Under the pieces are notes generated by a model. It did no database searches and was not told the DNA's origin. It saw only the letters and a program-made list of their open reading frames with translations. The position numbers were made by a program, and so were the translations under genes. From a phage, in sequence record PZ386970.1: a stretch of 64,000 bases of DNA; one strand, 5' to 3'. Shown here in pieces: positions 1 to 64,000 of the stretch; position 1 is the stretch's first letter; each line of letters begins with the position of its first letter.

Positions 1-1027
1 CATTAGCACAATCAAAATCCGGATGTCTGAACCACCTTTTTTCTAAAAAGCCATCTAACAAAGAGGTTTCAATATTTACTGTATGTGAAAACTCAGTCTC
101 ATTTTCAAGAGTGAAAATAGTCTCTAAAGGCTTCCACAGTTCTAACAAATTACCTTCAAACTTTTCAGAAGCGTATGCTTCAAGAACTTTCAAAATGTAG
201 TCTGTGCTACCTGTACGTCCTGAAACTTTGAATTGAGTGATACCAATATCATTATAAAGTTTCAAATCTTGTGGACGAACAAAACGAGTTCTCAACCAGT
301 TAAACGGGTCTGTATCACGAGCTTTAATACAGTGCTGCATAGGATATCCATTTAAGGATTTAGCATCATCAGCTGTAACATCAGTACTATGGAAAATATA
401 GCAAGAGTCACGATAGCTACAATGTGTTGTATACCCTTTACCAGCATTAGAACAGAACTCATTTACAAGAACTTCAAATATTATATTGTTTTTATTGCAA
501 AACTCTGCTGCACGCTTCAGGAAAGAAACTGAACGGTTCTTATGAATTCCACAGCAGACCTTTTTGATATTATACTGGTCATGTAAGTATTTGATTTGAG
601 TTACAGCATCGACATGTAGAATTGTTGAAACTTCAATCTCAATGTCTTTATTGACTTCACGAACAATTTCCATAACAACAGGGTTAGCGATAGTAATACG
701 CCATACGCCTATTGACCAAAGATACTGAACATAATCCTGAATAGCTTTCTTCTTCCACTCAACTAGTTCTCTTTTTGAACCAGGATTTATCGTGTTGAGT
801 GTATAGTTAAAGCAAATACCTAATTCGTTACAACGTTTAACATAATCTTCTAACATCTTTTTGTCAACGTCAGGAAGCCTAAAATCAGGTCTGGCTGCTA
901 CAAAAGCCATTTCTCTTGTAGAGCCGTATACTTCGTTTATCAAGCTATTAGGATAAGTTTTATTGAGCTCTACGATTTTATCAAGAAGAGCTAAATCAAA
1001 ATTCGTTCCGATTTTAAAAGTATTCAT
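1..1027 (-). CDS. Partial CDS (N-terminal ~342 codons; C-terminus lies beyond the window start). Cys-rich protein with possible U32-family (YhbU/RlhA/TrhP-like Fe-S enzyme) features
   Basis: Manual reverse-complement translation from ATG at 1027 is open to position 1 (MNTFKIGTNFDLALLDKIVEL...); no complete ORF >=60 aa on any frame in 1-1083; Cys-rich segments (KVCCGIH, EFCSNAGKGYTTHCSYRDSCY) loosely resemble U32 family; family assignment is inference. Confidence 0.5.
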   Translation of the reverse strand, partial: MNTFKIGTNFDLALLDKIVELNKTYPNSLINEVYGSTREMAFVAARPDFRLPDVDKKMLEDYVKRCNELGICFNYTLNTINPGSKRELVEWKKKAIQDYVQYLWSIGVWRITIANPVVMEIVREVNKDIEIEVSTILHVDAVTQIKYLHDQYNIKKVCCGIHKNRSVSFLKRAAEFCNKNNIIFEVLVNEFCSNAGKGYTTHCSYRDSCYIFHSTDVTADDAKSLNGYPMQHCIKARDTDPFNWLRTRFVRPQDLKLYNDIGITQFKVSGRTGSTDYILKVLEAYASEKFEGNLLELWKPLETIFTLENETEFSHTVNIETSLLDGFLEKRWFRHPDFDCAN

Positions 1028-1083
1028 TTTTTTGCATCTCGCGTTAATTGATGCGATGGTTTTTGCAGGTCTTACTTAAATTA

Positions 1084-1485
1084 TTATAGATTCGGTTTAT
1101 ATGATTTAAATGTTTCGAATTCGCCTTTATTCATAAGAGCTTTGAATTCGTCAGGACGCATAGCTTTGTCGTCGATAATCCAATCATATACTGGTTTATG
1201 TGTTAGCAAATTATGGTACTTCAAACCAATGTTTTCCAAGTTCTGAATCAGACTTGGGAGAATGTCAATTGCTATACGACCAGGACCTACTGACTTCATA
1301 CCACGAGCAGTGTAAAGCGTTATGGTATGCCCTGCATCATACAGGGCATTAATGGCAGACACCATTTCGACGTCTGGTTTGAAGTTCACGTAATCACGAT
1401 TGTTATTCCACTCTGTTATACAATCATCGACATCAAAACAAAGATTAAGCATGTTTTCTACACGGTGCATTAGATTCGTTCCCAT
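1084..1485 (-). CDS. HAD-superfamily small phosphatase (KdsC-like sugar-phosphate phosphatase candidate)
   Basis: 133 aa; N-terminal DVDDCIT matches HAD motif I (DxD nucleophile); overlaps the upstream gene stop, suggesting co-translation. Confidence 0.6.
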   Translation of the reverse strand: MGTNLMHRVENMLNLCFDVDDCITEWNNNRDYVNFKPDVEMVSAINALYDAGHTITLYTARGMKSVGPGRIAIDILPSLIQNLENIGLKYHNLLTHKPVYDWIIDDKAMRPDEFKALMNKGEFETFKSYKPNL

Positions 1486-3155
1486 TGATGAGTGATATCG
1501 CCACCGATTGGACGATAGGAAACACCAGTTTCTTTATCAGTTAGTACCCATTTACCAGGATTTTTTGTAATCAGAGTAGCCGTTACAGGTTCTGCTACGT
1601 CATAACTAATAGAGCCGTCCTGAAGTACACGGCCCATGTTACGTAATTGCTTAGTCAGAAGTTCCATGCCTTTATAATATGCGGCTACCGCTTTAAGTGG
1701 ATTATTCTTGAAATAACCACCCAATGCAATCCAGATAATTGCCACCGCCAAATGATGATACTCGTTAAACGAACTCATCTTTCCATATTTGTAAACTAAT
1801 GGATTGATGTTAATAGTCACATTACAAGTTGTTTCATCAATAGTAAACTGACCCCAGGTCGGATTAGCATTGAATTCATCATAACCTGAAACAGCATAAA
1901 GCACTTTAGCTTCATCATATAATTTTGGCCCGTAAATCTTGGTTTCACCAAAATATCCACGAGGGTCGATAAACTTGACTTCGCCGTTATCAGTAATCAT
2001 AGTATTACTGAAGTTCGGGTCACCGTGAATAACAGAGTACTGTCCCTGAGAACGGTTATGATAACGAATAAGATGTTCTAAAGCTTGTTTCAACATTGGC
2101 TTCAGACGTCCAATCTTAGTGTAGTTCACGTGTGTGATTTTACCAAATGAATCAATCAATGGCTGAATGCTTTCACAACGATCAATAACTTTCGTATAGA
2201 ACTCTTTAGTGAAATCACGGCGAACAGTTTCAGGACTTACAAAATAAGTGTCTGTGCTGAATTTCAGTGCATCTAAAATTGCATCAACAATTTGTGGACG
2301 AGCAAGACTTGATTTGGATTTAATATATTCAAATGCCGGCTTACCTTTAATGCGTTCCATTTCAAAGTTATTTTCATTAACAGAAACTAACTGAGGAACT
2401 GAATCTGATTTCACTTTCAAATACCACGAAATCTCATCTTTCTGAAGAGCTCGACCCTGTTCGGTTAATGCGAATTTAGTTACAGTTTCTTCACCAATTT
2501 CAACTGCATTAAAACTACGATTAAGTTCACGAACTTCATGAGCTTTTTCAAGTTTAGGCATATCACCTAAATCAATTATATTCATAAGCTCTGATTTATT
2601 GAATGCGCCGCTGTAAAGGAATTCTACGAAATCACGTCCTTTGCAGTATTCATGAATTTCCTCATCGGTAGAACCCATATAGAATTCCCAGTCTTTGAAT
2701 TGATAAATTCCTACAACATTACCGCCTGTTGCACCTACATTAGTGATATTTTCACCGTCGAAATTATATCGACATTCATCACCCTTAACATAGATTGCGT
2801 TAACATTCCAAGACCATGAACCAAAATCAGGAATAATATCGCACCAGTTAACAATTACGTTATGGCCGTCTAAATCTTTGTGTAATTTAGCAAGAGCATA
2901 AGCAGAACCATACGCTTCATCAACTGTACGAATAGTCACATTGAACCCTTCTTGCTCACAATAAGCTCGAACAGTTTCAGCAAATTTTGAATGAACTACT
3001 ACAATAATTTCATCTGCGCCAAGGTCAGAATAAATTGTATATAAATTGCTCAGAATAGTGTCTTGTTTATAGTTAACAAGCACCTTAGGAATATGATGCG
3101 TTATTGGATACAAACGAGTTGCCAGTCCGGCACCAAGAATAACAGCTTTTTTCAT
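1470..3155 (-). CDS. Bifunctional sugar-1-phosphate nucleotidyltransferase (N-term) / sugar kinase of the APH-choline kinase fold (C-term)
   Basis: 561 aa; N-terminus AVILGAGLATRLYP matches the GxGTRL nucleotidyltransferase signature; C-terminal HGDPNFSNTMITDNGEVKFIDPRG matches the kinase catalytic loop of APH/choline-kinase-like phosphotransferases. Confidence 0.7.
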   Translation of the reverse strand: MKKAVILGAGLATRLYPITHHIPKVLVNYKQDTILSNLYTIYSDLGADEIIVVVHSKFAETVRAYCEQEGFNVTIRTVDEAYGSAYALAKLHKDLDGHNVIVNWCDIIPDFGSWSWNVNAIYVKGDECRYNFDGENITNVGATGGNVVGIYQFKDWEFYMGSTDEEIHEYCKGRDFVEFLYSGAFNKSELMNIIDLGDMPKLEKAHEVRELNRSFNAVEIGEETVTKFALTEQGRALQKDEISWYLKVKSDSVPQLVSVNENNFEMERIKGKPAFEYIKSKSSLARPQIVDAILDALKFSTDTYFVSPETVRRDFTKEFYTKVIDRCESIQPLIDSFGKITHVNYTKIGRLKPMLKQALEHLIRYHNRSQGQYSVIHGDPNFSNTMITDNGEVKFIDPRGYFGETKIYGPKLYDEAKVLYAVSGYDEFNANPTWGQFTIDETTCNVTININPLVYKYGKMSSFNEYHHLAVAIIWIALGGYFKNNPLKAVAAYYKGMELLTKQLRNMGRVLQDGSISYDVAEPVTATLITKNPGKWVLTDKETGVSYRPIGGDITHQWERI

Positions 3156-3196
3156 GTTGTGGTCCTCATTGGTAAGTAGGTGTATTGTACACTATT

Positions 3197-3340
3197 CTAG
3201 TTAAAGCATTCATACTTTGCCTGTAGACCAATCATAATCCATCCAATTACAAGTGTTGGAATCATTACTGGAGCCGTTAAGCTCCAGTAGATAGTCATGA
3301 CAAGCATCAATAGTAAAAGTCCTATTGTTATTGCTTTCAT
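3197..3340 (-). CDS. Small hydrophobic membrane peptide (47 aa), at the T4 imm-like position next to gene 43
   Basis: Manual translation MKAITIGLLLLMLVMTIYWSLTAPVMIPTLVIGWIMIGLQAKYECFN; ATG overlaps the SIS gene stop (TAATG); below the ORF-track cutoff. Confidence 0.35.
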   Translation of the reverse strand: MKAITIGLLLLMLVMTIYWSLTAPVMIPTLVIGWIMIGLQAKYECFN

Positions 3341-3972
3341 TATTCGCCTCGTAACATGGCACCTAGTGCACCGCCAGGGTGGAACTTAAGGAAGTCATTA
3401 GAGGTAAATCCACGTTCAGAAGAAAGGTTGATAGCAAACGTATCGATAAGCGCTAACAACAATGTAGTGGACATTGTCGGAGCTAAAGAGTTCTCATCGA
3501 CCTCTACCGCGATGCCTGTACAGAAAGAGTAATCAAAAAGGGCTTCATTTTCTTGCGGAATGTCAGGGTTACAATGTAACAGAATCTGTTTAACCTGAGG
3601 ACGAATCATACGAAGATGTTTAGCAACACCTATCATTTCTTCGGTCTTACCAGAACGACTAATATGAATCAACACATCATTAGGCGCAATGAATCCTGCA
3701 TCACCGTGAGAATAATGCCCGGTGTTCAAGTACATACTAGGAATACCTAGTGAAGCAAATGTCTCAGAAGCTTTAGTTGCAATATTAGCATTCTTACCAA
3801 CACCTGTAATAATTACTCGGCTTTCATAATTACTAAGTCCTGGGCGTCGAAGAGTTTCTAGAATAGCATTATAACGAGCAGGGTTTTGACTAATTACTTT
3901 GGCCATAGTAGCCAAAGAAGAAGCTTGTTTTATGATTGCGTCAATAGCGATAGTGATTGGTGTAGTTTTCAT
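3340..3972 (-). CDS. SIS-domain sugar-phosphate isomerase (KdsD/GutQ/GmhA-like; arabinose-5-phosphate isomerase candidate)
   Basis: 210 aa; VIITGVGKNANIA and HISRSGKTEE resemble the SIS phosphosugar-binding motifs (SxSGxTxE). Confidence 0.7.
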   Translation of the reverse strand: MKTTPITIAIDAIIKQASSLATMAKVISQNPARYNAILETLRRPGLSNYESRVIITGVGKNANIATKASETFASLGIPSMYLNTGHYSHGDAGFIAPNDVLIHISRSGKTEEMIGVAKHLRMIRPQVKQILLHCNPDIPQENEALFDYSFCTGIAVEVDENSLAPTMSTTLLLALIDTFAINLSSERGFTSNDFLKFHPGGALGAMLRGE

Positions 3973-4012
3973 ATTTCTCTCATTTAATTAGTTTACCGTC
4001 CATGGTATTATA

Positions 4013-6724
4013 TCAAAAATCGAACATATCGAACAGAGATGCTTTCTTCTCGTAATCGAGTTTCGCTGCTGATGTGAATCCTTCAAGTGGTTTAATAAAT
4101 GTCTTCTCAAGGAGAACAGTGTAGTCCATCCAATGAAGTACGTCGTCTTTAATTAAATCTGTGATTTCAGTACCAGAAGGCCATGCGATACATTTATCAC
4201 CGAATGGGTTTCCATCACGTAAAGGCAGAACGTATACCTTTTCGCCTTCTACAACTTGTGGAGCATCAATATTACCTTTGATAGCCCGGTTATATGTCAG
4301 AATTCCACGAATATGGAACGGGCATTTAGGACCAGGGAATCCACCAACGTCATATTTAGCAATGTTATTCGCAGAAGATACCGACGCGATGCTAATATAA
4401 TTCAATTGACGGAATTCTTTTTCAAACTCTTTAAAATATTCTTGTAATGATTCTTCACCTTCTTGAAGCATACGACGAATACATTCTTTAAGAGCTTTCT
4501 GTACTGCTTTAGGGGTCGAAGATTTCTGAGTCTCTAGACCCATGATTTTGAGTTTAGGCTCAGCGTAACGAGTACCTTCCATATCCCACACGTTTAATGC
4601 ATAACGTTTCTTACCAGTCCAGAATCCACCAATACCTTTAGAACCAAGCGGAGGCCCAGCGATAGCTTCTCGGTCCATGAACATCAAATGTTGCTTATTA
4701 TTCATGTATTCGCACATTTCACGGAAACCTCTATCAATAGCAGGTTCCATACGTTCACGAGCGAACTTATCTAAGAAGTCTACCCAATGGTTGGTATCAC
4801 GGAATTTAGATTCACCAACCTTATCGATAATTTTATCAGCAGATACGTAAATAGAGTCTGTATCACCATAAAGAACGAAAGCTTCGCCTTCTGTACCACA
4901 AACTTCATTCAGATATTCATTAACTTTACGTTCAATCCACTGTAAAGCCATTTGCCCGAATGTTGTGATTGCAGTAGCATTACGCAAATCATAATAACGG
5001 AACCAAACGTTACCAAGTGCACCATAAAGTGAGTTGATAAGCAATTTACGGTTAATTTGTGCAGTCATACCTGCAACTTCAGTACGTTGAGCTCTAAACA
5101 GCATTTCATTAAGAGATTTAGCAGACAACTTTTTAATCTTTTCTTTAATCTCATCACTGAAGTCGAAACGATAATCAACATCTAATGGTTCGTCAACAGA
5201 AAGATTAGGATTATGCAATGCCTCTTTAATTATTTCACCATTACGTTGAGCTGCAAGCATGTAACCTTTATGTTCTTTACGTTGATTAAAGACCTTAGTG
5301 ATTTCAGTTGGAACTACACCATCACGGTCTTTATAATACATCATGCCGTTAGGAGAGCAACTGTACACATCTGAAGGACGTTCAGCAACAGCGTTAATAT
5401 AATCATGCAATGGAGCTACTTTAAACGTTCCTGCTATTGTTTCTGGGCTAATATTCACTTGGCGAATAATACTTGGATACAGAGATGTAAGGTCGAAACT
5501 CATTACATATTTGTATCGATTTGGAATAGGTTCCTTAACAAAAGCGCCTGGGTAAGGTTGAACTGGATGCGAACGACCTTGTGGAATCACCTTGTTCTGC
5601 TCTTTAAGGCTATTAAAAATAATAGCATCCCATGTTTTAATTGGGCTAAACACAGATTGAATCTGTATCTTAGCATAATAACCCATGTCCAAGCTCAAGT
5701 TAATGAACTGGCGTTTAGCATCAATTTGCAATACACGATACACGTCGATAATGTTATAAGAAATATATCGTTGGTGATTGCTTTCACGAAGCTTAGAAAT
5801 AGGGCCGTCGTATTTCAGTTTACCAACGTTCAATTCAAATTCTGAAATGTAATCCAGAGAATATGACGGTTGATTGGTAAAAGAGAATTTTTTGTAAAGG
5901 TCAATGTAATCAAGAACAGAGATACCGAACAATGTAATGATTTCACGAGAACCATACATGTTTTCGATAACTTTAACACGAGTTTTACGATGTGGCGATA
6001 AACGTTTCGCAGTAGATTCGCCAAAAATATTCTTGATTCGGTTATACACATATGGAATATCAAATGACTCAACGTTCCATCCAGTCAAAATGACAGGAGT
6101 TTTCTGTTGCCAGAAGTTGAGATATTCCATCAACAATTCTTTTTCGTTATCGAACGGCATATAAATGATTTTATCGATAATTTCAGATGGAACTTCATCA
6201 CCGCCTTGTTCTTGAAGCTTAGCCGCAATTTCGATAGACCATTCTTCTACATTACCATATGGAGAATTCAATAGATCAAATACGTAGAACCTGTCGTCAA
6301 TTGAGTCATAATGGGTGATAGCATCAATCGGATGTTTTGCTTGTGACGGCTCAGGGAACCCATCCGGAGATGTTACTTCGATGTCGAAGTTAGCCACACG
6401 AATTTTTGTATGGTCGTATTTGATTTCATAGTTATAAGTGTCAGACAAATACGCCAATTTGAAATCGTCCATGCCAAGTGCTTCAAGTCCGATATCTTCC
6501 ATGCGTTTAATCCATTGGGAGGCATCACGCATATTAGCGAACAACTTACGAGTACACGGCTTACCGTAGATATCGAAATATTTCGTAGCCTGACTTTCTG
6601 GACAATGAGCAAACAGTGATGGTTTATATTCTACTTCGCGAGTACGTTCACGGCCATTAGAATCGATGTAACGTTCAAAAATTGAATCACCAATCTGTTC
6701 AACCGTTAAGTAAAATTCTTTCAT
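4013..6724 (-). CDS. 43: DNA polymerase gp43 (family B, T4/RB69 type)
   Basis: 903 aa; exonuclease motifs (FDIEV), polymerase motifs DxxSLYPS and YGDTDS; sequence recalled as matching RB69 gp43 (903 aa). Confidence 0.98.
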   Translation of the reverse strand: MKEFYLTVEQIGDSIFERYIDSNGRERTREVEYKPSLFAHCPESQATKYFDIYGKPCTRKLFANMRDASQWIKRMEDIGLEALGMDDFKLAYLSDTYNYEIKYDHTKIRVANFDIEVTSPDGFPEPSQAKHPIDAITHYDSIDDRFYVFDLLNSPYGNVEEWSIEIAAKLQEQGGDEVPSEIIDKIIYMPFDNEKELLMEYLNFWQQKTPVILTGWNVESFDIPYVYNRIKNIFGESTAKRLSPHRKTRVKVIENMYGSREIITLFGISVLDYIDLYKKFSFTNQPSYSLDYISEFELNVGKLKYDGPISKLRESNHQRYISYNIIDVYRVLQIDAKRQFINLSLDMGYYAKIQIQSVFSPIKTWDAIIFNSLKEQNKVIPQGRSHPVQPYPGAFVKEPIPNRYKYVMSFDLTSLYPSIIRQVNISPETIAGTFKVAPLHDYINAVAERPSDVYSCSPNGMMYYKDRDGVVPTEITKVFNQRKEHKGYMLAAQRNGEIIKEALHNPNLSVDEPLDVDYRFDFSDEIKEKIKKLSAKSLNEMLFRAQRTEVAGMTAQINRKLLINSLYGALGNVWFRYYDLRNATAITTFGQMALQWIERKVNEYLNEVCGTEGEAFVLYGDTDSIYVSADKIIDKVGESKFRDTNHWVDFLDKFARERMEPAIDRGFREMCEYMNNKQHLMFMDREAIAGPPLGSKGIGGFWTGKKRYALNVWDMEGTRYAEPKLKIMGLETQKSSTPKAVQKALKECIRRMLQEGEESLQEYFKEFEKEFRQLNYISIASVSSANNIAKYDVGGFPGPKCPFHIRGILTYNRAIKGNIDAPQVVEGEKVYVLPLRDGNPFGDKCIAWPSGTEITDLIKDDVLHWMDYTVLLEKTFIKPLEGFTSAAKLDYEKKASLFDMFDF

Positions 6725-6783
6725 TTAATTTCCTTTAGACGAGTTATTGTCTTTTGTTTGTTGATGAACTTATTATACTCCAA

Positions 6784-6801
6784 ATGGGACCGAAGTCCCA
6801 T
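6784..6801 (-). terminator. Stable UUCG-tetraloop hairpin between regA and gene 43 (terminator or gene 43 mRNA regulatory structure)
   Basis: Minus RNA AUGGGAC-UUCG-GUCCCAU; no clean U-tract; followed by TATAAT-like sequence ~50 nt upstream of the gene 43 ATG. Confidence 0.45.
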
Positions 6802-6805
6802 TGCT

Positions 6806-7174
6806 TTAATTACCAATTGTATATTTTGCTTTCAAAGTCCAGTCGTCTTTCTGTTTAAAAGAGATAACACGGAAGTTATTAGTCAGGCTAAATAGATCTT
6901 CACGAGCAGAGTCTTCAATAACAATCAATCCCCAGTCTTCAAGCAACTGAGCAATCGAATCACGTCGCTGATAGTCTTCACCGTCAATATCAACCTGGCG
7001 TCCATCCATACGCAGCATTTCTTTAAAGTGGACAATATAGTACTTACCTTGCTTTTGGAGGATATGACAAGACTGGTAAAGGACTTTATCTTTGTTATTA
7101 GCGATGCCCATACGGGTCAAAGTCTCTTTGACTTTCAGAAAATCTTCAGGGTTCTTCAATTTAATTTCAATCAT
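6806..7174 (-). CDS. regA: RegA translational repressor
   Basis: Translation from MIEIKLKNPEDFLKVKETLTRMGIANNKDKVLYQSCHIL is near-identical to recalled T4 RegA (122 aa); start overlaps gp62 stop as in T4. Confidence 0.93.
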   Translation of the reverse strand: MIEIKLKNPEDFLKVKETLTRMGIANNKDKVLYQSCHILQKQGKYYIVHFKEMLRMDGRQVDIDGEDYQRRDSIAQLLEDWGLIVIEDSAREDLFSLTNNFRVISFKQKDDWTLKAKYTIGN

Positions 7175-7176
7175 TT

Positions 7177-7740
7177 TTACCATTCCAATGCTAATTTTTT
7201 AAATTGTTTTTGTTCTTTCACGTTTTTGGTAACTTCTTTAAGAAATTCATCAGTGACCATGGCCTTCAGTTCTTTAAGGACTATTGGCAACTTGTTATTT
7301 TTTTCAAGGAGCCGCTTATACTCGGTAGCATCATTCATGTTGATTGTGTAATGTTTCATCAACAGTTTGATAACTAGTAACTCTGAAGTGTCTTCAACTA
7401 GTTTAGCCCATTTAGAGAATCGACGACCACGCGGAATTGCCGCCATCATATAGTTGAAGTGCGCTTCATCACTTAATTCAGAACCGACTAAGTTCATCAT
7501 GTAAACGGCTGGCATACATTCTGGGAACTGTGATAATGAGTTCTCAACCATAAATTTTGAGTAGTCGACCTGAGCAATTGACATAGATTTCTTTTCATTA
7601 ATAGCATTAATGATTTTAAAGAATTCATTCTCAGGTTTTTCTTTAAACATATCAGCACATTTTTGAATCGCATCAGCGTCATTAGACTTCCATGCAATTT
7701 GGTGCTCGTTAAGCTGGACGTCATCATCGAATAAGTTCAT
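7177..7740 (-). CDS. 62: Clamp-loader subunit gp62
   Basis: 187 aa (same length as T4 gp62), between gp44 and regA in conserved order. Confidence 0.88.
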
Positions 7741-7741
7741 A

Positions 7742-8704
7742 TTATTTCCAAGTCAGTTCACAGGTCAGTTGAAGAAGCATATACATAACATGTAATTCAA
7801 TATTACTTGCTAGTCCATGAAACTTATTATTTTCGCCTGCAATTTCGTAAAGCGAAATAATACTTTTACCAGGTGCAACTTGGTCATAACATTCTGAAAC
7901 TAATTTATCGATGAACCATGAATAATCTGCAGCATATTTTGGAGCTAATGCACGAAGTTGTTTGATATCTTTGTTCTTCATTGCTTCGATAACATCAGAG
8001 ACTGTGCCACGGTCATTAGTTACGATAGACAGAATACCTGCATCAAGAACACCTTTAGACGAGTACTGGTCTAATTGGCCAATTGTACGACGAAAGTCTG
8101 GGAAGTTCTTTTTAACCAGAGCTGCAACAACTTTCATATCAGCGATTTCGATATTTTCGTTCTTACAGATTTCAACCATACGATGAATCATTTTCTTCAT
8201 CATCGAGATTTTATCTTCTTCAGTCGGACGACCGAATTCGATAACTCGACAACGGCTACGTAATGGTTCAATAATTCCGTCAATGTTGTTAGCAGTGATA
8301 ATAATAGAGCAGTTACTAGAGAATTCTTCCATAAACGTACGAAGGTGACGTTGTGATTCGGCGAGGCCACTACGGTCAAATTCATCAATAACAATAACTT
8401 TAGGCTTGCCTTCCATTGAGACTGAACGAGCGAATGCAGTTAACGGACCACGCACAAAATCAATCTTACAATCAGAACCGTTGACGAACATCATTTCGGC
8501 ATTGATATCATTACATAATGCTTTTGCTACGGTTGTTTTACCTGTACCAGGAGAAGGAGAGTGCAAAATAATATGAGGAAGTTTTCCTTTAGATACTAAA
8601 GACTTGAATGTTTCGTGGTCATACGCAGGCAGAATACATTCGTCAATGGAAGAAGGACGATATTTCTGTTCTAGAATGTGTTCTTTGGAATTGATAGTAA
8701 TCAT
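7742..8704 (-). CDS. 44: Clamp-loader ATPase subunit gp44 (AAA+)
   Basis: 320 aa; Walker [11 protein letters not shown], Walker [12 protein letters not shown] motif (LRSRC). Confidence 0.95.
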
Positions 8705-8779
8705 GTAATTTTCCTCATTATCATTAAACTGGAGGATTTCTCCTCCATAATCGTACTACATTAAACGTAAAGCTTTGAC

Positions 8780-9466
8780 TTAGAAGTCGTGAGTAGAATC
8801 AGCTTCCATTGCAATAACATAACTTACTTGAGAGCTTTCAAACTTAGCTGCAACTTTATCACCAGCTCCCCACAACATTACTTTATAGTTACCTGGCTGG
8901 ATTTTCATATTAGCCATATTGATTACGAAGTTAAAGTTGTTAGAACCATCATAATCGGTAAGAGTCAAAGAATACTTAGGACGAGTCAAGCCAGAATCTT
9001 CAACTTTATTGTAACCGTTGATAACAATTTTACCATCTTTATTTGTAATAGCAATTGTATCAATCTGCAGTCCACGTGAAACTCGGAGCAATTGTTGGAG
9101 GTCTTCAGCTTTAATTTCAGTAATAACGGAAGCTACTGGGAACTGAATTGGCTTATTCGGGAACACGATAGTGCTCTTGTCAGCGGCAGGCCAATAAACT
9201 GTGGAACGTGTATCTGCAATTTTAATATTACCGTCAGTGTGCATTGAAATTTCAGCATCATCAGACACTAGACTCAAAATGCTTAAGAAGCTATTCAAAT
9301 CATAAAGTGCTACGTCAAAATCAATTTCATCAGAGATATTTGCTTCTGCATAAGTGGTGCCATTAACTGCACGAGTCATAATAAATTTACCTTGACTCAG
9401 AAGAATACCGGAGTTAATAGAGGCAAAGTTTTTCAGAATAGCGATAGTATCTTTAGACAGTTTCAT
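8780..9466 (-). CDS. 45: Sliding clamp gp45
   Basis: Start taken at MKLSKDTIAILKNF giving 228 aa, the T4 gp45 length; position after gp44. Confidence 0.93.
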   Translation of the reverse strand: MKLSKDTIAILKNFASINSGILLSQGKFIMTRAVNGTTYAEANISDEIDFDVALYDLNSFLSILSLVSDDAEISMHTDGNIKIADTRSTVYWPAADKSTIVFPNKPIQFPVASVITEIKAEDLQQLLRVSRGLQIDTIAITNKDGKIVINGYNKVEDSGLTRPKYSLTLTDYDGSNNFNFVINMANMKIQPGNYKVMLWGAGDKVAAKFESSQVSYVIAMEADSTHDF

Positions 9467-9506
9467 TTTATTTCCTTTCAAGACAATTCAAAGTTTAACA
9501 AATTTA

Positions 9507-9923
9507 TTATGCAGCAACCATCTGCTTTTTAATAGCTTCAGGCAGTGATTCAATATATTCTGGAATTTTAGAAGCAACAATTTCGCCAGCTGCAATTAGT
9601 TGTTCGTCGGCATCAACACAGTAAAAATCTTCAAGGCGTTCAGAACCGTCTTTATCAAGAACGATTTTAGCACCTGCTTCGATAGAATCTTTATAGTGCT
9701 TACGCATCAGATGAATCCACATATCAGATACATCATTATCAATAAAACCATAAATCATAAAACGAGTTTCTTGTGGCAAAGATTGAAGCTTTTTAGCACT
9801 TGCGTCATCACAATGCAGGACCCATGCTTTACGAACACGATTATGGTTATGCGGGTTAGCGTCAGTACGGATAGAAGTAACTTTCAGATCAGCAGCGGTA
9901 AAACCTTTAGCAGTAGTAAACAT
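9507..9923 (-). CDS. rpbA: RNA polymerase-binding protein RpbA
   Basis: 138 aa ORF at the T4 rpbA position between gene 45 and 46; assignment by synteny and size. Confidence 0.7.
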   Translation of the reverse strand: MFTTAKGFTAADLKVTSIRTDANPHNHNRVRKAWVLHCDDASAKKLQSLPQETRFMIYGFIDNDVSDMWIHLMRKHYKDSIEAGAKIVLDKDGSERLEDFYCVDADEQLIAAGEIVASKIPEYIESLPEAIKKQMVAA

Positions 9924-9935
9924 ATTATTTCTCTC

Positions 9936-10136
9936 TTATTCGTAGAAGTCGGTAACTGTCCATGCGGAATTGCGATTAGACATTATTTTATTATACTCAT
10001 CTTTAAAAGCAGATTTGAGCATTTGTTCAGTAACAATATGTTCTTCACCTGAAAAAGTATTGGTCAAAACATATTTTTTAATTTCAGGGACAACGAGAAG
10101 ATGTTGTCCGGTTGAATACTCCATGTTGTTCTCCAT
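9936..10136 (-). CDS. Hypothetical protein (45.2 position)
   Basis: 66 aa ORF, tightly packed between rpbA and gene 46. Confidence 0.5.
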   Translation of the reverse strand: MENNMEYSTGQHLLVVPEIKKYVLTNTFSGEEHIVTEQMLKSAFKDEYNKIMSNRNSAWTVTDFYE

Positions 10137-10178
10137 TTAATTTGATGTGGTCATTATAACCACATCGTGTTAAAGCGT

Positions 10179-11867
10179 TTATGAAACAGTCATCACAGTA
10201 AATCGTCCAACTTTGCTCATTTGAAGATGTTGTCCATAAGCTTGTGGGTCATGGTCTCTGTGACTAATTATAAACACGTTTGCATCGGTTAGAGAGTTAA
10301 GAATTGTTGAAATAGCTTTAATACCTTCAGAATCAGTCGCTGAATCCATGACTTCGTCCATAATTAATGTATTGATTCTAACACCAGAGACCTTTTCAGC
10401 AATATCTCGCCATGTAAACAACAATGCGATATCGATACGTGCCTTTTCACCTTGACTAAATGAAGCATAACTAAAATCTTCACGGCCACGTGATTTTATA
10501 GATTCATTGAATTCTTCGTCAATAGAAAACACGTAATCAGCTTCCATGATTTTAAGATAATGGTTAATCTGCTTGTTGAACAGAGGCACATATTTTTTAA
10601 TGATAGCACCTTTAATACCAGAATCTTTTAACATATCTGTGATAATACCACGATGGTATTTTTCAAGAACGATATCTGATTTTGTTTTAATGATTTTATC
10701 AAGTTCTTTTTGAAGCAAAGCTATCTCATCGGCATGGTCGATAAATTCTGCTGAGGCTTGTTCTATTGCAGCTTTAACTTTCTTAGCTTTATCAATAGTG
10801 GCAATCATTGCTTGTTTCTTGGTACGAATATCAGATGCAAGGTCCTGTTTAGTCTTAACATTAGCTCTATATTCGTCCACTAGGACACTCAGATTATCTC
10901 TGTGACAGGTAAGTTGCTCGAATGAGTGATTACATTCATGAAGCTTATCGGTAATCTTAGAGACAATAGGATCACCCTGGTGCAACTGTGATGCGCAAGT
11001 AGGACATGTACCGCCATCATGATACATCTTAATAACTTTGTTATATGAGTCAATTTTAGATTTAATCAAGAATGCTTCTTGTCCTATCTTGTTGAATGCC
11101 TCAGTAGGATCTTCATCAAGAACGATATTAAGTAGTCGCTCATTAGCTTCTTCGATTTCTGCTTTTAATGAACGAGCTTCTTTGGCTAGGTCGTCATACA
11201 TATTCTGTAGACGCGCTACATTATCACCAGATAATTTCTTTTGACGTTCGATATTATCGTTATAAATCTTAATTTGTTGGATAATACCATCTTTCTTGGC
11301 ATCAAGAACTTGTCCCTGGGAATTAAGTTCTCGAACTTGAGACTTATTGATTTTATCCATTTCAGCGAGTGTGCCAACTTCTAAAAGGTCTTCGACAAGT
11401 TTTCTACGAGCAGGGGTGCTAAGAGCCATGAAAGGGGTATACCCTGCCGTCCCAAGCACAACGATTTGTTTAAAAGACGCGTATGACATTCCGATGCTAC
11501 GTTCAAATTCTTCTTGGAAGTCACGACTGCTGGCAGATTCATCGAGACGAACACCGTCAACGGAGATTTCGAAAATATTGGGCTTTTGGCCGCGTTTAAT
11601 GAAGTATTTTTTATCATCGAATTCCATCCAAAGCTCAACTAAGAGCTCTTTCTTGTTCGTGCTATTAATGATTTGTCCTTTCTTAACATCACGAAATGGT
11701 TTACCGAAAAGTCCGAAAGTAATGGCTTCTAACATCGTAGATTTACCACCGCCGTTTTTACCGGTGATTAATGTCTTTTGGACTTTATCTAATTGGATAT
11801 CAATAGGATTCCCACCTACCGACATGATGTTTTGATAACGAACACGATTTAATTTAAATGATTTCAT
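10179..11867 (-). CDS. 46: Recombination/repair exonuclease subunit gp46 (Rad50/SbcC-like ATPase)
   Basis: 562 aa; Walker A GKNGGGKST, central coiled coil, CxxC zinc hook (GGTCPTCASQ), C-terminal signature/Walker B region. Confidence 0.95.
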   Translation of the reverse strand: MKSFKLNRVRYQNIMSVGGNPIDIQLDKVQKTLITGKNGGGKSTMLEAITFGLFGKPFRDVKKGQIINSTNKKELLVELWMEFDDKKYFIKRGQKPNIFEISVDGVRLDESASSRDFQEEFERSIGMSYASFKQIVVLGTAGYTPFMALSTPARRKLVEDLLEVGTLAEMDKINKSQVRELNSQGQVLDAKKDGIIQQIKIYNDNIERQKKLSGDNVARLQNMYDDLAKEARSLKAEIEEANERLLNIVLDEDPTEAFNKIGQEAFLIKSKIDSYNKVIKMYHDGGTCPTCASQLHQGDPIVSKITDKLHECNHSFEQLTCHRDNLSVLVDEYRANVKTKQDLASDIRTKKQAMIATIDKAKKVKAAIEQASAEFIDHADEIALLQKELDKIIKTKSDIVLEKYHRGIITDMLKDSGIKGAIIKKYVPLFNKQINHYLKIMEADYVFSIDEEFNESIKSRGREDFSYASFSQGEKARIDIALLFTWRDIAEKVSGVRINTLIMDEVMDSATDSEGIKAISTILNSLTDANVFIISHRDHDPQAYGQHLQMSKVGRFTVMTVS

Positions 11868-12112
11868 ATGTATTCTCTTCGAATGAAGTCCTCTACATAT
11901 TTTAACATGTCATCCCTATCAGCAAAATATTCATCTAGTTCTGCATACATAACAACACCTGGTGCGTACTCACAGGTAACATACATTGTTCCAAAGAAAC
12001 GAGGAGTTGATTCCTCGTAATTCTCAGTCCATTCTACGATACCAAAATAACCGTCGCCAATACTAAATTCATGGCGCTGGTATTCATTAGTCTTCGTAGT
12101 CATTATAAGCAT
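11864..12112 (-). CDS. Hypothetical protein (46.1 position)
   Basis: 82 aa ORF, start overlaps upstream stop. Confidence 0.5.
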   Translation of the reverse strand: MLIMTTKTNEYQRHEFSIGDGYFGIVEWTENYEESTPRFFGTMYVTCEYAPGVVMYAELDEYFADRDDMLKYVEDFIRREYI

Positions 12113-12347
12113 CCTCGATGCAGGCTTCAGCCATTTTCAGAAGAGAACCAGGAGTATCACCGTCCATTACATTGAAACTGAATTCCACAGCCCAGTCTGT
12201 ACAGACACGAACTGCTTTAACTTCACCGTCTTCAACTCGTAATGGTTCAATCCAGTATTTCACTGTGTTCTCGAATCCATCATCATCTTTAACGTCTATT
12301 TCAACTTCAAGCCCGAGCCCAGCATTGTTAAATTCATCTAAAGTCAT
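12087..12347 (-). CDS. Hypothetical acidic protein (46.2 position)
   Basis: 86 aa ORF between gp47 and gp46. Confidence 0.5.
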   Translation of the reverse strand: MTLDEFNNAGLGLEVEIDVKDDDGFENTVKYWIEPLRVEDGEVKAVRVCTDWAVEFSFNVMDGDTPGSLLKMAEACIEDAYNDYED

Positions 12348-13363
12348 TGTGTTGCCTCAATATAAAGTTCGTTGGAATATTTGACCAGCGCTTCTCTGTC
12401 TTCGTCTGAGATATCTGGAATCGCATCAATATATTCTTTAATGATATCTTGAAGTGATTTAATCTCGATTTCCTGGTCGTCATCGGATTCAACACTGTTA
12501 TCAACTTTAGAAACCATACGAAGAGAGTGAACTACTTTTTCAAGTTCAGATTCAAACTTAGTCAATTCTGAATCAATTTCTGATACTATAACACGTACGG
12601 CTAGATTAGTATAATCAGAATAATTGATTTTGCCTTTAAACGGATAAGTGATTCGTCGATGCCATGTTGTTTCATTAGGAATAAATTCCATACGTTCAAC
12701 ATCAGTGTCAAATACCCAGAATCCGCGCGGGTCATTCTCATCGCCTGCAGTAAGGGTCCATGGTGTCCCAATATATTTGACGTTAGCAGCTTCAGAGATT
12801 GTGTGGAAGTGGCCAGACCAGACTTGTTTATAGGTCTTTAAGAAATCAGGTTCAAGCCCATGAGACTTCATTCCTTTATAGAAATAAAAGCCATTCAGTT
12901 CCCAGTGTCCAACACAATACGCAGCAGAAGAAGTCTTGATGTGCTCTAAGATTTCACCTGTATTTTCTTCACACATCCATGGAATTAAATCAATCAGACA
13001 CCCATCGAAATCAACAGTCGTAGGTTTATCATAAATAACAACATTTTTACGATGAGACAAAAGCTCTTGGGTTGTATTAGGGTATAAAGTTGTCTTATAA
13101 AAAAGGTCGTGGTTACCCAAAATAGTGTGAACGGTTATTCCAGCGTTTTCAGCCATATCAAATAATTCACGAGTAAACTCCATACAACGTTGTGTTGTGT
13201 GAGCTCGTACATCAAATACGTCCCCGTACTGTATCCATGTTGTTATTCCATTTTTAACAGAATAATCCACCATTTGTTTGAATCCGTGTCGTTGGATGTT
13301 TTGAATCCAAACATCATCCTTTTTTACACCTAAGTGCAAATCGCCCACGTTAAGAATTTTCAT
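12344..13363 (-). CDS. 47: Recombination/repair nuclease subunit gp47 (Mre11/SbcD-like metallophosphatase)
   Basis: Start at MKILNVGDLHLG gives 339 aa (T4 gp47 length); phosphoesterase motifs GDLHLG, GDVFD, GNHD. Confidence 0.95.
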   Translation of the reverse strand: MKILNVGDLHLGVKKDDVWIQNIQRHGFKQMVDYSVKNGITTWIQYGDVFDVRAHTTQRCMEFTRELFDMAENAGITVHTILGNHDLFYKTTLYPNTTQELLSHRKNVVIYDKPTTVDFDGCLIDLIPWMCEENTGEILEHIKTSSAAYCVGHWELNGFYFYKGMKSHGLEPDFLKTYKQVWSGHFHTISEAANVKYIGTPWTLTAGDENDPRGFWVFDTDVERMEFIPNETTWHRRITYPFKGKINYSDYTNLAVRVIVSEIDSELTKFESELEKVVHSLRMVSKVDNSVESDDDQEIEIKSLQDIIKEYIDAIPDISDEDREALVKYSNELYIEATQ

Positions 13364-14177
13364 ATTGCACCTTAAATTTACCATAAATTATACTGTGATA
13401 ACTTAAATCAGGAAAACCTTCTGCGACGGCTAAAGGTCTAAACTTCTTAGGACTTATTCTACCACATTTTACCCAAAGAGTATATAGTGCTTCATAATAT
13501 TCAAATAATGGTCCTTTACGAGCTTCAGAAACAGTTTTACGCACTTTGTCCTTTATTGACGGGTCTAAATTTCTAAGGGTTTCACTAATTTTGTTTCGAT
13601 GGGTTTCATTAATAAGATTTCCTTTAACCCAGCCTTCAGGTTCAGTCCCTGGGACAAACATTTTCTTTTCTTTGCCATTATTATACCATTTGCGACCTTT
13701 ATTGTGACTAGAGGCTTTATATTCAGGAGAACGACCTTTTACATTACCTTCTGGTATATAAGGTAGAAAACTTTGTTCTAACGTTTCAGGGTTGTATGAG
13801 TGTATATGGCCTTTACCATTATGTGAGCCGTACAATGGGTGCTCTTCTTTTGGAAGTGATAATCCGAAAAATCCTTTAGGAGCAGCAATTGCTTTATTCA
13901 TATACATCGGGTTATTGGCAGCATCCACCTTTAGTTGGAGTAAACGTTCAGCTTTTGTCGCTTCTTCTCTTGTGGCGTGTTCACTTACAATACATGAATC
14001 AAAAAGATGTGGATTCATTTTTAGTTCAGAATTGTAAATTTCCTTATACGCTTTTGATAAAACCGTTCCGTGATATCCAGCTTTATGTTTTGCAATATTT
14101 GTGGAACCTATATAAAACGGTGGAAGTTTGTCACCATCATAAATCGTAAAATATACTATGTACATGTTATTCTCCAT
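13350..14177 (-). CDS. Free-standing GIY-YIG homing endonuclease (seg-like) with NUMOD3-type DNA-binding repeats
   Basis: 275 aa; N-terminal YIVYFTIYDG...FYIGST (GIY-YIG), downstream Glu-rich catalytic region, repeated basic HxxK/NKGRKWYNNGKEKK segments; occupies the T4 alpha-gt position. Confidence 0.8.
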   Translation of the reverse strand: MENNMYIVYFTIYDGDKLPPFYIGSTNIAKHKAGYHGTVLSKAYKEIYNSELKMNPHLFDSCIVSEHATREEATKAERLLQLKVDAANNPMYMNKAIAAPKGFFGLSLPKEEHPLYGSHNGKGHIHSYNPETLEQSFLPYIPEGNVKGRSPEYKASSHNKGRKWYNNGKEKKMFVPGTEPEGWVKGNLINETHRNKISETLRNLDPSIKDKVRKTVSEARKGPLFEYYEALYTLWVKCGRISPKKFRPLAVAEGFPDLSYHSIIYGKFKVQYENS

Positions 14178-14467
14178 TTTGTATAGAAATTACTATATCA
14201 TAGTTTATACTGTTTGTAAACCCTAGAAACGAGAAAAGGAACTCCGAAGAGTTCCTATCCACATAGTACACCGTACAGAGGCTCATTTGAACTTTTAAAT
14301 CGAATGGGCTTGTATGTAATAGTTCCTTCGGCAGAAGCTTTATCATAAGACTCTTTAAAACGTCTCATTCTTTCTGCTTTGCCTTTACGGATTTTATCGA
14401 AATTTTCAGAAGTCGGGATGTTCGTCATGCATAAGCACCTCTCAGAAAATGCCTAAATCGATTTCTC

Positions 14468-14689
14468 TCATCGTTTCCACCATTTCTTAACTTGAAATGA
14501 ATCAACCCACACGAGTTGTTTTGGGTCTGCCTTTACAATAGGCAGACAAATTTCTGTAATAGAACCGTCGTGATATTCCTTTTCAGAAATTTTAACACAA
14601 AGAGGACCTCCCAATTTAAGGGTGAACCCTGCGTTCAGCTTCAGACGTTTAAACTTTGTTTGAACTAGCGCCATTAATGATGTCCTCAA
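14468..14689 (-). CDS. Hypothetical protein
   Basis: 73 aa ORF. Confidence 0.45.
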   Translation of the reverse strand: MRTSLMALVQTKFKRLKLNAGFTLKLGGPLCVKISEKEYHDGSITEICLPIVKADPKQLVWVDSFQVKKWWKR

Positions 14690-14972
14690 TAGCCTGACGA
14701 GTAGTAACCCACTGGATTTTAATTAACTTGTCATTATATGGTTGTCGTAGAATATCCCGAGATTTCTTAATAGCATATTCGTAAGCTTCGAAGTTGTTTT
14801 GAATTGCTGCTTCTTGAGCATGAGCATAAAGACGGTTTAGCTCAAAACGATTCTTTTTAAGAATCTTTTCGGATTTTTTACGTGCTTCAGCTTCATTTTT
14901 CTTTTGTATTTCTTGTAGCATTTTGGCTACTGCATCTTCTGCTTCTTTATTTTCAATAATCTCGGTAGTCAT
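14649..14972 (-). CDS. Hypothetical protein (coiled-coil, K/E-rich)
   Basis: 107 aa ORF. Confidence 0.5.
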   Translation of the reverse strand: MTTEIIENKEAEDAVAKMLQEIQKKNEAEARKKSEKILKKNRFELNRLYAHAQEAAIQNNFEAYEYAIKKSRDILRQPYNDKLIKIQWVTTRQAIEDIINGASSNKV

Positions 14973-14973
14973 A

Positions 14974-15189
14974 TTATCTCATTAAATTAAAATAAAAACG
15001 TCCGTCCTCTTCAATACAGAACTCGTACTCAACTGGAGTCCCATTTATCGAAAATGACACGTCATGTGGGTTCAAAGGGTCGATGTCAAAATTAATTTTA
15101 AATTCTCTACCCAACAGTTTTACCAAATAAGGGATTGCTTCGTCAAAAGGTTCTTCTAAGTAGTTAGAGATGTCAATTGTTATCCTCAT
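14974..15189 (-). CDS. Hypothetical protein (start placed at internal Met to avoid overlap with gene 55)
   Basis: ORF-track frame 14974..15267; internal start [10 protein letters not shown] chosen by non-overlap; uncertain. Confidence 0.4.
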
Positions 15190-15730
15190 ATAAAAAATCC
15201 AAACTAGGCGAATCGCTAACAACTTCCTTCTTTTCAGCCCCAGGAGCTTTATAAGCTGATTCTTCATAATGCGTCATTTTATCGTAGATGTCTTGAATAA
15301 ACGTTTCATCTACCAACGCTACCATATCATCGTCATGACTGTCGTAGACATTATGAACGAAGTAACTATATTTCTTTGCAACTTCCTTACGTTCTTTTTT
15401 GATACGTTGGACAAAAGCATTAAAACAAGCTCGAGTTATGTATGCATGTGGGTTATTGTACTTAGTTTCGTCGAAATTATGAAGTCCCTTAATAGAGGCT
15501 TCAATCCCATCTGCAATCATCTCCTGCTTCCAAGACTGGGTATATCCTGAAAAGTTGAAACGTTTGGACAGGCCTTCGGCGATAAGCATAATTGCTAAAC
15601 CGATGGTATCATTCTGACGAATAATTTTGTTTGGGTCTTTATTATTTAAGAGCTCCTTTTTCCACTCGATTATAGCGGCGAGAAGCTCTTTATTATTCAC
15701 ATAGTTATTTTTAGGTTTTTGTTCAGTCAT
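15173..15730 (-). CDS. 55: Late-transcription sigma factor gp55
   Basis: 185 aa; near-identical to recalled T4 gp55 (…[15 protein letters not shown]…[38 protein letters not shown]…). Confidence 0.95.
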
Positions 15731-15802
15731 AAGTACCTCTTAGCTCAATTCATAGGTCTATTATATCATAATATTTAGAGACCTATCTTAAAGCACGAGA
15801 TA

Positions 15803-16072
15803 CTATCGGAGCAAACAATAAGCCTGAAACACTTTTTCCATTAAACGTTTGAACTCATGGATATCGATATAAAGCTCAGTAAGACCGGCATTATAAAGAA
15901 AATCTAAAAAGTTCTCATGTGTTTCGTTATAGTCGCCTTCGTTTAATTGAGATACATGAGTTTCCCAAAAACCAACACCTTTAACGAATGGAAAATACGT
16001 GACTTTCATGTATTCGTCAACATAAAATTCGCCAAGCTTTTCTTCTGTTATAGAAATTCGAGATAGTTTCAT
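15803..16072 (-). CDS. Hypothetical protein
   Basis: 89 aa ORF. Confidence 0.5.
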   Translation of the reverse strand: MKLSRISITEEKLGEFYVDEYMKVTYFPFVKGVGFWETHVSQLNEGDYNETHENFLDFLYNAGLTELYIDIHEFKRLMEKVFQAYCLLR

Positions 16073-16296
16073 TCTATTTCCTTTGCTGCTTCAAGAGCAG
16101 CATCCAGCGAATCAAATTGGTCAACGAAATCAATATTCAACGCATCGTCAACCGTAGCATATAACCACCATTGTTTGAATTCATATTCTAGGATAAATCC
16201 AGGCCCTTCAATCTGAGGAAGACCTAGACTATTTGTACCAACTTCGTAACCAGCTAGACGCAGGTCATTAATCAAAGTTTCTGTTAATACGCTCAT
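16069..16296 (-). CDS. Hypothetical acidic protein
   Basis: 75 aa ORF, start overlaps upstream stop. Confidence 0.5.
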   Translation of the reverse strand: MSVLTETLINDLRLAGYEVGTNSLGLPQIEGPGFILEYEFKQWWLYATVDDALNIDFVDQFDSLDAALEAAKEIE

Positions 16297-16625
16297 TTTA
16301 CCGCCTTAACAATTTTCAGGTCAGCGAATTTTTTCTTACGTTGATTTTTCATACGACGGATAGTCTTTTCAGAGATTTCATGTTTCTGATAAGCTTTAGA
16401 TTCAACACCAAATGCAGCAACGTCAAATTCAGAAAGAATATATTGTACTAGAATTTCACGAATAGAATTACGTCCAATTTTCTGGTCGTGTTTTTGCATG
16501 ATTTCATAAAGACGGAATTCCCACGCGTCAAGAACTTGAGGAGTAACAATATTGCCGGATTCCAGAAGAGCAACAACTTTATCGAAAGCGAAAGAATTAA
16601 CTACGTTTTTGATTTTAGTAGACAT
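16293..16625 (-). CDS. Hypothetical protein
   Basis: Start moved to second ATG (MSTKIKNVV) which has a GAGGAA ribosome-binding site 6 nt upstream; 110 aa. Confidence 0.55.
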   Translation of the reverse strand: MSTKIKNVVNSFAFDKVVALLESGNIVTPQVLDAWEFRLYEIMQKHDQKIGRNSIREILVQYILSEFDVAAFGVESKAYQKHEISEKTIRRMKNQRKKKFADLKIVKAVK

Positions 16626-16691
16626 ATTATTTTCCTCGGTTATTTTATTATCCAACGAGAGAATTATACTCATCTCCCAAGAGTTTGTATA

Positions 16692-16931
16692 TTATTTTTT
16701 AAGCATGAAAAGTAAGTAATTTGTATCACGTGGAGTAATATCAACACCCATATCAAAGATGCCTTTATAGATTGGGTATTTGTTTTCGGTTGTATCGAAG
16801 CTGAAACTATTTCCATCACAACTAACAGTAATAGCATCTGTTAAAATGTCATACTCAACCCTAACAATTGAATCCCCAATTTTAACGTCGAGGTGTTTTT
16901 TGAATTTGATAAAATCTAATTCTTGGGCCAT
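16692..16931 (-). CDS. Hypothetical protein
   Basis: 79 aa ORF. Confidence 0.5.
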   Translation of the reverse strand: MAQELDFIKFKKHLDVKIGDSIVRVEYDILTDAITVSCDGNSFSFDTTENKYPIYKGIFDMGVDITPRDTNYLLFMLKK

Positions 16932-16994
16932 GATATTTTCCTCATTTTAAGACGATAGGAAGACATGTTATTATCTTCCTATCGTTGTACATTA

Positions 16995-17207
16995 TTAACC
17001 GAACTTTTTAGCGCCTTTCCAGCCTTCGTACATAACTGCACAAGTCAGTAGTACAGCGTGCTGGCATTCTTTGTATTTGTAAATCCAGAACCAGCGTAAG
17101 AAGTCTTCATCCTCAACGCCGTTGAGTTTCATATTGGCAAAGAATTCGGCACGTTCTTCACGAAGTTGCCATGACACAATATTTTCAGGATTCATTTTGT
17201 GTTCCAC
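16995..17207 (-). CDS. Hypothetical protein
   Basis: 70 aa ORF. Confidence 0.45.
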   Translation of the reverse strand: MEHKMNPENIVSWQLREERAEFFANMKLNGVEDEDFLRWFWIYKYKECQHAVLLTCAVMYEGWKGAKKFG

Positions 17208-17326
17208 GCCCCATTTTCATCGATGAACTTAATCCAGTCATTTACAGACCATTTAGTTGTATCACCCTTTGGATTAACATTTAAAGTATATAATCCCTGC
17301 TTAAAAAGCATTCGTTTGATATTCAT
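17192..17326 (-). CDS. Hypothetical small protein (internal start MNIKRMLF with GAGGAA RBS)
   Basis: ORF-track frame 17192..17419 trimmed to the RBS-supported ATG; 44 aa; uncertain. Confidence 0.3.
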   Translation of the reverse strand: MNIKRMLFKQGLYTLNVNPKGDTTKWSVNDWIKFIDENGAWNTK

Positions 17327-17333
17327 AATTTCC

Positions 17334-17654
17334 TCAACTGTAACGATAACATTCGTTAGCTTTACGTTTGGCTTCAGTATGAGAAGTATTATAATCATAC
17401 TCTTCTTTACTGTAAACATCTTTTTTCAACTTACGAACTTCTTTGCGGAGTTGTCGATTCATTTCATTCTTGACTTCAGAATCAACACCTTTCATACGTT
17501 TCCATTTATCTGAGCGGAAGATGTTTTCAACCATGTTTTTGTGGCTAACACCATCAGGAGCTTTACGCTTACCAAAATAGTCGTAATCGCGAACTTTCAA
17601 ATCTTTACGACGATATGTTTTACCCATAAGTACCTCAGAGGTTGATTGATACAA
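17334..17654 (-). CDS. Hypothetical basic protein
   Basis: 106 aa, Lys/Arg-rich. Confidence 0.5.
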   Translation of the reverse strand: MYQSTSEVLMGKTYRRKDLKVRDYDYFGKRKAPDGVSHKNMVENIFRSDKWKRMKGVDSEVKNEMNRQLRKEVRKLKKDVYSKEEYDYNTSHTEAKRKANECYRYS

Positions 17655-17883
17655 TGCGTTTGATAAAATTCACTTCACTTACTGAAAGGTCTTTAAGACC
17701 GATTGATTCTAAACGCTGAGTAAGCGTCAACATCGGGATATAGTCCCATTGAGTTTTAGACGCTTGATAAGTACGAACGCCATTAGCAATTTCAACATGC
17801 AAATTTGAAATGGTAACGAATACCAGACGCTCATCATTAACTTTAAGGGTTAGAACAACTTTCTTTGAATCTAAACTAATCAT
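17635..17883 (-). CDS. Hypothetical protein
   Basis: 82 aa ORF. Confidence 0.5.
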   Translation of the reverse strand: MISLDSKKVVLTLKVNDERLVFVTISNLHVEIANGVRTYQASKTQWDYIPMLTLTQRLESIGLKDLSVSEVNFIKRIVSINL

Positions 17884-18047
17884 TTTATTTTCCTCTATAG
17901 TAGTTGGTTTAATCTTAACATATCTATCGAGGATGTAAACTGTTTTATGAAAATATTTTTATTTGAGAGGGGCACAAGGAGATAGTGAAGTGAAGATTCC
18001 AATGGATTATATTAGAAATAGGATAAAGAAGACCAGGCGGCACCTGG

Positions 18048-18371
18048 TCAATCTTCTATGATATCAGAGTCGTATCCTAATGAAATCAAAGACTTTTTAA
18101 ACTCTGCAATATTCTTTTGTTTCTTATCATTTAAAAATATGACAGGATAACGAATATTAAGTGAAGTGAATCCTGCACGTTTAGCAAGAGATACGATTAA
18201 AGGACGGTCATATTCAATCTTACCATTATTAGTGAGGACTTTATAAAATGTATAAGGAGCATTGAGCTCCTTTAAAAGTTTTGTAACAGTATAACATCCT
18301 GGACAACGTCCTACTTCTTCAGGGATGCCGTAGATTTCAATCTTATTCTTTAAGTTCGAGTTTTGTTCCAC
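18048..18371 (-). CDS. nrdH: Glutaredoxin-like protein NrdH (CPGC redox motif); start uncertain (GTG proposed)
   Basis: Conserved KIEIYGIPEEVGRCPGCYTV; no in-frame ATG after the upstream stop, GTG with AAGGAA RBS ~12 nt upstream proposed. Confidence 0.65.
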   Translation of the reverse strand: MEQNSNLKNKIEIYGIPEEVGRCPGCYTVTKLLKELNAPYTFYKVLTNNGKIEYDRPLIVSLAKRAGFTSLNIRYPVIFLNDKKQKNIAEFKKSLISLGYDSDIIED

Positions 18372-18654
18372 GAGAAATAATTCCTTGATAAGCCCAATAA
18401 GGAGGATTAACAGAATCCTCACCCGAGTTTTCTTCAGGAAAATAAACCTGGATAACAAATCCAGATGCATCAAAGGTAAAATAAACCGTAGGCAGTTCAC
18501 CTAACAATTCGGCACGAGCGTTGATTTCTTCGAGGTCTTGTTCACGTCCAGCCCAAAAACTAGGATTTAGACTACATTCGTAAAAATAATAGTCATTACC
18601 GAACATATCAAACCCCTTCCAACTCTCTACCACGTACCGCTCAAAACTAATCAT
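18343..18654 (-). CDS. Hypothetical protein
   Basis: 103 aa ORF. Confidence 0.5.
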   Translation of the reverse strand: MISFERYVVESWKGFDMFGNDYYFYECSLNPSFWAGREQDLEEINARAELLGELPTVYFTFDASGFVIQVYFPEENSGEDSVNPPYWAYQGIISRGTKLELKE

Positions 18655-18656
18655 AA

Positions 18657-18872
18657 TTAAGCCTTTTTATCAAGAACAGAATTCAGTTTGTTAGTAATTT
18701 TGTCCAGACGCTCATTGAACTCACTAGAAGATAAGCCCTTTTCCGGAGAAATTAAACTAATCACGAAAAATACACCAGTAAAAGGAATAAGAAAAATAGC
18801 TCCAACTGCCATAAACAGAAAGAATGTTACAGTTGTAAGAAAATCAGCTAAACCTTTACGAAATTTATACAT
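18657..18872 (-). CDS. Hypothetical membrane protein
   Basis: 71 aa with one hydrophobic helix. Confidence 0.5.
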   Translation of the reverse strand: MYKFRKGLADFLTTVTFFLFMAVGAIFLIPFTGVFFVISLISPEKGLSSSEFNERLDKITNKLNSVLDKKA

Positions 18873-18983
18873 ATTTACCCTTAATTAATTAACCAAGCGT
18901 TGATAAGCAAACCATATTGCGAATAAAATTCTGGACCAAAATGAAAAATCATATCATTTATAGTATCCATAATGTAGTTCAAT

Positions 18984-19454
18984 TTAATCATGTTTCCACA
19001 CCCCATCGGTATTTGACCAAAGTCGCTGATTATCTGATCCTCGCCACAGCTTTTTGGTCGGAAGATTTTTCTCATACTTCCCATCAATAATAACATCAAC
19101 ATATTTAAGCATTTCTAGCTGTTTAATATCTTCAAACTTATATCCTGTCCACAACCAAATGCTTTTATTAGGATAAAGATTTTTTACTGTTTGAACAATG
19201 CAATGAATAACATCTCGGTTATCAGGATAGAGAGGGTCACCTCCGGTTATAGTCAATCCTTCTATATAATCATTATTCAAACATTCAATTAATTGTTCTA
19301 GTGTTTCACCAGTGAATGGAATACCATTTCTAGCATTCCATGTTGATTTATTATAACACCCTTCGCATTTATGCAAACACCCTGTAACGAAAAGAACGAC
19401 CCTACAACCAGGGCCATTCACAAAATCGCAAGGATAAAACCTATCATAATTCAT
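18984..19454 (-). CDS. nrdG: Anaerobic ribonucleotide reductase activating protein NrdG (radical SAM)
   Basis: 156 aa; radical-SAM cluster motif GCLHKCEGCYN; position next to nrdD. Confidence 0.93.
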   Translation of the reverse strand: MNYDRFYPCDFVNGPGCRVVLFVTGCLHKCEGCYNKSTWNARNGIPFTGETLEQLIECLNNDYIEGLTITGGDPLYPDNRDVIHCIVQTVKNLYPNKSIWLWTGYKFEDIKQLEMLKYVDVIIDGKYEKNLPTKKLWRGSDNQRLWSNTDGVWKHD

Positions 19455-20724
19455 TGGTGTTTAACCCTATGCATGATTTCTTTATTTTTACCGAGATTAA
19501 ATCCGCGTTCGTTCGGATTTCCCAAATAGCCGCATGTTCTTCTTATGGTGTTCATCTTTTTAGGATCAGTTTCTCCACAAACTGAACAAACAAATCCGTT
19601 TTCAGTAGGAGTCATTTCATGAGTACTTCCGCATGTAAAACATTTATCCACTGGCATATTAACACCAAAATAATCTAAATGTTGTGCAGCATAATCCCAG
19701 ACAGCCTCAAGACCCTTTAAATTGTTTTTCATATCTGGAAGTTCAACATAAGAAATGTGACCACCTGTCGCAATGAAATGATATGGCGCTTCACGAGAAA
19801 TCTTTTCAAATGGAGTAATATTTTCTTCTACTGAAACATGGAAACTGTTAGTGTACCAGCCTTTATCGGTAACATCTTTTACACTTCCATATTTTTCTGT
19901 GTCTAGTTTACAGAAACGATAACAAAGGTTTTCAGCAGGAGTAGAATACAAACTAAAAGCAAATCCAGTTCTTTCAGTCCACTGTTTAAGATGAGCATTC
20001 ATTTTAGTTAAAATTTCTTGCCCAATATCACGACCAACAAGAATATTCAATTCATGAATACCAATGTATCCTAAAGACACTGAACTTCTACCATTTTTAA
20101 ATAACTCAATTATGTCATCATCAGGTTTAAGACGAACCCCGAATGCACCTTCTTGGTAAAGAATAGGAGCAACAGTCGCTTTAACTCCTTTTAAGGAACT
20201 AATTCTACACATCAAAGCTTCAAAACATAAATCCATTCGTTCATTGAATAATTCAACAAATTTCTGTTCATTGAACTGTGTTCCAATATAAGAATCTAAT
20301 GCGATACGAGGAAGATTCAGTGTTACAACACCGAGATTATTACGTCCATCAAGAATTTCATTACCAGTCGAATCTTTCCATACACTCAAGAAACTACGGC
20401 AGCCCATTGGAGAAACAGGAACAGATGAACCGGTAATAGCTTTATTATTCTTAACAGAAATAATGTCAGGATACATTCTTTTGCTTGCACATTCTAACGC
20501 AAGTTGTTTAATATCATAGTTCGGATCATCTTTATAAAGATTAACACCCTCTTCAACAAACATAACAAGTTTAGGAAAAATAGGAGTTATCCCATCACGA
20601 CCAAGACCTTTAATACGATTTTTCAGAATTGCTTTCTGAATCATTCGTTCAGTCCAGTCAGTTCCCGTACCAAATGTAATTGTTACAAAAGGCGTTTGTC
20701 CATTAGAGCTGAAAAGTGTATTTA
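19451..20724 (-). CDS. nrdD: Anaerobic ribonucleoside-triphosphate reductase NrdD, exon 2 (5' boundary approximate, 20705-20725)
   Basis: C-terminal glycyl-radical motif RTCGYLGNP and Zn-ribbon cysteines (CFTCGS…CSVCG); open frame continues upstream into the intron region. Confidence 0.85.
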
Positions 20725-20756
20725 CTTCATCATTATATTCAGCATGAGTCGCAAAT

Positions 20757-21527
20757 TCATGCCCGTTTATATGAAACAACAAAATTTGGATAGTCCATAG
20801 ATATGCAACGTTCTTTTATAGTGCTAGGATGAAAATTTAGCGCTTTAGCTGCTTCTATATAAGACGTATACTTAATACCGTCAACAACCACATATTCAGG
20901 AACTTTATGAATAGTAGTCTTAATACTCAAAACAAGAGGATGAGTTTCGACTTCACTTTCAGTGCAATTTAAATATTCCGCTGCTTTTTTAAAACTTCTA
21001 AAAGTTTTATTTTTAAGCTTTATCGATACTTGTTTTTTACTTTTTCGACTATTGATATTATTTTGCACATGTTCCTTAGATCTTCCATTTTTAGCATAAT
21101 ATTCAGCTACAGAAGATTTTATATTGTTTTTATGAGATTTGGATAACACTTTACCCTTATGAGCATCTCTTAATTTTTGAATATGTTCTTCAGTATCCGG
21201 ATGTTTATAAAACTTTTTACCGCCTATGGATTTATTTAAACATTTTTTGCTATAAAAATATTTACGTATGACCTCTTCTTCATGTTTTAATGCATCTTTA
21301 TAACTATCAAATGTTTTTAAAATTATCCATTTAGTAGGTGTATCAGTTTTTAAGCGTTCATTTATATACTTAGATGACGTTGTGTAAGTTTTCCAGTTTG
21401 TGGGCTTGTTTTTAATTGTTCTAAATTTTTTATAACCGATATAAATGTCGCCATTAGAAAACTTAACTAAGTATGTAAATGCGTCTTTATCTTTTATTTT
21501 AGTACAACGTCTTTTTATCCATTTCAT
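20757..21527 (-). CDS. Intron-encoded GIY-YIG homing endonuclease with NUMOD3-like repeats and C-terminal helix-turn-helix
   Basis: 256 aa; N-terminal YLVKFSNGDIYIGYKK…KWIILKTF…EEEVIRKY (GIY-YIG-like), basic SKSHKNNIKSS repeats, C-terminal DGIKYTSYIEAAKALNFHPSTIKERC (I-TevI-type HTH). Confidence 0.8.
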   Translation of the reverse strand: MKWIKRRCTKIKDKDAFTYLVKFSNGDIYIGYKKFRTIKNKPTNWKTYTTSSKYINERLKTDTPTKWIILKTFDSYKDALKHEEEVIRKYFYSKKCLNKSIGGKKFYKHPDTEEHIQKLRDAHKGKVLSKSHKNNIKSSVAEYYAKNGRSKEHVQNNINSRKSKKQVSIKLKNKTFRSFKKAAEYLNCTESEVETHPLVLSIKTTIHKVPEYVVVDGIKYTSYIEAAKALNFHPSTIKERCISMDYPNFVVSYKRA

Positions 21528-21556
21528 TGTTTCACCTCGTATTCATAAGATAATCT

Positions 21557-21564
21557 TATTTATA
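21557..21564 (-). promoter_or_regulatory. T4-type late promoter inside the nrdD intron, upstream of the homing-endonuclease ORF
   Basis: Minus-strand TATAAATA ~30 nt upstream of the endonuclease ATG. Confidence 0.7.
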
Positions 21565-21776
21565 CAAGATGACTGCTGCATGTCGCCATGCAGATTAGAC
21601 TATATCTTCATCTTTCGATGCCGGCCGTTTCGAATAGCATTAGCTTCTATTCTACACCGTTACATTCATCACGGTTAGTCGTTAGGCATTTAGTTCAAAA
21701 GAACATTTAGCACGGGATTGTCTTACTAGAGAGGTTCCCCGTTTAGACCGGTTTTACATGAGCCTGAATTAAATTA

Positions 21777-22314
21777 ACTCATACGCCTGAAATGCATCGT
21801 ATACATCTTTTTCTGTTTTAGATTGAGCATAATTCAACGCATCAGCGATTTGCCATTTTTCTGCATCCTCAATATGTTTTGCATAGGTGCGTTTAACATA
21901 AGGAGAAAGTACTTTATCTACATTTGCAAAAGTCGTTCCGCCGTATTGATGGGAAGCAACCTGTGCAGTAATTTGTGCCATAATTGCAGTAGCAACGCCA
22001 ATTGATTTAGGAGTTTCAATCTGTGCATTACCTAGCTTAAATCCATTTTCAAGCATTCCTTTTAAATCTACTAAACAGCAATTAGTAAAAGGAAGAGCAG
22101 GGGAATAATCAATATCGTGCACGTGAATAATTCCGCTTTCATGCGCTTTCATAATAAAAGACGGGACCATATTTTTGGCAATGTGTTTAGACACAATACC
22201 AGCCATAAGGTCCCGTTGAGTTGGAAAAACACGAGAATCTTTATTAGCATTCTCGTTCAAAAGATCTTTATTAGTTTTATGAATTAATCCTTCAATTTCT
22301 TTTTCAATTTTCAT
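21777..22314 (-). CDS. nrdD: Anaerobic ribonucleoside-triphosphate reductase NrdD, exon 1 (3' boundary approximate)
   Basis: 181 aa N-terminal frame ends within 3 codons of the intron start; a GAGT/GCTCA P1 pairing suggests a splice site near 21777. Confidence 0.8.
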
Positions 22315-22784
22315 TTTAAACTCTTTCTAAGCTGCTTTTTGAATGAAGCTATTAATTGTGGTTTAGTATCAGATTCATTATATTCAAATCCTCTTTGAAG
22401 CATCTCAGCCATCATTTCCTCTTTACCTAAACGAGAAAATTCCTTTGATTTATCTCCAACAAAATTAGGATGGATATTATTATCAGAATAATCTTGTTTC
22501 AAATAAGCAAGAAGAGCTTCAAGCCATTCTAGGTAGTCGACATCACGGCCTTTAAGACCAGAACGGTTGAACTTATGCTTCATTTGACCTTCTGCTGCGT
22601 TGCACAGATTACAGAGTAATCCACGAACTCTACCGGCTTTTGGCCCGTTTAATTCGTGGTCGTGGTCAAGATGGTTACCTTGAACATCAGGGTCTAATTC
22701 ACGGTGGCAAATAGGACACTTACCGTTCTGTGCATCATAAAATTTTTGTTTTTCTTCTTTATATTTTGCGCCTGATAATAACAT
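22311..22784 (-). CDS. 49: Endonuclease VII (Holliday-junction resolvase) gp49
   Basis: 157 aa; near-identical to recalled T4 gp49 (…KFYDAQNGKCPICHRELDPDVQGNHLDHDHELNGPKAGRVRGLLCNLCNAAEGQMKHKFNRSGLKG…). Confidence 0.95.
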   Translation of the reverse strand: MLLSGAKYKEEKQKFYDAQNGKCPICHRELDPDVQGNHLDHDHELNGPKAGRVRGLLCNLCNAAEGQMKHKFNRSGLKGRDVDYLEWLEALLAYLKQDYSDNNIHPNFVGDKSKEFSRLGKEEMMAEMLQRGFEYNESDTKPQLIASFKKQLRKSLK

Positions 22785-22819
22785 GATAAACCCTTACCTT
22801 AAATAGATAAGGGTATTTA

Positions 22820-23383
22820 TTAACTTAAACGTCTTTCTAAATATTCAATGTATTCTGCGGCTGCTTGCATCAGGTTACCTTCATATCCGTCATTATTTTC
22901 TTGTCCGGCTAATTTAGCTAATGCATAAGAAATTCGTTCACCTTCGAATTCACCAAGTTTACTACCTAGCACATCCGCAATATCAGCCGAATCAATTTCT
23001 TCGAGTTCATCTATTGAATGGGATTCCCAGAAGCACCAAAGAGAAGTATCACGGTCATAGATGCAAAGTTTCTCACCTGTGTTCAACATCACTTCGTTAA
23101 TGCCATGGTCGCCATAACCATCCTCGGTAGTAGTACCAATTACCTTGATGATTGTTCCTTTCTTTAATTCAGGAAACTTGGCTTGTAGTTCTTCATCTTC
23201 TTTAACAATCTTGAACCATTTACCGCGAGTTTCAGAAATATTCATATCAATATTCTCTATAAAAGTTACGATGAGAACGTTTAGCTTTGCGAAGCTGACG
23301 TTTAGTAGGACGAACTGTAAATGGTTGTCCAGAGAAAAAATTCGGATCGGTTTTAATAAGCAAATACCAATCATGCTTGCCAT
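22820..23383 (-). CDS. Hypothetical acidic protein (T4 pin-like position; true start may be internal)
   Basis: 187 aa ORF; N-terminal hydrophobic stretch may be an over-extension. Confidence 0.5.
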   Translation of the reverse strand: MASMIGICLLKPIRIFSLDNHLQFVLLNVSFAKLNVLIVTFIENIDMNISETRGKWFKIVKEDEELQAKFPELKKGTIIKVIGTTTEDGYGDHGINEVMLNTGEKLCIYDRDTSLWCFWESHSIDELEEIDSADIADVLGSKLGEFEGERISYALAKLAGQENNDGYEGNLMQAAAEYIEYLERRLS

Positions 23384-23545
23384 TTTTTAATAAACGGTAC
23401 AATAATTTAACTTGCATAATAATCTCTTCCCATTTCCATATCAATTAATTCATTTATTGAAGGTTCATCATAACACGTTTCTTCGTCGTTGTAAACTGTT
23501 TCGACGTCTGGCTCGACTGTCTCCCATCGAGCGGTATACCATGGT

Positions 23546-23881
23546 TTAACCCCGGAGTTTATTGAGCTCTTCATAATCAACCCAGGATTCTAGCCCAGAT
23601 GGCAAAGCTGATTCAACGTTCCACAGAAGCTCTTCGATGGCTTGTAGGCGATTATATTCTTCAACAGTAATAGTAACCATTGTTTCAGGCTTTTTAACCA
23701 TCATGTCATTCATCAGAATGTACAGGTCTTCACAAACAGCCGGGTCGTCCCATGTCCATATTTCAGCATCTCGAACCAATGAAGTCGGAATCGAATTTAA
23801 AACTTCAAGCTTAGTAGGAGCGTCAGGGCCGAGAAGAGTTGCTACAAATTTATATGCTTTGGCGAAATCAATATCGTTCAT
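23546..23881 (-). CDS. Hypothetical protein
   Basis: 111 aa ORF. Confidence 0.5.
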   Translation of the reverse strand: MNDIDFAKAYKFVATLLGPDAPTKLEVLNSIPTSLVRDAEIWTWDDPAVCEDLYILMNDMMVKKPETMVTITVEEYNRLQAIEELLWNVESALPSGLESWVDYEELNKLRG

Positions 23882-24141
23882 TTAAAATATTCTCGCAGTT
23901 GGTCAAATCCACCAATGTGACTTCCGTCAGGAGCAAACACTTGAGGCATAGTCAATCCAACTTGTGATTCACGTCCAAGCTTAACCAGAAGCTCAGCAAT
24001 TTTCTCATCGTCGAACACACCTTTTTCTGGCATAACATTAATGAATTCGAATGGCTGTTTCTTAACAGTCAGCAATCGTTTCGCATTATCACAATAAATG
24101 CATTTATGAATAGTAGAGTCATACCCGTACACTTTAAACAT
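23878..24141 (-). CDS. nrdC: Glutaredoxin/thioredoxin NrdC
   Basis: From MFKVYGYDSTIHKCIYCDNAKRLL, 87 aa; near-identical to recalled T4 NrdC; CxxC redox motif. Confidence 0.9.
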   Translation of the reverse strand: MFKVYGYDSTIHKCIYCDNAKRLLTVKKQPFEFINVMPEKGVFDDEKIAELLVKLGRESQVGLTMPQVFAPDGSHIGGFDQLREYFK

Positions 24142-24547
24142 TATTTTTCCTTTCATCGATTAAATATGCAATGCCAAATACAATACATGTAATAAAACCT
24201 GTGATACAGATAGAAACCAACAACACTGTACCAAAGAACCAAATCAAGTTATCTTTAGTAGTTTGTTTGATATCCATCTCACGAATTTCTATAGCTATCG
24301 TATCACCTTTATTCAGAAGCGTATAAAACGATGGTGATACATGCCTGTCAAAAACTCGACCTTGTTCATCTTTATAAACTGCAATAAATTCCAATTTAGA
24401 ATATTTTCCTGTAGATTGGCCTGAGATTAATTCCACTACCTCCACAGGAATTACTTTAGTTTCCATGTAAGTATTCTGGCTGTTCCAAATGAATGGAATG
24501 ATGGCAAAAACTAAAGCTGCGATAAAACAACGAAGGCTATATCTCAT
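24134..24547 (-). CDS. Hypothetical membrane protein (2 TM helices)
   Basis: 137 aa; N- and C-terminal hydrophobic helices. Confidence 0.55.
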   Translation of the reverse strand: MRYSLRCFIAALVFAIIPFIWNSQNTYMETKVIPVEVVELISGQSTGKYSKLEFIAVYKDEQGRVFDRHVSPSFYTLLNKGDTIAIEIREMDIKQTTKDNLIWFFGTVLLVSICITGFITCIVFGIAYLIDERKNNV

Positions 24548-24852
24548 TATAATGTTCTCTCAAATTTGTGGAAGCATTTACGGCATTTCAATTTCAAGTT
24601 ATCAGTGGTCCAGTTAACCAGTTGGACTTGGATAGTTCCACATTCCGGGCATGGGTGTTTTGCTGCCGATTTGGCAGCATTTTCACGTCGTTCAACCATT
24701 TTCATTATTTCGTTCCATGCCGGAGGAACGAACTCTTCTTCACCGTGGATTTTATCTCGCTGAACAAATTCAATCTTTGAACTATCGTCAATAAACTTAA
24801 CCAAGCCATGATTAGTGCTCATATCAATATCCTCTAAAAGACGTAGTTTCAT
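24547..24852 (-). CDS. Hypothetical zinc-ribbon protein
   Basis: 101 aa; CPECG…CRKC cysteine pairs. Confidence 0.55.
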   Translation of the reverse strand: MKLRLLEDIDMSTNHGLVKFIDDSSKIEFVQRDKIHGEEEFVPPAWNEIMKMVERRENAAKSAAKHPCPECGTIQVQLVNWTTDNLKLKCRKCFHKFERTL

Positions 24853-25799
24853 TATAACACCTCAATGGCATTTCGTAAACCGTCCGCTTTCGCATTCAGA
24901 GCTTTTAACGATTTAGTCTGTTCTTTAATCTGGGCTTCGACTTCTTTCAGACGAGATTTGAGGTACTCACGTTCTTCGCTCAAGTTGTCAACTTTTTCTA
25001 CTTTAGGTTCTTTAATAGTCTTAAGTTTATACTCGTTAGGGTTCTTCAGCTTAATTCGGGTGCGAGAACTGAATAACATTGAACCGTTATCTTCGGATTC
25101 GTCGAACGTTTCAACAACATCCATAGTCTCTAACAATGTAATAAGTTTATAAGACAACGAACGAATAGTTTTGTTGTGCTTATTAATTTCTTCGGCTTTC
25201 ATGGTACCGAGATTACGTGAGTAATAATAAGGAACCTGGATATTAATTGATAATGATGCGTTACCATTACCGGTTGGTTTGAATACTGCAGTAACCCAAT
25301 CTTTAACATGAACTTTATTTGTACGACCATCACCACCTGTGAATAATTTACGAGAATGTTTAAAAAGCATATTCACTTGGTTATTGAATTCACAAGCAAA
25401 TTTATCAGCAAATTTAGTTTCAGGAATGGTAGAGAACCAATCGGCTAAATGGGTCTTTTTAACATCGTTAATAATAGTAAATTCAACTAAATCTGATTTA
25501 GATTCCACTGATTTGAAGCATGGCTTCATAAAGTTTTTAATATTATCGCGAGCTACAGTAGAAGATAATAAACGAGAACGTTTGAACCATTGAAGCAGTG
25601 TCCCTAATGAATGAGAATACGCATTCTGAGTATCTTTACAGATATGATTTTCTTGGTCTGTGTATGTACCAAAATCTCGAAGAATACCACTTACTACATC
25701 TCGGTGTGGAACATCAAATCCTAGTGTACCAGTGGCGCGCTGAGCATGAACGTTAGCGATAAGACCGGCAAAGTATTCAATGTAATGTGAACGTGTCAT
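24852..25799 (-). CDS. Hypothetical protein
   Basis: 315 aa ORF with C-terminal coiled coil. Confidence 0.6.
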   Translation of the reverse strand: MTRSHYIEYFAGLIANVHAQRATGTLGFDVPHRDVVSGILRDFGTYTDQENHICKDTQNAYSHSLGTLLQWFKRSRLLSSTVARDNIKNFMKPCFKSVESKSDLVEFTIINDVKKTHLADWFSTIPETKFADKFACEFNNQVNMLFKHSRKLFTGGDGRTNKVHVKDWVTAVFKPTGNGNASLSINIQVPYYYSRNLGTMKAEEINKHNKTIRSLSYKLITLLETMDVVETFDESEDNGSMLFSSRTRIKLKNPNEYKLKTIKEPKVEKVDNLSEEREYLKSRLKEVEAQIKEQTKSLKALNAKADGLRNAIEVL

Positions 25800-25827
25800 A
25801 ATATTTTCCTCTCGTTAAGATAGATTT

Positions 25828-25857
25828 ATTATACTCCAACCATCCTTGGTTGTACAT
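25828..25857 (-). promoter_or_regulatory. Promoter-like element (-35 TGTACA, -10 TATAAT)
   Basis: Minus strand TGTACA-N18-TATAAT; precedes ORF 24852..25799. Confidence 0.5.
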
Positions 25858-26852
25858 CATTCCTTAAGAAGTTTTACTACTTGAATAAGATTAGCTCGTT
25901 CTGTTTTATTTTTACCGTTCAATCCGGCCAGTCGCGAGATTTCATCGTCAATCTGTTGAATAGTTACATTAAGTTCGTTAATCAAAGCTTCAAAGTATTT
26001 GATTTGCTCAGCATGTTTTGATTCAAATTTCTGAACCGGAATAACGTCTTGGTTCAGTTCATCAATAAGGTCTTTAAGAGCATCTTCTTGGTTGATATCG
26101 TATTCAACTTCTTTTATTTCTTCAACGAGCTCGTCTTTATATCTAACGTCTTTTAGTCCTGAAGCTGGTCCTGAAATCTCTTCTTTAAGAGTACAAACAT
26201 ATCCAATACGGTATCCAATGCCGTCTCGCTTGATATCAACTTCGTCGATAAATCCACAATGTTTAAGCCCGGAGCCAATTAGGTCAAAATATCCTTGACG
26301 TCGTCCTTCAAACGTTACACGAACTACTAAGACAGTTTTACCTGCAACCTTTTGAAGCTCACATTTATAAAAGTCAGTTGAACCTGAATAACGTGGATGA
26401 GTTTTAAAGTTCATCTGACGATCTAGACCCATTTGTAAACGTGCTGATACGGCCAGAAAACGTGTTTGGTTCTCGTTAAGATGAGCAACAATCCATTTCA
26501 AAGGCATTTTACCCTGTTCACGGCCGAACAAATCAGTACGTCCTAAATTACGCAGGATATTGTTAGAGTTAATCATCGACAGAACGTTAAGTTTATTCAG
26601 CGCGCTGAAGATTCCATCAGCCATTGATTTTCCATAACCTTTACACGCTTTAATAAGTGCTCGCGGCAGATTAGTATAGATTTCAGACGGCATATGAAAA
26701 TCAAATTTACTAGTCAGTAATTGATGAACTTGGATAGCAATTTGTTCATAATTAAGTGCTCTGCGATCATTATGGTCTTTAAACCACACTTTAATCTGTG
26801 AAGCACATAAACCGTTAATTTCATGTTTTACCGCATCAGATGTAATGCTCAT
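25857..26852 (-). CDS. Hypothetical protein
   Basis: 331 aa ORF with C-terminal coiled coil. Confidence 0.6.
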   Translation of the reverse strand: MSITSDAVKHEINGLCASQIKVWFKDHNDRRALNYEQIAIQVHQLLTSKFDFHMPSEIYTNLPRALIKACKGYGKSMADGIFSALNKLNVLSMINSNNILRNLGRTDLFGREQGKMPLKWIVAHLNENQTRFLAVSARLQMGLDRQMNFKTHPRYSGSTDFYKCELQKVAGKTVLVVRVTFEGRRQGYFDLIGSGLKHCGFIDEVDIKRDGIGYRIGYVCTLKEEISGPASGLKDVRYKDELVEEIKEVEYDINQEDALKDLIDELNQDVIPVQKFESKHAEQIKYFEALINELNVTIQQIDDEISRLAGLNGKNKTERANLIQVVKLLKE

Positions 26853-26914
26853 AACTATTTCCTCAGATTGAATTGGAACTCAAAACCATTATAACCCGTC
26901 CTTGGGTAAAGCGT

Positions 26915-27442
26915 TTATGCGTGAACCGACTTTAAACGTTCTTCAAATTTCCGAAGAGTACTAATACGTTCTGCTTTCTGTTTTGTGTAGTTTGCAATAC
27001 GTTCTGAAGTGAGAGCGTATCGTTCGTTTACTGATTCTTTCATGAAGTCAGGGATTTCACGAGAAGCTTTAATTTCATCAAACTTATCGAGTACTGCCTG
27101 GTCTTCAGCAATTAAATTTTCGTACATCTCGATATCTTTCTTGATGAAGTCGATATCTTCCTGGGTTACTTTGGATAAACGAGATGCTTTATCCTTTTTG
27201 TACTGCTCGTTAGTTTCACGAGACCAGAATAATGTACGTTTTTTATTAGTGTTTTTGTAGACTTCCACAATTCCAACTGAATCGATGATAACAATCCAAT
27301 TCCAGCGAGATTTGAAAATCTGACCTCCATCCACGGTAATCTCGTTACCATAAGCAACGTCATTAAAGAACTTGCTCTGTGCTTCAGATTTAAATTTACC
27401 GTCGTTATAATTTACCAGGTTGAAAATATCTTTAGCGTTCAT
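26915..27442 (-). CDS. Hypothetical protein
   Basis: 175 aa ORF; GGAGG RBS and upstream early promoter. Confidence 0.6.
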   Translation of the reverse strand: MNAKDIFNLVNYNDGKFKSEAQSKFFNDVAYGNEITVDGGQIFKSRWNWIVIIDSVGIVEVYKNTNKKRTLFWSRETNEQYKKDKASRLSKVTQEDIDFIKKDIEMYENLIAEDQAVLDKFDEIKASREIPDFMKESVNERYALTSERIANYTKQKAERISTLRKFEERLKSVHA

Positions 27443-27459
27443 GTTTTACCTCCAGTAGT

Positions 27460-27488
27460 TGATAGGTCTATAATAACATAACCATAGA
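27460..27488 (-). promoter_or_regulatory. Early promoter with overlapping stem-loop (PeSL-like cassette): -35 GTTTAC, 17-nt spacer, -10 TATTAT
   Basis: Minus strand GTTTAC-N17-TGTTATTAT, inverted repeat GGTCTAT/ATAGACC around the -10; ~20 nt upstream of RBS and ATG of ORF 26915..27442. Confidence 0.7.
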
Positions 27489-27500
27489 CCTTGTAAACAA

Positions 27501-27788
27501 CTAAAAGAAACTTTTTTCGGTATTTTTTCCACTGAACCAAACCGACTTCGGGTTTTTTTGTAATTTTTCAGATTTAAGTTTCTCTTCCTGTTCTTTCTTA
27601 TATACACCCTTGTCGTACTGGAGCATCTCTATGGCACTCTTTTGCAAACGATCTAAGGTAATTAAGGCTTTAGTTTTTCCTTTCAAGGAAGAGTCCTGGC
27701 GAACCTCCTCGCTATATTGCATTGTAGAACTAACCATACGATGAGCATAGAGTTCGACTGCGGCTTTAATTTTTTGCATAAAATCCAT
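27501..27788 (-). CDS. Hypothetical protein
   Basis: 95 aa; AGAGGA RBS 6 nt upstream of ATG. Confidence 0.55.
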   Translation of the reverse strand: MDFMQKIKAAVELYAHRMVSSTMQYSEEVRQDSSLKGKTKALITLDRLQKSAIEMLQYDKGVYKKEQEEKLKSEKLQKNPKSVWFSGKNTEKSFF

Positions 27789-27926
27789 AACATATCCTCT
27801 TTGATTTGTACATCATTATTTTTAAATATTTCTATGCCCTCAGTAGGTTCCTGGTGTCCTTCTTTGAGGTAAGCTATATGATTATTCATCTTTATGGCTT
27901 TTGTTACCTCAGAACTTCCTATAAGC

Positions 27927-28928
27927 TTATTTCAGTAAAGTTACTTCAGAGATTTCCTCCCAACCATCTTTATCAGTTGAAATAAAATCTGCTACATAAA
28001 GAGCCGTACGTAATGATACATTGCGAAGACGAGATACGTTAGCCTTCATCCAGGACAATGCTTTATACGTTTCTGCATCCGTCAGACCACGTTTCTGCAT
28101 CATGTCAGTAGATAATATTACATCTTCAACTCGAACCATAATCTCTTCATTAGAGTGTACTCCAAGGTCGAGATACACTGAACGAGATACTAAAGCTTGA
28201 AGGTGCGGAGCAAGTTTCGAACCACGTTCTAACTCTTTATCGATATCAACGTTTGTAATGAAAACGATAGTACCTTCAAACTCAAATTCTTTATCAATAC
28301 CCTTATCATCGAGATAAGATGACGCAGTACTCCAACAAACTTTGCGTTTATCGCCAGTATCCAATGCTGCTTTAAGAAGGTTCAGGATGTCCATATCCGA
28401 GAATACGTCAACGTCGTCGATTAAGAGAACGCTGTCTGCATCACGGTTGAGCCAAAGTTGTTCGTAAAGGCCAATACCAGAGATTTTGCCATTAATGCTT
28501 TTGTATTTGATGAAACCGTTATCATTAGCATTATTAAGTGCTTTATCCAGAGAATACGTCTTACCAATACCAGCTGCACCTGAAATAATGAGTGAACGAA
28601 TTTTGCCATCGATAATGCCATTCGTCATCATGTTCATTACTTTAAAGCGTTTGTTGATACGAGTTTTCATATCTTCAGTGCTTTCAACAACTGCAACTGG
28701 TGATGTCTCAACTCCTTCCATTACGATGTCTGATTTGAAGACCCATACTCCACGTTCAGAACCATCAATCATAACGAAAATTTTACCATCACCTAAGTGG
28801 GAACATTCAGGATTAAGCTTTGCCGGGAACCATGTCTTTGTGGCAACATAAGAACCAGAGATTTCGTTATTACGATAGATACCTTTTTTGATTTGAACGT
28901 TGAACATTTTATTCTCCAATTTACTCAT
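27927..28928 (-). CDS. P-loop NTPase (AAA-like ATPase), function unknown
   Basis: 333 aa; Walker A GAAGIGKTY, Walker B LLIDDVD. Confidence 0.65.
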   Translation of the reverse strand: MSKLENKMFNVQIKKGIYRNNEISGSYVATKTWFPAKLNPECSHLGDGKIFVMIDGSERGVWVFKSDIVMEGVETSPVAVVESTEDMKTRINKRFKVMNMMTNGIIDGKIRSLIISGAAGIGKTYSLDKALNNANDNGFIKYKSINGKISGIGLYEQLWLNRDADSVLLIDDVDVFSDMDILNLLKAALDTGDKRKVCWSTASSYLDDKGIDKEFEFEGTIVFITNVDIDKELERGSKLAPHLQALVSRSVYLDLGVHSNEEIMVRVEDVILSTDMMQKRGLTDAETYKALSWMKANVSRLRNVSLRTALYVADFISTDKDGWEEISEVTLLK

Positions 28929-28945
28929 TTCGTTTCGATAGGTCT

Positions 28946-28974
28946 ATAATAACATGTTTAAAGCAAAAGTAAAC
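28946..28974 (-). promoter_or_regulatory. Early promoter (GTTTAC-N17-TATTAT), PeSL-like, upstream of the P-loop ATPase gene
   Basis: Same cassette (plus strand ataggtcTATAATAACAT…GTAAAC). Confidence 0.7.
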
Positions 28975-28976
28975 AA

Positions 28977-29195
28977 TTATTTGCGACGAGATTTTTTGGT
29001 AAGAGGTTGAAAGAACACTGCTTTACCTGCCGGGGTTAAGGTGACTCGTAATGCGTTACCGATTCCTAAGGATGCTTTAACTAGTCCTTTAGCTTTCAGT
29101 TCACCGAATGCTTGACGTTGGTCTGCATCACGAGTGTTAACCATAAGACCTTTATCACCAGCTTCACGAATCATTTCTAACATTTTGGTTTTCAT
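28977..29195 (-). CDS. Hypothetical small basic protein (start at internal Met MKTKMLEMIR with GAGGAG RBS)
   Basis: ORF-track frame 28977..29252 trimmed because its 5' end overlaps the promoter element. Confidence 0.45.
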   Translation of the reverse strand: MKTKMLEMIREAGDKGLMVNTRDADQRQAFGELKAKGLVKASLGIGNALRVTLTPAGKAVFFQPLTKKSRRK

Positions 29196-29223
29196 TTTGT
29201 TCTCCTCTTGTTTTGATAGGTCT

Positions 29224-29252
29224 ATAATAACATATCCTAAAAGCATGTACAC
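29224..29252 (-). promoter_or_regulatory. Early promoter, PeSL-like (weaker -35 GTGTAC)
   Basis: Plus-strand gataggtcTATAATAACAT…gtacac; precedes ORF 28977..29195. Confidence 0.55.
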
Positions 29253-29282
29253 TACTTTTTAAAAATATTTTGACCCCCTAAA

Positions 29283-29298
29283 GGGACCCGAAGGTCCC
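29283..29298 (-). terminator. UUCG-tetraloop hairpin downstream of the late secreted-protein gene
   Basis: Minus RNA GGGACC-UUCG-GGUCCC followed by UUUA; flanking 35 bp closely repeated at 46940-46965. Confidence 0.5.
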
Positions 29299-29303
29299 CA
29301 CAT

Positions 29304-29570
29304 TTACTTATCGCACTTAGCAACATAATTAGGCATATCACAGAATACGGAGCGAGTAACTACTCGGCCCTTTGACCATGCTTCAGTTGCTTGTCCTGCC
29401 GTGCTATTAATATAGCTTGATTTAATGTTCTCAATACCCTGAGAATGTGATGCATTTACCGAACCGTTGGAAGGTGCAGAAGACTGGTTACCACCAGCTC
29501 CTGTACCTGTGGTAGCACCAACAGAGAATGCCATCATTACTGCGAATAAACCAATTACTAATTTTTTCAT
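29304..29570 (-). CDS. Small secreted protein or lipoprotein (signal peptide), late-expressed
   Basis: 88 aa; N-terminal MKKLVIGLFAVMMAFSVGA signal peptide; TATAAATA late promoter ~33 nt upstream. Confidence 0.6.
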   Translation of the reverse strand: MKKLVIGLFAVMMAFSVGATTGTGAGGNQSSAPSNGSVNASHSQGIENIKSSYINSTAGQATEAWSKGRVVTRSVFCDMPNYVAKCDK

Positions 29571-29601
29571 ATTTACCTCAAGTTAAGAGTTATTTATCTA
29601 C

Positions 29602-30591
29602 TTATTTATAGTAAGAATTATGATTTTCGAGATAGACTTGCTCAAGGAAATCATCCCAGAAACTCATATCTACTTTTTGTTGCATACCGTTCTTAGCGGC
29701 CTGTTCTGATGCTTGTTCTACCTGGTCAACGATATCTTCTAGGAATTCTTGTACAGTTTTAAACGTATGTTTACCAAGCTTAACATCGAGAATAAATGGA
29801 GCATCTTGAAGTGGGTAAACCAGGTCGCCGGTTTTATAAATTTCCAATAGTTGAAGTCCACCACGACATGCATGACTCAATGCTTTCCAGTCAATACCTT
29901 CGTTAGCTTCTGCCTTACGAGCACGTTCACCGTAGTTCTCTTCCAGTTTAACCAGGATGGCATTGAACTCTTTATTGGTTAACGTGTCTTGGAATTTACG
30001 GTCTAACAGACTATAGAACGTTTGCTTACCTGTTTTCTCGTTTTCGGTTTCAACCCATGAAGCAAATTCACCTACAGGCAGAACATTCTTCATATGTGAT
30101 AAACGAATTACTGCACCATTATCAAAGTATTGTCCCCATTCATTAGAACGTTTAAGGGCTTGACGAAGAACAGCCAGTCGAGAACCCTTGACACCGTATT
30201 TAGAAGCTTGCTTACGGACATACCCTAAATAAGATTTCATGTTAGTGGTATAGAAACGAGACCTGTTATCTTGAATATACTTCCATACATCAGGCAAATC
30301 AGATTTAACTACTAGACTTTGTGGAGTGTGAAGCATATCTAATGCGACGGTTTCACCATCCGCAGCTAGTTTAAAGAAATATTTGAGACTATATAACTCA
30401 TGGTCCACGTCGTCTTTTGTGTTCTTAGAAGATGTGTTATTCGTGTTCTTGCTCATATGTTCTTTAACGTTACCGGTCAAGATATCACGAGCATGAGGGA
30501 CATAAATTTCTTTAAAATCGACGTCAGATTCAGGAGTAGACGTTCCATAAAGGTGGCTACCAAAGTAGCCTTTCATAATTGTTTTCATCAT
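29602..30591 (-). CDS. Pol-beta-superfamily (minimal) nucleotidyltransferase-domain protein
   Basis: 329 aa; N-terminal GSHLYGTSTPESDVDF matches the GS-x(9-13)-DxD nucleotidyltransferase signature. Confidence 0.6.
   Translation of the reverse strand: MMKTIMKGYFGSHLYGTSTPESDVDFKEIYVPHARDILTGNVKEHMSKNTNNTSSKNTKDDVDHELYSLKYFFKLAADGETVALDMLHTPQSLVVKSDLPDVWKYIQDNRSRFYTTNMKSYLGYVRKQASKYGVKGSRLAVLRQALKRSNEWGQYFDNGAVIRLSHMKNVLPVGEFASWVETENEKTGKQTFYSLLDRKFQDTLTNKEFNAILVKLEENYGERARKAEANEGIDWKALSHACRGGLQLLEIYKTGDLVYPLQDAPFILDVKLGKHTFKTVQEFLEDIVDQVEQASEQAAKNGMQQKVDMSFWDDFLEQVYLENHNSYYK
29603..29610 (-). promoter_or_regulatory. T4-type late promoter for the secreted-protein gene 29304..29570
   Basis: Minus-strand TATAAATA ~33 nt upstream of the ATG. 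Confidence 0.75.
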
Positions 30592-31061
30592 TTAGCCTTA
30601 TATTCAAGAGTAGGACAGACTTTTTCTTTACGAGCTTTAAGGTATTCACCTATTAATGATTTCTTACGTTCAATAGGCTCAAGTCCATTTTTAATTCGTT
30701 CTTGGTTTTGCGCAATGAGCTCAATTTCTTTATAATATTTTCTGTCGTTATATTTGTCTAACAACCAAGACGGACCAATTACCAACCCGGTAGCAATAAA
30801 AGCCATGACTGCTACAATTAAAATGCCTACACCAATTGAGGCTGGAACTAATGTCCATAGACTGCTAAAAACAAAGAATTTAGTTAAAATTTCCTGGCCA
30901 ATGATTGTGACTGCTGCTAAAATCGCAAATCCAATAATTGAAACAGCCAATACCGGGATTAACGTTTTCCAAAAATAAGCACACAACGTTTTCGGACGAT
31001 TCCATGTACTATTGAACGCGGCATAAATTTTAAAGTGCCAAGAGTTTTCATTGATAATCAT
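30588..31061 (-). CDS. Hypothetical integral membrane protein
   Basis: 157 aa; 3 predicted TM helices; overlaps the upstream stop. Confidence 0.55.
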   Translation of the reverse strand: MIINENSWHFKIYAAFNSTWNRPKTLCAYFWKTLIPVLAVSIIGFAILAAVTIIGQEILTKFFVFSSLWTLVPASIGVGILIVAVMAFIATGLVIGPSWLLDKYNDRKYYKEIELIAQNQERIKNGLEPIERKKSLIGEYLKARKEKVCPTLEYKAK

Positions 31062-31070
31062 AATAATTCC

Positions 31071-31613
31071 TTATTTCAAAGTCGGGATAATAGAATCGAG
31101 ATAAGCTTTAAGAGCAACCGCTTCATCTTTGTCTAATGTAACGATATGCTGACGAAGGTCATCAATTTGGCGAATAACTACGACATCACCGTCTTCATAA
31201 GAAGGATTAACGCCTAGGACTGTTGTATAGTCAGGGCGGTCCTGATTTGTAATAAAAGCATTACGGCATTTAGCCCATTGAAGTTTGGCCTTTTTGGCTG
31301 TTTCAGATTCCACGAATTCTTTCACCTTAGTGACGAATGTTTTCCAATTATTAATAGAAAGGCATTCATCTTCTGTTTCGATATTAACCCCACTATAAAG
31401 GCCGTGATAAAAACGAACTTGAAGGTCTTCATCGATGTTAATTACAGATGCATGGCCGGGCGGATTGAGTTTCAAAATCTTGTCCAGTTCCATAGGAAGA
31501 ATAGTAATAGAATCATCTTCTTGTGTCAGAACATACACATAACCGCGTTTTTCGATACATAAATCGCCAAACAACTCGGTTGTTTCAATTACGGTTTTCA
31601 TATTATTCACCAA
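31071..31613 (-). CDS. Hypothetical protein
   Basis: 180 aa ORF. Confidence 0.55.
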   Translation of the reverse strand: MVNNMKTVIETTELFGDLCIEKRGYVYVLTQEDDSITILPMELDKILKLNPPGHASVINIDEDLQVRFYHGLYSGVNIETEDECLSINNWKTFVTKVKEFVESETAKKAKLQWAKCRNAFITNQDRPDYTTVLGVNPSYEDGDVVVIRQIDDLRQHIVTLDKDEAVALKAYLDSIIPTLK

Positions 31614-31917
31614 TTAAAGTTTCAACAAAATTCACCAAAGCATTCTGGCAAGCGTCAACCTGATTTTCATAAAAGTCTCCGTTATCATTTACCGCATGAT
31701 AAGCTACATCACTCAAATCTGAATCGGCTTCACGTAAGTCACGGATAAGGTCCATCAATTTATTAGCTTGTTCACGGGTCATTTTACCATACTCGTTTCA
31801 ATAAGATTCACTATGCCGTTTACCATGTTATAAGTAAACATCGGATAATTGTATTGTACTACAACATAAGCGATAAGCAAAAGTTTCATTTTGTTCTCCA
31901 ATTGTTTTGATAGGACT

Positions 31918-31947
31918 ACTATAACATAGTCCTACCAAGATGTAAAC
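31918..31947 (-). promoter_or_regulatory. Early promoter with stem-loop (PeSL-like)
   Basis: Plus-strand ATAGGACTACTATAACATAGTCCTA (8-bp inverted repeat) then GTAAAC; precedes small ORFs in 31614..31886. Confidence 0.65.
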
Positions 31948-32207
31948 TACCGATTATGTTTTAAATGTTGATAAAGTTCTTCAACTTGTTTAGGGTCCAA
32001 AACAATTAGGTCATTTTCTTGACGAAGATAAATCCATCCCTTATCCCCAGGTCCATTTTTACAAAACATCACCGTCGTCATATCATCATCTTCAGCGCTT
32101 TCAGGTAAAAGTTCAAGTACACCGTCTTCAGATTTTCCAGTATAATCGTAAAGCATAATATCCTCACATAATCTCGTTAACATACATTTGCAATTCGGTG
32201 TGGGCAT
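31947..32207 (-). CDS. Hypothetical protein
   Basis: 86 aa ORF. Confidence 0.45.
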   Translation of the reverse strand: MPTPNCKCMLTRLCEDIMLYDYTGKSEDGVLELLPESAEDDDMTTVMFCKNGPGDKGWIYLRQENDLIVLDPKQVEELYQHLKHNR

Positions 32208-32343
32208 CTGCCATCTTTTTCATAGCTCTGTTAATGTCGATGTCTCCATCTTCGCAACCGTGAGCATTTTCCCAATCAGATACAGCATTAGCGTACTCTT
32301 CAATCAAAAACATTAACTTAGAAATTTTTTCTTTACGTGTCAT
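32164..32343 (-). CDS. Hypothetical small protein (start at internal Met MTRKEKISKL)
   Basis: ORF-track frame 32164..32412 trimmed to the RBS-supported ATG downstream of the promoter element. Confidence 0.4.
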   Translation of the reverse strand: MTRKEKISKLMFLIEEYANAVSDWENAHGCEDGDIDINRAMKKMADAHTELQMYVNEIM

Positions 32344-32370
32344 AATGTTCTCCTCTAGTAAGTAAGGTCT

Positions 32371-32399
32371 ACTATAACACAACCTGAGGAGAAGTAAAC
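32371..32399 (-). promoter_or_regulatory. Early promoter, PeSL-like
   Basis: Plus-strand ggtctACTATAACAC…GTAAAC; precedes ORF 32164..32343. Confidence 0.6.
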
Positions 32400-32410
32400 T
32401 GATAGATGCC

Positions 32411-32438
32411 AAAAAGCCCCAACCGTAAGGAAGGGGCT
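32411..32438 (-). terminator. Rho-independent terminator (minus strand)
   Basis: Minus RNA AGCCCCUUCC-UUACGG-UUGGGGCUUUUU downstream of ORF 32445..32747. Confidence 0.65.
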
Positions 32439-32444
32439 AGTAAA

Positions 32445-32747
32445 TTAGATAGATGTAGGCTCTAATTTTATTTTCATGAACTCGGCAAATTGTCTGGCAG
32501 TTTTTATGCCTTGTTCGTGACATTCAAATGCATCATCACAGGGGCTATTTTTGTAATGCTTTGCCATATACTTATAGAATTTTTCAGAATTCTCGACATT
32601 TTGAATTTCAAACAAAGTATATACGTTTTTAATCCCTGATTCCATAAAGTTATCAAAATATGGGTCGGTGTACGCAGTACCAACGATAGGAGTTGTTGCT
32701 GCAAAAAACCCCAGCATCGCCATGACAGCTATCGCTCTTAAGGCCAT
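32445..32747 (-). CDS. Small secreted protein (signal peptide)
   Basis: 100 aa; N-terminal MALRAIAVMAMLGFFAATTPIVGTA signal-peptide-like. Confidence 0.5.
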   Translation of the reverse strand: MALRAIAVMAMLGFFAATTPIVGTAYTDPYFDNFMESGIKNVYTLFEIQNVENSEKFYKYMAKHYKNSPCDDAFECHEQGIKTARQFAEFMKIKLEPTSI

Positions 32748-32759
32748 ATAGGCCTCCTG

Positions 32760-32972
32760 TTAATTTTGGCCAGTATTTATTTTTCGCCTTTGGACGGCCT
32801 TAACATCTGTGAGGTATTTTTCCAGCTTGCGCTTGCGTGTATAATCAGCTTTAGAACCAGTTTGACGGATATCCTCGTTTAAATGAGAAATAGAATGTCC
32901 TAATTCTCTTCGGATTTCATCCAATTGGGTTACAGTAAGATTACGAAGTTGTCTTTCGTTTAATTGCTGCAT
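32760..32972 (-). CDS. Hypothetical basic protein
   Basis: 70 aa; TATAAATA late promoter ~25 nt upstream. Confidence 0.5.
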
Positions 32973-32996
32973 ATATACCTCTTGGTTAGATATTAG

Positions 32997-33004
32997 TATT
33001 TATA
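32997..33004 (-). promoter_or_regulatory. T4-type late promoter upstream of ORF 32760..32972 (overlaps tk stop)
   Basis: Minus-strand TATAAATA ~25 nt upstream of the ATG. Confidence 0.6.
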
Positions 33005-33581
33005 ACAACCCTGTCAAATCATTCCAATGCTTCCGGCATAATGACACATATCTATCAGTATCACCAATTTCAATTTGACTGCCATCTGTAATTGGAAGTC
33101 CGTCTTCCGTGACTCTAGCTACCATTGTGGCCTTTTTACCACAATGACAGACACCTTTAAGTTCAACAAGCTTATCGGCAATAGCCATTAATGCTTGAGA
33201 ACCTTCAAATAGATTACCTTTAAAATCTGTTCGTAGTCCATATGCCATTACTGGCACATTGTATACGTCAACAATACGACTAAGTTGATACACCTTTTCA
33301 GTAGTTAAGAACTGAGCTTCGTCAACAAATACACAGTGAATATCCTTTTGTGCTGCAGCCCATTTATAGAATTCAAAGATATCCATGTCTTTTGTAATTA
33401 TATTGGCATCCTGACGAATACCAATACGAGAGACTATTTCACCTTTTGAATCACGAGTATCAATAGCCGGTTTAAGAACTAATACACCCATGCCACGTTC
33501 TTTATAGTTATGTGCAGCCGTAAGTAATGAAGCAGACTTACCAGCGTTCATAGCGGCATATGTAAAAATTAAACTAGCCAT
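33000..33581 (-). CDS. tk: Thymidine kinase
   Basis: 193 aa; P-loop YAAMNAGKSASLL, C-terminal zinc cysteines (CHCGKKA…CRKH). Confidence 0.95.
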   Translation of the reverse strand: MASLIFTYAAMNAGKSASLLTAAHNYKERGMGVLVLKPAIDTRDSKGEIVSRIGIRQDANIITKDMDIFEFYKWAAAQKDIHCVFVDEAQFLTTEKVYQLSRIVDVYNVPVMAYGLRTDFKGNLFEGSQALMAIADKLVELKGVCHCGKKATMVARVTEDGLPITDGSQIEIGDTDRYVSLCRKHWNDLTGLL

Positions 33582-33590
33582 AAGAGTCCC

Positions 33591-33773
33591 TTATAGTGAA
33601 TTCACATAGTCAATGAGTTCTTGTTCTTTCCTGTCAAATGATTCCAACAATGCTTGATATTCTTCATCTGTTAAAGGAGCATATTCATCGTACGCATTGG
33701 TGGCTGCTTGCTCATCCAATAGGTCATGGATAAGTTCGAACAGTTTAGCTTTCTCTTCTTTAGTCAATTTCAT
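33591..33773 (-). CDS. Hypothetical acidic protein
   Basis: 60 aa ORF. Confidence 0.45.
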   Translation of the reverse strand: MKLTKEEKAKLFELIHDLLDEQAATNAYDEYAPLTDEEYQALLESFDRKEQELIDYVNSL

Positions 33774-34264
33774 TTAGGTTCCCAATCAACAATCACAATT
33801 TCTAGTTTAGTGGAATACGTATCTAAAATCTCTTCGATGACATCCCAGTTTCCACCACCAATACCTGCACCAATTCTTGGCATATAAATTACAGGCTTTG
33901 TTATCTTATTCTTTCCGAATTTATTTAATTCTATTATACAATTCATTAAAGCAGAGTACTCAAAATTAGGTCCCGGCTCAAACTGTGTATAAAGATTAAA
34001 GCAATAAGCTTTATGGGTCTTAAAATATTTTTCATAAACTGAATAAGTCCCGAGTTTAGACTCGTCTCCGAATTCGGTTTGAAGTTTATCGGCTTCTAAA
34101 ATTTTTGGATAAGCCTTTGCTAATTGACCTGCTACACCGGCGCCCATTGTATGAAAACAATTACACCCATGAGCAATATTATTACCTTTAGAAAACAGGG
34201 CGACAATATCGCCCTTGATATAGTTTTTAATCACTTGCTGCAAGTCCTCTAGTATAAGAGTCAA
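33770..34264 (-). CDS. Macro-domain protein (ADP-ribose binding/processing candidate)
   Basis: 164 aa; GCNCFHTMGAGVAGQLAKAYP resembles the macro-domain glycine-rich ADP-ribose-binding loop. Confidence 0.55.
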   Translation of the reverse strand: MTLILEDLQQVIKNYIKGDIVALFSKGNNIAHGCNCFHTMGAGVAGQLAKAYPKILEADKLQTEFGDESKLGTYSVYEKYFKTHKAYCFNLYTQFEPGPNFEYSALMNCIIELNKFGKNKITKPVIYMPRIGAGIGGGNWDVIEEILDTYSTKLEIVIVDWEPK

Positions 34265-34574
34265 CTAGACGGTCCACCATAGAATTGCATGCTGCCTTAT
34301 CTTTAGGTTCCGCCACCGAGCATTCTAATATTTGCCATTTTTTATAGTATCTTTTAATTAAGGTAGACGCCTTGAACCTACTAGACGCCCCATCTTTTTC
34401 TCCGTCTTTATACGCATATAACAATTTTTGTGAAAAATCTACTTTACACTCTTGACTTTTACCACAATAATCAGACGCCGTTCTGTTTGTATACTCCGTC
34501 ACATCAGTATATGTAGTATTAGCAAGAGCGTTAAATGAAACCAAGCCAACTATTAAAGCCAACATTTTGGTCAT
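34227..34574 (-). CDS. Small secreted protein (signal peptide)
   Basis: 115 aa; N-terminal MTKMLALIVGLVSFNALA. Confidence 0.5.
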   Translation of the reverse strand: MTKMLALIVGLVSFNALANTTYTDVTEYTNRTASDYCGKSQECKVDFSQKLLYAYKDGEKDGASSRFKASTLIKRYYKKWQILECSVAEPKDKAACNSMVDRLVDSYTRGLAASD

Positions 34575-35113
34575 TCTTTTATTTCCAGTAGTTTATTTGA
34601 TTTAAGGTAATTAGCCTTTTCTAGGACTTCAGAAGCATATTTACTTCCAGCACTTGTCTTCCATCCCGCATTATATGAGGATATGGCTTTTCTTATATCC
34701 CCGTTATGTATATTTAACCAATAAGAAAATTCGATATAAGCCCATCTTGCTGAATTAGACCGCTTAGATAGCATTTTCTTAATTTGGGCATCAGTCATAT
34801 TATAACCAAGCTGGTTAATTCTTGCCCTCATTGTTGGTAGATAGTTTTGGAACATTCCATACGCATGGTGACCTTTCTTATCTTTAAGATTAATACCGGC
34901 AGATGATTCTTGCCATAATATTGCGGCCATTATGTATCCAAGTCCTTTCTTATGCATATTTTCATGCGTTTTAAATTTTCCGTCCTTAGAAAACTGTTCC
35001 CCAAACTGATAAGCATAATTCAAGTTATCGAGTTGGACATTACTAAAAGTATGCTCGGAGCTATGTGCTGATAATGAAAGAGCAAATAGACCAGCGAGTA
35101 GTGCTTTTCTCAT
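34571..35113 (-). CDS. Secreted lytic-transglycosylase-like (SLT-domain) protein
   Basis: 180 aa; signal peptide MRKALLAGLFALSLSAHS; WQESSAG…HAYGMFQ resembles the SLT catalytic motif (ES…G…GLMQ). Confidence 0.55.
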   Translation of the reverse strand: MRKALLAGLFALSLSAHSSEHTFSNVQLDNLNYAYQFGEQFSKDGKFKTHENMHKKGLGYIMAAILWQESSAGINLKDKKGHHAYGMFQNYLPTMRARINQLGYNMTDAQIKKMLSKRSNSARWAYIEFSYWLNIHNGDIRKAISSYNAGWKTSAGSKYASEVLEKANYLKSNKLLEIKE

Positions 35114-35121
35114 GTTTACCT

Positions 35122-35580
35122 CTAGATTTTAATCACTGCTTTAGAAGCTTTTCCTGGTAGTCGTTTACTGTTAATAATAGCCATTCTGCATTGAAGAGTC
35201 TTCATTTTGAATGCTGGATTTTCGCGACAAACTGTAAGGCCTAACCAAAGATTTCCATCAGTTATTTCTAAACGGCCTGGGCGATATTCGACACCTTCAA
35301 CAAAATCTTCATCAACATCCGGACGTGCCGGCATTGATAAAAATTCTGCAACTTCTTTAACATGATTTTTTACTTTATGAAATAATTCAAAAACGTAGTT
35401 CTCATCTATTTCTCTCTGGATGGCACGATCTAAGAGATGTTGAGAATACTTGATATGAAAGCCTGGTAGTCCAAGAGACTTTGCAGCATCTTTTATACCG
35501 GCATTTATTTTGCGGAACTCCGTTTCAAAGATTCGACGGAGTTTATTACGGCGGATAAAAACTTCCGAATTGATAGTCAT
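35122..35580 (-). CDS. regB: Endoribonuclease RegB
   Basis: 152 aa; near-identical to recalled T4 RegB (MTINSEVFIRRNKLRR…YSQHLLDRAIQREIDE…). Confidence 0.92.
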   Translation of the reverse strand: MTINSEVFIRRNKLRRIFETEFRKINAGIKDAAKSLGLPGFHIKYSQHLLDRAIQREIDENYVFELFHKVKNHVKEVAEFLSMPARPDVDEDFVEGVEYRPGRLEITDGNLWLGLTVCRENPAFKMKTLQCRMAIINSKRLPGKASKAVIKI

Positions 35581-35608
35581 TTTGATTTCTCCTCTAGTTG
35601 ACAGGTCT

Positions 35609-35637
35609 ATAGTAACACAACTAGAGGAGAAGTAAAC
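35609..35637 (-). promoter_or_regulatory. Early promoter, PeSL-like, upstream of regB
   Basis: Plus-strand gacaggtcTATAGTAACAC…GTAAAC immediately upstream of regB RBS/ATG. Confidence 0.7.
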
Positions 35638-35641
35638 TACT

Positions 35642-35851
35642 TTATTCTTGGAATGGTGTGAGTTTTCCAGCTATCGAACAAATTTCTACCATCGCAGGAT
35701 AAAACTCTTTCACTTGTTCAAGGCGCTGGACAGCGTACCGCATTTCGCCTTCTTCAAGACAAGCCGCTTGGTCATCGAGCAAATATTTGTGGTAACCTGT
35801 ACAGGCTTCACTAATGATACGTTGGAATTCTTGCAAACTTTCAATTTTCAC
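35642..35851 (-). CDS. Hypothetical protein
   Basis: 69 aa ORF. Confidence 0.45.
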   Translation of the reverse strand: MKIESLQEFQRIISEACTGYHKYLLDDQAACLEEGEMRYAVQRLEQVKEFYPAMVEICSIAGKLTPFQE

Positions 35852-36117
35852 TAGTATTTTTCCTCAGGTCGAAATACTGCACGACATGCCCACATGCTGG
35901 CTTCTTTTAGATGTTGCTTAGCATACTTAAGAGCCTGCACTGCATCCATATCTTCTTTGGTTTGTTGCTCTGTTTCATTTTCTTTCAAGATATATGCTTC
36001 TTCAATCAGAGCATCAAACAACAATCCAAGACGGACTTCGGCATCTTTAATAGCGTTCACTTTACCGATTTTATCATCGGTATGCGGCTTGTAGCCTTTG
36101 ATGTCTTCAATCGACAT
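35851..36117 (-). CDS. Hypothetical protein (internal start MSIEDIKGYK chosen; upstream frame overlaps neighbouring ORF)
   Basis: ORF-track frame 35851..36285; GAGGAA RBS before the internal ATG. Confidence 0.4.
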   Translation of the reverse strand: MSIEDIKGYKPHTDDKIGKVNAIKDAEVRLGLLFDALIEEAYILKENETEQQTKEDMDAVQALKYAKQHLKEASMWACRAVFRPEEKY

Positions 36118-36331
36118 AAGGAATTTCCTCATCGGTGGCAAGGTCATATTCGACCAATTGGATAGGCTCGTTAATACCATATCCACGTACAGTGATATCA
36201 GTTGTCGGATAGTTTCCAGTAATATCACCCGTTCTAAATGATTCAATGAATGATTGCTCGCCTGAGCAACTAAACCAGGCGGCAAAACATTTTAAAACAT
36301 CTTCAGACCCTTCTATAATCAATTTAGCCAT
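36107..36331 (-). CDS. Hypothetical acidic protein
   Basis: 74 aa ORF. Confidence 0.45.
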   Translation of the reverse strand: MAKLIIEGSEDVLKCFAAWFSCSGEQSFIESFRTGDITGNYPTTDITVRGYGINEPIQLVEYDLATDEEIPYVD

Positions 36332-36693
36332 TATAGACTCTCAGTAAAGGTACGAGCGATAACGTCGCGCTGCTGTTCCGGAGTCAGAGAGTTAAAGCGA
36401 ACTGCATAACCGGATACACGGATGGTCAGCTGCGGATATTTTTCTGGATGCTTAACTGCATCTTCCAGAGTTTCACGACGCAGAACGTTAACGTTCAGGT
36501 GTTGTCCACCTTCAATTTTAACTTTAGGTTGATGTTCAATTTCAATTTCACGGGCATTCAAACCGTAGAAAATTTCTGGGTCTACAATAGCGTCTTCTTT
36601 AAAAGTCTTAGAGACAATAATCCGGGCTTGAGTACCGTCTTCAAAATAAATAGTGCCTTTATGTGCACCTTCAAGAATTTGATATGCTTTCAT
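36331..36693 (-). CDS. Autonomous glycyl-radical cofactor (YfiD/GrcA-like)
   Basis: 120 aa; C-terminal [27 protein letters not shown] matches the pyruvate-formate-lyase glycyl-radical motif (RVSGY). Confidence 0.8.
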
Positions 36694-36699
36694 ATAACC

Positions 36700-37008
36700 T
36701 CAATTAGAAAATAAATTTATCCAAGTTTTTTCTTTAATCAAAAATGGGTCGGAATTAAACGCCATTAAACTTTGAGTGATTAATCCCTTAAATGGTCCAT
36801 CAATAAATTCCATTTTGAAATGCGGAATACTAGTCATCAACCGTGCATTAGGAGCAGTACAAAGAACCTGCTGCCCTGCGAACGGACCTTTAGTCAAACG
36901 ATATCGTTTAGGTTTAAAATGGTAAATCTCGTAATTTTCTACAAGAGCCCTTTTATTGCATACTGGGCTGTTATAACAATATTCAAAAACTTCAATAGTG
37001 GTCATCAT
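36700..37008 (-). CDS. Hypothetical protein
   Basis: 102 aa ORF. Confidence 0.5.
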   Translation of the reverse strand: MMTTIEVFEYCYNSPVCNKRALVENYEIYHFKPKRYRLTKGPFAGQQVLCTAPNARLMTSIPHFKMEFIDGPFKGLITQSLMAFNSDPFLIKEKTWINLFSN

Positions 37009-37544
37009 TGCATTCCAATCACAAAAAATTGAGGACGAGCATTACCGCCGATGCAATATTTGCTTTTGCAACAGTGTTGGACTGTTTTAATATGTACATT
37101 GTAAATCTTATCCATATCAGGAGCTTTAATAGGCTCGTCAATTATATACAGAATACGAGAAAGCGTTAATCCACGGAATTTAGAACCTTCATTGCCAATA
37201 AAACTACGAACAGAATCAGTAAATAAACGGAATCGAATATCGTCGCTAGAATAACGAGAAAATTCTTTTTTAATGTTGCCAGCAGAAATTTTAGAATAAG
37301 CTGAAGTATTAGAAAGAACAATAACTGTTCCACCGTCGTACAGCCAATTAACAGCAAAATTAGTTACTGCGGTCGATTTACCTGATTGTCTGCCGCCGTC
37401 TAAACGAAGTGTACAGTACTGCTTGAGTACGTCTTCAAATGGTGGGGCATAACCATTCTTACAAATTTCTTCTACTCTAGCATCAGAATGGTGTGTAAAA
37501 GCATTCATCAGGGATAGATAAGGACCAGTTAAAAATGTTCTCAT
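37005..37544 (-). CDS. P-loop NTPase-like hypothetical protein
   Basis: 179 aa; Walker A-like GGRQSGKST. Confidence 0.5.
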   Translation of the reverse strand: MRTFLTGPYLSLMNAFTHHSDARVEEICKNGYAPPFEDVLKQYCTLRLDGGRQSGKSTAVTNFAVNWLYDGGTVIVLSNTSAYSKISAGNIKKEFSRYSSDDIRFRLFTDSVRSFIGNEGSKFRGLTLSRILYIIDEPIKAPDMDKIYNVHIKTVQHCCKSKYCIGGNARPQFFVIGMQ

Positions 37545-37702
37545 TTAGTTTCTCTTAAGGTTGGGGCCATTCCATGGCGCATGAATTGTCCATTTCTGTA
37601 TTTACCCATTACCGCACTTGGGCTCGACCTTATTACAGGTTGGTGGGAATCCCTCATAGAATCATGAGGTCCAGGTTGTTCCCATTTTATTTAAATGTAA
37701 AT

Positions 37703-37720
37703 AGGCCTAAGTATCGGCCT
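37703..37720 (-). terminator. Hairpin downstream of the IP gene 37723..38301
   Basis: Minus RNA AGGCC-GAUACUUA-GGCCU followed by AUUUACAUUU. Confidence 0.4.
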
Positions 37721-37722
37721 TA

Positions 37723-38301
37723 TTAATTACCACGGGCTGCATTAGCAACGGCGTAAGCGTACTGAACATTAGCGTCTTTAAATGTACCTTTAGAGGTATC
37801 TATTTCCGCCTTAAAGCCGCCTTTAGCCATTACATCGGCAAATTCTTTACGGAAAGCCATTGCGTCAAGACCTTTCCATGATGATTTATGCTTGGCAAAT
37901 TCAAGACCAGCGTAGTTGACAGCCTTAGCTAATTTATTATCAATAACCCATTTACCTGCTTTAGGCACAAACTTCGGACCTTTTTGTTTAGAGAACAGTT
38001 TTAAATTCCAACGACGAAGGTCACTGTCGGCTTTAACAAAAGCTGCATCTAAGTTACTAGCAACAACATCTTCAATATGAGCAAATTTAAGTCCGTCAAC
38101 TTCAATATTTAGATCGTTACGCCAGCGTAGTCCTTCCCAAGCGAAGGCTTTAAAATCAGAAGCTTTTGTGGCTAGATATCGTTCAAGTGGAGCAGTTTTA
38201 GGGTCAAAGCCGTTTCCGCCACGATAATTCCACTCGTCCTTATTAATGCCTTGGACTTTTCCTGCAAAGGCCTCGGCGATAAATTCTTTATACGTTTTCA
38301 T
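37723..38301 (-). CDS. Head internal protein (IP) with N-terminal capsid-targeting sequence
   Basis: 192 aa; N-terminus MKTYKEFIAEA matches the T4 IP capsid-targeting sequence (MKTYQEFIAE); Ala/Lys-rich. Confidence 0.8.
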   Translation of the reverse strand: MKTYKEFIAEAFAGKVQGINKDEWNYRGGNGFDPKTAPLERYLATKASDFKAFAWEGLRWRNDLNIEVDGLKFAHIEDVVASNLDAAFVKADSDLRRWNLKLFSKQKGPKFVPKAGKWVIDNKLAKAVNYAGLEFAKHKSSWKGLDAMAFRKEFADVMAKGGFKAEIDTSKGTFKDANVQYAYAVANAARGN

Positions 38302-38327
38302 TTTTGTTCCTATTGATTTAATTTATG

Positions 38328-38642
38328 TTATTCTTTAGGGAAGTTTTTAGAGTATGCATCATAAAGTTTATTACCAATACGGCGGAAGACTTTAGCTGCA
38401 AAACGGTTTTCAGGGTTTTTAATCATGATTTGCATCATGTAAGTTCCTGCATCCGAAAGAGCTTCTTCATAGTACCCATTAATTTCTTTAAGAGTCCTAC
38501 GTTTACCGCCAGGACCGTCAACAGTAATTTTCCATTTACCTGTAGAAGTGCGGCTCGGTGGCTCAACTTGTTCAATCCAAATATAACCACCTTCAACGCG
38601 TTGGTTGGCGGATTCTGCAATAAATTCTTTATACGTTTTCAT
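38328..38642 (-). CDS. Head internal protein (IP) with capsid-targeting sequence
   Basis: 104 aa; N-terminus MKTYKEFIAES. Confidence 0.8.
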   Translation of the reverse strand: MKTYKEFIAESANQRVEGGYIWIEQVEPPSRTSTGKWKITVDGPGGKRRTLKEINGYYEEALSDAGTYMMQIMIKNPENRFAAKVFRRIGNKLYDAYSKNFPKE

Positions 38643-38672
38643 TTTTGTTTCCTTGTTTGTTTTGATAGAGTA

Positions 38673-38702
38673 ATTATACCATATTAATACTTAAGCGTAA
38701 AC
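38673..38702 (-). promoter_or_regulatory. Early promoter (-35 GTTTAC, -10 TATAAT) upstream of IP gene 38328..38642
   Basis: Minus strand GTTTAC-N18-TATAAT. Confidence 0.65.
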
Positions 38703-38705
38703 AAT

Positions 38706-38966
38706 TTAAGCTTTACCGCCAGAAATAATTCCGAAGTTGTTAAAATCGTATCCAATATCGTCAACATCTACTTTAGGACTTACTACAACATAAGCAATTT
38801 CACTACGTTTTGCATAGGTGTTGATTTCTTTACCATCGCCACCCAAGAAAGAATACCCATTACGTTTTAATGAGCCAAAGTCTTCCGCATCACCAATGAA
38901 AGCTTTAACTTTAAATTTATGACCTTTGGCATCTGCTTCAGTGATAAATTCTTGATACATTTTCAT
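38706..38966 (-). CDS. Head internal protein (IP) with capsid-targeting sequence
   Basis: 86 aa; N-terminus MKMYQEFITEA. Confidence 0.75.
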   Translation of the reverse strand: MKMYQEFITEADAKGHKFKVKAFIGDAEDFGSLKRNGYSFLGGDGKEINTYAKRSEIAYVVVSPKVDVDDIGYDFNNFGIISGGKA

Positions 38967-38972
38967 TTTTCC

Positions 38973-39386
38973 TTAGTAAATTGATTTACCATAGTATTTG
39001 TACCAAGTCGGACGTTGAGCAATTTTTTCATCTAAGCGTGCTTGACTTATCGCAATGGACGCTTCGGACGGGACATAATTATTACGAAATTCGGCAGGGA
39101 TGTCGGAAATATCCTGGACAGTCGTGTCCTTGATTTTGAAACCACGTTTCAAGCATTCGGCGATTAGCTCGATTTGTCGTAAACGTAAAAATTCGAGTTT
39201 GTCGTAAAAGAATGTTACGTGACCTGTGCCTAAGATAAATGTTGGAGAGATTTTAAAATCCTTTACACGTTTACCGTTTTGAACATGTTTACGGACTGCA
39301 CCAAATACGCGTGGTAATTCACGATACTCGGCCATAAGATGTTGGTCGGTCAGTTCAGAAACAAGTGTTAAATTGATACGAGTCAT
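38973..39386 (-). CDS. denV: Endonuclease V (pyrimidine-dimer DNA glycosylase) DenV
   Basis: From [34 protein letters not shown], 138 aa; near-identical to recalled T4 DenV; GGAGGAA RBS. Confidence 0.95.
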
Positions 39387-39413
39387 AATTTCCTCCAAGT
39401 AGTTGATGAATGT

Positions 39414-39443
39414 ATAGTATCAAAACCCTTGGAGGAAGTAAAC
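39414..39443 (-). promoter_or_regulatory. Early promoter, PeSL-like, upstream of denV
   Basis: Plus-strand gaatgTATAGTATCAA…GTAAAC; precedes denV RBS. Confidence 0.65.
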
Positions 39444-39444
39444 A

Positions 39445-39726
39445 CTATTTTTCTGAAGCGCCTGAAATATATTTTTCAAGACGTTGTTTCATCAGCGAGC
39501 CGTTCTTAGCGATTTCTTCCGGTTTATCGCACATACGCAACAGTGCTTCAAGCTTAACGATATCACTGGTGCGCTCAAATTTGCGAGTATCTATCTTACT
39601 AGCAAGTTCAGAAATACGTGCTAATAGACTTTCGGCTTCGACCAAAGCTGCACCTAGCTTAGTTGCAAATGTGTCAGTAGCTTCGTTAAGAATAGATTCT
39701 GATAAAAATTCACTATATGTTTTCAT
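39445..39726 (-). CDS. Head internal protein (IP) with capsid-targeting sequence
   Basis: Start at [11 protein letters not shown] (93 aa); overlaps gene e stop. Confidence 0.75.
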
Positions 39727-40211
39727 ATATACGCTTTCCAAGTTCCTGTTTTAAATGTTGAGATTACGCGTTTCGCGCGATTGGGTGTCTGACGATACCA
39801 TTTAGATTGGGCTAGATTTACTGCCGCCTCGTCCCAACGTTTCTGTTGAAGCATACGAAGAGAATTAGTAAAACCGGCGACGCCTGCTACACCCATTTGG
39901 AAGACCATATTGACCAGTGCACATCGACGAACCGCATCTAAAGAATCATACACCGGTTTAAGTTTAGCATTACCCAAGATTCCGCGAACGGCTTTATCAA
40001 CGTCTTCATTAAATAGCTTTTCAGCCTCATCAAGGGTAATTGTACCATTGCATTTACGACCGATCATTCTGTCAAGTTCAGCTTTAGCTACGGCTAAAGA
40101 CGGGTTCTTTGTTACTAAATGGCCTATGCCAATCGTCCAAAAGCCTTCAGTGTCTTTGTATAAAGTCAGTCTAAGACCTTCGTCATTACGAAGCATTTCA
40201 AATATATTCAT
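39723..40211 (-). CDS. e: Lysozyme (endolysin) e
   Basis: From [32 protein letters not shown]; near-identical to recalled T4 lysozyme (catalytic E11, D20, T26 context). Confidence 0.97.
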
Positions 40212-40245
40212 AATACCTCCCACGTTTATAGGAGGTATTTATTAC

Positions 40246-40704
40246 TTATAGGAGGGTAGTGAGCACCTTATATAATGATTTGCCCATTACATATTCCCAT
40301 TGAGAAGGTTTAATTAAAGCGAATGCATCAAATTCAGGAATCTGTCGTCCGTCTGGGAATGTATGATAGGAATTACAAACACTGTTTCTGAATTGCTCGT
40401 GCTCTACAGGGATGGTATATAGGAACAGATGAATATTCTTATTGTCTGAGTAATGATGTTCACCTAGGTCTTTCAGGAAGGCAGGGTCATATTGTGTAAA
40501 CCCAGTTTCTTCTTCGCATTCGCGAATGGCGGCTTCAATAGGAGATTCGCCAGGTTCGACACGGCCTTTAGGAATATCCCACCGATGAGCTAAAGAACCT
40601 TTAGGACGAGAACCAGTTACACGCCCCATGAATAATTCTTTATCTTCGGTAAGGAAAATAATACCGGCTGATAGTTCTTTTACTTTATTTTTCTTACTCA
40701 TCAT
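40246..40704 (-). CDS. nudE: Nudix hydrolase NudE
   Basis: 152 aa; Nudix box GRVEPGESPIEAAIRECEEETGF. Confidence 0.85.
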   Translation of the reverse strand: MMSKKNKVKELSAGIIFLTEDKELFMGRVTGSRPKGSLAHRWDIPKGRVEPGESPIEAAIRECEEETGFTQYDPAFLKDLGEHHYSDNKNIHLFLYTIPVEHEQFRNSVCNSYHTFPDGRQIPEFDAFALIKPSQWEYVMGKSLYKVLTTLL

Positions 40705-40945
40705 CTCGGTCCCATGATTTGGCCATTAATTCAGACATAAATTCTTCAATGCGCGTTTCTTTAGATGGACTTTCACTATTAGAGACCGCAAGTTTGTAAT
40801 CTGCAATAGGACAGAACATATCAAGGTCCATATTAAGGTCGTCTTTGATTTTTTCTTCTGACACATCTTTATCGTATGTGTACAGATAACTATCACATGA
40901 TTCTGATTTAATGTAAATTGCTATACTCATCTCAAATTCCTGCAT
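40694..40945 (-). CDS. Hypothetical acidic protein
   Basis: 83 aa ORF. Confidence 0.45.
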   Translation of the reverse strand: MQEFEMSIAIYIKSESCDSYLYTYDKDVSEEKIKDDLNMDLDMFCPIADYKLAVSNSESPSKETRIEEFMSELMAKSWDRDDE

Positions 40946-41274
40946 TCAGTAATAAAACGTTCAACTTCGTTATTCTTGGCTTTTATCTTGTCTTTATGTT
41001 CTTGTAAACTACTTTTAATAAGATTAATAATGATGGCGGCGGTACCGCCGCCAATGATGCCACCAACAACACTTATGATACTAGATGCTAATAAGATAGC
41101 AATAATATCAACAAAACCGAAAGAACTCACCTTAGTACTAAAAAACCATACCGACGGTACAAATATAATCCATCCTGTTATCCATTGGCACTTATTGAAA
41201 AACTTTTCAAGCTCAGCTTGAGTTGTTCGTATTACTTCATCGATAGGTTGATATCCATTAATGTATCTATTCAT
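40927..41274 (-). CDS. Hypothetical membrane protein
   Basis: 115 aa; 2 TM helices. Confidence 0.5.
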   Translation of the reverse strand: MNRYINGYQPIDEVIRTTQAELEKFFNKCQWITGWIIFVPSVWFFSTKVSSFGFVDIIAILLASSIISVVGGIIGGGTAAIIINLIKSSLQEHKDKIKAKNNEVERFITECRNLR

Positions 41275-41275
41275 A

Positions 41276-41581
41276 TTATTTTCCTCGACATTCTTTAATG
41301 AAATTTTCTAGATTGGTAGATTCAATAGCTTTTTTACGAGCTTCTGCATGTTCTTCTTCAGACAATTTACATTTATAATTAACCCAGACATTATGGTCAA
41401 AACTAGTCGTGGCATATAATAACAATGCTCCAACGAATAACAAAAACGGCGATAAGAATACAAAACCAGGAACACCATCCATATCGTAAGCCTTTTGTAA
41501 TACTGCAACAGAAAGGGCTGCGTAAAAAGGTGATGCAAATATTGTTAAAAGACCAATTCGGTTGGTTTCGCCTAATTTCAT
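41276..41581 (-). CDS. Hypothetical membrane protein
   Basis: 101 aa; 2 TM helices; early promoter/stem-loop upstream. Confidence 0.5.
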   Translation of the reverse strand: MKLGETNRIGLLTIFASPFYAALSVAVLQKAYDMDGVPGFVFLSPFLLFVGALLLYATTSFDHNVWVNYKCKLSEEEHAEARKKAIESTNLENFIKECRGK

Positions 41582-41608
41582 AATATTCTCCTCATGTTTA
41601 ATAGGACT

Positions 41609-41638
41609 ACTATAACATAGTCCTATAATTGTGTAAAC
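41609..41638 (-). promoter_or_regulatory. Early promoter with stem-loop (PeSL-like)
   Basis: Plus-strand ATAGGACTACTATAACATAGTCCTAT then GTAAAC; precedes ORF 41276..41581. Confidence 0.7.
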
Positions 41639-41650
41639 AGTTTTGTGAAG

Positions 41651-42607
41651 TTATTTGAAAGGTTTTACCATATGGAAATTTTGTTTGAAACGTTTGACGT
41701 AATCATTTTTGCCGAGCTTATGATACATAGCCACTACTTCATAATAGTTCTCGTATGCGTACTCACGGAACCAACCGGAGGTGATGCTTGTACAGACTTT
41801 TTCTAATGCCATCATGAAACTGGCTTCAGGGTTAATTTTAAAGTCATTAGGAATCTGAGAACGTTCAAGAGCTAGTACACATGCTTCTTCGTATACACCG
41901 GCCAATTTGACCATTTCTGGTAATGATTCGAACTTCTCGCGTGAGGTCATGACTTCAGAACCATCTTTCATGTAAAATGTATAAGCCGGACGGTCTGTTA
42001 GTGCAATGGCTTCATGAATAGTATCATGGTCATATGTGTAGATGTCATCTTTAAAGAATGCGCTTTTAGAAGTGTCAAGAACTGGGTGAGCATAGTTCAA
42101 GGTTTCTTTCTGGCGTTTCAGCATAATTTCAGTAAGTTCATCATTCAGTGTAACACCTTTACCGCGAAGATACTGAATATGGTTCATAGTCTTTAAAAAG
42201 AATGGATTATTTTTCTTGAAACGATGAGACATCTTAATTGCAAGACATATCTCAGGAGTTGCCCAGTAAAACCCGTTCAAACGGTCTTTAGTCAAATTTT
42301 TCTTGGCGTATTTTAAAAGGTCATAAGAAGACGTGAAATCTTCAGGAGTGAGTTCACCGACTAATTCACGGACATTAGTGATTGCCGGAACGATGTATGC
42401 TTCAAAATGAGTTTCGCGTCCATTATGGAAGCATTTGAAAACTTGGACATCAGGGTTATCTTGGTGAACATATACGCCCATCATTTGATTTTTGAATGCA
42501 TTCCAAGAACCTTGGTCCGCAATAAAGTCCCAGTCACTATTTTTGATAGCGCTAGAATCAATAAGACCGTGATAGTGAAGTGCACGAGAACCAATAACTA
42601 ACATCAT
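41651..42607 (-). CDS. Hypothetical protein
   Basis: 318 aa ORF; no motif recognised. Confidence 0.6.
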   Translation of the reverse strand: MMLVIGSRALHYHGLIDSSAIKNSDWDFIADQGSWNAFKNQMMGVYVHQDNPDVQVFKCFHNGRETHFEAYIVPAITNVRELVGELTPEDFTSSYDLLKYAKKNLTKDRLNGFYWATPEICLAIKMSHRFKKNNPFFLKTMNHIQYLRGKGVTLNDELTEIMLKRQKETLNYAHPVLDTSKSAFFKDDIYTYDHDTIHEAIALTDRPAYTFYMKDGSEVMTSREKFESLPEMVKLAGVYEEACVLALERSQIPNDFKINPEASFMMALEKVCTSITSGWFREYAYENYYEVVAMYHKLGKNDYVKRFKQNFHMVKPFK

Positions 42608-42632
42608 AATAATTTCCTCGAATTTAGATTAC

Positions 42633-42872
42633 TTAAATTTCACGACATGCGATATTATATTCATCCCAGAGGTCATCGTGTGAAGCCTCTACCAATGGAA
42701 CGATTGTACCGTTTATGTCTTCATTATAAGGGCAAATTGTACAGTGCGCATCTTCGAATCGGATGCCTTTGTGTTCAGATTTTTTATAACGCATATCGAA
42801 TATCTTTGCAAACTTTTCACGAGTAATGGTTTTACCAACCACTTTGGTTCCGATACTTTCGTAATAAATCAT
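42633..42872 (-). CDS. Hypothetical protein (start at MIYYESIG with GGAG RBS)
   Basis: ORF-track frame 42633..42884, trimmed 4 codons. Confidence 0.5.
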   Translation of the reverse strand: MIYYESIGTKVVGKTITREKFAKIFDMRYKKSEHKGIRFEDAHCTICPYNEDINGTIVPLVEASHDDLWDEYNIACREI

Positions 42873-42900
42873 TGTGGACTCCATTTAATTTGATAGGACT

Positions 42901-42930
42901 ACTATAACATAGCCCTATCTTGTTGTAAAC
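42901..42930 (-). promoter_or_regulatory. Early promoter with stem-loop (PeSL-like)
   Basis: Plus-strand gATAGGACTACTATAACATAGCCCTATc then GTAAAC; precedes ORF 42633..42872. Confidence 0.7.
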
Positions 42931-42934
42931 TGTT

Positions 42935-43132
42935 TTAGCAAGAATAACTAGATGATACCCAGCCTTGAACAGTAATACTATTGTGGGATAATGAGATCGC
43001 GTCCTGGAGATTCAGACCTGCGTTATCTTCAATCCATAATGTAACTTCTTCGCGTTCTTCTGTTGCAATTTGGAACAGGTTTTCCAGAGCAGCTACTGCC
43101 GTACGTACAGCACAATCTAATTCACGAGACAT
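42935..43132 (-). CDS. Small acidic protein, member of a tandem paralog family with conserved C-terminus (QGWVSSSYSC)
   Basis: 65 aa; C-terminal G-W-V-S-S-S-x-x-C shared with the two upstream ORFs. Confidence 0.5.
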   Translation of the reverse strand: MSRELDCAVRTAVAALENLFQIATEEREEVTLWIEDNAGLNLQDAISLSHNSITVQGWVSSSYSC

Positions 43133-43141
43133 AATATTTCC

Positions 43142-43414
43142 TTAGCAAGTGTGAGAAGATGCAACCCAACCGCCATCTTCAAGGCTCAAGTTGTAGTCGT
43201 ATTGGTGAACGTCGGCCCATTCAGGATTACCATGTTTAGTATGATGTTCAAGGTCGGCTTTAAGATAACCTGGTGAATGATAGGTTCCGCCCATACCATA
43301 TGCCGGATACAAATTAAACGTGGTGTTTTGTTTATCAGCAATTTCTTTGGCTGCCTCAATAGCTGCATAGATTTTTGCTACAGCTTCAGCCAGTTCAGTT
43401 TGTTCTTTAGACAT
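43142..43414 (-). CDS. Small acidic protein, tandem paralog family member (…GGWVASSHTC)
   Basis: 90 aa; N-terminal MSKEQ…; conserved C-terminal motif. Confidence 0.55.
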   Translation of the reverse strand: MSKEQTELAEAVAKIYAAIEAAKEIADKQNTTFNLYPAYGMGGTYHSPGYLKADLEHHTKHGNPEWADVHQYDYNLSLEDGGWVASSHTC

Positions 43415-43423
43415 AATGATTCC

Positions 43424-43729
43424 TTAGCACAATGCAGAAGACGAAACCCAAGCACCTTCAGTAATAACGTAACCATTACCTTCACGCTTAACATCGCCAC
43501 CATTATTTTCAATTTCATCTTTCATCCACTGGGATACGATTTCACCCTTAGGATAATAAGTACGACCGCTACCATAATCACCTACAGAAAATGATACGGC
43601 ATATTGGTCTGCGATCTTTGTTGCTTCTTCTTCGATACGTTCAGCTTGATTCAGAAGTTTATAAATTGCATCTGAAGCAGATTTGGCATCATTAAACTCT
43701 GGTACTTTAATTTCAATAATCTTACTCAT
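43424..43729 (-). CDS. Small acidic protein, tandem paralog family member (…GAWVSSSALC)
   Basis: 101 aa; N-terminal MSKII…; conserved C-terminal motif. Confidence 0.55.
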   Translation of the reverse strand: MSKIIEIKVPEFNDAKSASDAIYKLLNQAERIEEEATKIADQYAVSFSVGDYGSGRTYYPKGEIVSQWMKDEIENNGGDVKREGNGYVITEGAWVSSSALC

Positions 43730-44085
43730 TTTCTACATTCCTTAATAAAGTTTTCGATTGTTTCATTTTCACGTTTAGCTAGGAGTTCATTATAACTAAT
43801 CATTTGAGAAGCGTAAACCTTTTTATTTTTCTTGTTATGGTTTATAAAATCGTAGTAAAAATAGACTACAGTACAAAATGATGCGATGGATGCAAAGGCT
43901 TGGGTATACCGTAAGTCCTGCCATTGGTCTGTGAATCCACTGGTATTCCCTATAAATCCTAACACAACTCCGTCAATAAGAAATCCAACTAATCCAAAGG
44001 CAAATCCCATGCCAATACTCATAATAAAAATTAGAATGTTCTCACCAAGAGAAGGCCATACGGTTAAGAGTTGAGGCTTTTGCAT
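43726..44085 (-). CDS. Hypothetical membrane protein
   Basis: 119 aa; 3 hydrophobic helices. Confidence 0.5.
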   Translation of the reverse strand: MQKPQLLTVWPSLGENILIFIMSIGMGFAFGLVGFLIDGVVLGFIGNTSGFTDQWQDLRYTQAFASIASFCTVVYFYYDFINHNKKNKKVYASQMISYNELLAKRENETIENFIKECRK

Positions 44086-44489
44086 CTTATTTCCTTAACG
44101 AATTCCATAGCTTCTTCATATTCATATTTTTTAACAGCCTCGTCATATTGAGCTCTTGCTTTTGCACATTGAATTTTCCATTCGCGTACTCGAGCTCTGT
44201 GATGACGGCCTTGGTACCAATATCCTGCCCAATTAATAGGCATTAATAAAAACGGTACAATAAGTGGTGCGACGAACATTAATGAAAACGCTGCATCAGA
44301 CGATATAACTTTATTGGAATCTAAAACAGCTCCTATAATCATAAAGATTAAAAATGCTAAAGCTAAAATAGGACCAAACAACACTTCATTAGGAATTAAT
44401 TTACGTTTGTATTCGTACGCCCAAGGCTTAATTGGCATGTATAGGGTTGGCTTTGACATATTCTCTACATTCCATAATAAATTGCTCAA
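44064..44489 (-). CDS. Hypothetical membrane protein
   Basis: 141 aa; 2-3 TM helices. Confidence 0.5.
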   Translation of the reverse strand: MSNLLWNVENMSKPTLYMPIKPWAYEYKRKLIPNEVLFGPILALAFLIFMIIGAVLDSNKVISSDAAFSLMFVAPLIVPFLLMPINWAGYWYQGRHHRARVREWKIQCAKARAQYDEAVKKYEYEEAMEFVKEIRCKSLNS

Positions 44490-45030
44490 GGATTAAATTG
44501 TTAGTGAAATTAGGACTAACAACCATGGTTTCATAAAGCGCATCAATAGCACTTAAAGCATCAACTCTTTTAAGCAAAGGCTTGCCTTCATACATAGTTT
44601 CAGAATCAACGATTAAAGTGAAGTAGTATTTTTTATTATCGACTAGAACTTCTGTATCGATATAAAACATATTAGACCTCAGAAGTTTATCTCTAAAGCC
44701 TACATAATCATCTGAACGTTCACTGATATATTCCCATTCGGTGTTTAAACAACAAACAGACCATGTAGGAGCAACGAAATCAGTGAATCTAATATCATGG
44801 TCTGCAACTAGTTTAGCAATAGCTCCGATATCATGAATCATAATACCTGGGGCTAATAAAGATTTTCTACTATGGCTAGCCGTTTTCTCAGTAGTCTCAT
44901 AAGAAGACGACCAGTACCATTTACGTCCAGTTGCAACATATCGTAATGAATCAACTAAAGACGTAGGTGGATTTACCTTATCTCGGAACTCTTCGAACAT
45001 TGAGTCAATATCATTATTTTGGTTTCGCAT
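44428..45030 (-). CDS. Hypothetical protein (start at MRNQNNDID with AAGGAG RBS)
   Basis: ORF-track frame 44428..45051 trimmed to the RBS-supported ATG immediately after a terminator hairpin. Confidence 0.55.
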   Translation of the reverse strand: MRNQNNDIDSMFEEFRDKVNPPTSLVDSLRYVATGRKWYWSSSYETTEKTASHSRKSLLAPGIMIHDIGAIAKLVADHDIRFTDFVAPTWSVCCLNTEWEYISERSDDYVGFRDKLLRSNMFYIDTEVLVDNKKYYFTLIVDSETMYEGKPLLKRVDALSAIDALYETMVVSPNFTNNLILEQFIMECREYVKANPIHAN

Positions 45031-45053
45031 GTTAACTCCTTTATTATCCAAAA

Positions 45054-45075
45054 GGAGGACCGGAGTCCTCCGTAT
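45054..45075 (-). terminator. Terminator-like hairpin between ORFs
   Basis: GGAGGAC-(UCCG)-GUCCUCC followed by UUUUGG on the minus strand; T-rich on plus strand as well. Confidence 0.55.
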
Positions 45076-45079
45076 TATT

Positions 45080-45673
45080 TTATTTCAAAGAGTTAATATA
45101 TTCTTGTACATCAGCAGAAGTGGTTTCGACACCGGCTGGAGTGCCATTGAACGTTTCAACACGAGTCAGAGTGTCTTCGATATCAACCTTAGTCAGTGCA
45201 GCGATTTCAATTACATCATCAGCCGTAGAGATACCAAGGGCATTGGCTGCTCGAGTTTCACGAATGTATTCGAGTTTGATTGCCAGGTTCTGACGAGCAT
45301 CGTCAAGTTCAACCACCTTACGAGCAATTTCAATTCGCATAGCGGCATACCCGTCAGCTTTTGTATTAAGTTGTTCGGCAGTTCGACGATACAGAAGACC
45401 AAGCTTAGCATGCATGGTAACATCTTGTCCTTCAGCCAGGAGCTTACGAATTTCACGTTCCTTAGAAGCGGCTTGCTTGTTCTTTTCATTAACAAGTTCG
45501 CGAATACGTTTTTCTTCATTAATAGATTTAACAGAAGCCGTTTTTAGTTCTTTGATTTGGGTAATCAACTTATCTGCAGCTGCGTTATACTGTTCTTCGA
45601 CAGTCAGATTTTTAGCCATAGCAGTACCCAGTTTAGTGCGGATAAATTCAACAAGTTTCTTCAGTGTGTTCAT
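45080..45673 (-). CDS. Coiled-coil protein (possible PspA/IM30-like), start at [10 protein letters not shown]
   Basis: ORF-track frame 45080..45715 trimmed; long amphipathic coiled coil (…[44 protein letters not shown]…); PspA resemblance is a weak impression. Confidence 0.5.
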
Positions 45674-45743
45674 ATTATTACCTTTCAATTGGTGGTTTAT
45701 TATCCATGAGAGCATTATACTCTGCTCTCAGGAGTTTGTACAC

Positions 45744-45992
45744 TTATTTGTACGAATTAATAATCTCTTCCATTTTATCCAGAACATGGATATCGATTAT
45801 ACGAGGAAGTGCCGAAAGATTAGAACCGTCGAAAGATTTAAGGTCTTCCAAAATAATATTTTCAATGGCTTTTAAAGCTTCCGCAGATTCTGATGCAGAA
45901 TTAAATTCAGGAATTTCTCCAAAAAGACGTAAGAATGAACCAAAGTATTCTGCGGCGATTTCTTTAGCTTGTTCGATATCAGACTTAAACAT
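45744..45992 (-). CDS. Hypothetical acidic protein (start at MFKSDIEQAK)
   Basis: ORF-track frame 45744..46025 trimmed to the RBS-supported ATG. Confidence 0.45.
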   Translation of the reverse strand: MFKSDIEQAKEIAAEYFGSFLRLFGEIPEFNSASESAEALKAIENIILEDLKSFDGSNLSALPRIIDIHVLDKMEEIINSYK

Positions 45993-46049
45993 TTTGTTTT
46001 CCTCATTTGTTGGTGGAGTAATCATATCACCATCCTTGGCGTTTGTACA

Positions 46050-46277
46050 TTATTTTTTAATCAAATTGACATAAAACTTGGCGTCTTCCGGGTGCATGCC
46101 TTCGCAGTATTCTTCAACCATGAACTTCTTAACAGCTTCATAAGGACCACTCAGATTAAGCTCAGTTGTCCAGAACTTGGAATCTTGGACTGAATCGATA
46201 CGAACTTCAGGGTGACGATTGCGAATAACTTCTTCGGTGTATTCATAATCAACGACATCAATACTAACTGTAGCCAT
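46050..46277 (-). CDS. Hypothetical protein
   Basis: 75 aa ORF with upstream promoter element. Confidence 0.5.
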   Translation of the reverse strand: MATVSIDVVDYEYTEEVIRNRHPEVRIDSVQDSKFWTTELNLSGPYEAVKKFMVEEYCEGMHPEDAKFYVNLIKK

Positions 46278-46305
46278 TTTGTTTTCCTCTTGATTTGATG
46301 TGATT

Positions 46306-46335
46306 ACTATAACATAAACTTACTTAGATGTAAAT
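46306..46335 (-). promoter_or_regulatory. Early promoter-like element (-35 ATTTAC)
   Basis: Plus-strand tgattACTATAACAT…GTAAAT; precedes ORF 46050..46277. Confidence 0.5.
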
Positions 46336-46488
46336 TATTTCAACGTCACCTTTAGCTGCTTTATAACCTTCGGCCCAAGATACAACAGAGTTTTTATCTG
46401 AGGATTCAAATTCAGGCATTGGGCTCTCGCCAATATTCACACAGTATGTTTCTTCGTTTTCATCGAACCAAATAATTAAAGTAGTCAT
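46324..46488 (-). CDS. Hypothetical small protein (54 aa, below ORF-track cutoff)
   Basis: Manual translation MTTLIIWFDENEETYCVNIGESPMPEFESSDKNSVVSWAEGYKAAKGDVEIIYI; AGGAG RBS; upstream promoter element. Confidence 0.35.
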   Translation of the reverse strand: MTTLIIWFDENEETYCVNIGESPMPEFESSDKNSVVSWAEGYKAAKGDVEIIYI

Positions 46489-46517
46489 TTTGTTTACTCC
46501 TCTGTAGTTGATAAGTC

Positions 46518-46546
46518 TATAGTATCATCATCCTTTTGGCTTGTAC
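46518..46546 (-). promoter_or_regulatory. Promoter-like element (-35 TGTACA, N17, -10 TACTAT)
   Basis: Plus-strand gataagtcTATAGTATCAT…TGTACA; precedes small ORF 46324..46488. Confidence 0.5.
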
Positions 46547-46555
46547 ATCATTATT

Positions 46556-46861
46556 TTAATTTTTCCAACTTAACAACTTGTAGTATCCTTCATTCGTACG
46601 AGGTTTATCCCAAGAAATACTAATATATGATTCGCTATCAATAGAAGTCGCCGGGTTTTTCTCTACCGTAAGACCTTCACTTTCCAGCCATTCAATAGTA
46701 TTTGCGCATAAATCAGAAGAACACCTCATCGGAAACCGGCAAGATTTTTCACCTTTAGCTGCAGTGTTATACATCTTTTCTAAAATACGCTTTTGCACGT
46801 TTTTAAAAATAGTTTCAGCAGATTCTTCAGATTTTTTATTCAGTTCAGTATAAAGACTCAT
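46556..46861 (-). CDS. Hypothetical protein
   Basis: 101 aa ORF with upstream promoter element. Confidence 0.5.
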   Translation of the reverse strand: MSLYTELNKKSEESAETIFKNVQKRILEKMYNTAAKGEKSCRFPMRCSSDLCANTIEWLESEGLTVEKNPATSIDSESYISISWDKPRTNEGYYKLLSWKN

Positions 46862-46889
46862 AACATTTTCCTCTGTAGTCGATAAGTCT

Positions 46890-46918
46890 ATAGTATCACA
46901 TCTAGGGAAGAAGTAAAC
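46890..46918 (-). promoter_or_regulatory. Early promoter, PeSL-like
   Basis: Plus-strand gataagtcTATAGTATCAC…GTAAAC; precedes ORF 46556..46861. Confidence 0.65.
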
Positions 46919-46949
46919 AACTTTTTTAGTAAGTTATAGACCCCCTAAT

Positions 46950-46965
46950 GGGGACCGAAGTCCCC
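46950..46965 (-). terminator. UUCG-tetraloop hairpin downstream of the IP-like late gene
   Basis: Minus RNA GGGGAC-UUCG-GUCCCC; context gaccccctaaNggggaccgaag repeated at 29271-29300. Confidence 0.5.
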
Positions 46966-46970
46966 ATTCT

Positions 46971-47597
46971 TTACTTACGAGTTTTTGCATACTGAGCAGC
47001 GTCAGCAGCCAAACGACCTGCTTGTCGAAGTTTTTCTTTAATCTCATCATGAAGTGGTTGAGTATACTTCAAACCTTCGATAGTCAAATAAAGACGATAA
47101 AGGTCTGGGGTATCAAGGTTGTTGATATGTTGACCATTACGAAGAATATTGAATTCACGAACGAGTGAAGATGTATCAGATTCAATATCACGAACAAGCG
47201 AAGATAGTTGTTTATATTTTTTTTCCAGGCTAGAAGTATCAAACTTAAGAGCAGGAGCTTTAGGAGTTGCTTTTACTTCCGGCTTAGGCTCAGGTTTTGC
47301 TACTGCTTTAGGGGTCGCAGGTTTAGGAATGGTAGGAGCAGGTTTTACTTTAGGCGAACCAGACTTAGCAGAAACACCACCACTAACAATATCTTTGAAT
47401 GCTTTAGAAGCTCTATAATATTCTTTTTGGCTTGAAGTGTCGATACCGTACATGGCTTGAACGTTTTTGAAAAACTCTGTACTAGTTTTTGTACCAGAAA
47501 TAGCATCGTAAGCAGCTTGCCATTTCTCTTTTGTCATACGTACACCGGCTTCGGTGATTACTTCCGTTTCGGCTAAAAATTCATTAAAAGTATACAT
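46971..47597 (-). CDS. Internal-protein-like late protein with divergent capsid-targeting N-terminus and Pro/Lys/Ala-rich linker
   Basis: 208 aa; N-terminus MYTFNEFLAETE (variant of the MKTYQEFIAE targeting sequence); PKVKPAPTIPKPATPKAVAKPEPKPEVKATPK low-complexity linker; TATAAATA late promoter upstream. Confidence 0.7.
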   Translation of the reverse strand: MYTFNEFLAETEVITEAGVRMTKEKWQAAYDAISGTKTSTEFFKNVQAMYGIDTSSQKEYYRASKAFKDIVSGGVSAKSGSPKVKPAPTIPKPATPKAVAKPEPKPEVKATPKAPALKFDTSSLEKKYKQLSSLVRDIESDTSSLVREFNILRNGQHINNLDTPDLYRLYLTIEGLKYTQPLHDEIKEKLRQAGRLAADAAQYAKTRK

Positions 47598-47632
47598 TGA
47601 TGGTCCTTAGAAGGTAGGTTTATTGTTTACTA

Positions 47633-47640
47633 TATTTATA
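47633..47640 (-). promoter_or_regulatory. T4-type late promoter for the IP-like gene 46971..47597
   Basis: Minus-strand TATAAATA ~36 nt upstream of the ATG. Confidence 0.75.
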
Positions 47641-47641
47641 C

Positions 47642-47670
47642 AAAAAAGCCCCAACCTTTCGGAAGGGGCT
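47642..47670 (-). terminator. Rho-independent terminator (minus strand) at the end of the tRNA/small-RNA region
   Basis: Minus RNA AGCCCCUUCC-GAAA-GGUUGGGGCUUUUUU. Confidence 0.7.
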
Positions 47671-47689
47671 ATGCCTTGCGGCAACCTTG

Positions 47690-47980
47690 TCGGGGTTCCA
47701 CCTGCTAAGGCAAGTGTTTGTACGAAACGCCGGGATTTGAACCCGGTTATTAAGTAGTTGACGCTACTCAATATTTTTAAAAGGCCATATCTCGACCATA
47801 TCCGAACGTTCCGTCAAAAACGCTACTCGGCTTACGGCAAAGATATTTCCTCGAATCGATAATTCTGTGCGCCGTTTCTGCTGTGATGTAAGGGGATATT
47901 AACAAATCATAAAGATTTATTAAGACCAGTCCTTACTCAGGGAACATCAGTCCGACGACTTGCCGGTAGCGACCCGGCTT
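47690..47980 (-). ncRNA. ORF-free region adjacent to the tRNA genes; candidate small stable RNA(s) or degenerate tRNA
   Basis: ~290 bp with no ORF >=60 aa; minus strand contains a canonical T-arm-like CCGGG-TTCAAAT-CCCGG and a possible 7-bp acceptor pairing (CGGAACG/CGTTTCG) ~95 nt apart, but no clean cloverleaf. Confidence 0.3.
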
Positions 47981-47981
47981 C

Positions 47982-48326
47982 TTATTTTGGCATATCATCA
48001 ATTTGTTCTCGACGCCTACGCCATAGATTAATCGCTTCATTGACACATTCTGCGTTTGGTATATGACGGCAATAATATAATGATTCGCGTTTCTGGAACC
48101 GATGTTGCAACGGGATTTCGTTTAAAAGGTCTTTACGGTCAAAGTATTCAAAACTAGTTAACCCGGAACGGTTTTTAAGAAACTTCCAATGTCCGAATTC
48201 ATTTTGAAAATAAACATAATCAGCATGCTGATACAGCGAATTAATTAACCTATCGGAAATAACTGTTTCACGTTCGTTAAAATAAAACGTTAAATCATGA
48301 ACTACCAGATAAACATTGCCTTTCAT
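47982..48326 (-). CDS. Hypothetical protein downstream of the tRNA genes (start at MKGNVYLVVHD)
   Basis: ORF-track frame 47982..48374 trimmed because its first 16 codons overlap the tRNA-Arg gene; GAGGAAAAT RBS before the internal ATG. Confidence 0.5.
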   Translation of the reverse strand: MKGNVYLVVHDLTFYFNERETVISDRLINSLYQHADYVYFQNEFGHWKFLKNRSGLTSFEYFDRKDLLNEIPLQHRFQKRESLYYCRHIPNAECVNEAINLWRRRREQIDDMPK

Positions 48327-48344
48327 ATTTTCCTCACTTGAAGT

Positions 48345-48421
<77 letters not shown>

Positions 48422-48425
48422 GATT

Positions 48426-48500
48426 GGTGACCCTGGCTGGTTTCGATCCAGCTACCTATCAGTTATGAGCTGACAGCTCTCCCATTGAGCTACAGGGCCT
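48426..48500 (-). tRNA. tRNA with CAU anticodon (Met, or Ile if lysidine-modified as in T4 tRNA-Ile)
   Basis: Manual cloverleaf: acceptor GGCCCTG/CAGGGTC, D-arm GCTC-AATGGGA-GAGC, anticodon stem GTCAG/CTGAT with loop CTCATAA, T-arm GCTGG-ATCGAAA-CCAGC, 3' ACCA. Confidence 0.8.
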
Positions 48501-48578
48501 TAATAACTTTCTATTATGAAAGGCACTTTAGAGCACCTTTGGTAATAGAGGGTATGAATTAATAATAACACATAATTC

Positions 48579-49103
48579 TTAAAGCAAATCAATCATTTTA
48601 ACAGTTGGCAAAACAATTTCTTCTTCAATATAAGCAAATTCAACACGTTCAACTACACGCAAGAAATCGTAATCATAGTATTCAGAAGCATAGCCAAGAA
48701 TATCAATAAGTCCTTGAGATATCTCATCGCCTTTAACAAAGAACAGGTCGAATACGCGGGCTTCGTCTTCTTCAGATTTATCACCAAGGTCTACTTCGAT
48801 GCCAAAGACCTTTTTAATAAATTCCGGTTGGAGTTGGTCTGAGAACAGTCCTTCAACCAAGTATTCATAGATTAAAAGCGAGCAATCACTGAATGGCGTA
48901 TTGCCACAGTAACGTTCAGCTTTAGTGCTGGAATGACGGCTCTTAAATTTCTTCAAGAGGTATTTGAACTGTTGGAGCTCATGCTCTTCCACTTCAAACA
49001 ATGTTTTGGTTTTATAGTTGTCGCCGTCATTTTCATAGGTAGTGACATCAATTACGTAACCCTTAGGAATTGTACTGCCTAAACAAATATTCATTTTACT
49101 CAC
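48579..49103 (-). CDS. Hypothetical protein
   Basis: 174 aa ORF. Confidence 0.55.
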   Translation of the reverse strand: MSKMNICLGSTIPKGYVIDVTTYENDGDNYKTKTLFEVEEHELQQFKYLLKKFKSRHSSTKAERYCGNTPFSDCSLLIYEYLVEGLFSDQLQPEFIKKVFGIEVDLGDKSEEDEARVFDLFFVKGDEISQGLIDILGYASEYYDYDFLRVVERVEFAYIEEEIVLPTVKMIDLL

Positions 49104-49390
49104 CGTACCATATTAATGTAATTATATTCAATGCAACGTAATTTCAAAGGGTTCTTGAAAATATCATATTCAAGAGGGCCTTTTTCTGTTTCGATAAAGA
49201 AATCAAAGTTCACACTATTAAATTTGCGGTCTTCCCAAAGTAATTTAACCTGTGAAGATGAACGGTCGATATAAACTTTTTCAACTTCAAAGTTGGTCAA
49301 AATACCATAGTCATCAACTAGTGCTTTAGCTGCACGTTGGTCGCTTTCATATCCATTCTCAACGGATTTTACCTTAGCATAAAGAATCAT
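49100..49390 (-). CDS. Hypothetical protein
   Basis: 96 aa ORF, overlaps the upstream stop. Confidence 0.5.
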   Translation of the reverse strand: MILYAKVKSVENGYESDQRAAKALVDDYGILTNFEVEKVYIDRSSSQVKLLWEDRKFNSVNFDFFIETEKGPLEYDIFKNPLKLRCIEYNYINMVR

Positions 49391-49767
49391 GAATGTTCCA
49401 CCACTTCAAAGGTATGAGCATCAACAATATGATACCAGTCAAAATTTTCTTCTGCGTTTTTATAAATTTCGCGAAGAGCCTCAACAGTTTTACCTTTAGC
49501 GTAAAGGTCGTCGATACCACCATAAGGATAACAGTCATAACCAGCAAACAGAAGGAAATTAATAGTTTCTGTAGGGGCTGGATGCAGAACGCCGTTATCA
49601 TCTACTACTTCAAAGAATGTGTAAGAAGGAGTACAAGTTTTAATCCAAGCCCATGCTTGAGCCGCTGAATCAAATGGTCTGCGTATCAAACGACAATCAG
49701 GGTCTTTAGAAGGATTTGCTTCAAAATCCGCATATACATGATATTTCATTTTACTCATCTTTTGCAA
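49387..49767 (-). CDS. Hypothetical protein
   Basis: 126 aa ORF. Confidence 0.55.
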   Translation of the reverse strand: MQKMSKMKYHVYADFEANPSKDPDCRLIRRPFDSAAQAWAWIKTCTPSYTFFEVVDDNGVLHPAPTETINFLLFAGYDCYPYGGIDDLYAKGKTVEALREIYKNAEENFDWYHIVDAHTFEVVEHS

Positions 49768-49936
49768 TTTTATCCATAACGATAGCGATTAAGCCGATTA
49801 GAAATGCTACTACCAATGAGATAGAATTTTCTGTTGTTGTCAGTAGTCCACAAATGAATCCTACAAACATCGAAAAACTAAAAGCCATTGAAGCAATTAC
49901 TACAGCAACATTACGAATCAGTTCAGCACGTTTCAT
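49751..49936 (-). CDS. Hypothetical small membrane protein
   Basis: 61 aa; two hydrophobic helices; upstream promoter element. Confidence 0.45.
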   Translation of the reverse strand: MKRAELIRNVAVVIASMAFSFSMFVGFICGLLTTTENSISLVVAFLIGLIAIVMDKIAKDE

Positions 49937-49964
49937 TTTATTCTCCTCAGTAGTTGATAGGGTA

Positions 49965-49994
49965 ATAGTATCACTACCCTATCTAAAAGTAAAC
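49965..49994 (-). promoter_or_regulatory. Early promoter with stem-loop (PeSL-like)
   Basis: Plus-strand GATAGGGTAATAGTATCACTACCCTATC (9-bp inverted repeat) then GTAAAC; precedes ORF 49751..49936. Confidence 0.7.
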
Positions 49995-50005
49995 GGTTTT
50001 ATAAA

Positions 50006-50314
50006 CTATTTTATTCCGCGTGATGCAATCGTATTCTGCCGTTTAACGCCAGTTTGTTTAAAGTTATGATTGTCGAGTTGATCGGTACGAGCAACTCCGA
50101 ATGATGATTTAATCTTAGCTTTAGATCCTTTAGTTATAGAAATAAACATCTCGGGAGCCCCTTTCTTAAAGTCCGAAGCAATTACTTCAACACCGTTCTT
50201 AGCAAGTGACCTCAGAATTGCTTCCGCATACTCATCATCAAGACCCGCTTGAGTATGAATAACGAATGTCTTTGGTGCAGCTGCTTCACAGATAAATTCT
50301 TTAAATGTTTTCAT
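50006..50314 (-). CDS. Head internal protein (IPI position) with capsid-targeting sequence
   Basis: 102 aa; N-terminus MKTFKEFICEAA; adjacent to 57B as ipI is in T4. Confidence 0.75.
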   Translation of the reverse strand: MKTFKEFICEAAAPKTFVIHTQAGLDDEYAEAILRSLAKNGVEVIASDFKKGAPEMFISITKGSKAKIKSSFGVARTDQLDNHNFKQTGVKRQNTIASRGIK

Positions 50315-50344
50315 TTTATTTTCCTAATTAATTTTGATAGGACT

Positions 50345-50374
50345 ACTATAACATAGTCCTATCAGCATGTAAAC
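50345..50374 (-). promoter_or_regulatory. Early promoter with stem-loop (PeSL-like) upstream of the IPI-like gene
   Basis: Plus-strand ATAGGACTACTATAACATAGTCCTAT then GTAAAC. Confidence 0.7.
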
Positions 50375-50386
50375 TGTTTTGTGAAA

Positions 50387-51072
<686 letters not shown>

Positions 51073-51076
51073 TTTA

Positions 51077-51811
51077 TTACCTTAAGATTGTTTCAATTTT
51101 AGAATAAAGCTCTTCTAAAGAGCCGTCGTTTGTAATAACTAAATCGCCTTCTTCAATAGGCAACCCAGCTTCTGTAATATGTTTATCAACGGATTCCGTA
51201 CCAGAGCGAACCACATGAATAACTGTAGCACCCATCGCTCTAGCGGTTTCCATTTCATGGACTTGACGTGTATCGGTTACAACATAGTAATCGAAATCAC
51301 TTCCAATATAATCCATATAGTTTAATGCAAAAAGTTTAACCCAATACATACGGTCAAATAAATTAACGACAACATCCGTACCGAGGGCTTGCATAAGACG
51401 GCGGATTGACCATGTGTCGTTGATATTATTTATAGCTTCACGCAGGGCTTCATATGGTTTAATATCTAGATACGAATATCCACCTTCTAACGATGATAAT
51501 ACTTTAACATTATTAATTAGTAAATATTGACTTTGTAAATAAATTAGTGCTTCTTCCATTAATTCAATAACATCCAACTTATTGATATTTAATGGCGTTT
51601 CACGGTCGTATCCAACACCTTCAAAGTATTCATATTTCAACTCGGTGAATACATCAGGGTTTTCAACATGTTTACGTCCCCAGGCTATTGCTAGAGCGTC
51701 TTTAATCGGATATGCTAATTGATATTTTACAGATTTAAAGTTTGAATTGATGTAATCAGCAGTAGTGTCTTTACCACTACGTTTGATGCCACTTAAAAAG
51801 ATTAGCTCCAT
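51077..51811 (-). CDS. 1: Deoxynucleoside monophosphate kinase gp1
   Basis: 244 aa; P-loop SGIKRSGKDT; T4 gene 1 position. Confidence 0.92.
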   Translation of the reverse strand: MELIFLSGIKRSGKDTTADYINSNFKSVKYQLAYPIKDALAIAWGRKHVENPDVFTELKYEYFEGVGYDRETPLNINKLDVIELMEEALIYLQSQYLLINNVKVLSSLEGGYSYLDIKPYEALREAINNINDTWSIRRLMQALGTDVVVNLFDRMYWVKLFALNYMDYIGSDFDYYVVTDTRQVHEMETARAMGATVIHVVRSGTESVDKHITEAGLPIEEGDLVITNDGSLEELYSKIETILR

Positions 51812-51864
51812 AGGTTTTCCTCATATAATTTATGAGTGATTATAACATACGGAGCTAGAAGCGA

Positions 51865-52449
51865 TTAACGCAAGGAAGGGTGTCTAGAAATGGATTTAGA
51901 TTCGACCGCTTGACGTGGTTGTTGAGATACAATGACTTCACCATCTTTTTCTATCGTCATATACGCGTAGTGAATAGTTGCTACGCACGTAACGGCAGGG
52001 TCAGAATCTTCAGTGTAACTAAATTCAATTTCGCTCAGATCGGAAATCCATGGTTTATAGAAATTTGCCGTCAAAACTACTTCGGTCTTATTGTTGTTTA
52101 AAATGTGCAAAGTAACAAACTCAGGACCATCGGCATGGGCTGTATTATGACCTGTTATATAGTTATTAGTGCTGAGCATCCATTTATACATGTTCATCCA
52201 GGACGTCATGTCTTCATCAACTATAAATCGTACAATAAAAGGATCATATTCAAATGTAGTGCCTGCGCGCATTGCACGCCCTAGCCCCATTGTGCCTGTC
52301 ACGGTTTCAACAACAGGAATTCTCACACCTGGCAGTGGAGCCGTTTGGGCATTGAGCACAAAACCTGAAGTTCTTGTACTATCTGGGATATCCACAACAA
52401 AGTTTGTTATATTTGTTTGGTTAAAAATCTGTCTCGTTGGACGAGTCAT
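51865..52449 (-). CDS. 3: Tail tube terminator/sheath stabiliser gp3
   Basis: ORF 51865..52455 in the T4 gene 3 position between genes 1 and 2; start among first three codons. Confidence 0.8.
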   Translation of the reverse strand: MTRPTRQIFNQTNITNFVVDIPDSTRTSGFVLNAQTAPLPGVRIPVVETVTGTMGLGRAMRAGTTFEYDPFIVRFIVDEDMTSWMNMYKWMLSTNNYITGHNTAHADGPEFVTLHILNNNKTEVVLTANFYKPWISDLSEIEFSYTEDSDPAVTCVATIHYAYMTIEKDGEVIVSQQPRQAVESKSISRHPSLR

Positions 52450-52551
52450 AAGCACCTCAAAAACGCTTTAATAAAAATGCAGTATAATGGTTTTAGGTCT
52501 CTTCCATTAATCCGGTTCAACAGAATATCAGAAGAACGGAAGAGAATAGAA

Positions 52552-53373
52552 TTAAGATTTCCAAACAGTATTCGCAGAGAAACGTTTTCCTTTTGACATA
52601 AACTGCTGAGTAGGTAACATGATTATGTTAGCCCAGTCTTTAGGAGCTATTTCTGTTATTGTTCCTTTAATGTGGCCTGGCAGGTATGCTTTAATCATTT
52701 TGTCAGCACCTTGAAATCCTTTCACCTTGCTCCAGTCTATCTTCAACTTTGTGTTATTAGTAATAGTAGTTGTGCTAGCATATTGCTTCAGCAATTCTTC
52801 AAGAAACTGTTGACGTGCTTTAGGCGGGATATAGTGCAAGTTTAACCCATACATCAAATTATGTTTACCTAATCCTAAATAAATAATCAAAGGATATCGG
52901 TCCCAATACGGCAGAGTATCTTTATGTTTAGCATCATACACGTAAGTATAAATTTTGCCCGGCGTAGGCTTGACTACTTTATGACCTTTTACACTTTTCT
53001 TAATTGTTTCAGCAAACCACTTAGATGATTTGTTGTTTACTGCTGCGCCTTCATTTCTAATCTTTTCTCGTATTGAACTGCGAAACGAGTTTATCATCAG
53101 AAGTTGACGTTCTTGCTTATTGAGTTTATTTTTAGGTTTAGATTCAAGCGTTTCAATTTTCTGTTCAGTTTTAATAGCCGATGCATATTTAGACATTGCA
53201 GATGTAAACGTCGAGTATTTTATTCCTTTTGATTCTGCAAATGCTTTTGCAGTGATTCCTTTCTCTTTAGCTTTCTTGTACTCTAATCCTACCTTAATCC
53301 ATTTTCTTTCGTTAATAGACCTTGCGATCTTAACGACTTGTACCCCTTCAGATATAACTTGGAATATGCTCAT
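52552..53373 (-). CDS. 2: DNA end-protector protein gp2
   Basis: 273 aa (T4 gp2 ~274 aa); position between genes 3 and 4. Confidence 0.88.
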
Positions 53374-53375
53374 AA

Positions 53376-53825
53376 TTACCCCTTGTATCCGAGTTTTCTA
53401 AGTCCGTCTTCGGTTAGAACTCGAAATTTTATATTTCTCTTTTCAGCAACAGCTGAGGCAGCTTTCCATTTGTCACAGTTCACAGACCAGGTATATATTT
53501 CATTCATATAACGTTTCTTTGCTGCGGTCGTAAGATTTGTGGGCTTAATAGGTGGCTGAGTTTCTTTCTTTGGTTTTATTTCTACAAAAAACTCTTGACC
53601 TGATGCATCTTTCATCCATATGTCCATATAGTATCGACGTTTCTTACCTTCAGCATTACAAAAATATGGAATTACTGCTGTTTCACTACCCCATGCAATA
53701 ATTTCTGGATTTTTATCCAACCATTCGAAAAAGAATTTTTCCCAGTTTGAACGATACGTTATTTTGGTATGGTCTCCACGGTATTTTTTTAAATTTTTTG
53801 GGACCCATTTACCAGAGTAGGCCAT
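53376..53825 (-). CDS. 4: Head completion protein gp4 (start at [11 protein letters not shown])
   Basis: ORF-track frame 53376..53969 trimmed to ~150 aa; a minus-strand TATAAATA late promoter lies just upstream (53853-53860). Confidence 0.8.
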
Positions 53826-53836
53826 GTTGTCCTCCT

Positions 53837-53844
53837 TATAAATA
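53837..53844 (+). promoter_or_regulatory. T4-type late promoter (TATAAATA) for gene 53
   Basis: Exact TATAAATA ~43 nt upstream of the gene 53 ATG. Confidence 0.8.
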
Positions 53845-53852
53845 GTATTATT

Positions 53853-53860
53853 ATTTATAC
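53853..53860 (-). promoter_or_regulatory. T4-type late promoter (TATAAATA on minus strand) for gene 4, divergent from the gene 53 promoter
   Basis: Plus-strand TATTTATA = minus-strand TATAAATA, ~28 nt upstream of the proposed gene 4 start. Confidence 0.75.
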
Positions 53861-53886
53861 CAATTTCATATTGGAAGGAGACTATT

Positions 53887-54462
53887 TTGTTATTTACATT
53901 CTTCGACCCAATAGGATATAGTGCTAAAACAGTTGATAAGAATGCACCTACTATTCCTATGACAGACATATTTCGTAACTATAAAGAGTACTTTAAGCGT
54001 GTTGCTGCCAATTATAGATTACGTTCTTATTATATTAAAGGCTCTCCACGTCCTGAAGAACTAGCGAATATCATTTATGGCAACCCACAATTATACTGGG
54101 TTCTTTTGATGTGCAACGATAACTACGACCCGTATTATGGTTGGATTACATCTCAGGAAGCAGCGTATCAAGCTTCTATTCAGAAATATGCAAATGCTGG
54201 CGGAGATCAAATTCTTTACCATATTAACGAGAACCGTGAGAAATTTTACAATTTGGTTTCATATCCAGACGAGCCTTTAGTGTGGTATGATAAAGGTGAT
54301 GAAGCTCGTAAGTATCCGCAATATAAAGGACCTTTAGCTGCAGTAGATACTTATGAAGCGGCAGTATTAGATAATGAAAAACTTCGTAAAATAAAAATTG
54401 TTGCAAAAGAAGATATAAACTCGTTTATCACAGATTTGATTCGTGAGATGGAGATTGCATAA
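53887..54462 (+). CDS. 53: Baseplate wedge protein gp53
   Basis: 191 aa; first plus-strand late gene, preceded by TATAAATA; precedes gene 5. Confidence 0.88.
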   Translation: MLFTFFDPIGYSAKTVDKNAPTIPMTDIFRNYKEYFKRVAANYRLRSYYIKGSPRPEELANIIYGNPQLYWVLLMCNDNYDPYYGWITSQEAAYQASIQKYANAGGDQILYHINENREKFYNLVSYPDEPLVWYDKGDEARKYPQYKGPLAAVDTYEAAVLDNEKLRKIKIVAKEDINSFITDLIREMEIA

Positions 54463-56195
54463 TGGAAATGATTAGCAGTAGCCTTAATTGGTTCGTGGGT
54501 GTTGTCGAGGACAGAATGGACCCATTAAAACAAGGGCGAGTTCGAGTTCGAGTCGTTGGTCTTCATCCGGCACAGAGAGCACAAGGTGATGTACAAGGTA
54601 TTCCTACAGAAAAACTTCCATGGATGACTGTTATTCAACCTATTACGTCTGCATCAATGTCAGGTATTGGTGGTTCTGTTACAGGTCCTGTTGAAGGAAC
54701 TCGAGTATATGGTCATTTCTTAGACAAATGGAAAACAAACGGGATTGTACTTGGTACATACGGCGGAATCGTACGTGAAAAGCCTAATAGACTTGAAGGT
54801 TTTTCAGACCCGACAGGCCAGTATCCACGACGTTTAGGTAATGATACGAACGTATTAAACCAAGGTGGTGAAGCTGGTTATTATTCGAACTCTAACGTAA
54901 TTCAAGATAACAACTTAGATTATGGTATAAACCCAGACGATACAGATTTAGCAAATATTCCAGAAGATGACGACCCTAATTTTACAATAACAGAAATGTT
55001 ACGTCGTGACGAAGGTCTTCGTGATAAAGTGTATTGGGACCATCTCGGGTATCCTACAGTAGGTATTGGACACCTTATCGTAATGGAAAAGACCCGAGAT
55101 ATGTCTCGAATTAATAAATTGTTATCTGATCAAGTAGGGCGTGAAGTAACAGGAAATCCGGGAACTATTACATTAGAAGAAGCAACAGCGTTATTCGAGA
55201 AAGACCTTGCTAAGATGCAGAAAGACATTCGTTCTAATTCTAAAGTAGGTCCTGTTTATGCTAAAATGAACAGATCTCGTCAAATGGCATTAGAAAACAT
55301 GTGTTTCCAAATGGGTGTTGGTGGTGTAGCAAAATTCAATACTATGCTTAAAGCAATGGCCGAAGGCGATTGGAAAACTGCATACAAATCTGGACGCGAT
55401 TCATTATGGTTCCAACAGACTAAAGGACGTGCTTCACGCGTAACAACAATTATTTTAACTGGTAACATGGAATCATACGGTGTTCCTGTTAAAACACCAC
55501 CTTCACCAGGAGTTGGTGCCGATTTAGTTACTAGAAATACTGATTCAGAAGACCCGGCCGGTCCTCCTGTTCCATTAGATTCACGTATCCTTTTTAAAGA
55601 ACCGGAATCAAGTTATCGCGGTGAGTATCCATACGTTCATGCTATGGAAACAGAAAGTGGTCATATCCAAGAATTTGATGACACTCCAGGTAATGAACGT
55701 TATCGCTTAGTTCATCCAACAGGGTCATATGAGGAAGTTTCTCCATCTGGGCGTCGTACTCGTAAAACTGTAGAAGACCTTTTTGACATCACTAATGGTG
55801 ATGGGAACTTCTTGATTTCTGGTGATAAACTTGTTAACGTTGGTGCTAATGAAATATATTATAACATGGCAGACCGCCTCCATCAAATAGACGGCAATGA
55901 CACAATCTTTATTCGTGGTAACCAAACTAAAACTGTTGAAGGCGATGGAACTCTTTACGTTAAGGGCAATATCAAAATAGTTGTTGACGGAAATGCAGAT
56001 ATTCTTGTTAAAGGTGATGCTAAAACTCAGGTCGAAGGGAATCATGATTACACCGTCAACGGAAACGTTAAATGGACTGTTAATGGTAATGTTGATATGA
56101 CTGTTGCCGGGGATTGGGCAGAAACGATGTCTACAATGAGCTCAGTAGCTTCAGGACAATACACTGTTGACGGATCTCGTATTGATATTGGGTAA
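54462..56195 (+). CDS. 5: Baseplate hub/tail-associated lysozyme gp5 (cell-puncturing spike)
   Basis: 577 aa; central lysozyme domain (…TEMLRRDEGLRDKVYWDHLGYPTVGIGHL…) and C-terminal V-x-G repeat beta-helix. Confidence 0.95.
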   Translation: MEMISSSLNWFVGVVEDRMDPLKQGRVRVRVVGLHPAQRAQGDVQGIPTEKLPWMTVIQPITSASMSGIGGSVTGPVEGTRVYGHFLDKWKTNGIVLGTYGGIVREKPNRLEGFSDPTGQYPRRLGNDTNVLNQGGEAGYYSNSNVIQDNNLDYGINPDDTDLANIPEDDDPNFTITEMLRRDEGLRDKVYWDHLGYPTVGIGHLIVMEKTRDMSRINKLLSDQVGREVTGNPGTITLEEATALFEKDLAKMQKDIRSNSKVGPVYAKMNRSRQMALENMCFQMGVGGVAKFNTMLKAMAEGDWKTAYKSGRDSLWFQQTKGRASRVTTIILTGNMESYGVPVKTPPSPGVGADLVTRNTDSEDPAGPPVPLDSRILFKEPESSYRGEYPYVHAMETESGHIQEFDDTPGNERYRLVHPTGSYEEVSPSGRRTRKTVEDLFDITNGDGNFLISGDKLVNVGANEIYYNMADRLHQIDGNDTIFIRGNQTKTVEGDGTLYVKGNIKIVVDGNADILVKGDAKTQVEGNHDYTVNGNVKWTVNGNVDMTVAGDWAETMSTMSSVASGQYTVDGSRIDIG

Positions 56196-56198
56196 TAT

Positions 56199-56714
56199 AT
56201 GGCACAAATACTTCCTTTAAATACCGACTTAGGAGAAGACATGGAAGGGGCGTCTATTGACGTCCTTTTTACTCCACAGTTAGAAACAACCGAAACTTTA
56301 GTGTCAATAAATATAACAGATTATGAACCGACACAAGGCATTACGGTAGATGGTAATCATTTATATGGAACATATGAAAGTGTGTTTAGCTTTTCTTCGG
56401 ATGCATTGAAATACCGATTAAATGATGATTTTGAAACCGCATCTTCATGGGATGATTTACCGAAAGATGAATCCACACAGTTATATTTGTGGAGAGCTCC
56501 TCAGAATCTTCGTAAAGTGTTTAGTTATACGGTTGAAATGATTTATAACTACCAAGAAGAAAGTTCATCAGGCGGCACAAGAAGTGACTCTGGTACAGAA
56601 CCTCCACCGGCTCCAGTACAAAAAACTCTTACTAAGGTTTATACAAAAACTATAGTAGGAAATTGGAGCAAATGGGCACAACAATTACGAAACTATGTTT
56701 ATATGAGGCCATAA
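56199..56714 (+). CDS. Hypothetical protein (5.1 position)
   Basis: 171 aa ORF between gp5 and gp5.4. Confidence 0.6.
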
Positions 56715-56716
56715 AA

Positions 56717-57010
56717 ATGTCTGGCTTAAGTTACGACCAGTGCGTTACAACAGGTCATGAAGCATGGCCTCCTACGGTAATTAACGCTTCTCAATCTAAA
56801 GTATTCACCGGTGGTATTCCTGTTCTTGTAGCAGGAGACCAAATAACACCTCATACAGAAATTAAAAAACCATACGAGACTCATGGAGGTGTTACTGAAC
56901 CTCGTACATCTAAAGTATACGTCACCGGTAAAAAGGCCGTTCAAATGGCTGACCCAATTTCATGCGGGGATACTGTTTCTCAGGCCTCGTCAAAAGTCTT
57001 TATAAAATAG
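56717..57010 (+). CDS. 5.4: Spike-tip PAAR-repeat-like protein gp5.4
   Basis: From [21 protein letters not shown]…, 97 aa (T4 gp5.4 length); immediately upstream of gene 6. Confidence 0.8.
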
Positions 57011-57018
57011 GAATTAAA

Positions 57019-58992
57019 ATGGCAAACACTCCTGTAAATTATCAATTAACCCGAACAGCGAATGCTATTCCCGAGATTTTTATCGGGGGCACATTTGCCG
57101 AAATCAAACAGAACATTATCGAATGGCTCCATGGACAGAATGAATTTCTTGACTATGATTTTGAAGGTTCACGCTTAAACGTATTGTGCGACCTTTTAGC
57201 ATATAACACTCTTTACATCCAACAGTTTAGTAATAGCGCAGTGTATGAAAGTTTTATGCGCACTGCAAACTTGCGTAGCTCTGTTGTACAAGCGGCTCAA
57301 GATAACGGATATCTGCCTTCATCTAAATCAGCAGCACAAACAGAAATTATGCTCACATGTACGGATGCGTTAAATAGAAACTATATCACCATTCCACGTG
57401 GCACTCGTTTCTTAGCATATGCTAAAGATACTTCTGTTAACCCATATAACTTTGTTTCTACTGAAGATGTCATTGTAGTTAAAGACAAAAATAACCAATA
57501 TTTTCCACGTCTTCGATTAGCTCAAGGACGTATTGTTCGCACTGAATTAACCTTTGATAAATTAAAACCTATCATTATTCGTGATAAGAATATTGACCGT
57601 AATTTAGTTAAGTTGTATGTTGACGGAGCAGAATGGATTAACTGGACTCGTAAGTCGATGGTTCACGCTGGTTCTACGTCAACAATCTATTATATGCGTG
57701 AAACAGTTGATGGGAACACCGAATTTTATTTTGGTGAAGGCGAAATCTCTATTAACACATCAGAAGGTGCGTTAACATCCAACTATATTGGTGGCCTTAA
57801 ACCTGTTCAGGGTTCTAAAATCGTAATTGAGTATATTTCTACTAATGGCGCAGATGCTAACGGTGCTGTAGGATTTTCTTATGCTGATACATTAGCTAAT
57901 ATCACGGTAATCGATATTAATGAGAACCCTAGCAATAACCCAGACTTTGTCGGGGCCGATGGCGGCGGCGACCCTGAAGATATTGAACGTATTCGAGAAT
58001 TAGGCACAATTAAACGCGAAACTCAACAACGTTGTGTAACCGCTTCCGACTATGACACATTCGTCTCTGAGCGGTTTGGTTCTATTATTCAAGCAGTTCA
58101 AACATTCACAGATTCGTCTAAACCTGGGTATGCATACATTGCTGCTAAGCCTAAATCTGGATTGTATTTGACTTCTGTCCAACGTGATGATATCAAAAAC
58201 TATTTGAATGATTATAACTTAGGGACTATTACACCTGTTGTTATTTCGCCTGATTATTTGTTTATCAAAATGAATATCAAAGTTACGTACGCGTTGAATA
58301 AACTCCAAGAATCAGAACAATATCTTGAAGGGCAAATTATTAATAAAATTGACCGATATTATATTGAAGATGTAGAAATTTTTAACTCATCGTTTGCAAA
58401 ATCTAAAATGCTAACTTATGTCGATGATGCAGATATTTCTATTATTGGTTCTTCAGCTACTATTCAAATGGTTCGCGAAGTACAGAACTTTTATAAAACG
58501 CCTGAGGCCGGTATTAAATACAATAATCAGATTAAAGATAGATCGATGGAATCTAATATATTCTCGTTTGATTCGCACAGACCTAATCCAGAAAATGCAA
58601 ACGAAACTATTAAATACGGCGTTCGCATAGTATCTTCCGACCGTAATGACCGTGGCATAGGTCAAGTTATTATTGGTCCATTTGCAGACGGTGATGTTGT
58701 TGAAAACGAAAATATACAACCTTATACAGGTAATGATTTTAATAAACTTACTGTTACTGACGGACGAAACAAATACTATTCAATTGGTGAAGTGAATTAT
58801 CCTGCCGATTCGATTTATTGGAACATTGCTAAAATTGACCTCACTTCAGACCGTTTTGAAGTTCAAACAATTGAACTTTATTCCGACCCTGCAGATGATA
58901 TTATTTTTACAAAGGATGGTTCTTTAATCGTATTCGAAAATGACTTACGTCCTCAGTACTTAACTATAGATTTGGAGCCTATTTCACAATGA
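57019..58992 (+). CDS. 6: Baseplate wedge protein gp6
   Basis: From MANTPVNYQLTRTANAIPEIF (matches recalled T4 gp6 N-terminus); ~657 aa. Confidence 0.95.
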   Translation: MANTPVNYQLTRTANAIPEIFIGGTFAEIKQNIIEWLHGQNEFLDYDFEGSRLNVLCDLLAYNTLYIQQFSNSAVYESFMRTANLRSSVVQAAQDNGYLPSSKSAAQTEIMLTCTDALNRNYITIPRGTRFLAYAKDTSVNPYNFVSTEDVIVVKDKNNQYFPRLRLAQGRIVRTELTFDKLKPIIIRDKNIDRNLVKLYVDGAEWINWTRKSMVHAGSTSTIYYMRETVDGNTEFYFGEGEISINTSEGALTSNYIGGLKPVQGSKIVIEYISTNGADANGAVGFSYADTLANITVIDINENPSNNPDFVGADGGGDPEDIERIRELGTIKRETQQRCVTASDYDTFVSERFGSIIQAVQTFTDSSKPGYAYIAAKPKSGLYLTSVQRDDIKNYLNDYNLGTITPVVISPDYLFIKMNIKVTYALNKLQESEQYLEGQIINKIDRYYIEDVEIFNSSFAKSKMLTYVDDADISIIGSSATIQMVREVQNFYKTPEAGIKYNNQIKDRSMESNIFSFDSHRPNPENANETIKYGVRIVSSDRNDRGIGQVIIGPFADGDVVENENIQPYTGNDFNKLTVTDGRNKYYSIGEVNYPADSIYWNIAKIDLTSDRFEVQTIELYSDPADDIIFTKDGSLIVFENDLRPQYLTIDLEPISQ

Positions 58993-61900
58993 CAGTAAAA
59001 GCGCCAGCAGTCACAAGTCTCAGAATATCCAAGTTGTCCGCTAACCAAGTTCAAATACGCTGGGATGACGTTGGTGCTAATTTCTACTATTTCGTAGAAA
59101 TCGCTGAGACTAAAACGGCAGACGGGGAAACAATTCCTCCTGCCAGCTACAGATGGATAAATTTAGGATATACTCCTAATAACAACTGGTTCGAAAGTAG
59201 CTTAGACCCATTAACTTCTTATATTATTCGTGTATCAACTGCCGCTGAAGGCTTCGAGAGATCCGATTGGGTATATACCGAAATATTTGAATCATTTCAG
59301 ACTAACGCGTATACATTTCAACATATGATTGAAATGCAATTGGCTAACACTTTTATTAGAGAAAAATTTACAAATAACAACATGGCTTATGTCGATTTTA
59401 ATAACGACACTATAATGGCAGCTCTAATGAATGAATCGTTCCAATTTAGCCCTGCTTATGCAGATATTTCATCTATTAAAAATTTCATTATTGGTGAAAA
59501 TGAGTATCATGAAATTCAAGGTTCGATTCAACAGGTGTGTCATGATATAAACCGTGTTTATTTGATGGAATCTGAAGGAATTCTTTATTTGTTTGAAAGG
59601 TACCAGCCTGTGGTTAAAGTCTCTAATGATAAGGGACAAACCTGGAAATCGGTTAAATTGTTTAATGACCGTGTAGGGTACCCTGTATCAAGAACAGTGT
59701 ATTACCAGACAGATTACACCACGTATGTTCTTGGGTATGATAAATTATTTTACGGTCGTAAATCAACAGACGTTCGTTGGTCTGCTGATGATGTAAGATT
59801 TAGTTCTCAAGATATAACATTTGCTAAAATTGGCGACCAATTAAATTTAGGATTTGATGTAGAAATATTTGGTAACTACGCATCATTACCTGCTAACGTA
59901 TCACGTATTGCAGAAGCTATAGTTTGCAATGACGATTATGTATATGTTGCTGCTCGAGATAAAGTTCGTTTTATTAAAACTAGTAATGCCCCTATTGATT
60001 CAGACCCGTTATCTCCGACATATTCCGAACGTTTGTTTGAACAAGAAACATTTAACATCACAGGTAACCCTAAGGCAGTTTGCTATAAAATGGATTCTGT
60101 CGGTGGTAAAATATTTGCACTGATTATTGGTGAAGTTGTTAATCTTAATGACGACCCGAGGACCACTCCTATTGTTGATTCTGCTGATAAGGGTGTTTAC
60201 GTTCTAGACCATGATGCTGGCACATTTAAACGTGTGTTTGGTAATACTGAAGAAGAACGCCGTCGTATTGAACCTGGGTACACCAGTATGTCTACTGACG
60301 GTGTTGAGTTATCTATTTCATCCAGTAATTTTAAATTTCTAGAATCAGATATTGTTGATGACCCAAAAACACAAGTCAAGTACGGTTTAATCGGTGCTGT
60401 CAAATACGAGTATCCTCGCGAATGGTTGGCTGATAAACATTATCATATGATGGCATTTATTTCAACTGAAGACTCTCAATGGGAATCGTTCACTCCCCAA
60501 CCAATGGAATACTATGCTGAGCCATTCTTTAGTTATTCTAGAAAGTCTGGTACTCGTTGTTGGATTAATAACTCGGACAAGGCCGTTGTAATTTATTCTG
60601 ATTTACTTTACACTAAGGTTATTGAGAATCATCCACTTAGTTCTTCAGATCGTGAAGTTCATGAATATTGGAAGGACGGTGACTGTACAATAGTGATGCC
60701 TAACGTAGATTTCACCGGATTTAAAAAATATGCATCTGGCATGATTTTCTATAAAGCATCAGGTGAGATTATTTCTTATTATGATTTTAGTTATCGTGTT
60801 AGAGATAATGTTTCTATAATTTGGAAGCCTACTAATATATTCTTAACAGCATCATTACAAAACCAAGAAAAAGATACCACATGGACTCCTGTAGAAGAGA
60901 ACGGTATTGCAGACCCAGATTTACGTCCATTGCTCACTACAATGATGCCAGAGTCTTATCTTTTAGATAATACAAACTTCGAAGCGTTCTGCGAGGCTTA
61001 TATTCAGTATCTTTCTGACGGTTATGGGACCCATTATAACAACCTTTTGAATCTTATTAAAAATCAATATCCGCGCGAAGAACATGCGTGGGAATACTTA
61101 TGGTCTGAGATTTATAAACGAAACATTTACTTAAACGCCGAAAAACGCGATTTAGTGTCTCGTTTCTTTGAATCAAGAAGTTATGACTTCTATTCAACTA
61201 AAGGAACTGAAGCGTCATATAAATTCTTGTTTAAAGTGCTTTATAACGAAGATGTTGAAATTGAAATTGAATCTAGTTCCGGGACCGAATATGATATCAT
61301 CATTGAATCTGATTCGTTGACAGAAGATTTGGTCGGACAAACCATATACACCGCGACAGGACGTTGTAATGTGACGTATATCGAGAGAAGTTACTCTAAA
61401 GGTAAATTACAATGGACCGTAACAATTCACAACCTCTTAGGTCGTTTAATCCAAGGACAGGAAGTTAAAGCTGAAAGACTCCCTGGTTTTGAAGGTGAAA
61501 TTGTTCGCGGTATTAAAGGTAAAGAGCTTTCTCAGAACAACATCGATTACATAAATCGTGGTAGAGCATACTACGTAATGAAGATTAAATCTAAACTTCC
61601 ATCATCTCGTTGGAAATCAGACGTATTACGTTTTGTTCATCCGGTTGGATTTGGATTTATCGCAATTACCCTTCTCACAATGTTTATTAACACCGGATTA
61701 ACACTTAAACATGTTGAAACCATTATTAATAAATACAAAAACTATAAGTGGGATTCTGGATTACCGACTAAATATGCAGACCGAGTGGCTAAATTAGACC
61801 CACAAGGAAATGTTGAGTTTGACCCTATTACAGGTAAAGCGATATATGAAATAGGCCCTATGGCTGGTCAAGATTATCCATTGCCTGAAGATTATAACGC

Positions 61901-62087
61901 TGAAAACAATAACTCCATATTTCAAGGTCAACTTCCATCGGAACGACGTAAACTGATGAGCCCATTATTTGATGCATCCGGAACAACATTCTCTAGGTTT
62001 AGAGATTTGGTTGAACAGCGGTTAATCGATAATGTAGGAAATCCAAGAGACCCCGTGAATCCACCACAGGTTAAATTAGATGAATGA
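58989..62087 (+). CDS. 7: Baseplate wedge initiator gp7
   Basis: 1032 aa (same as T4 gp7); conserved order 6-7-8. Confidence 0.95.
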   Translation: MTVKAPAVTSLRISKLSANQVQIRWDDVGANFYYFVEIAETKTADGETIPPASYRWINLGYTPNNNWFESSLDPLTSYIIRVSTAAEGFERSDWVYTEIFESFQTNAYTFQHMIEMQLANTFIREKFTNNNMAYVDFNNDTIMAALMNESFQFSPAYADISSIKNFIIGENEYHEIQGSIQQVCHDINRVYLMESEGILYLFERYQPVVKVSNDKGQTWKSVKLFNDRVGYPVSRTVYYQTDYTTYVLGYDKLFYGRKSTDVRWSADDVRFSSQDITFAKIGDQLNLGFDVEIFGNYASLPANVSRIAEAIVCNDDYVYVAARDKVRFIKTSNAPIDSDPLSPTYSERLFEQETFNITGNPKAVCYKMDSVGGKIFALIIGEVVNLNDDPRTTPIVDSADKGVYVLDHDAGTFKRVFGNTEEERRRIEPGYTSMSTDGVELSISSSNFKFLESDIVDDPKTQVKYGLIGAVKYEYPREWLADKHYHMMAFISTEDSQWESFTPQPMEYYAEPFFSYSRKSGTRCWINNSDKAVVIYSDLLYTKVIENHPLSSSDREVHEYWKDGDCTIVMPNVDFTGFKKYASGMIFYKASGEIISYYDFSYRVRDNVSIIWKPTNIFLTASLQNQEKDTTWTPVEENGIADPDLRPLLTTMMPESYLLDNTNFEAFCEAYIQYLSDGYGTHYNNLLNLIKNQYPREEHAWEYLWSEIYKRNIYLNAEKRDLVSRFFESRSYDFYSTKGTEASYKFLFKVLYNEDVEIEIESSSGTEYDIIIESDSLTEDLVGQTIYTATGRCNVTYIERSYSKGKLQWTVTIHNLLGRLIQGQEVKAERLPGFEGEIVRGIKGKELSQNNIDYINRGRAYYVMKIKSKLPSSRWKSDVLRFVHPVGFGFIAITLLTMFINTGLTLKHVETIINKYKNYKWDSGLPTKYADRVAKLDPQGNVEFDPITGKAIYEIGPMAGQDYPLPEDYNAENNNSIFQGQLPSERRKLMSPLFDASGTTFSRFRDLVEQRLIDNVGNPRDPVNPPQVKLDE

Positions 62088-63084
62088 TTCAAGTGTTATC
62101 TATCGTGCAATAGTTACATCAAAATTTAGAACAGAGAAAATGCTGAATTTTTATAATTCAGTTGGTGATGGAGATGATAAGAACTCCATTTATATTACGT
62201 TTGGACGTTCAGAGCCTTGGGCGTCAAATGAAAATGAGGTGGGCTTCGCCCCACCTTATCCTACAGATTCTGTTCTTGGTGTTACTGATATGTGGACCCA
62301 TATGATGGGCACCGTTAAAGTTTTACCTTCAATGTTAGATTCTGTTATTCCTAGGCGTGATTGGGGAGATGTGCGATATCCAGACCCTTACACGTTTAGA
62401 ATTAACGATATAGTCGCATGTAATACTGCTCCGTACAACGCGACAGAAGTTGGAGCCGGTTGGTTAATTTACCGTTGTTTAGACGTCCCTGACGTAGGGC
62501 TCTGTTCAATAGAATCTTTAGATAATAAAGATGAATGTCTTAAATTAGGTGGTAAATGGACCCCGTCTGTTCGTTCTATGTCTCCTCCTGAAGGCAGAGG
62601 CGATGCTAATGGGGTTATCGAAACCGGTGATGGATATATTTGGGAATACCTTTATGAGATTCCTGCCGATGTGTCAATTAACCGTTGCACTAATGAATAT
62701 CTTGTAGTTCCATGGCCGGAAGAAATTAAAGAAGATCCCACGCGTTGGGGATACGAAAATAACTTAACTTGGCAACAAGATGACTACGGCTTGATTTACC
62801 GTGTTAAAGCCAATACGATGCGGTTTAAAGCATATTTTGATTCTGTTTATTTCCCTGAGGCAGCTTTGCCTGGTAACAAGGGTTTTAGACAGATATCAAT
62901 TATCACAAACCCGTTAGAAGCTAAGAAAAATCCAAATGACCCTAATGTTAAAGCAGAAAAGGATTATTACGACCCTAGAGACCTGCAACGTCATTCAGGT
63001 GAAATGATTTATATGGAAAACCGACCACCTGTTATTATGGCAATGGACCAAACAGAAGAAATTAACATTTTGTTTATGTTTTAA
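62080..63084 (+). CDS. 8: Baseplate wedge protein gp8
   Basis: 334 aa (same as T4 gp8). Confidence 0.95.
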   Translation: MNDSSVIYRAIVTSKFRTEKMLNFYNSVGDGDDKNSIYITFGRSEPWASNENEVGFAPPYPTDSVLGVTDMWTHMMGTVKVLPSMLDSVIPRRDWGDVRYPDPYTFRINDIVACNTAPYNATEVGAGWLIYRCLDVPDVGLCSIESLDNKDECLKLGGKWTPSVRSMSPPEGRGDANGVIETGDGYIWEYLYEIPADVSINRCTNEYLVVPWPEEIKEDPTRWGYENNLTWQQDDYGLIYRVKANTMRFKAYFDSVYFPEAALPGNKGFRQISIITNPLEAKKNPNDPNVKAEKDYYDPRDLQRHSGEMIYMENRPPVIMAMDQTEEINILFMF

Positions 63085-63087
63085 TTA

Positions 63088-63111
63088 GGGAGCCTTCGGG
63101 CTCCCATTTTT
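63088..63111 (+). terminator. Rho-independent terminator after gene 8
   Basis: GGGAGCC-TTCG-GGCTCCC hairpin followed by ATTTTT. Confidence 0.85.
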
Positions 63112-63116
63112 GTATC

Positions 63117-63124
63117 TATAAATA
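63117..63124 (+). promoter_or_regulatory. T4-type late promoter (TATAAATA) for gene 9
   Basis: Exact TATAAATA 33 nt upstream of the gene 9 ATG. Confidence 0.85.
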
Positions 63125-63156
63125 GAATATAATATCGGACAACAAAAGGCAGAATT

Positions 63157-64000
63157 ATGGCATTTTTTAAGCAAACTCCTAAACAATTAATCGATACCGG
63201 CGAAATTGGTAATGCCTCAACAGGTGATATCTTATTCGACGGTGGTAATAAAATAAATGACGATATCAACGCTATTTACAATGCATTTGGCGATCAACGT
63301 AAAATGGCTGTAGCAGATGGAACCGGGCCTACAGGTCAAACTATTCATGCCACAGGTTATTATCAAAAAGGAAAGGCAGCCGATTATCAAACTCCTATTA
63401 AACCAGGCACCATGCATGATATTGATGCTTCTGATGGCGGTGTGATTGTTATTATTGACCGTCCTGAATTAGGTGACTCTGTAGAATTCATAAACTCTAA
63501 TGGGTCTATTTCTGTTAACAATCCTTTAAGTATCCAAGTAACCGATGGTTCGATTAAAGGTGTTCTTAATAATCTTGTTATTTCCACCCCTTATACCCAT
63601 GTTGTTCTTCGTTGTGTTGAAATTAATGGGCCAACTTCAGTATGGAATTATTCTACTGATAGCATGTTTGGACAAAAAGAATCTCCCGTCGATGGGACTT
63701 GGAGTCTTACAGGAAACACAGTTTCTATTCCTCTGTTTTATCGCACAGATTATAACATGGCTAAATTGCTTGTTACATGTCAATCCGCCGACGGTAGAAA
63801 AATAAAAACATGCGAAATAAATATTCTAATAGATACAATTAACTCAGAAGTTCTTTCTACCGAATTTGCAGTAATGCGAGTTGGTAATGTAGATGAAACC
63901 GACGAGATTGCTAATATTAGCTTTAGTATTATTAACAACTTTGCTACTATGACGATTACATCCGATATTATTGGATTACGTTCAGCAGTTAAAATTATCT
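63157..64000 (+). CDS. 9: Baseplate wedge/long-tail-fiber connector gp9 (partial; C-terminus beyond window end)
   Basis: ATG at 63157 (MAFFKQTPKQLIDTGEIGNASTGDILFDGGNK…) preceded by TATAAATA and a terminator; open to the window end. Confidence 0.9.
   Translation, partial: MAFFKQTPKQLIDTGEIGNASTGDILFDGGNKINDDINAIYNAFGDQRKMAVADGTGPTGQTIHATGYYQKGKAADYQTPIKPGTMHDIDASDGGVIVIIDRPELGDSVEFINSNGSISVNNPLSIQVTDGSIKGVLNNLVISTPYTHVVLRCVEINGPTSVWNYSTDSMFGQKESPVDGTWSLTGNTVSIPLFYRTDYNMAKLLVTCQSADGRKIKTCEINILIDTINSEVLSTEFAVMRVGNVDETDEIANISFSIINNFATMTITSDIIGLRSAVKII

What the first reader, a model, noticed from the sequence alone, without database searches (positions are those of the whole stretch)
42935..43729. 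Tandem triplet of small acidic proteins sharing a C-terminal G-[GAQ]-W-V-[AS]-S-S-x-x-C motif
Three adjacent minus-strand ORFs (65, 90 and 101 aa) have divergent bodies but end in nearly the same nine residues (…GGWVASSHTC, …GAWVSSSALC, …QGWVSSSYSC). Two also share the MSK(E/I) N-terminus. A conserved C-terminal tail with terminal Cys on divergent small proteins suggests a shared docking, processing or modification signal. I do not recognise the family.
Basis: seen in the sequence. Interest (0 to 1): 0.55.

Follow-up and report, generated by a model that had tools for sequence, protein, structure and literature searches.

The report
Cys-tailed small proteins beside phage nucleotidyltransferase
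The three small genes are real members of a large, unnamed phage-only protein family that ends in W-x-x-S-S-x-x-Cys, and they almost always sit in a row just upstream of one uncharacterised nucleotidyltransferase-like enzyme, which points to an unstudied two-part phage system.

Summary
Three adjacent minus-strand genes (65, 90 and 101 aa) in an RB69-like (Mosigvirus) T4-type phage end in W-V-[AS]-S-S-x-x-C-stop. The motif occurs nowhere else in the six frames of the window.

The 90- and 101-aa proteins are full-length paralogues. Only the 65-aa body is truly divergent. All three belong to a phage-restricted family of small acidic proteins: 671 clusters at 50% identity, no Pfam entry and no PDB relative. 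In 183 of 195 sampled members the tail sits at the exact C-terminus.

The main new result is gene linkage. One to five tail-bearing genes lie directly upstream, on the same strand, of a DUF7277-DUF7275 protein (window 41651-42607).
- Starting from the small proteins, 29 of the 31 loci held then have the enzyme, and the other two stop too short to show it.
- Starting from the enzyme, about 79 of 85 loci have tail genes.
- The strict tail is found in 188 upstream ORFs and in none of 3,747 others.

That enzyme has an invariant G-S...D-x-D...E motif, and its closest solved folds are MenT toxins and antibiotic nucleotidyltransferases.

My best reading (inferred, about 0.4): the tail is the element this enzyme recognises, and probably nucleotidylates on Ser. 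The main rival is that the small proteins are MenA1-like inhibitors of the enzyme. Neither the family nor the pairing came up in six full-text literature searches.

The parts
43424..43729 (-). Paralogue A, 101 aa, pI 4.6. Layout: N-terminal strand, long helix, YGSGRTYY hairpin, then the tail AWVSSSALC at the C-terminus. Its start overlaps the stop of the e.3-like gene (ATGA).
   Evidence: phrog_899; AF2 pLDDT 89
43142..43414 (-). Paralogue B, 90 aa, pI 5.1. It is the canonical family member, with IADK..F.L..AYGMGGTYH and the tail GWVASSHTC at the C-terminus.
   Evidence: (phrog_899)
42935..43132 (-). Paralogue C, 65 aa, pI 4.2. It is a degenerate member: the helix is kept, the YGMGG hairpin is lost, and the tail GWVSSSYSC at the C-terminus is intact.
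   Evidence: (phrog_4882)
43427..43450 (-). Tail codons W-V-S-S-S-A-L-C of paralogue A
43145..43168 (-). Tail codons W-V-A-S-S-H-T-C of paralogue B
42938..42961 (-). Tail codons W-V-S-S-S-Y-S-C of paralogue C
41651..42607 (-). Partner enzyme, 318 aa, with Pfam domains DUF7277 (N-terminal) and DUF7275 (C-terminal helical). It has the Pol-beta-type nucleotidyltransferase motif G6-S7...D25-x-D27...E69, and its closest solved folds are MenT1, TglT and MenT4 toxins and ANT(2'')/LnuA.
   Evidence: (pLDDT 90)
42633..42884 (-). Intervening 83-aa gene of unknown function (phrog_3723). Among the fetched loci it occurs only in the RB69-like (Mosigvirus) relatives, so it is probably not part of the conserved module.
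43789..43817 (-). Promoter-like site (TTTACG-17-TATAAT) inside the e.3-like gene, upstream of the array. A T4 middle-promoter site is annotated inside the e.3-like gene of phage SA79RD.
42892..42919 (-). RNA hairpin (11 bp, -16 kcal/mol, z = -3.6) between paralogue C and the 83-aa gene. A terminator is annotated at about this place, between the two homologous genes, in SA79RD. No U-tract follows, so termination there is uncertain.

Best explanation
The three genes are co-oriented, translationally coupled paralogues. They belong to a phage-specific family of small acidic alpha/beta proteins that work together with the nucleotidyltransferase-like enzyme encoded just downstream (41651-42607).

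The invariant C-terminal G-x-W-x-[SA]-S-S-x-x-C is the element this enzyme recognises. The W-containing strand anchors the tail to the small fold. The exposed S-S-x-x-C end enters the active-site cleft, where the enzyme most likely transfers a nucleotide monophosphate onto a tail Ser hydroxyl. One enzyme would thus put the same tag on several small proteins with different bodies, which then act in host takeover or counter-defence.

Shown: the family, the invariance and terminal position of the tail, the gene linkage, and the enzyme's catalytic motif and fold. Inferred: physical binding, covalent modification and the downstream role.
For: 1. The family is real and large. There are 671 representatives at E<=1e-3, nearly all 65-175 aa, and they match the profile through to their last residue. 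W, S-S and C are invariant. The Cys is the very last residue in 183 of 195 members.

2. Gene linkage holds in both directions. Starting from small proteins, 29 of the 31 loci held then carry the enzyme downstream on the same strand, and the other two (L009, L013) stop too short to show it. Starting from the enzyme, 77 of 85 loci have 1-5 tail ORFs within 3 kb upstream, and two more (L034, L063) were missed by a filter. The strict tail occurs in 188 upstream same-strand ORFs and in 0 of 3,747 other ORFs (Fisher p = 2.6e-115).

3. Across 22 enzyme clades, the tail family is the only other gene family that recurs broadly next to the enzyme (15 clades). No other family is found in more than 4.

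5. The invariant tail residues are nucleophiles (Ser, Ser, Cys) and they survive in paralogues whose bodies have decayed (ORF65). Up to five paralogues per single enzyme fits several substrates better than several antitoxins.

6. The only enzyme clade without tail genes has W279R in the otherwise invariant SITSG[WY]FR motif, and one of its members carries a frameshifted enzyme gene.
Against: - There is no direct evidence of binding or modification. Co-folding could not be run.
- The AlphaFold model places G-A-W-V-S in a beta-strand and S-S-A-L in a short helix, so part of the motif may be purely structural.
- Distant enzyme homologues in Gordonia and Streptomyces phages have no W..SS..C neighbours, so the enzyme family can function without this partner family.
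- Known MenT-type enzymes act on tRNA 3' ends, not on proteins (PMC10435456).
- The Pol-beta-fold protein nucleotidylators I know of (GlnD, GlnE, MntA) modify Tyr, not Ser (own knowledge).
Confidence: 0.4

Rival explanations
1. The small proteins are inhibitors or timers of the enzyme, analogous to antitoxins. The enzyme's real substrate would be RNA, for example tRNA 3' ends as for MenT toxins. The small proteins would bind it and plug its active site with the tail, as the 68-aa MenA1 blocks MenT1, to keep the phage enzyme silent or time its action.
For: - The closest solved structures are MenT toxins.
- MenA1 is a 68-aa protein encoded upstream of MenT1, and it blocks the active sites (PMC10435456).
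- The gene order is the same here.
- Enzyme homologues exist without tail genes in actinophages and in one clade of phage contigs (longest about 141 kb), so the enzyme has a tail-independent activity.
- RNA ligase or tRNA genes lie within a few kb in several loci.
Against: - Up to five paralogues per enzyme is unusual for an antitoxin.
- Antitoxins usually co-diverge with their toxin. They do not normally keep an invariant W..SS..C at the exact C-terminus across 22 enzyme clades.
- No RNA-repair gene is consistently linked.
- The enzyme does not match DUF1814/AbiEii or RlaP by sequence.
Confidence: 0.3
2. The tail has a function unrelated to the neighbouring enzyme. It could be part of the fold's core plus a single-Cys site for metal-bridged or disulfide oligomerisation, or a docking or degradation motif read by a host protein. 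The adjacency to the enzyme would then be inherited synteny.
For: - The model puts W and the preceding residues in the beta-sheet.
- A long amphipathic N-terminal helix could drive oligomerisation.
- There is only one conserved Cys per protein, so metal binding would need several chains.
Against: - The linkage persists across T4-like, jumbo (about 370 kb), Phapecoctavirus, Acinetobacter and Aeromonas phages and MAG contigs that share no other conserved neighbour.
- The strict tail is never found away from the enzyme in the sampled loci (0 of 3,747 other ORFs).
- Structural need does not explain invariant Ser-Ser or a Cys fixed as the last residue.
Confidence: 0.15
3. RiPP-like cyclisation. The enzyme activates a tail Ser by nucleotidylation, elimination gives dehydroalanine, and the terminal Cys adds to it. 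The result would be a C-terminal lanthionine-type (S-x-x-C) ring, as in the S-x-x-C end of epidermin-type lanthipeptides.
For: - The S at -3 and the C at the C-terminus reproduce the ring spacing of epidermin-type peptides (own knowledge; tail logo).
- Several 'precursor' genes precede one enzyme gene.
- The enzyme has a large, highly conserved second domain (DUF7275) with many invariant His, Asp, Glu and Cys residues and no assigned function.
Against: - No dehydratase, lyase, cyclase or HFCD flavoprotein is linked.
- The putative 'core' is the most conserved part, the opposite of RiPP precursors.
- The proteins are folded 65-175-aa domains, not leader-core peptides.
- A subfamily has the tail W-x-x-S-S-C with no spacer.
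Confidence: 0.05
4. Artefact: wrong frames or starts, low-complexity sequence, or a nucleotide-level element such as a ribosome-binding site or recombination site.
For: The stop codons are followed at once by the next gene's AAGGA ribosome-binding site.
Against: - The ribosome-binding site lies after the stop, not within the tail codons.
- Ser codons differ between the paralogues and substitutions are mostly synonymous.
- The motif is absent from all other frames and from shuffled windows.
- Hundreds of homologues keep the tail with different codons.
Confidence: 0.01

Closest known systems
MenAT1 toxin-antitoxin pair of Mycobacterium tuberculosis (MenA1 68 aa + MenT1 nucleotidyltransferase; PDB 8an4/8an5; PMC10435456)
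   Different: - No sequence similarity. The enzyme does not match DUF1814/AbiEii, and it carries an extra helical domain of about 190 aa (DUF7275).
- The small partners come as 1-5 paralogues with an invariant W..SS..C C-terminal tail, which is not among the MenA1 features described in the parts of PMC10435456 read here.
- The system is phage-borne and virtually absent from bacterial genomes.
HEPN-MNT (HepT-MntA) modules, and GlnD/PII and GlnE/GS (own knowledge)
   Same: A Pol-beta-fold nucleotidyltransferase covalently nucleotidylates a specific partner protein encoded with it. This is the proposed working principle here.
   Different: Those enzymes modify Tyr of a HEPN RNase, PII or glutamine synthetase. 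Here the candidate acceptors are Ser (or Cys) in a C-terminal tail of small acidic proteins with no HEPN or PII features.
CitX/CitD and MdcG/MdcC holo-acyl-carrier-protein synthases (own knowledge)
   Same: A nucleotidyltransferase-class enzyme attaches a nucleotide-derived group by a phosphodiester bond to a Ser of a small acidic protein.
   Different: There is a single carrier protein with an internal Ser, in a metabolic operon. There is no terminal Cys motif, no tandem paralogues and no detectable sequence relation.
RlaP (PF10127) RNA-ligase-associated nucleotidyltransferases of phages (PMC7824862; PMC12776372)
   Same: It is a phage-encoded Pol-beta nucleotidyltransferase. Some loci of the present enzyme have RNA ligase and PNK genes a few kb away.
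   Different: The enzyme does not match PF10127 at E<=5. RNA ligase is not consistently adjacent. The passages of these papers read here mention no tail-bearing small proteins with RlaP.
Lanthipeptide/AviCys precursors ending in S-x-x-C (own knowledge)
   Same: The S-x-x-C spacing at the C-terminus is the same, and several small genes precede one enzyme gene.
   Different: There is no dehydratase, cyclase or LanD flavoprotein. The tail is the conserved part, not the variable part. The proteins are folded domains.
PHROG families phrog_899 and phrog_4882; Pfam DUF7277 and DUF7275
   Same: The window's proteins are members of these families.
   Different: All four are catalogued as 'unknown function'. 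In the entries and search output seen here, none records the tail motif, the nucleotidyltransferase nature of DUF7277, or the pairing.

Membership tests
phrog_899 / phrog_4882 (small tail proteins) | Significant match to the PHROG profile | tested here: met
   The 101-aa protein scores 1.3e-22 and the 90-aa protein 8e-19 against phrog_899 (C-terminal columns 134/148-221). The 65-aa protein scores 7.7e-37 against phrog_4882.
W..SS..C-tailed small-protein family (defined here) | Invariant W-x-[SA]-S-S-x-x-C as the last residues | tested here: met
   All three ORFs carry it. So do 183 of 195 family hits.
W..SS..C-tailed small-protein family (defined here) | Helix plus (I/L)AD..G..F.F..YG(M/S)GGTYY hairpin body | tested here: met
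   Met for the 90- and 101-aa proteins: E 2e-20 and 3e-14 without their tails, against a profile that holds no window sequence. Only marginal for the 65-aa protein (E about 0.01).
W..SS..C-tailed small-protein family (defined here) | Located upstream, on the same strand, of a DUF7277-DUF7275 gene | tested here: met
   In the window the array lies at 42935-43729 and the enzyme at 41651-42607.
Pfam DUF7277 + DUF7275 (enzyme) | Scores above the Pfam gathering thresholds | tested here: met
   PF23942 scores 97 bits and PF23940 261 bits; the cut-off is 27 for both.
Pol-beta-superfamily nucleotidyltransferase | hG[GS] motif, [DE]x[DE] motif and a third carboxylate on the core sheet | tested here: met
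   G6, S7, D25, D27 and E69 are invariant in 29 sequences of 44-75% identity. Strands 2-5, 26-31 and 54-73 appear in the model.
Pol-beta-superfamily nucleotidyltransferase | Fold match to solved nucleotidyltransferases | tested here: met
MenT/AbiEii (DUF1814) toxin-antitoxin systems | Toxin matches the DUF1814/AbiEii sequence family | tested here: not met
   No Pfam family other than PF23940/PF23942 matched more than 2 of the 29 members at E<=5. PADLOC and NCBIfam gave no hits.
MenT/AbiEii (DUF1814) toxin-antitoxin systems | Cognate antitoxin encoded upstream that neutralises a growth-inhibiting toxin | not testable with these tools
   The gene order is compatible. Toxicity and neutralisation need experiments.
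MenT/AbiEii (DUF1814) toxin-antitoxin systems | Nucleotide addition to tRNA 3' ends | not testable with these tools
   This is a biochemical assay.
RlaP (PF10127) | Match to PF10127 | tested here: not met
   No match at E<=1 or E<=5.
HEPN-MNT | Partner protein is a HEPN domain with the R-x4-6-H motif | tested here: not met
   The small proteins have no HEPN match in Pfam. Their only invariant residues are G, W, S, S and C. The enzyme's weak hit to the RNase L KEN domain (E 0.052) stops before the region holding that domain's catalytic residues, as I recall them.
HD-domain phosphohydrolase (considered for DUF7275 because of the conserved H...HD...H) | Match to an HD profile or HD fold | tested here: not met
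Lanthipeptide/AviCys RiPP cluster | Dehydratase or kinase-lyase, cyclase, or LanD flavoprotein in the cluster | tested here: not met
   Apart from the tail genes and the enzyme, no gene family recurs in more than 4 of the 22 enzyme clades. The enzyme has no Pfam match to such families.
Lanthipeptide/AviCys RiPP cluster | Conserved leader and variable core | tested here: not met
   The C-terminal tail is the most conserved segment.
Ubiquitin-like / sulfur-carrier proteins | C-terminal Gly-Gly and an E1/ThiF-type adenylating enzyme | tested here: not met
   The proteins end in x-x-C. The neighbouring enzyme has a Pol-beta fold, not an E1 fold.

The most novel reading that the evidence does not exclude
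The array and the enzyme form a virus-specific protein-tagging system. A MenT-like nucleotidyltransferase would covalently modify the invariant S-S-x-x-C C-terminal end of a set of small acidic proteins. The modification could be O-nucleotidylation of Ser or chemistry derived from it, such as elimination and thioether ring closure with the terminal Cys. The result would be nucleotide- or ring-capped effectors that the phage uses against host nucleotide-sensing or nucleic-acid-binding defences. This would be a previously unknown post-translational modification pathway, present in about 1.4% of sequenced phages.
Probability: 0.3. Interest if true: 0.85.

Novelty: new variant of a known kind. Interest (0 to 1): 0.68.

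Why it matters
The enzyme occurs in 734 of 50,697 deposited phage genomes, including several genera of large Gram-negative-infecting phages (Mosigvirus, Phapecoctavirus, the Acinetobacter Lazarusvirus group, and T4-like Aeromonas and Klebsiella phages). Its role has never been addressed. One reason is that the model phage T4 lacks the module: its e.2 and e.3 genes abut.

The pairing turns roughly 670 clusters of 'hypothetical' small proteins and two Pfam DUFs into one testable system with a defined enzyme, a defined active site (G-S/D-x-D) and a defined eight-residue target motif. If the tail is modified, this would be a new viral protein-modification chemistry and a new class of tagged effectors. 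If the small proteins are inhibitors, it would be a phage-borne counterpart of MenAT toxin-antitoxin modules, with an RNA-tailing enzyme used by the virus.

Either outcome bears on phage-host conflict, and the tail motif is a ready handle for annotation.

Tried and rejected
- **Frame or low-complexity artefact:** rejected.
- **Tail conserved as a nucleotide element or ribosome-binding site:** rejected. The Shine-Dalgarno sequence lies after the stop, and the Ser codons differ.
- **Two giant hits of the profile search (P0054, P0111):** they are cadherin-repeat proteins that match only the hairpin region, so they are spurious.
- **HD-domain reading of DUF7275:** no support.
- **HEPN/KEN reading:** a single hit at E 0.052 that stops short of the catalytic region.
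- **RlaP membership:** not met.
- **The 83-aa gene between the array and the enzyme as a third component:** among the fetched loci it is found only in the RB69-like relatives.
- **Any other conserved neighbour (lyase, flavoprotein, kinase, RNA ligase):** none recurs in more than 4 of the 22 enzyme clades.
- **Presence in bacterial genomes:** the AYGMGGTYY DNA pattern gave 0 hits. The enzyme was found in only 5 MAG contigs among the 185,579 species genomes, all five with W..S..C-type tail genes, which suggests phage contigs binned with the MAGs.
- **Literature:** searches for the RB69 ORF names, phrog_899, DUF7275/DUF7277 and related keywords found nothing on this module.
- **Tool limits:** The afdb50 fold library was unavailable.
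Full report
**1. Context**

The window is a T4-type myovirus of the genus Mosigvirus (RB69-like). Bases 42600-44100 are 98% identical to Escherichia phage ESCO47 and 96-97% identical to many other records. The finding lies in the 'e' region, between homologues of T4 e.2 and e.3. In records of related phages the genes are annotated as hypothetical proteins similar to RB69ORF136c and RB69ORF139c. In T4 itself e.2 and e.3 abut, so this block is an insertion that the model phage lacks.

**2.

The three minus-strand ORFs exist as described:

| ORF | Length | C-terminal end |
|---|---|---|
| 42935-43132 | 65 aa | ...GWVSSSYSC |
| 43142-43414 | 90 aa | ...GWVASSHTC |
| 43424-43729 | 101 aa | ...AWVSSSALC |

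- W-V-[AS]-S-S-x-x-C-stop occurs at these three places only, in all six frames of the window. Composition predicts 1.5e-4 occurrences, and 300 codon-shuffled windows gave none.
- The invariant serines use different codons in the three genes (TCG/GCA/TCA, then TCT/TCT/AGT).
- Differences from four related phages are mostly synonymous.
- Each gene has its own AAGGA ribosome-binding site, which lies after the stop of the preceding gene rather than inside the tail codons.

So these are real protein-coding genes, and the tail is conserved at protein level.

**3. The three are paralogues, not unrelated bodies with a shared tag**

- The 90- and 101-aa proteins align over their full length (BLASTP 3e-7), and both match the C-terminal part of phrog_899.
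- With their last nine residues removed, they still match a family profile built without any window sequence (E 2e-20 and 3e-14).
- The 65-aa protein (phrog_4882) keeps the N-terminal helix and the tail but has lost the central hairpin motif. Its body is barely recognisable (E about 0.01).
- All three are acidic (pI 4.2-5.1).

**4. The family**

A word-indexed search found 53 relatives. An exhaustive HMMER search of 1.84 billion cluster representatives found 671 at E<=1e-3 and 107 at E<=1e-10. Nearly all are 65-175 aa and match the profile through to their last residue.

The consensus is an amphipathic helix, then (I/L)AD(E)xGxxFxF, a YG(M/S)GGTYY hairpin, an acidic linker of variable length, and G-x-W-x-[SA]-S-S-x-x-C.

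- Of 195 small hits, 183 end exactly at the Cys, 7 have one more residue, and 4 are truncated (three look frameshifted).
- In 135 non-redundant two-spacer tails from genomic loci, W, S(-4), S(-3) and C(0) are invariant and position -5 is S or A in 119.
- A subfamily has W-x-x-S-S-C with no spacer, plus an internal ...SSSCYGE... copy.
- The family is absent from Pfam, NCBIfam and PADLOC.
- Two giant hits are cadherin-repeat proteins and are spurious.

**5. The key result: strict linkage to one enzyme gene**

Loci encoding distant family members, from a 370-kb jumbo-phage contig and from Aeromonas phage CC2, showed the same downstream gene as the window. It is a protein of about 300 aa with Pfam DUF7277 + DUF7275, at window 41651-42607.

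- *Starting from the small proteins.* Of the 31 loci held at that point, 29 carry this gene downstream on the same strand. The other two (L009, L013) stop too short to show it.
- *Starting from the enzyme.* In 80 viral loci plus 5 MAG contigs, 77 of 85 have 1-5 upstream same-strand ORFs ending in W-x-x-S-x0-3-C. Two more (L034, L063) were hidden by an overlap filter.
- *Specificity.* The strict tail W..SS.{0,2}C occurs in 188 upstream same-strand ORFs and in none of 3,747 downstream, overlapping or opposite-strand ORFs (Fisher p = 2.6e-115).
- *Other neighbours.* Across 22 enzyme clades (62% identity), the tail family recurs next to the enzyme in 15. No other gene family is found in more than 4.
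- *The 83-aa gene.* The gene between the array and the enzyme in the window occurs, among the fetched loci, only in the RB69-like relatives.
- *Exceptions.* They are informative. One clade (L074, L075, L077, L104) has no tail genes. It carries R instead of W in the otherwise invariant SITSG[WY]FR motif of the enzyme, and one member has a frameshifted enzyme gene. Distant homologues of the enzyme in Gordonia and Streptomyces phages (about 32-36% identity over the C-terminal half) also lack W..SS..C neighbours.
- *Further examples.* Phapecoctavirus and Acinetobacter Lazarusvirus phages have three upstream family genes each. In the Acinetobacter phage one of them has lost the terminal Cys.

**6. 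What the enzyme is**

- In 29 sequences of 44-75% identity, G6, S7, D25, D27 and E69 are invariant. This is the hG[GS]...[DE]x[DE]...[DE] signature of Pol-beta-type nucleotidyltransferases. Some 50 further residues are also invariant, mostly in the helical C-terminal domain, including C243 and C272.
- The AlphaFold model is confident (pLDDT 90).
- By sequence it matches only its own DUFs. It does not match DUF1814/AbiEii, RlaP (PF10127) or HD. A weak hit to the RNase L KEN domain (E 0.052) is not meaningful.
- It is therefore a remote, distinct branch of the MenT/ANT-like nucleotidyltransferases, enzymes that transfer an NMP onto a hydroxyl group.
- The family has more than 2,100 members in the large protein collection, and every one that carries a source name is from a phage or is unannotated.
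- It occurs in 734 of 50,697 phage records.
- It is almost absent from the 185,579 bacterial and archaeal species genomes: five MAG contigs, all with W..S..C-type tail genes alongside.

**7. Mechanism**

*Shown:* a two-gene-family module, with an invariant, strictly C-terminal, nucleophile-rich tail on one side and an intact hydroxyl-directed nucleotidyltransferase active site on the other.

*Inferred, best reading (about 0.4):* the tail is what the enzyme recognises, and a tail Ser is the acceptor of an NMP. One enzyme would then tag several differently bodied acidic proteins. The arguments are these:
- The tail survives in paralogues whose bodies have decayed.
- The conserved residues are chemical (S, S, C) rather than merely hydrophobic.
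- The terminal position is fixed.
- There are up to five paralogues per enzyme.
- Loss of the tail genes coincides with enzyme decay in one clade.

*Main rival (about 0.3):* the small proteins inhibit or time an enzyme whose substrate is RNA, as the 68-aa MenA1 blocks the active sites of the tRNA-tailing toxin MenT1 (PMC10435456). In its favour are the fold neighbours, the gene order, the existence of enzyme homologues without tail genes, and occasional nearby RNA ligase, PNK or tRNA genes.

*Less likely:*
- A tail function unrelated to the enzyme, such as structure, oligomerisation, metal binding or a host-docking motif (about 0.15).
- Lanthionine-like ring closure between Ser(-3) and the terminal Cys (about 0.05). 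No dehydratase, cyclase or flavoprotein is linked, and the 'core' is the conserved part.

What the (modified) proteins do afterwards is unknown. Their acidity and their place in the early/middle plastic region suggest host takeover or counter-defence. That is a guess.

**8. Comparison with known systems and novelty**

In architecture the module resembles MenAT1 (small upstream gene plus MenT-fold enzyme). In its proposed principle it resembles HEPN-MNT, GlnD/PII and CitX/CitD (a nucleotidyltransferase acting on a dedicated partner protein).

It is not a member of any of these by sequence, and the small-protein family has no known relative. PHROGs and Pfam list the parts as 'unknown function'. 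Searches for the gene names, family accessions and relevant keywords returned nothing on this module, and the jumbo-phage genomics survey that describes RlaP shows no mention of it in the passages retrieved.

I rate it a new variant of a known kind (nucleotidyltransferase plus dedicated small partner). There is a real chance (about 0.3) that it is a new protein-modification pathway.

**9. Limits**

- No co-folding could be run and no model coordinates were available.
- The afdb50 fold library was unavailable.
- Neighbourhood statistics rest on up to 4-6 kb of flank, so tail genes elsewhere in a genome would be missed.
- The fold similarity to MenT is remote.

Noticed in passing
window 40927-41274, 41276-41581, 43726-44085, 44064-44489, 44428-45051 (all minus strand): There is a second shared C-terminal motif in the neighbouring small proteins, most of them apparently membrane proteins (e.2-, e.3- and e.4-like): ...ERFITECRNLR, ...ENFIKECRGK, ...ENFIKECRK, ...EFVKEIRCKSLNS and ...EQFIMECREYV... 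The codons AAG-GAA-TGT carry the AAGGA ribosome-binding site of the overlapping next gene, at least upstream of the 101-aa gene. The motif may therefore be partly a nucleotide-level constraint of translational coupling. The same motif recurs in a related phage (L057 ORFs).
   Followed up: partly
window 41651-43729 versus T4 (L121 2153-2820): In T4, e.2 and e.3 abut. The tail array, the 83-aa gene, the enzyme and at least one extra membrane-protein gene form an insertion relative to T4. This helps explain why the module has not been studied.
   Followed up: yes
window 44064-44489 (-): Several GenBank records (ESCO47, JK45, F27, JK36) call the e.4-like gene 'sulfurtransferase'. It has no Pfam match, and its PHROG families are of unknown function. 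The annotation looks unfounded.
   Followed up: partly
P0022 (RB69ORF139c, 71 aa), P0012 (mar005P1, 75 aa), P0027: Public records hold frameshifted or truncated versions of the tail genes that have lost the tail. The RB69 reference genome is one of them. These are either sequencing errors or evidence that single copies are dispensable.
   Followed up: no
window 42892-42919 (-) and 42901-42929 (-): A stable hairpin (-16 kcal/mol, z = -3.6) lies between the 65-aa gene and the 83-aa gene, and it overlaps a promoter-like site (TTTACA-17-TATAGT). Phage SA79RD has a terminator annotated at about this place, but no U-tract follows. The array and the enzyme may be partly separate transcription units.
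   Followed up: partly
L117 (Gordonia phage ClubL) 2344-4100; L118 (Streptomyces phage Beuffert) 3378-4133: The actinophage homologues of the enzyme are shorter (263 and 251 aa) and have no W..SS..C neighbours. ClubL instead has three other small genes (genes 12, 13 and 15) upstream whose N-terminal sequences look alike, and a tRNA cluster downstream. Beuffert has an RNA ligase about 1 kb upstream.
   Followed up: partly
L074, L075, L077, L104: One enzyme clade has SITSGRFR in place of the invariant SITSGWFR and no tail genes within 4 kb. In L077 the enzyme gene is split by a frameshift.
   Followed up: partly
L038-L066, L120 2913-3131: A tail subfamily of about 75 aa ends in W-x-x-S-S-C with no spacer and also has an internal (W/L)-x-S-S-C-Y-G-E copy. 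The tail unit appears to be duplicated within one protein.
   Followed up: no
window 48345-48499 (-): tRNA-Arg(tct) and tRNA-Met(cat) genes lie about 4.6 kb upstream of the array. The closest relative, ESCO47, is annotated with three tRNAs there (Arg, Asn, Met).
   Followed up: no
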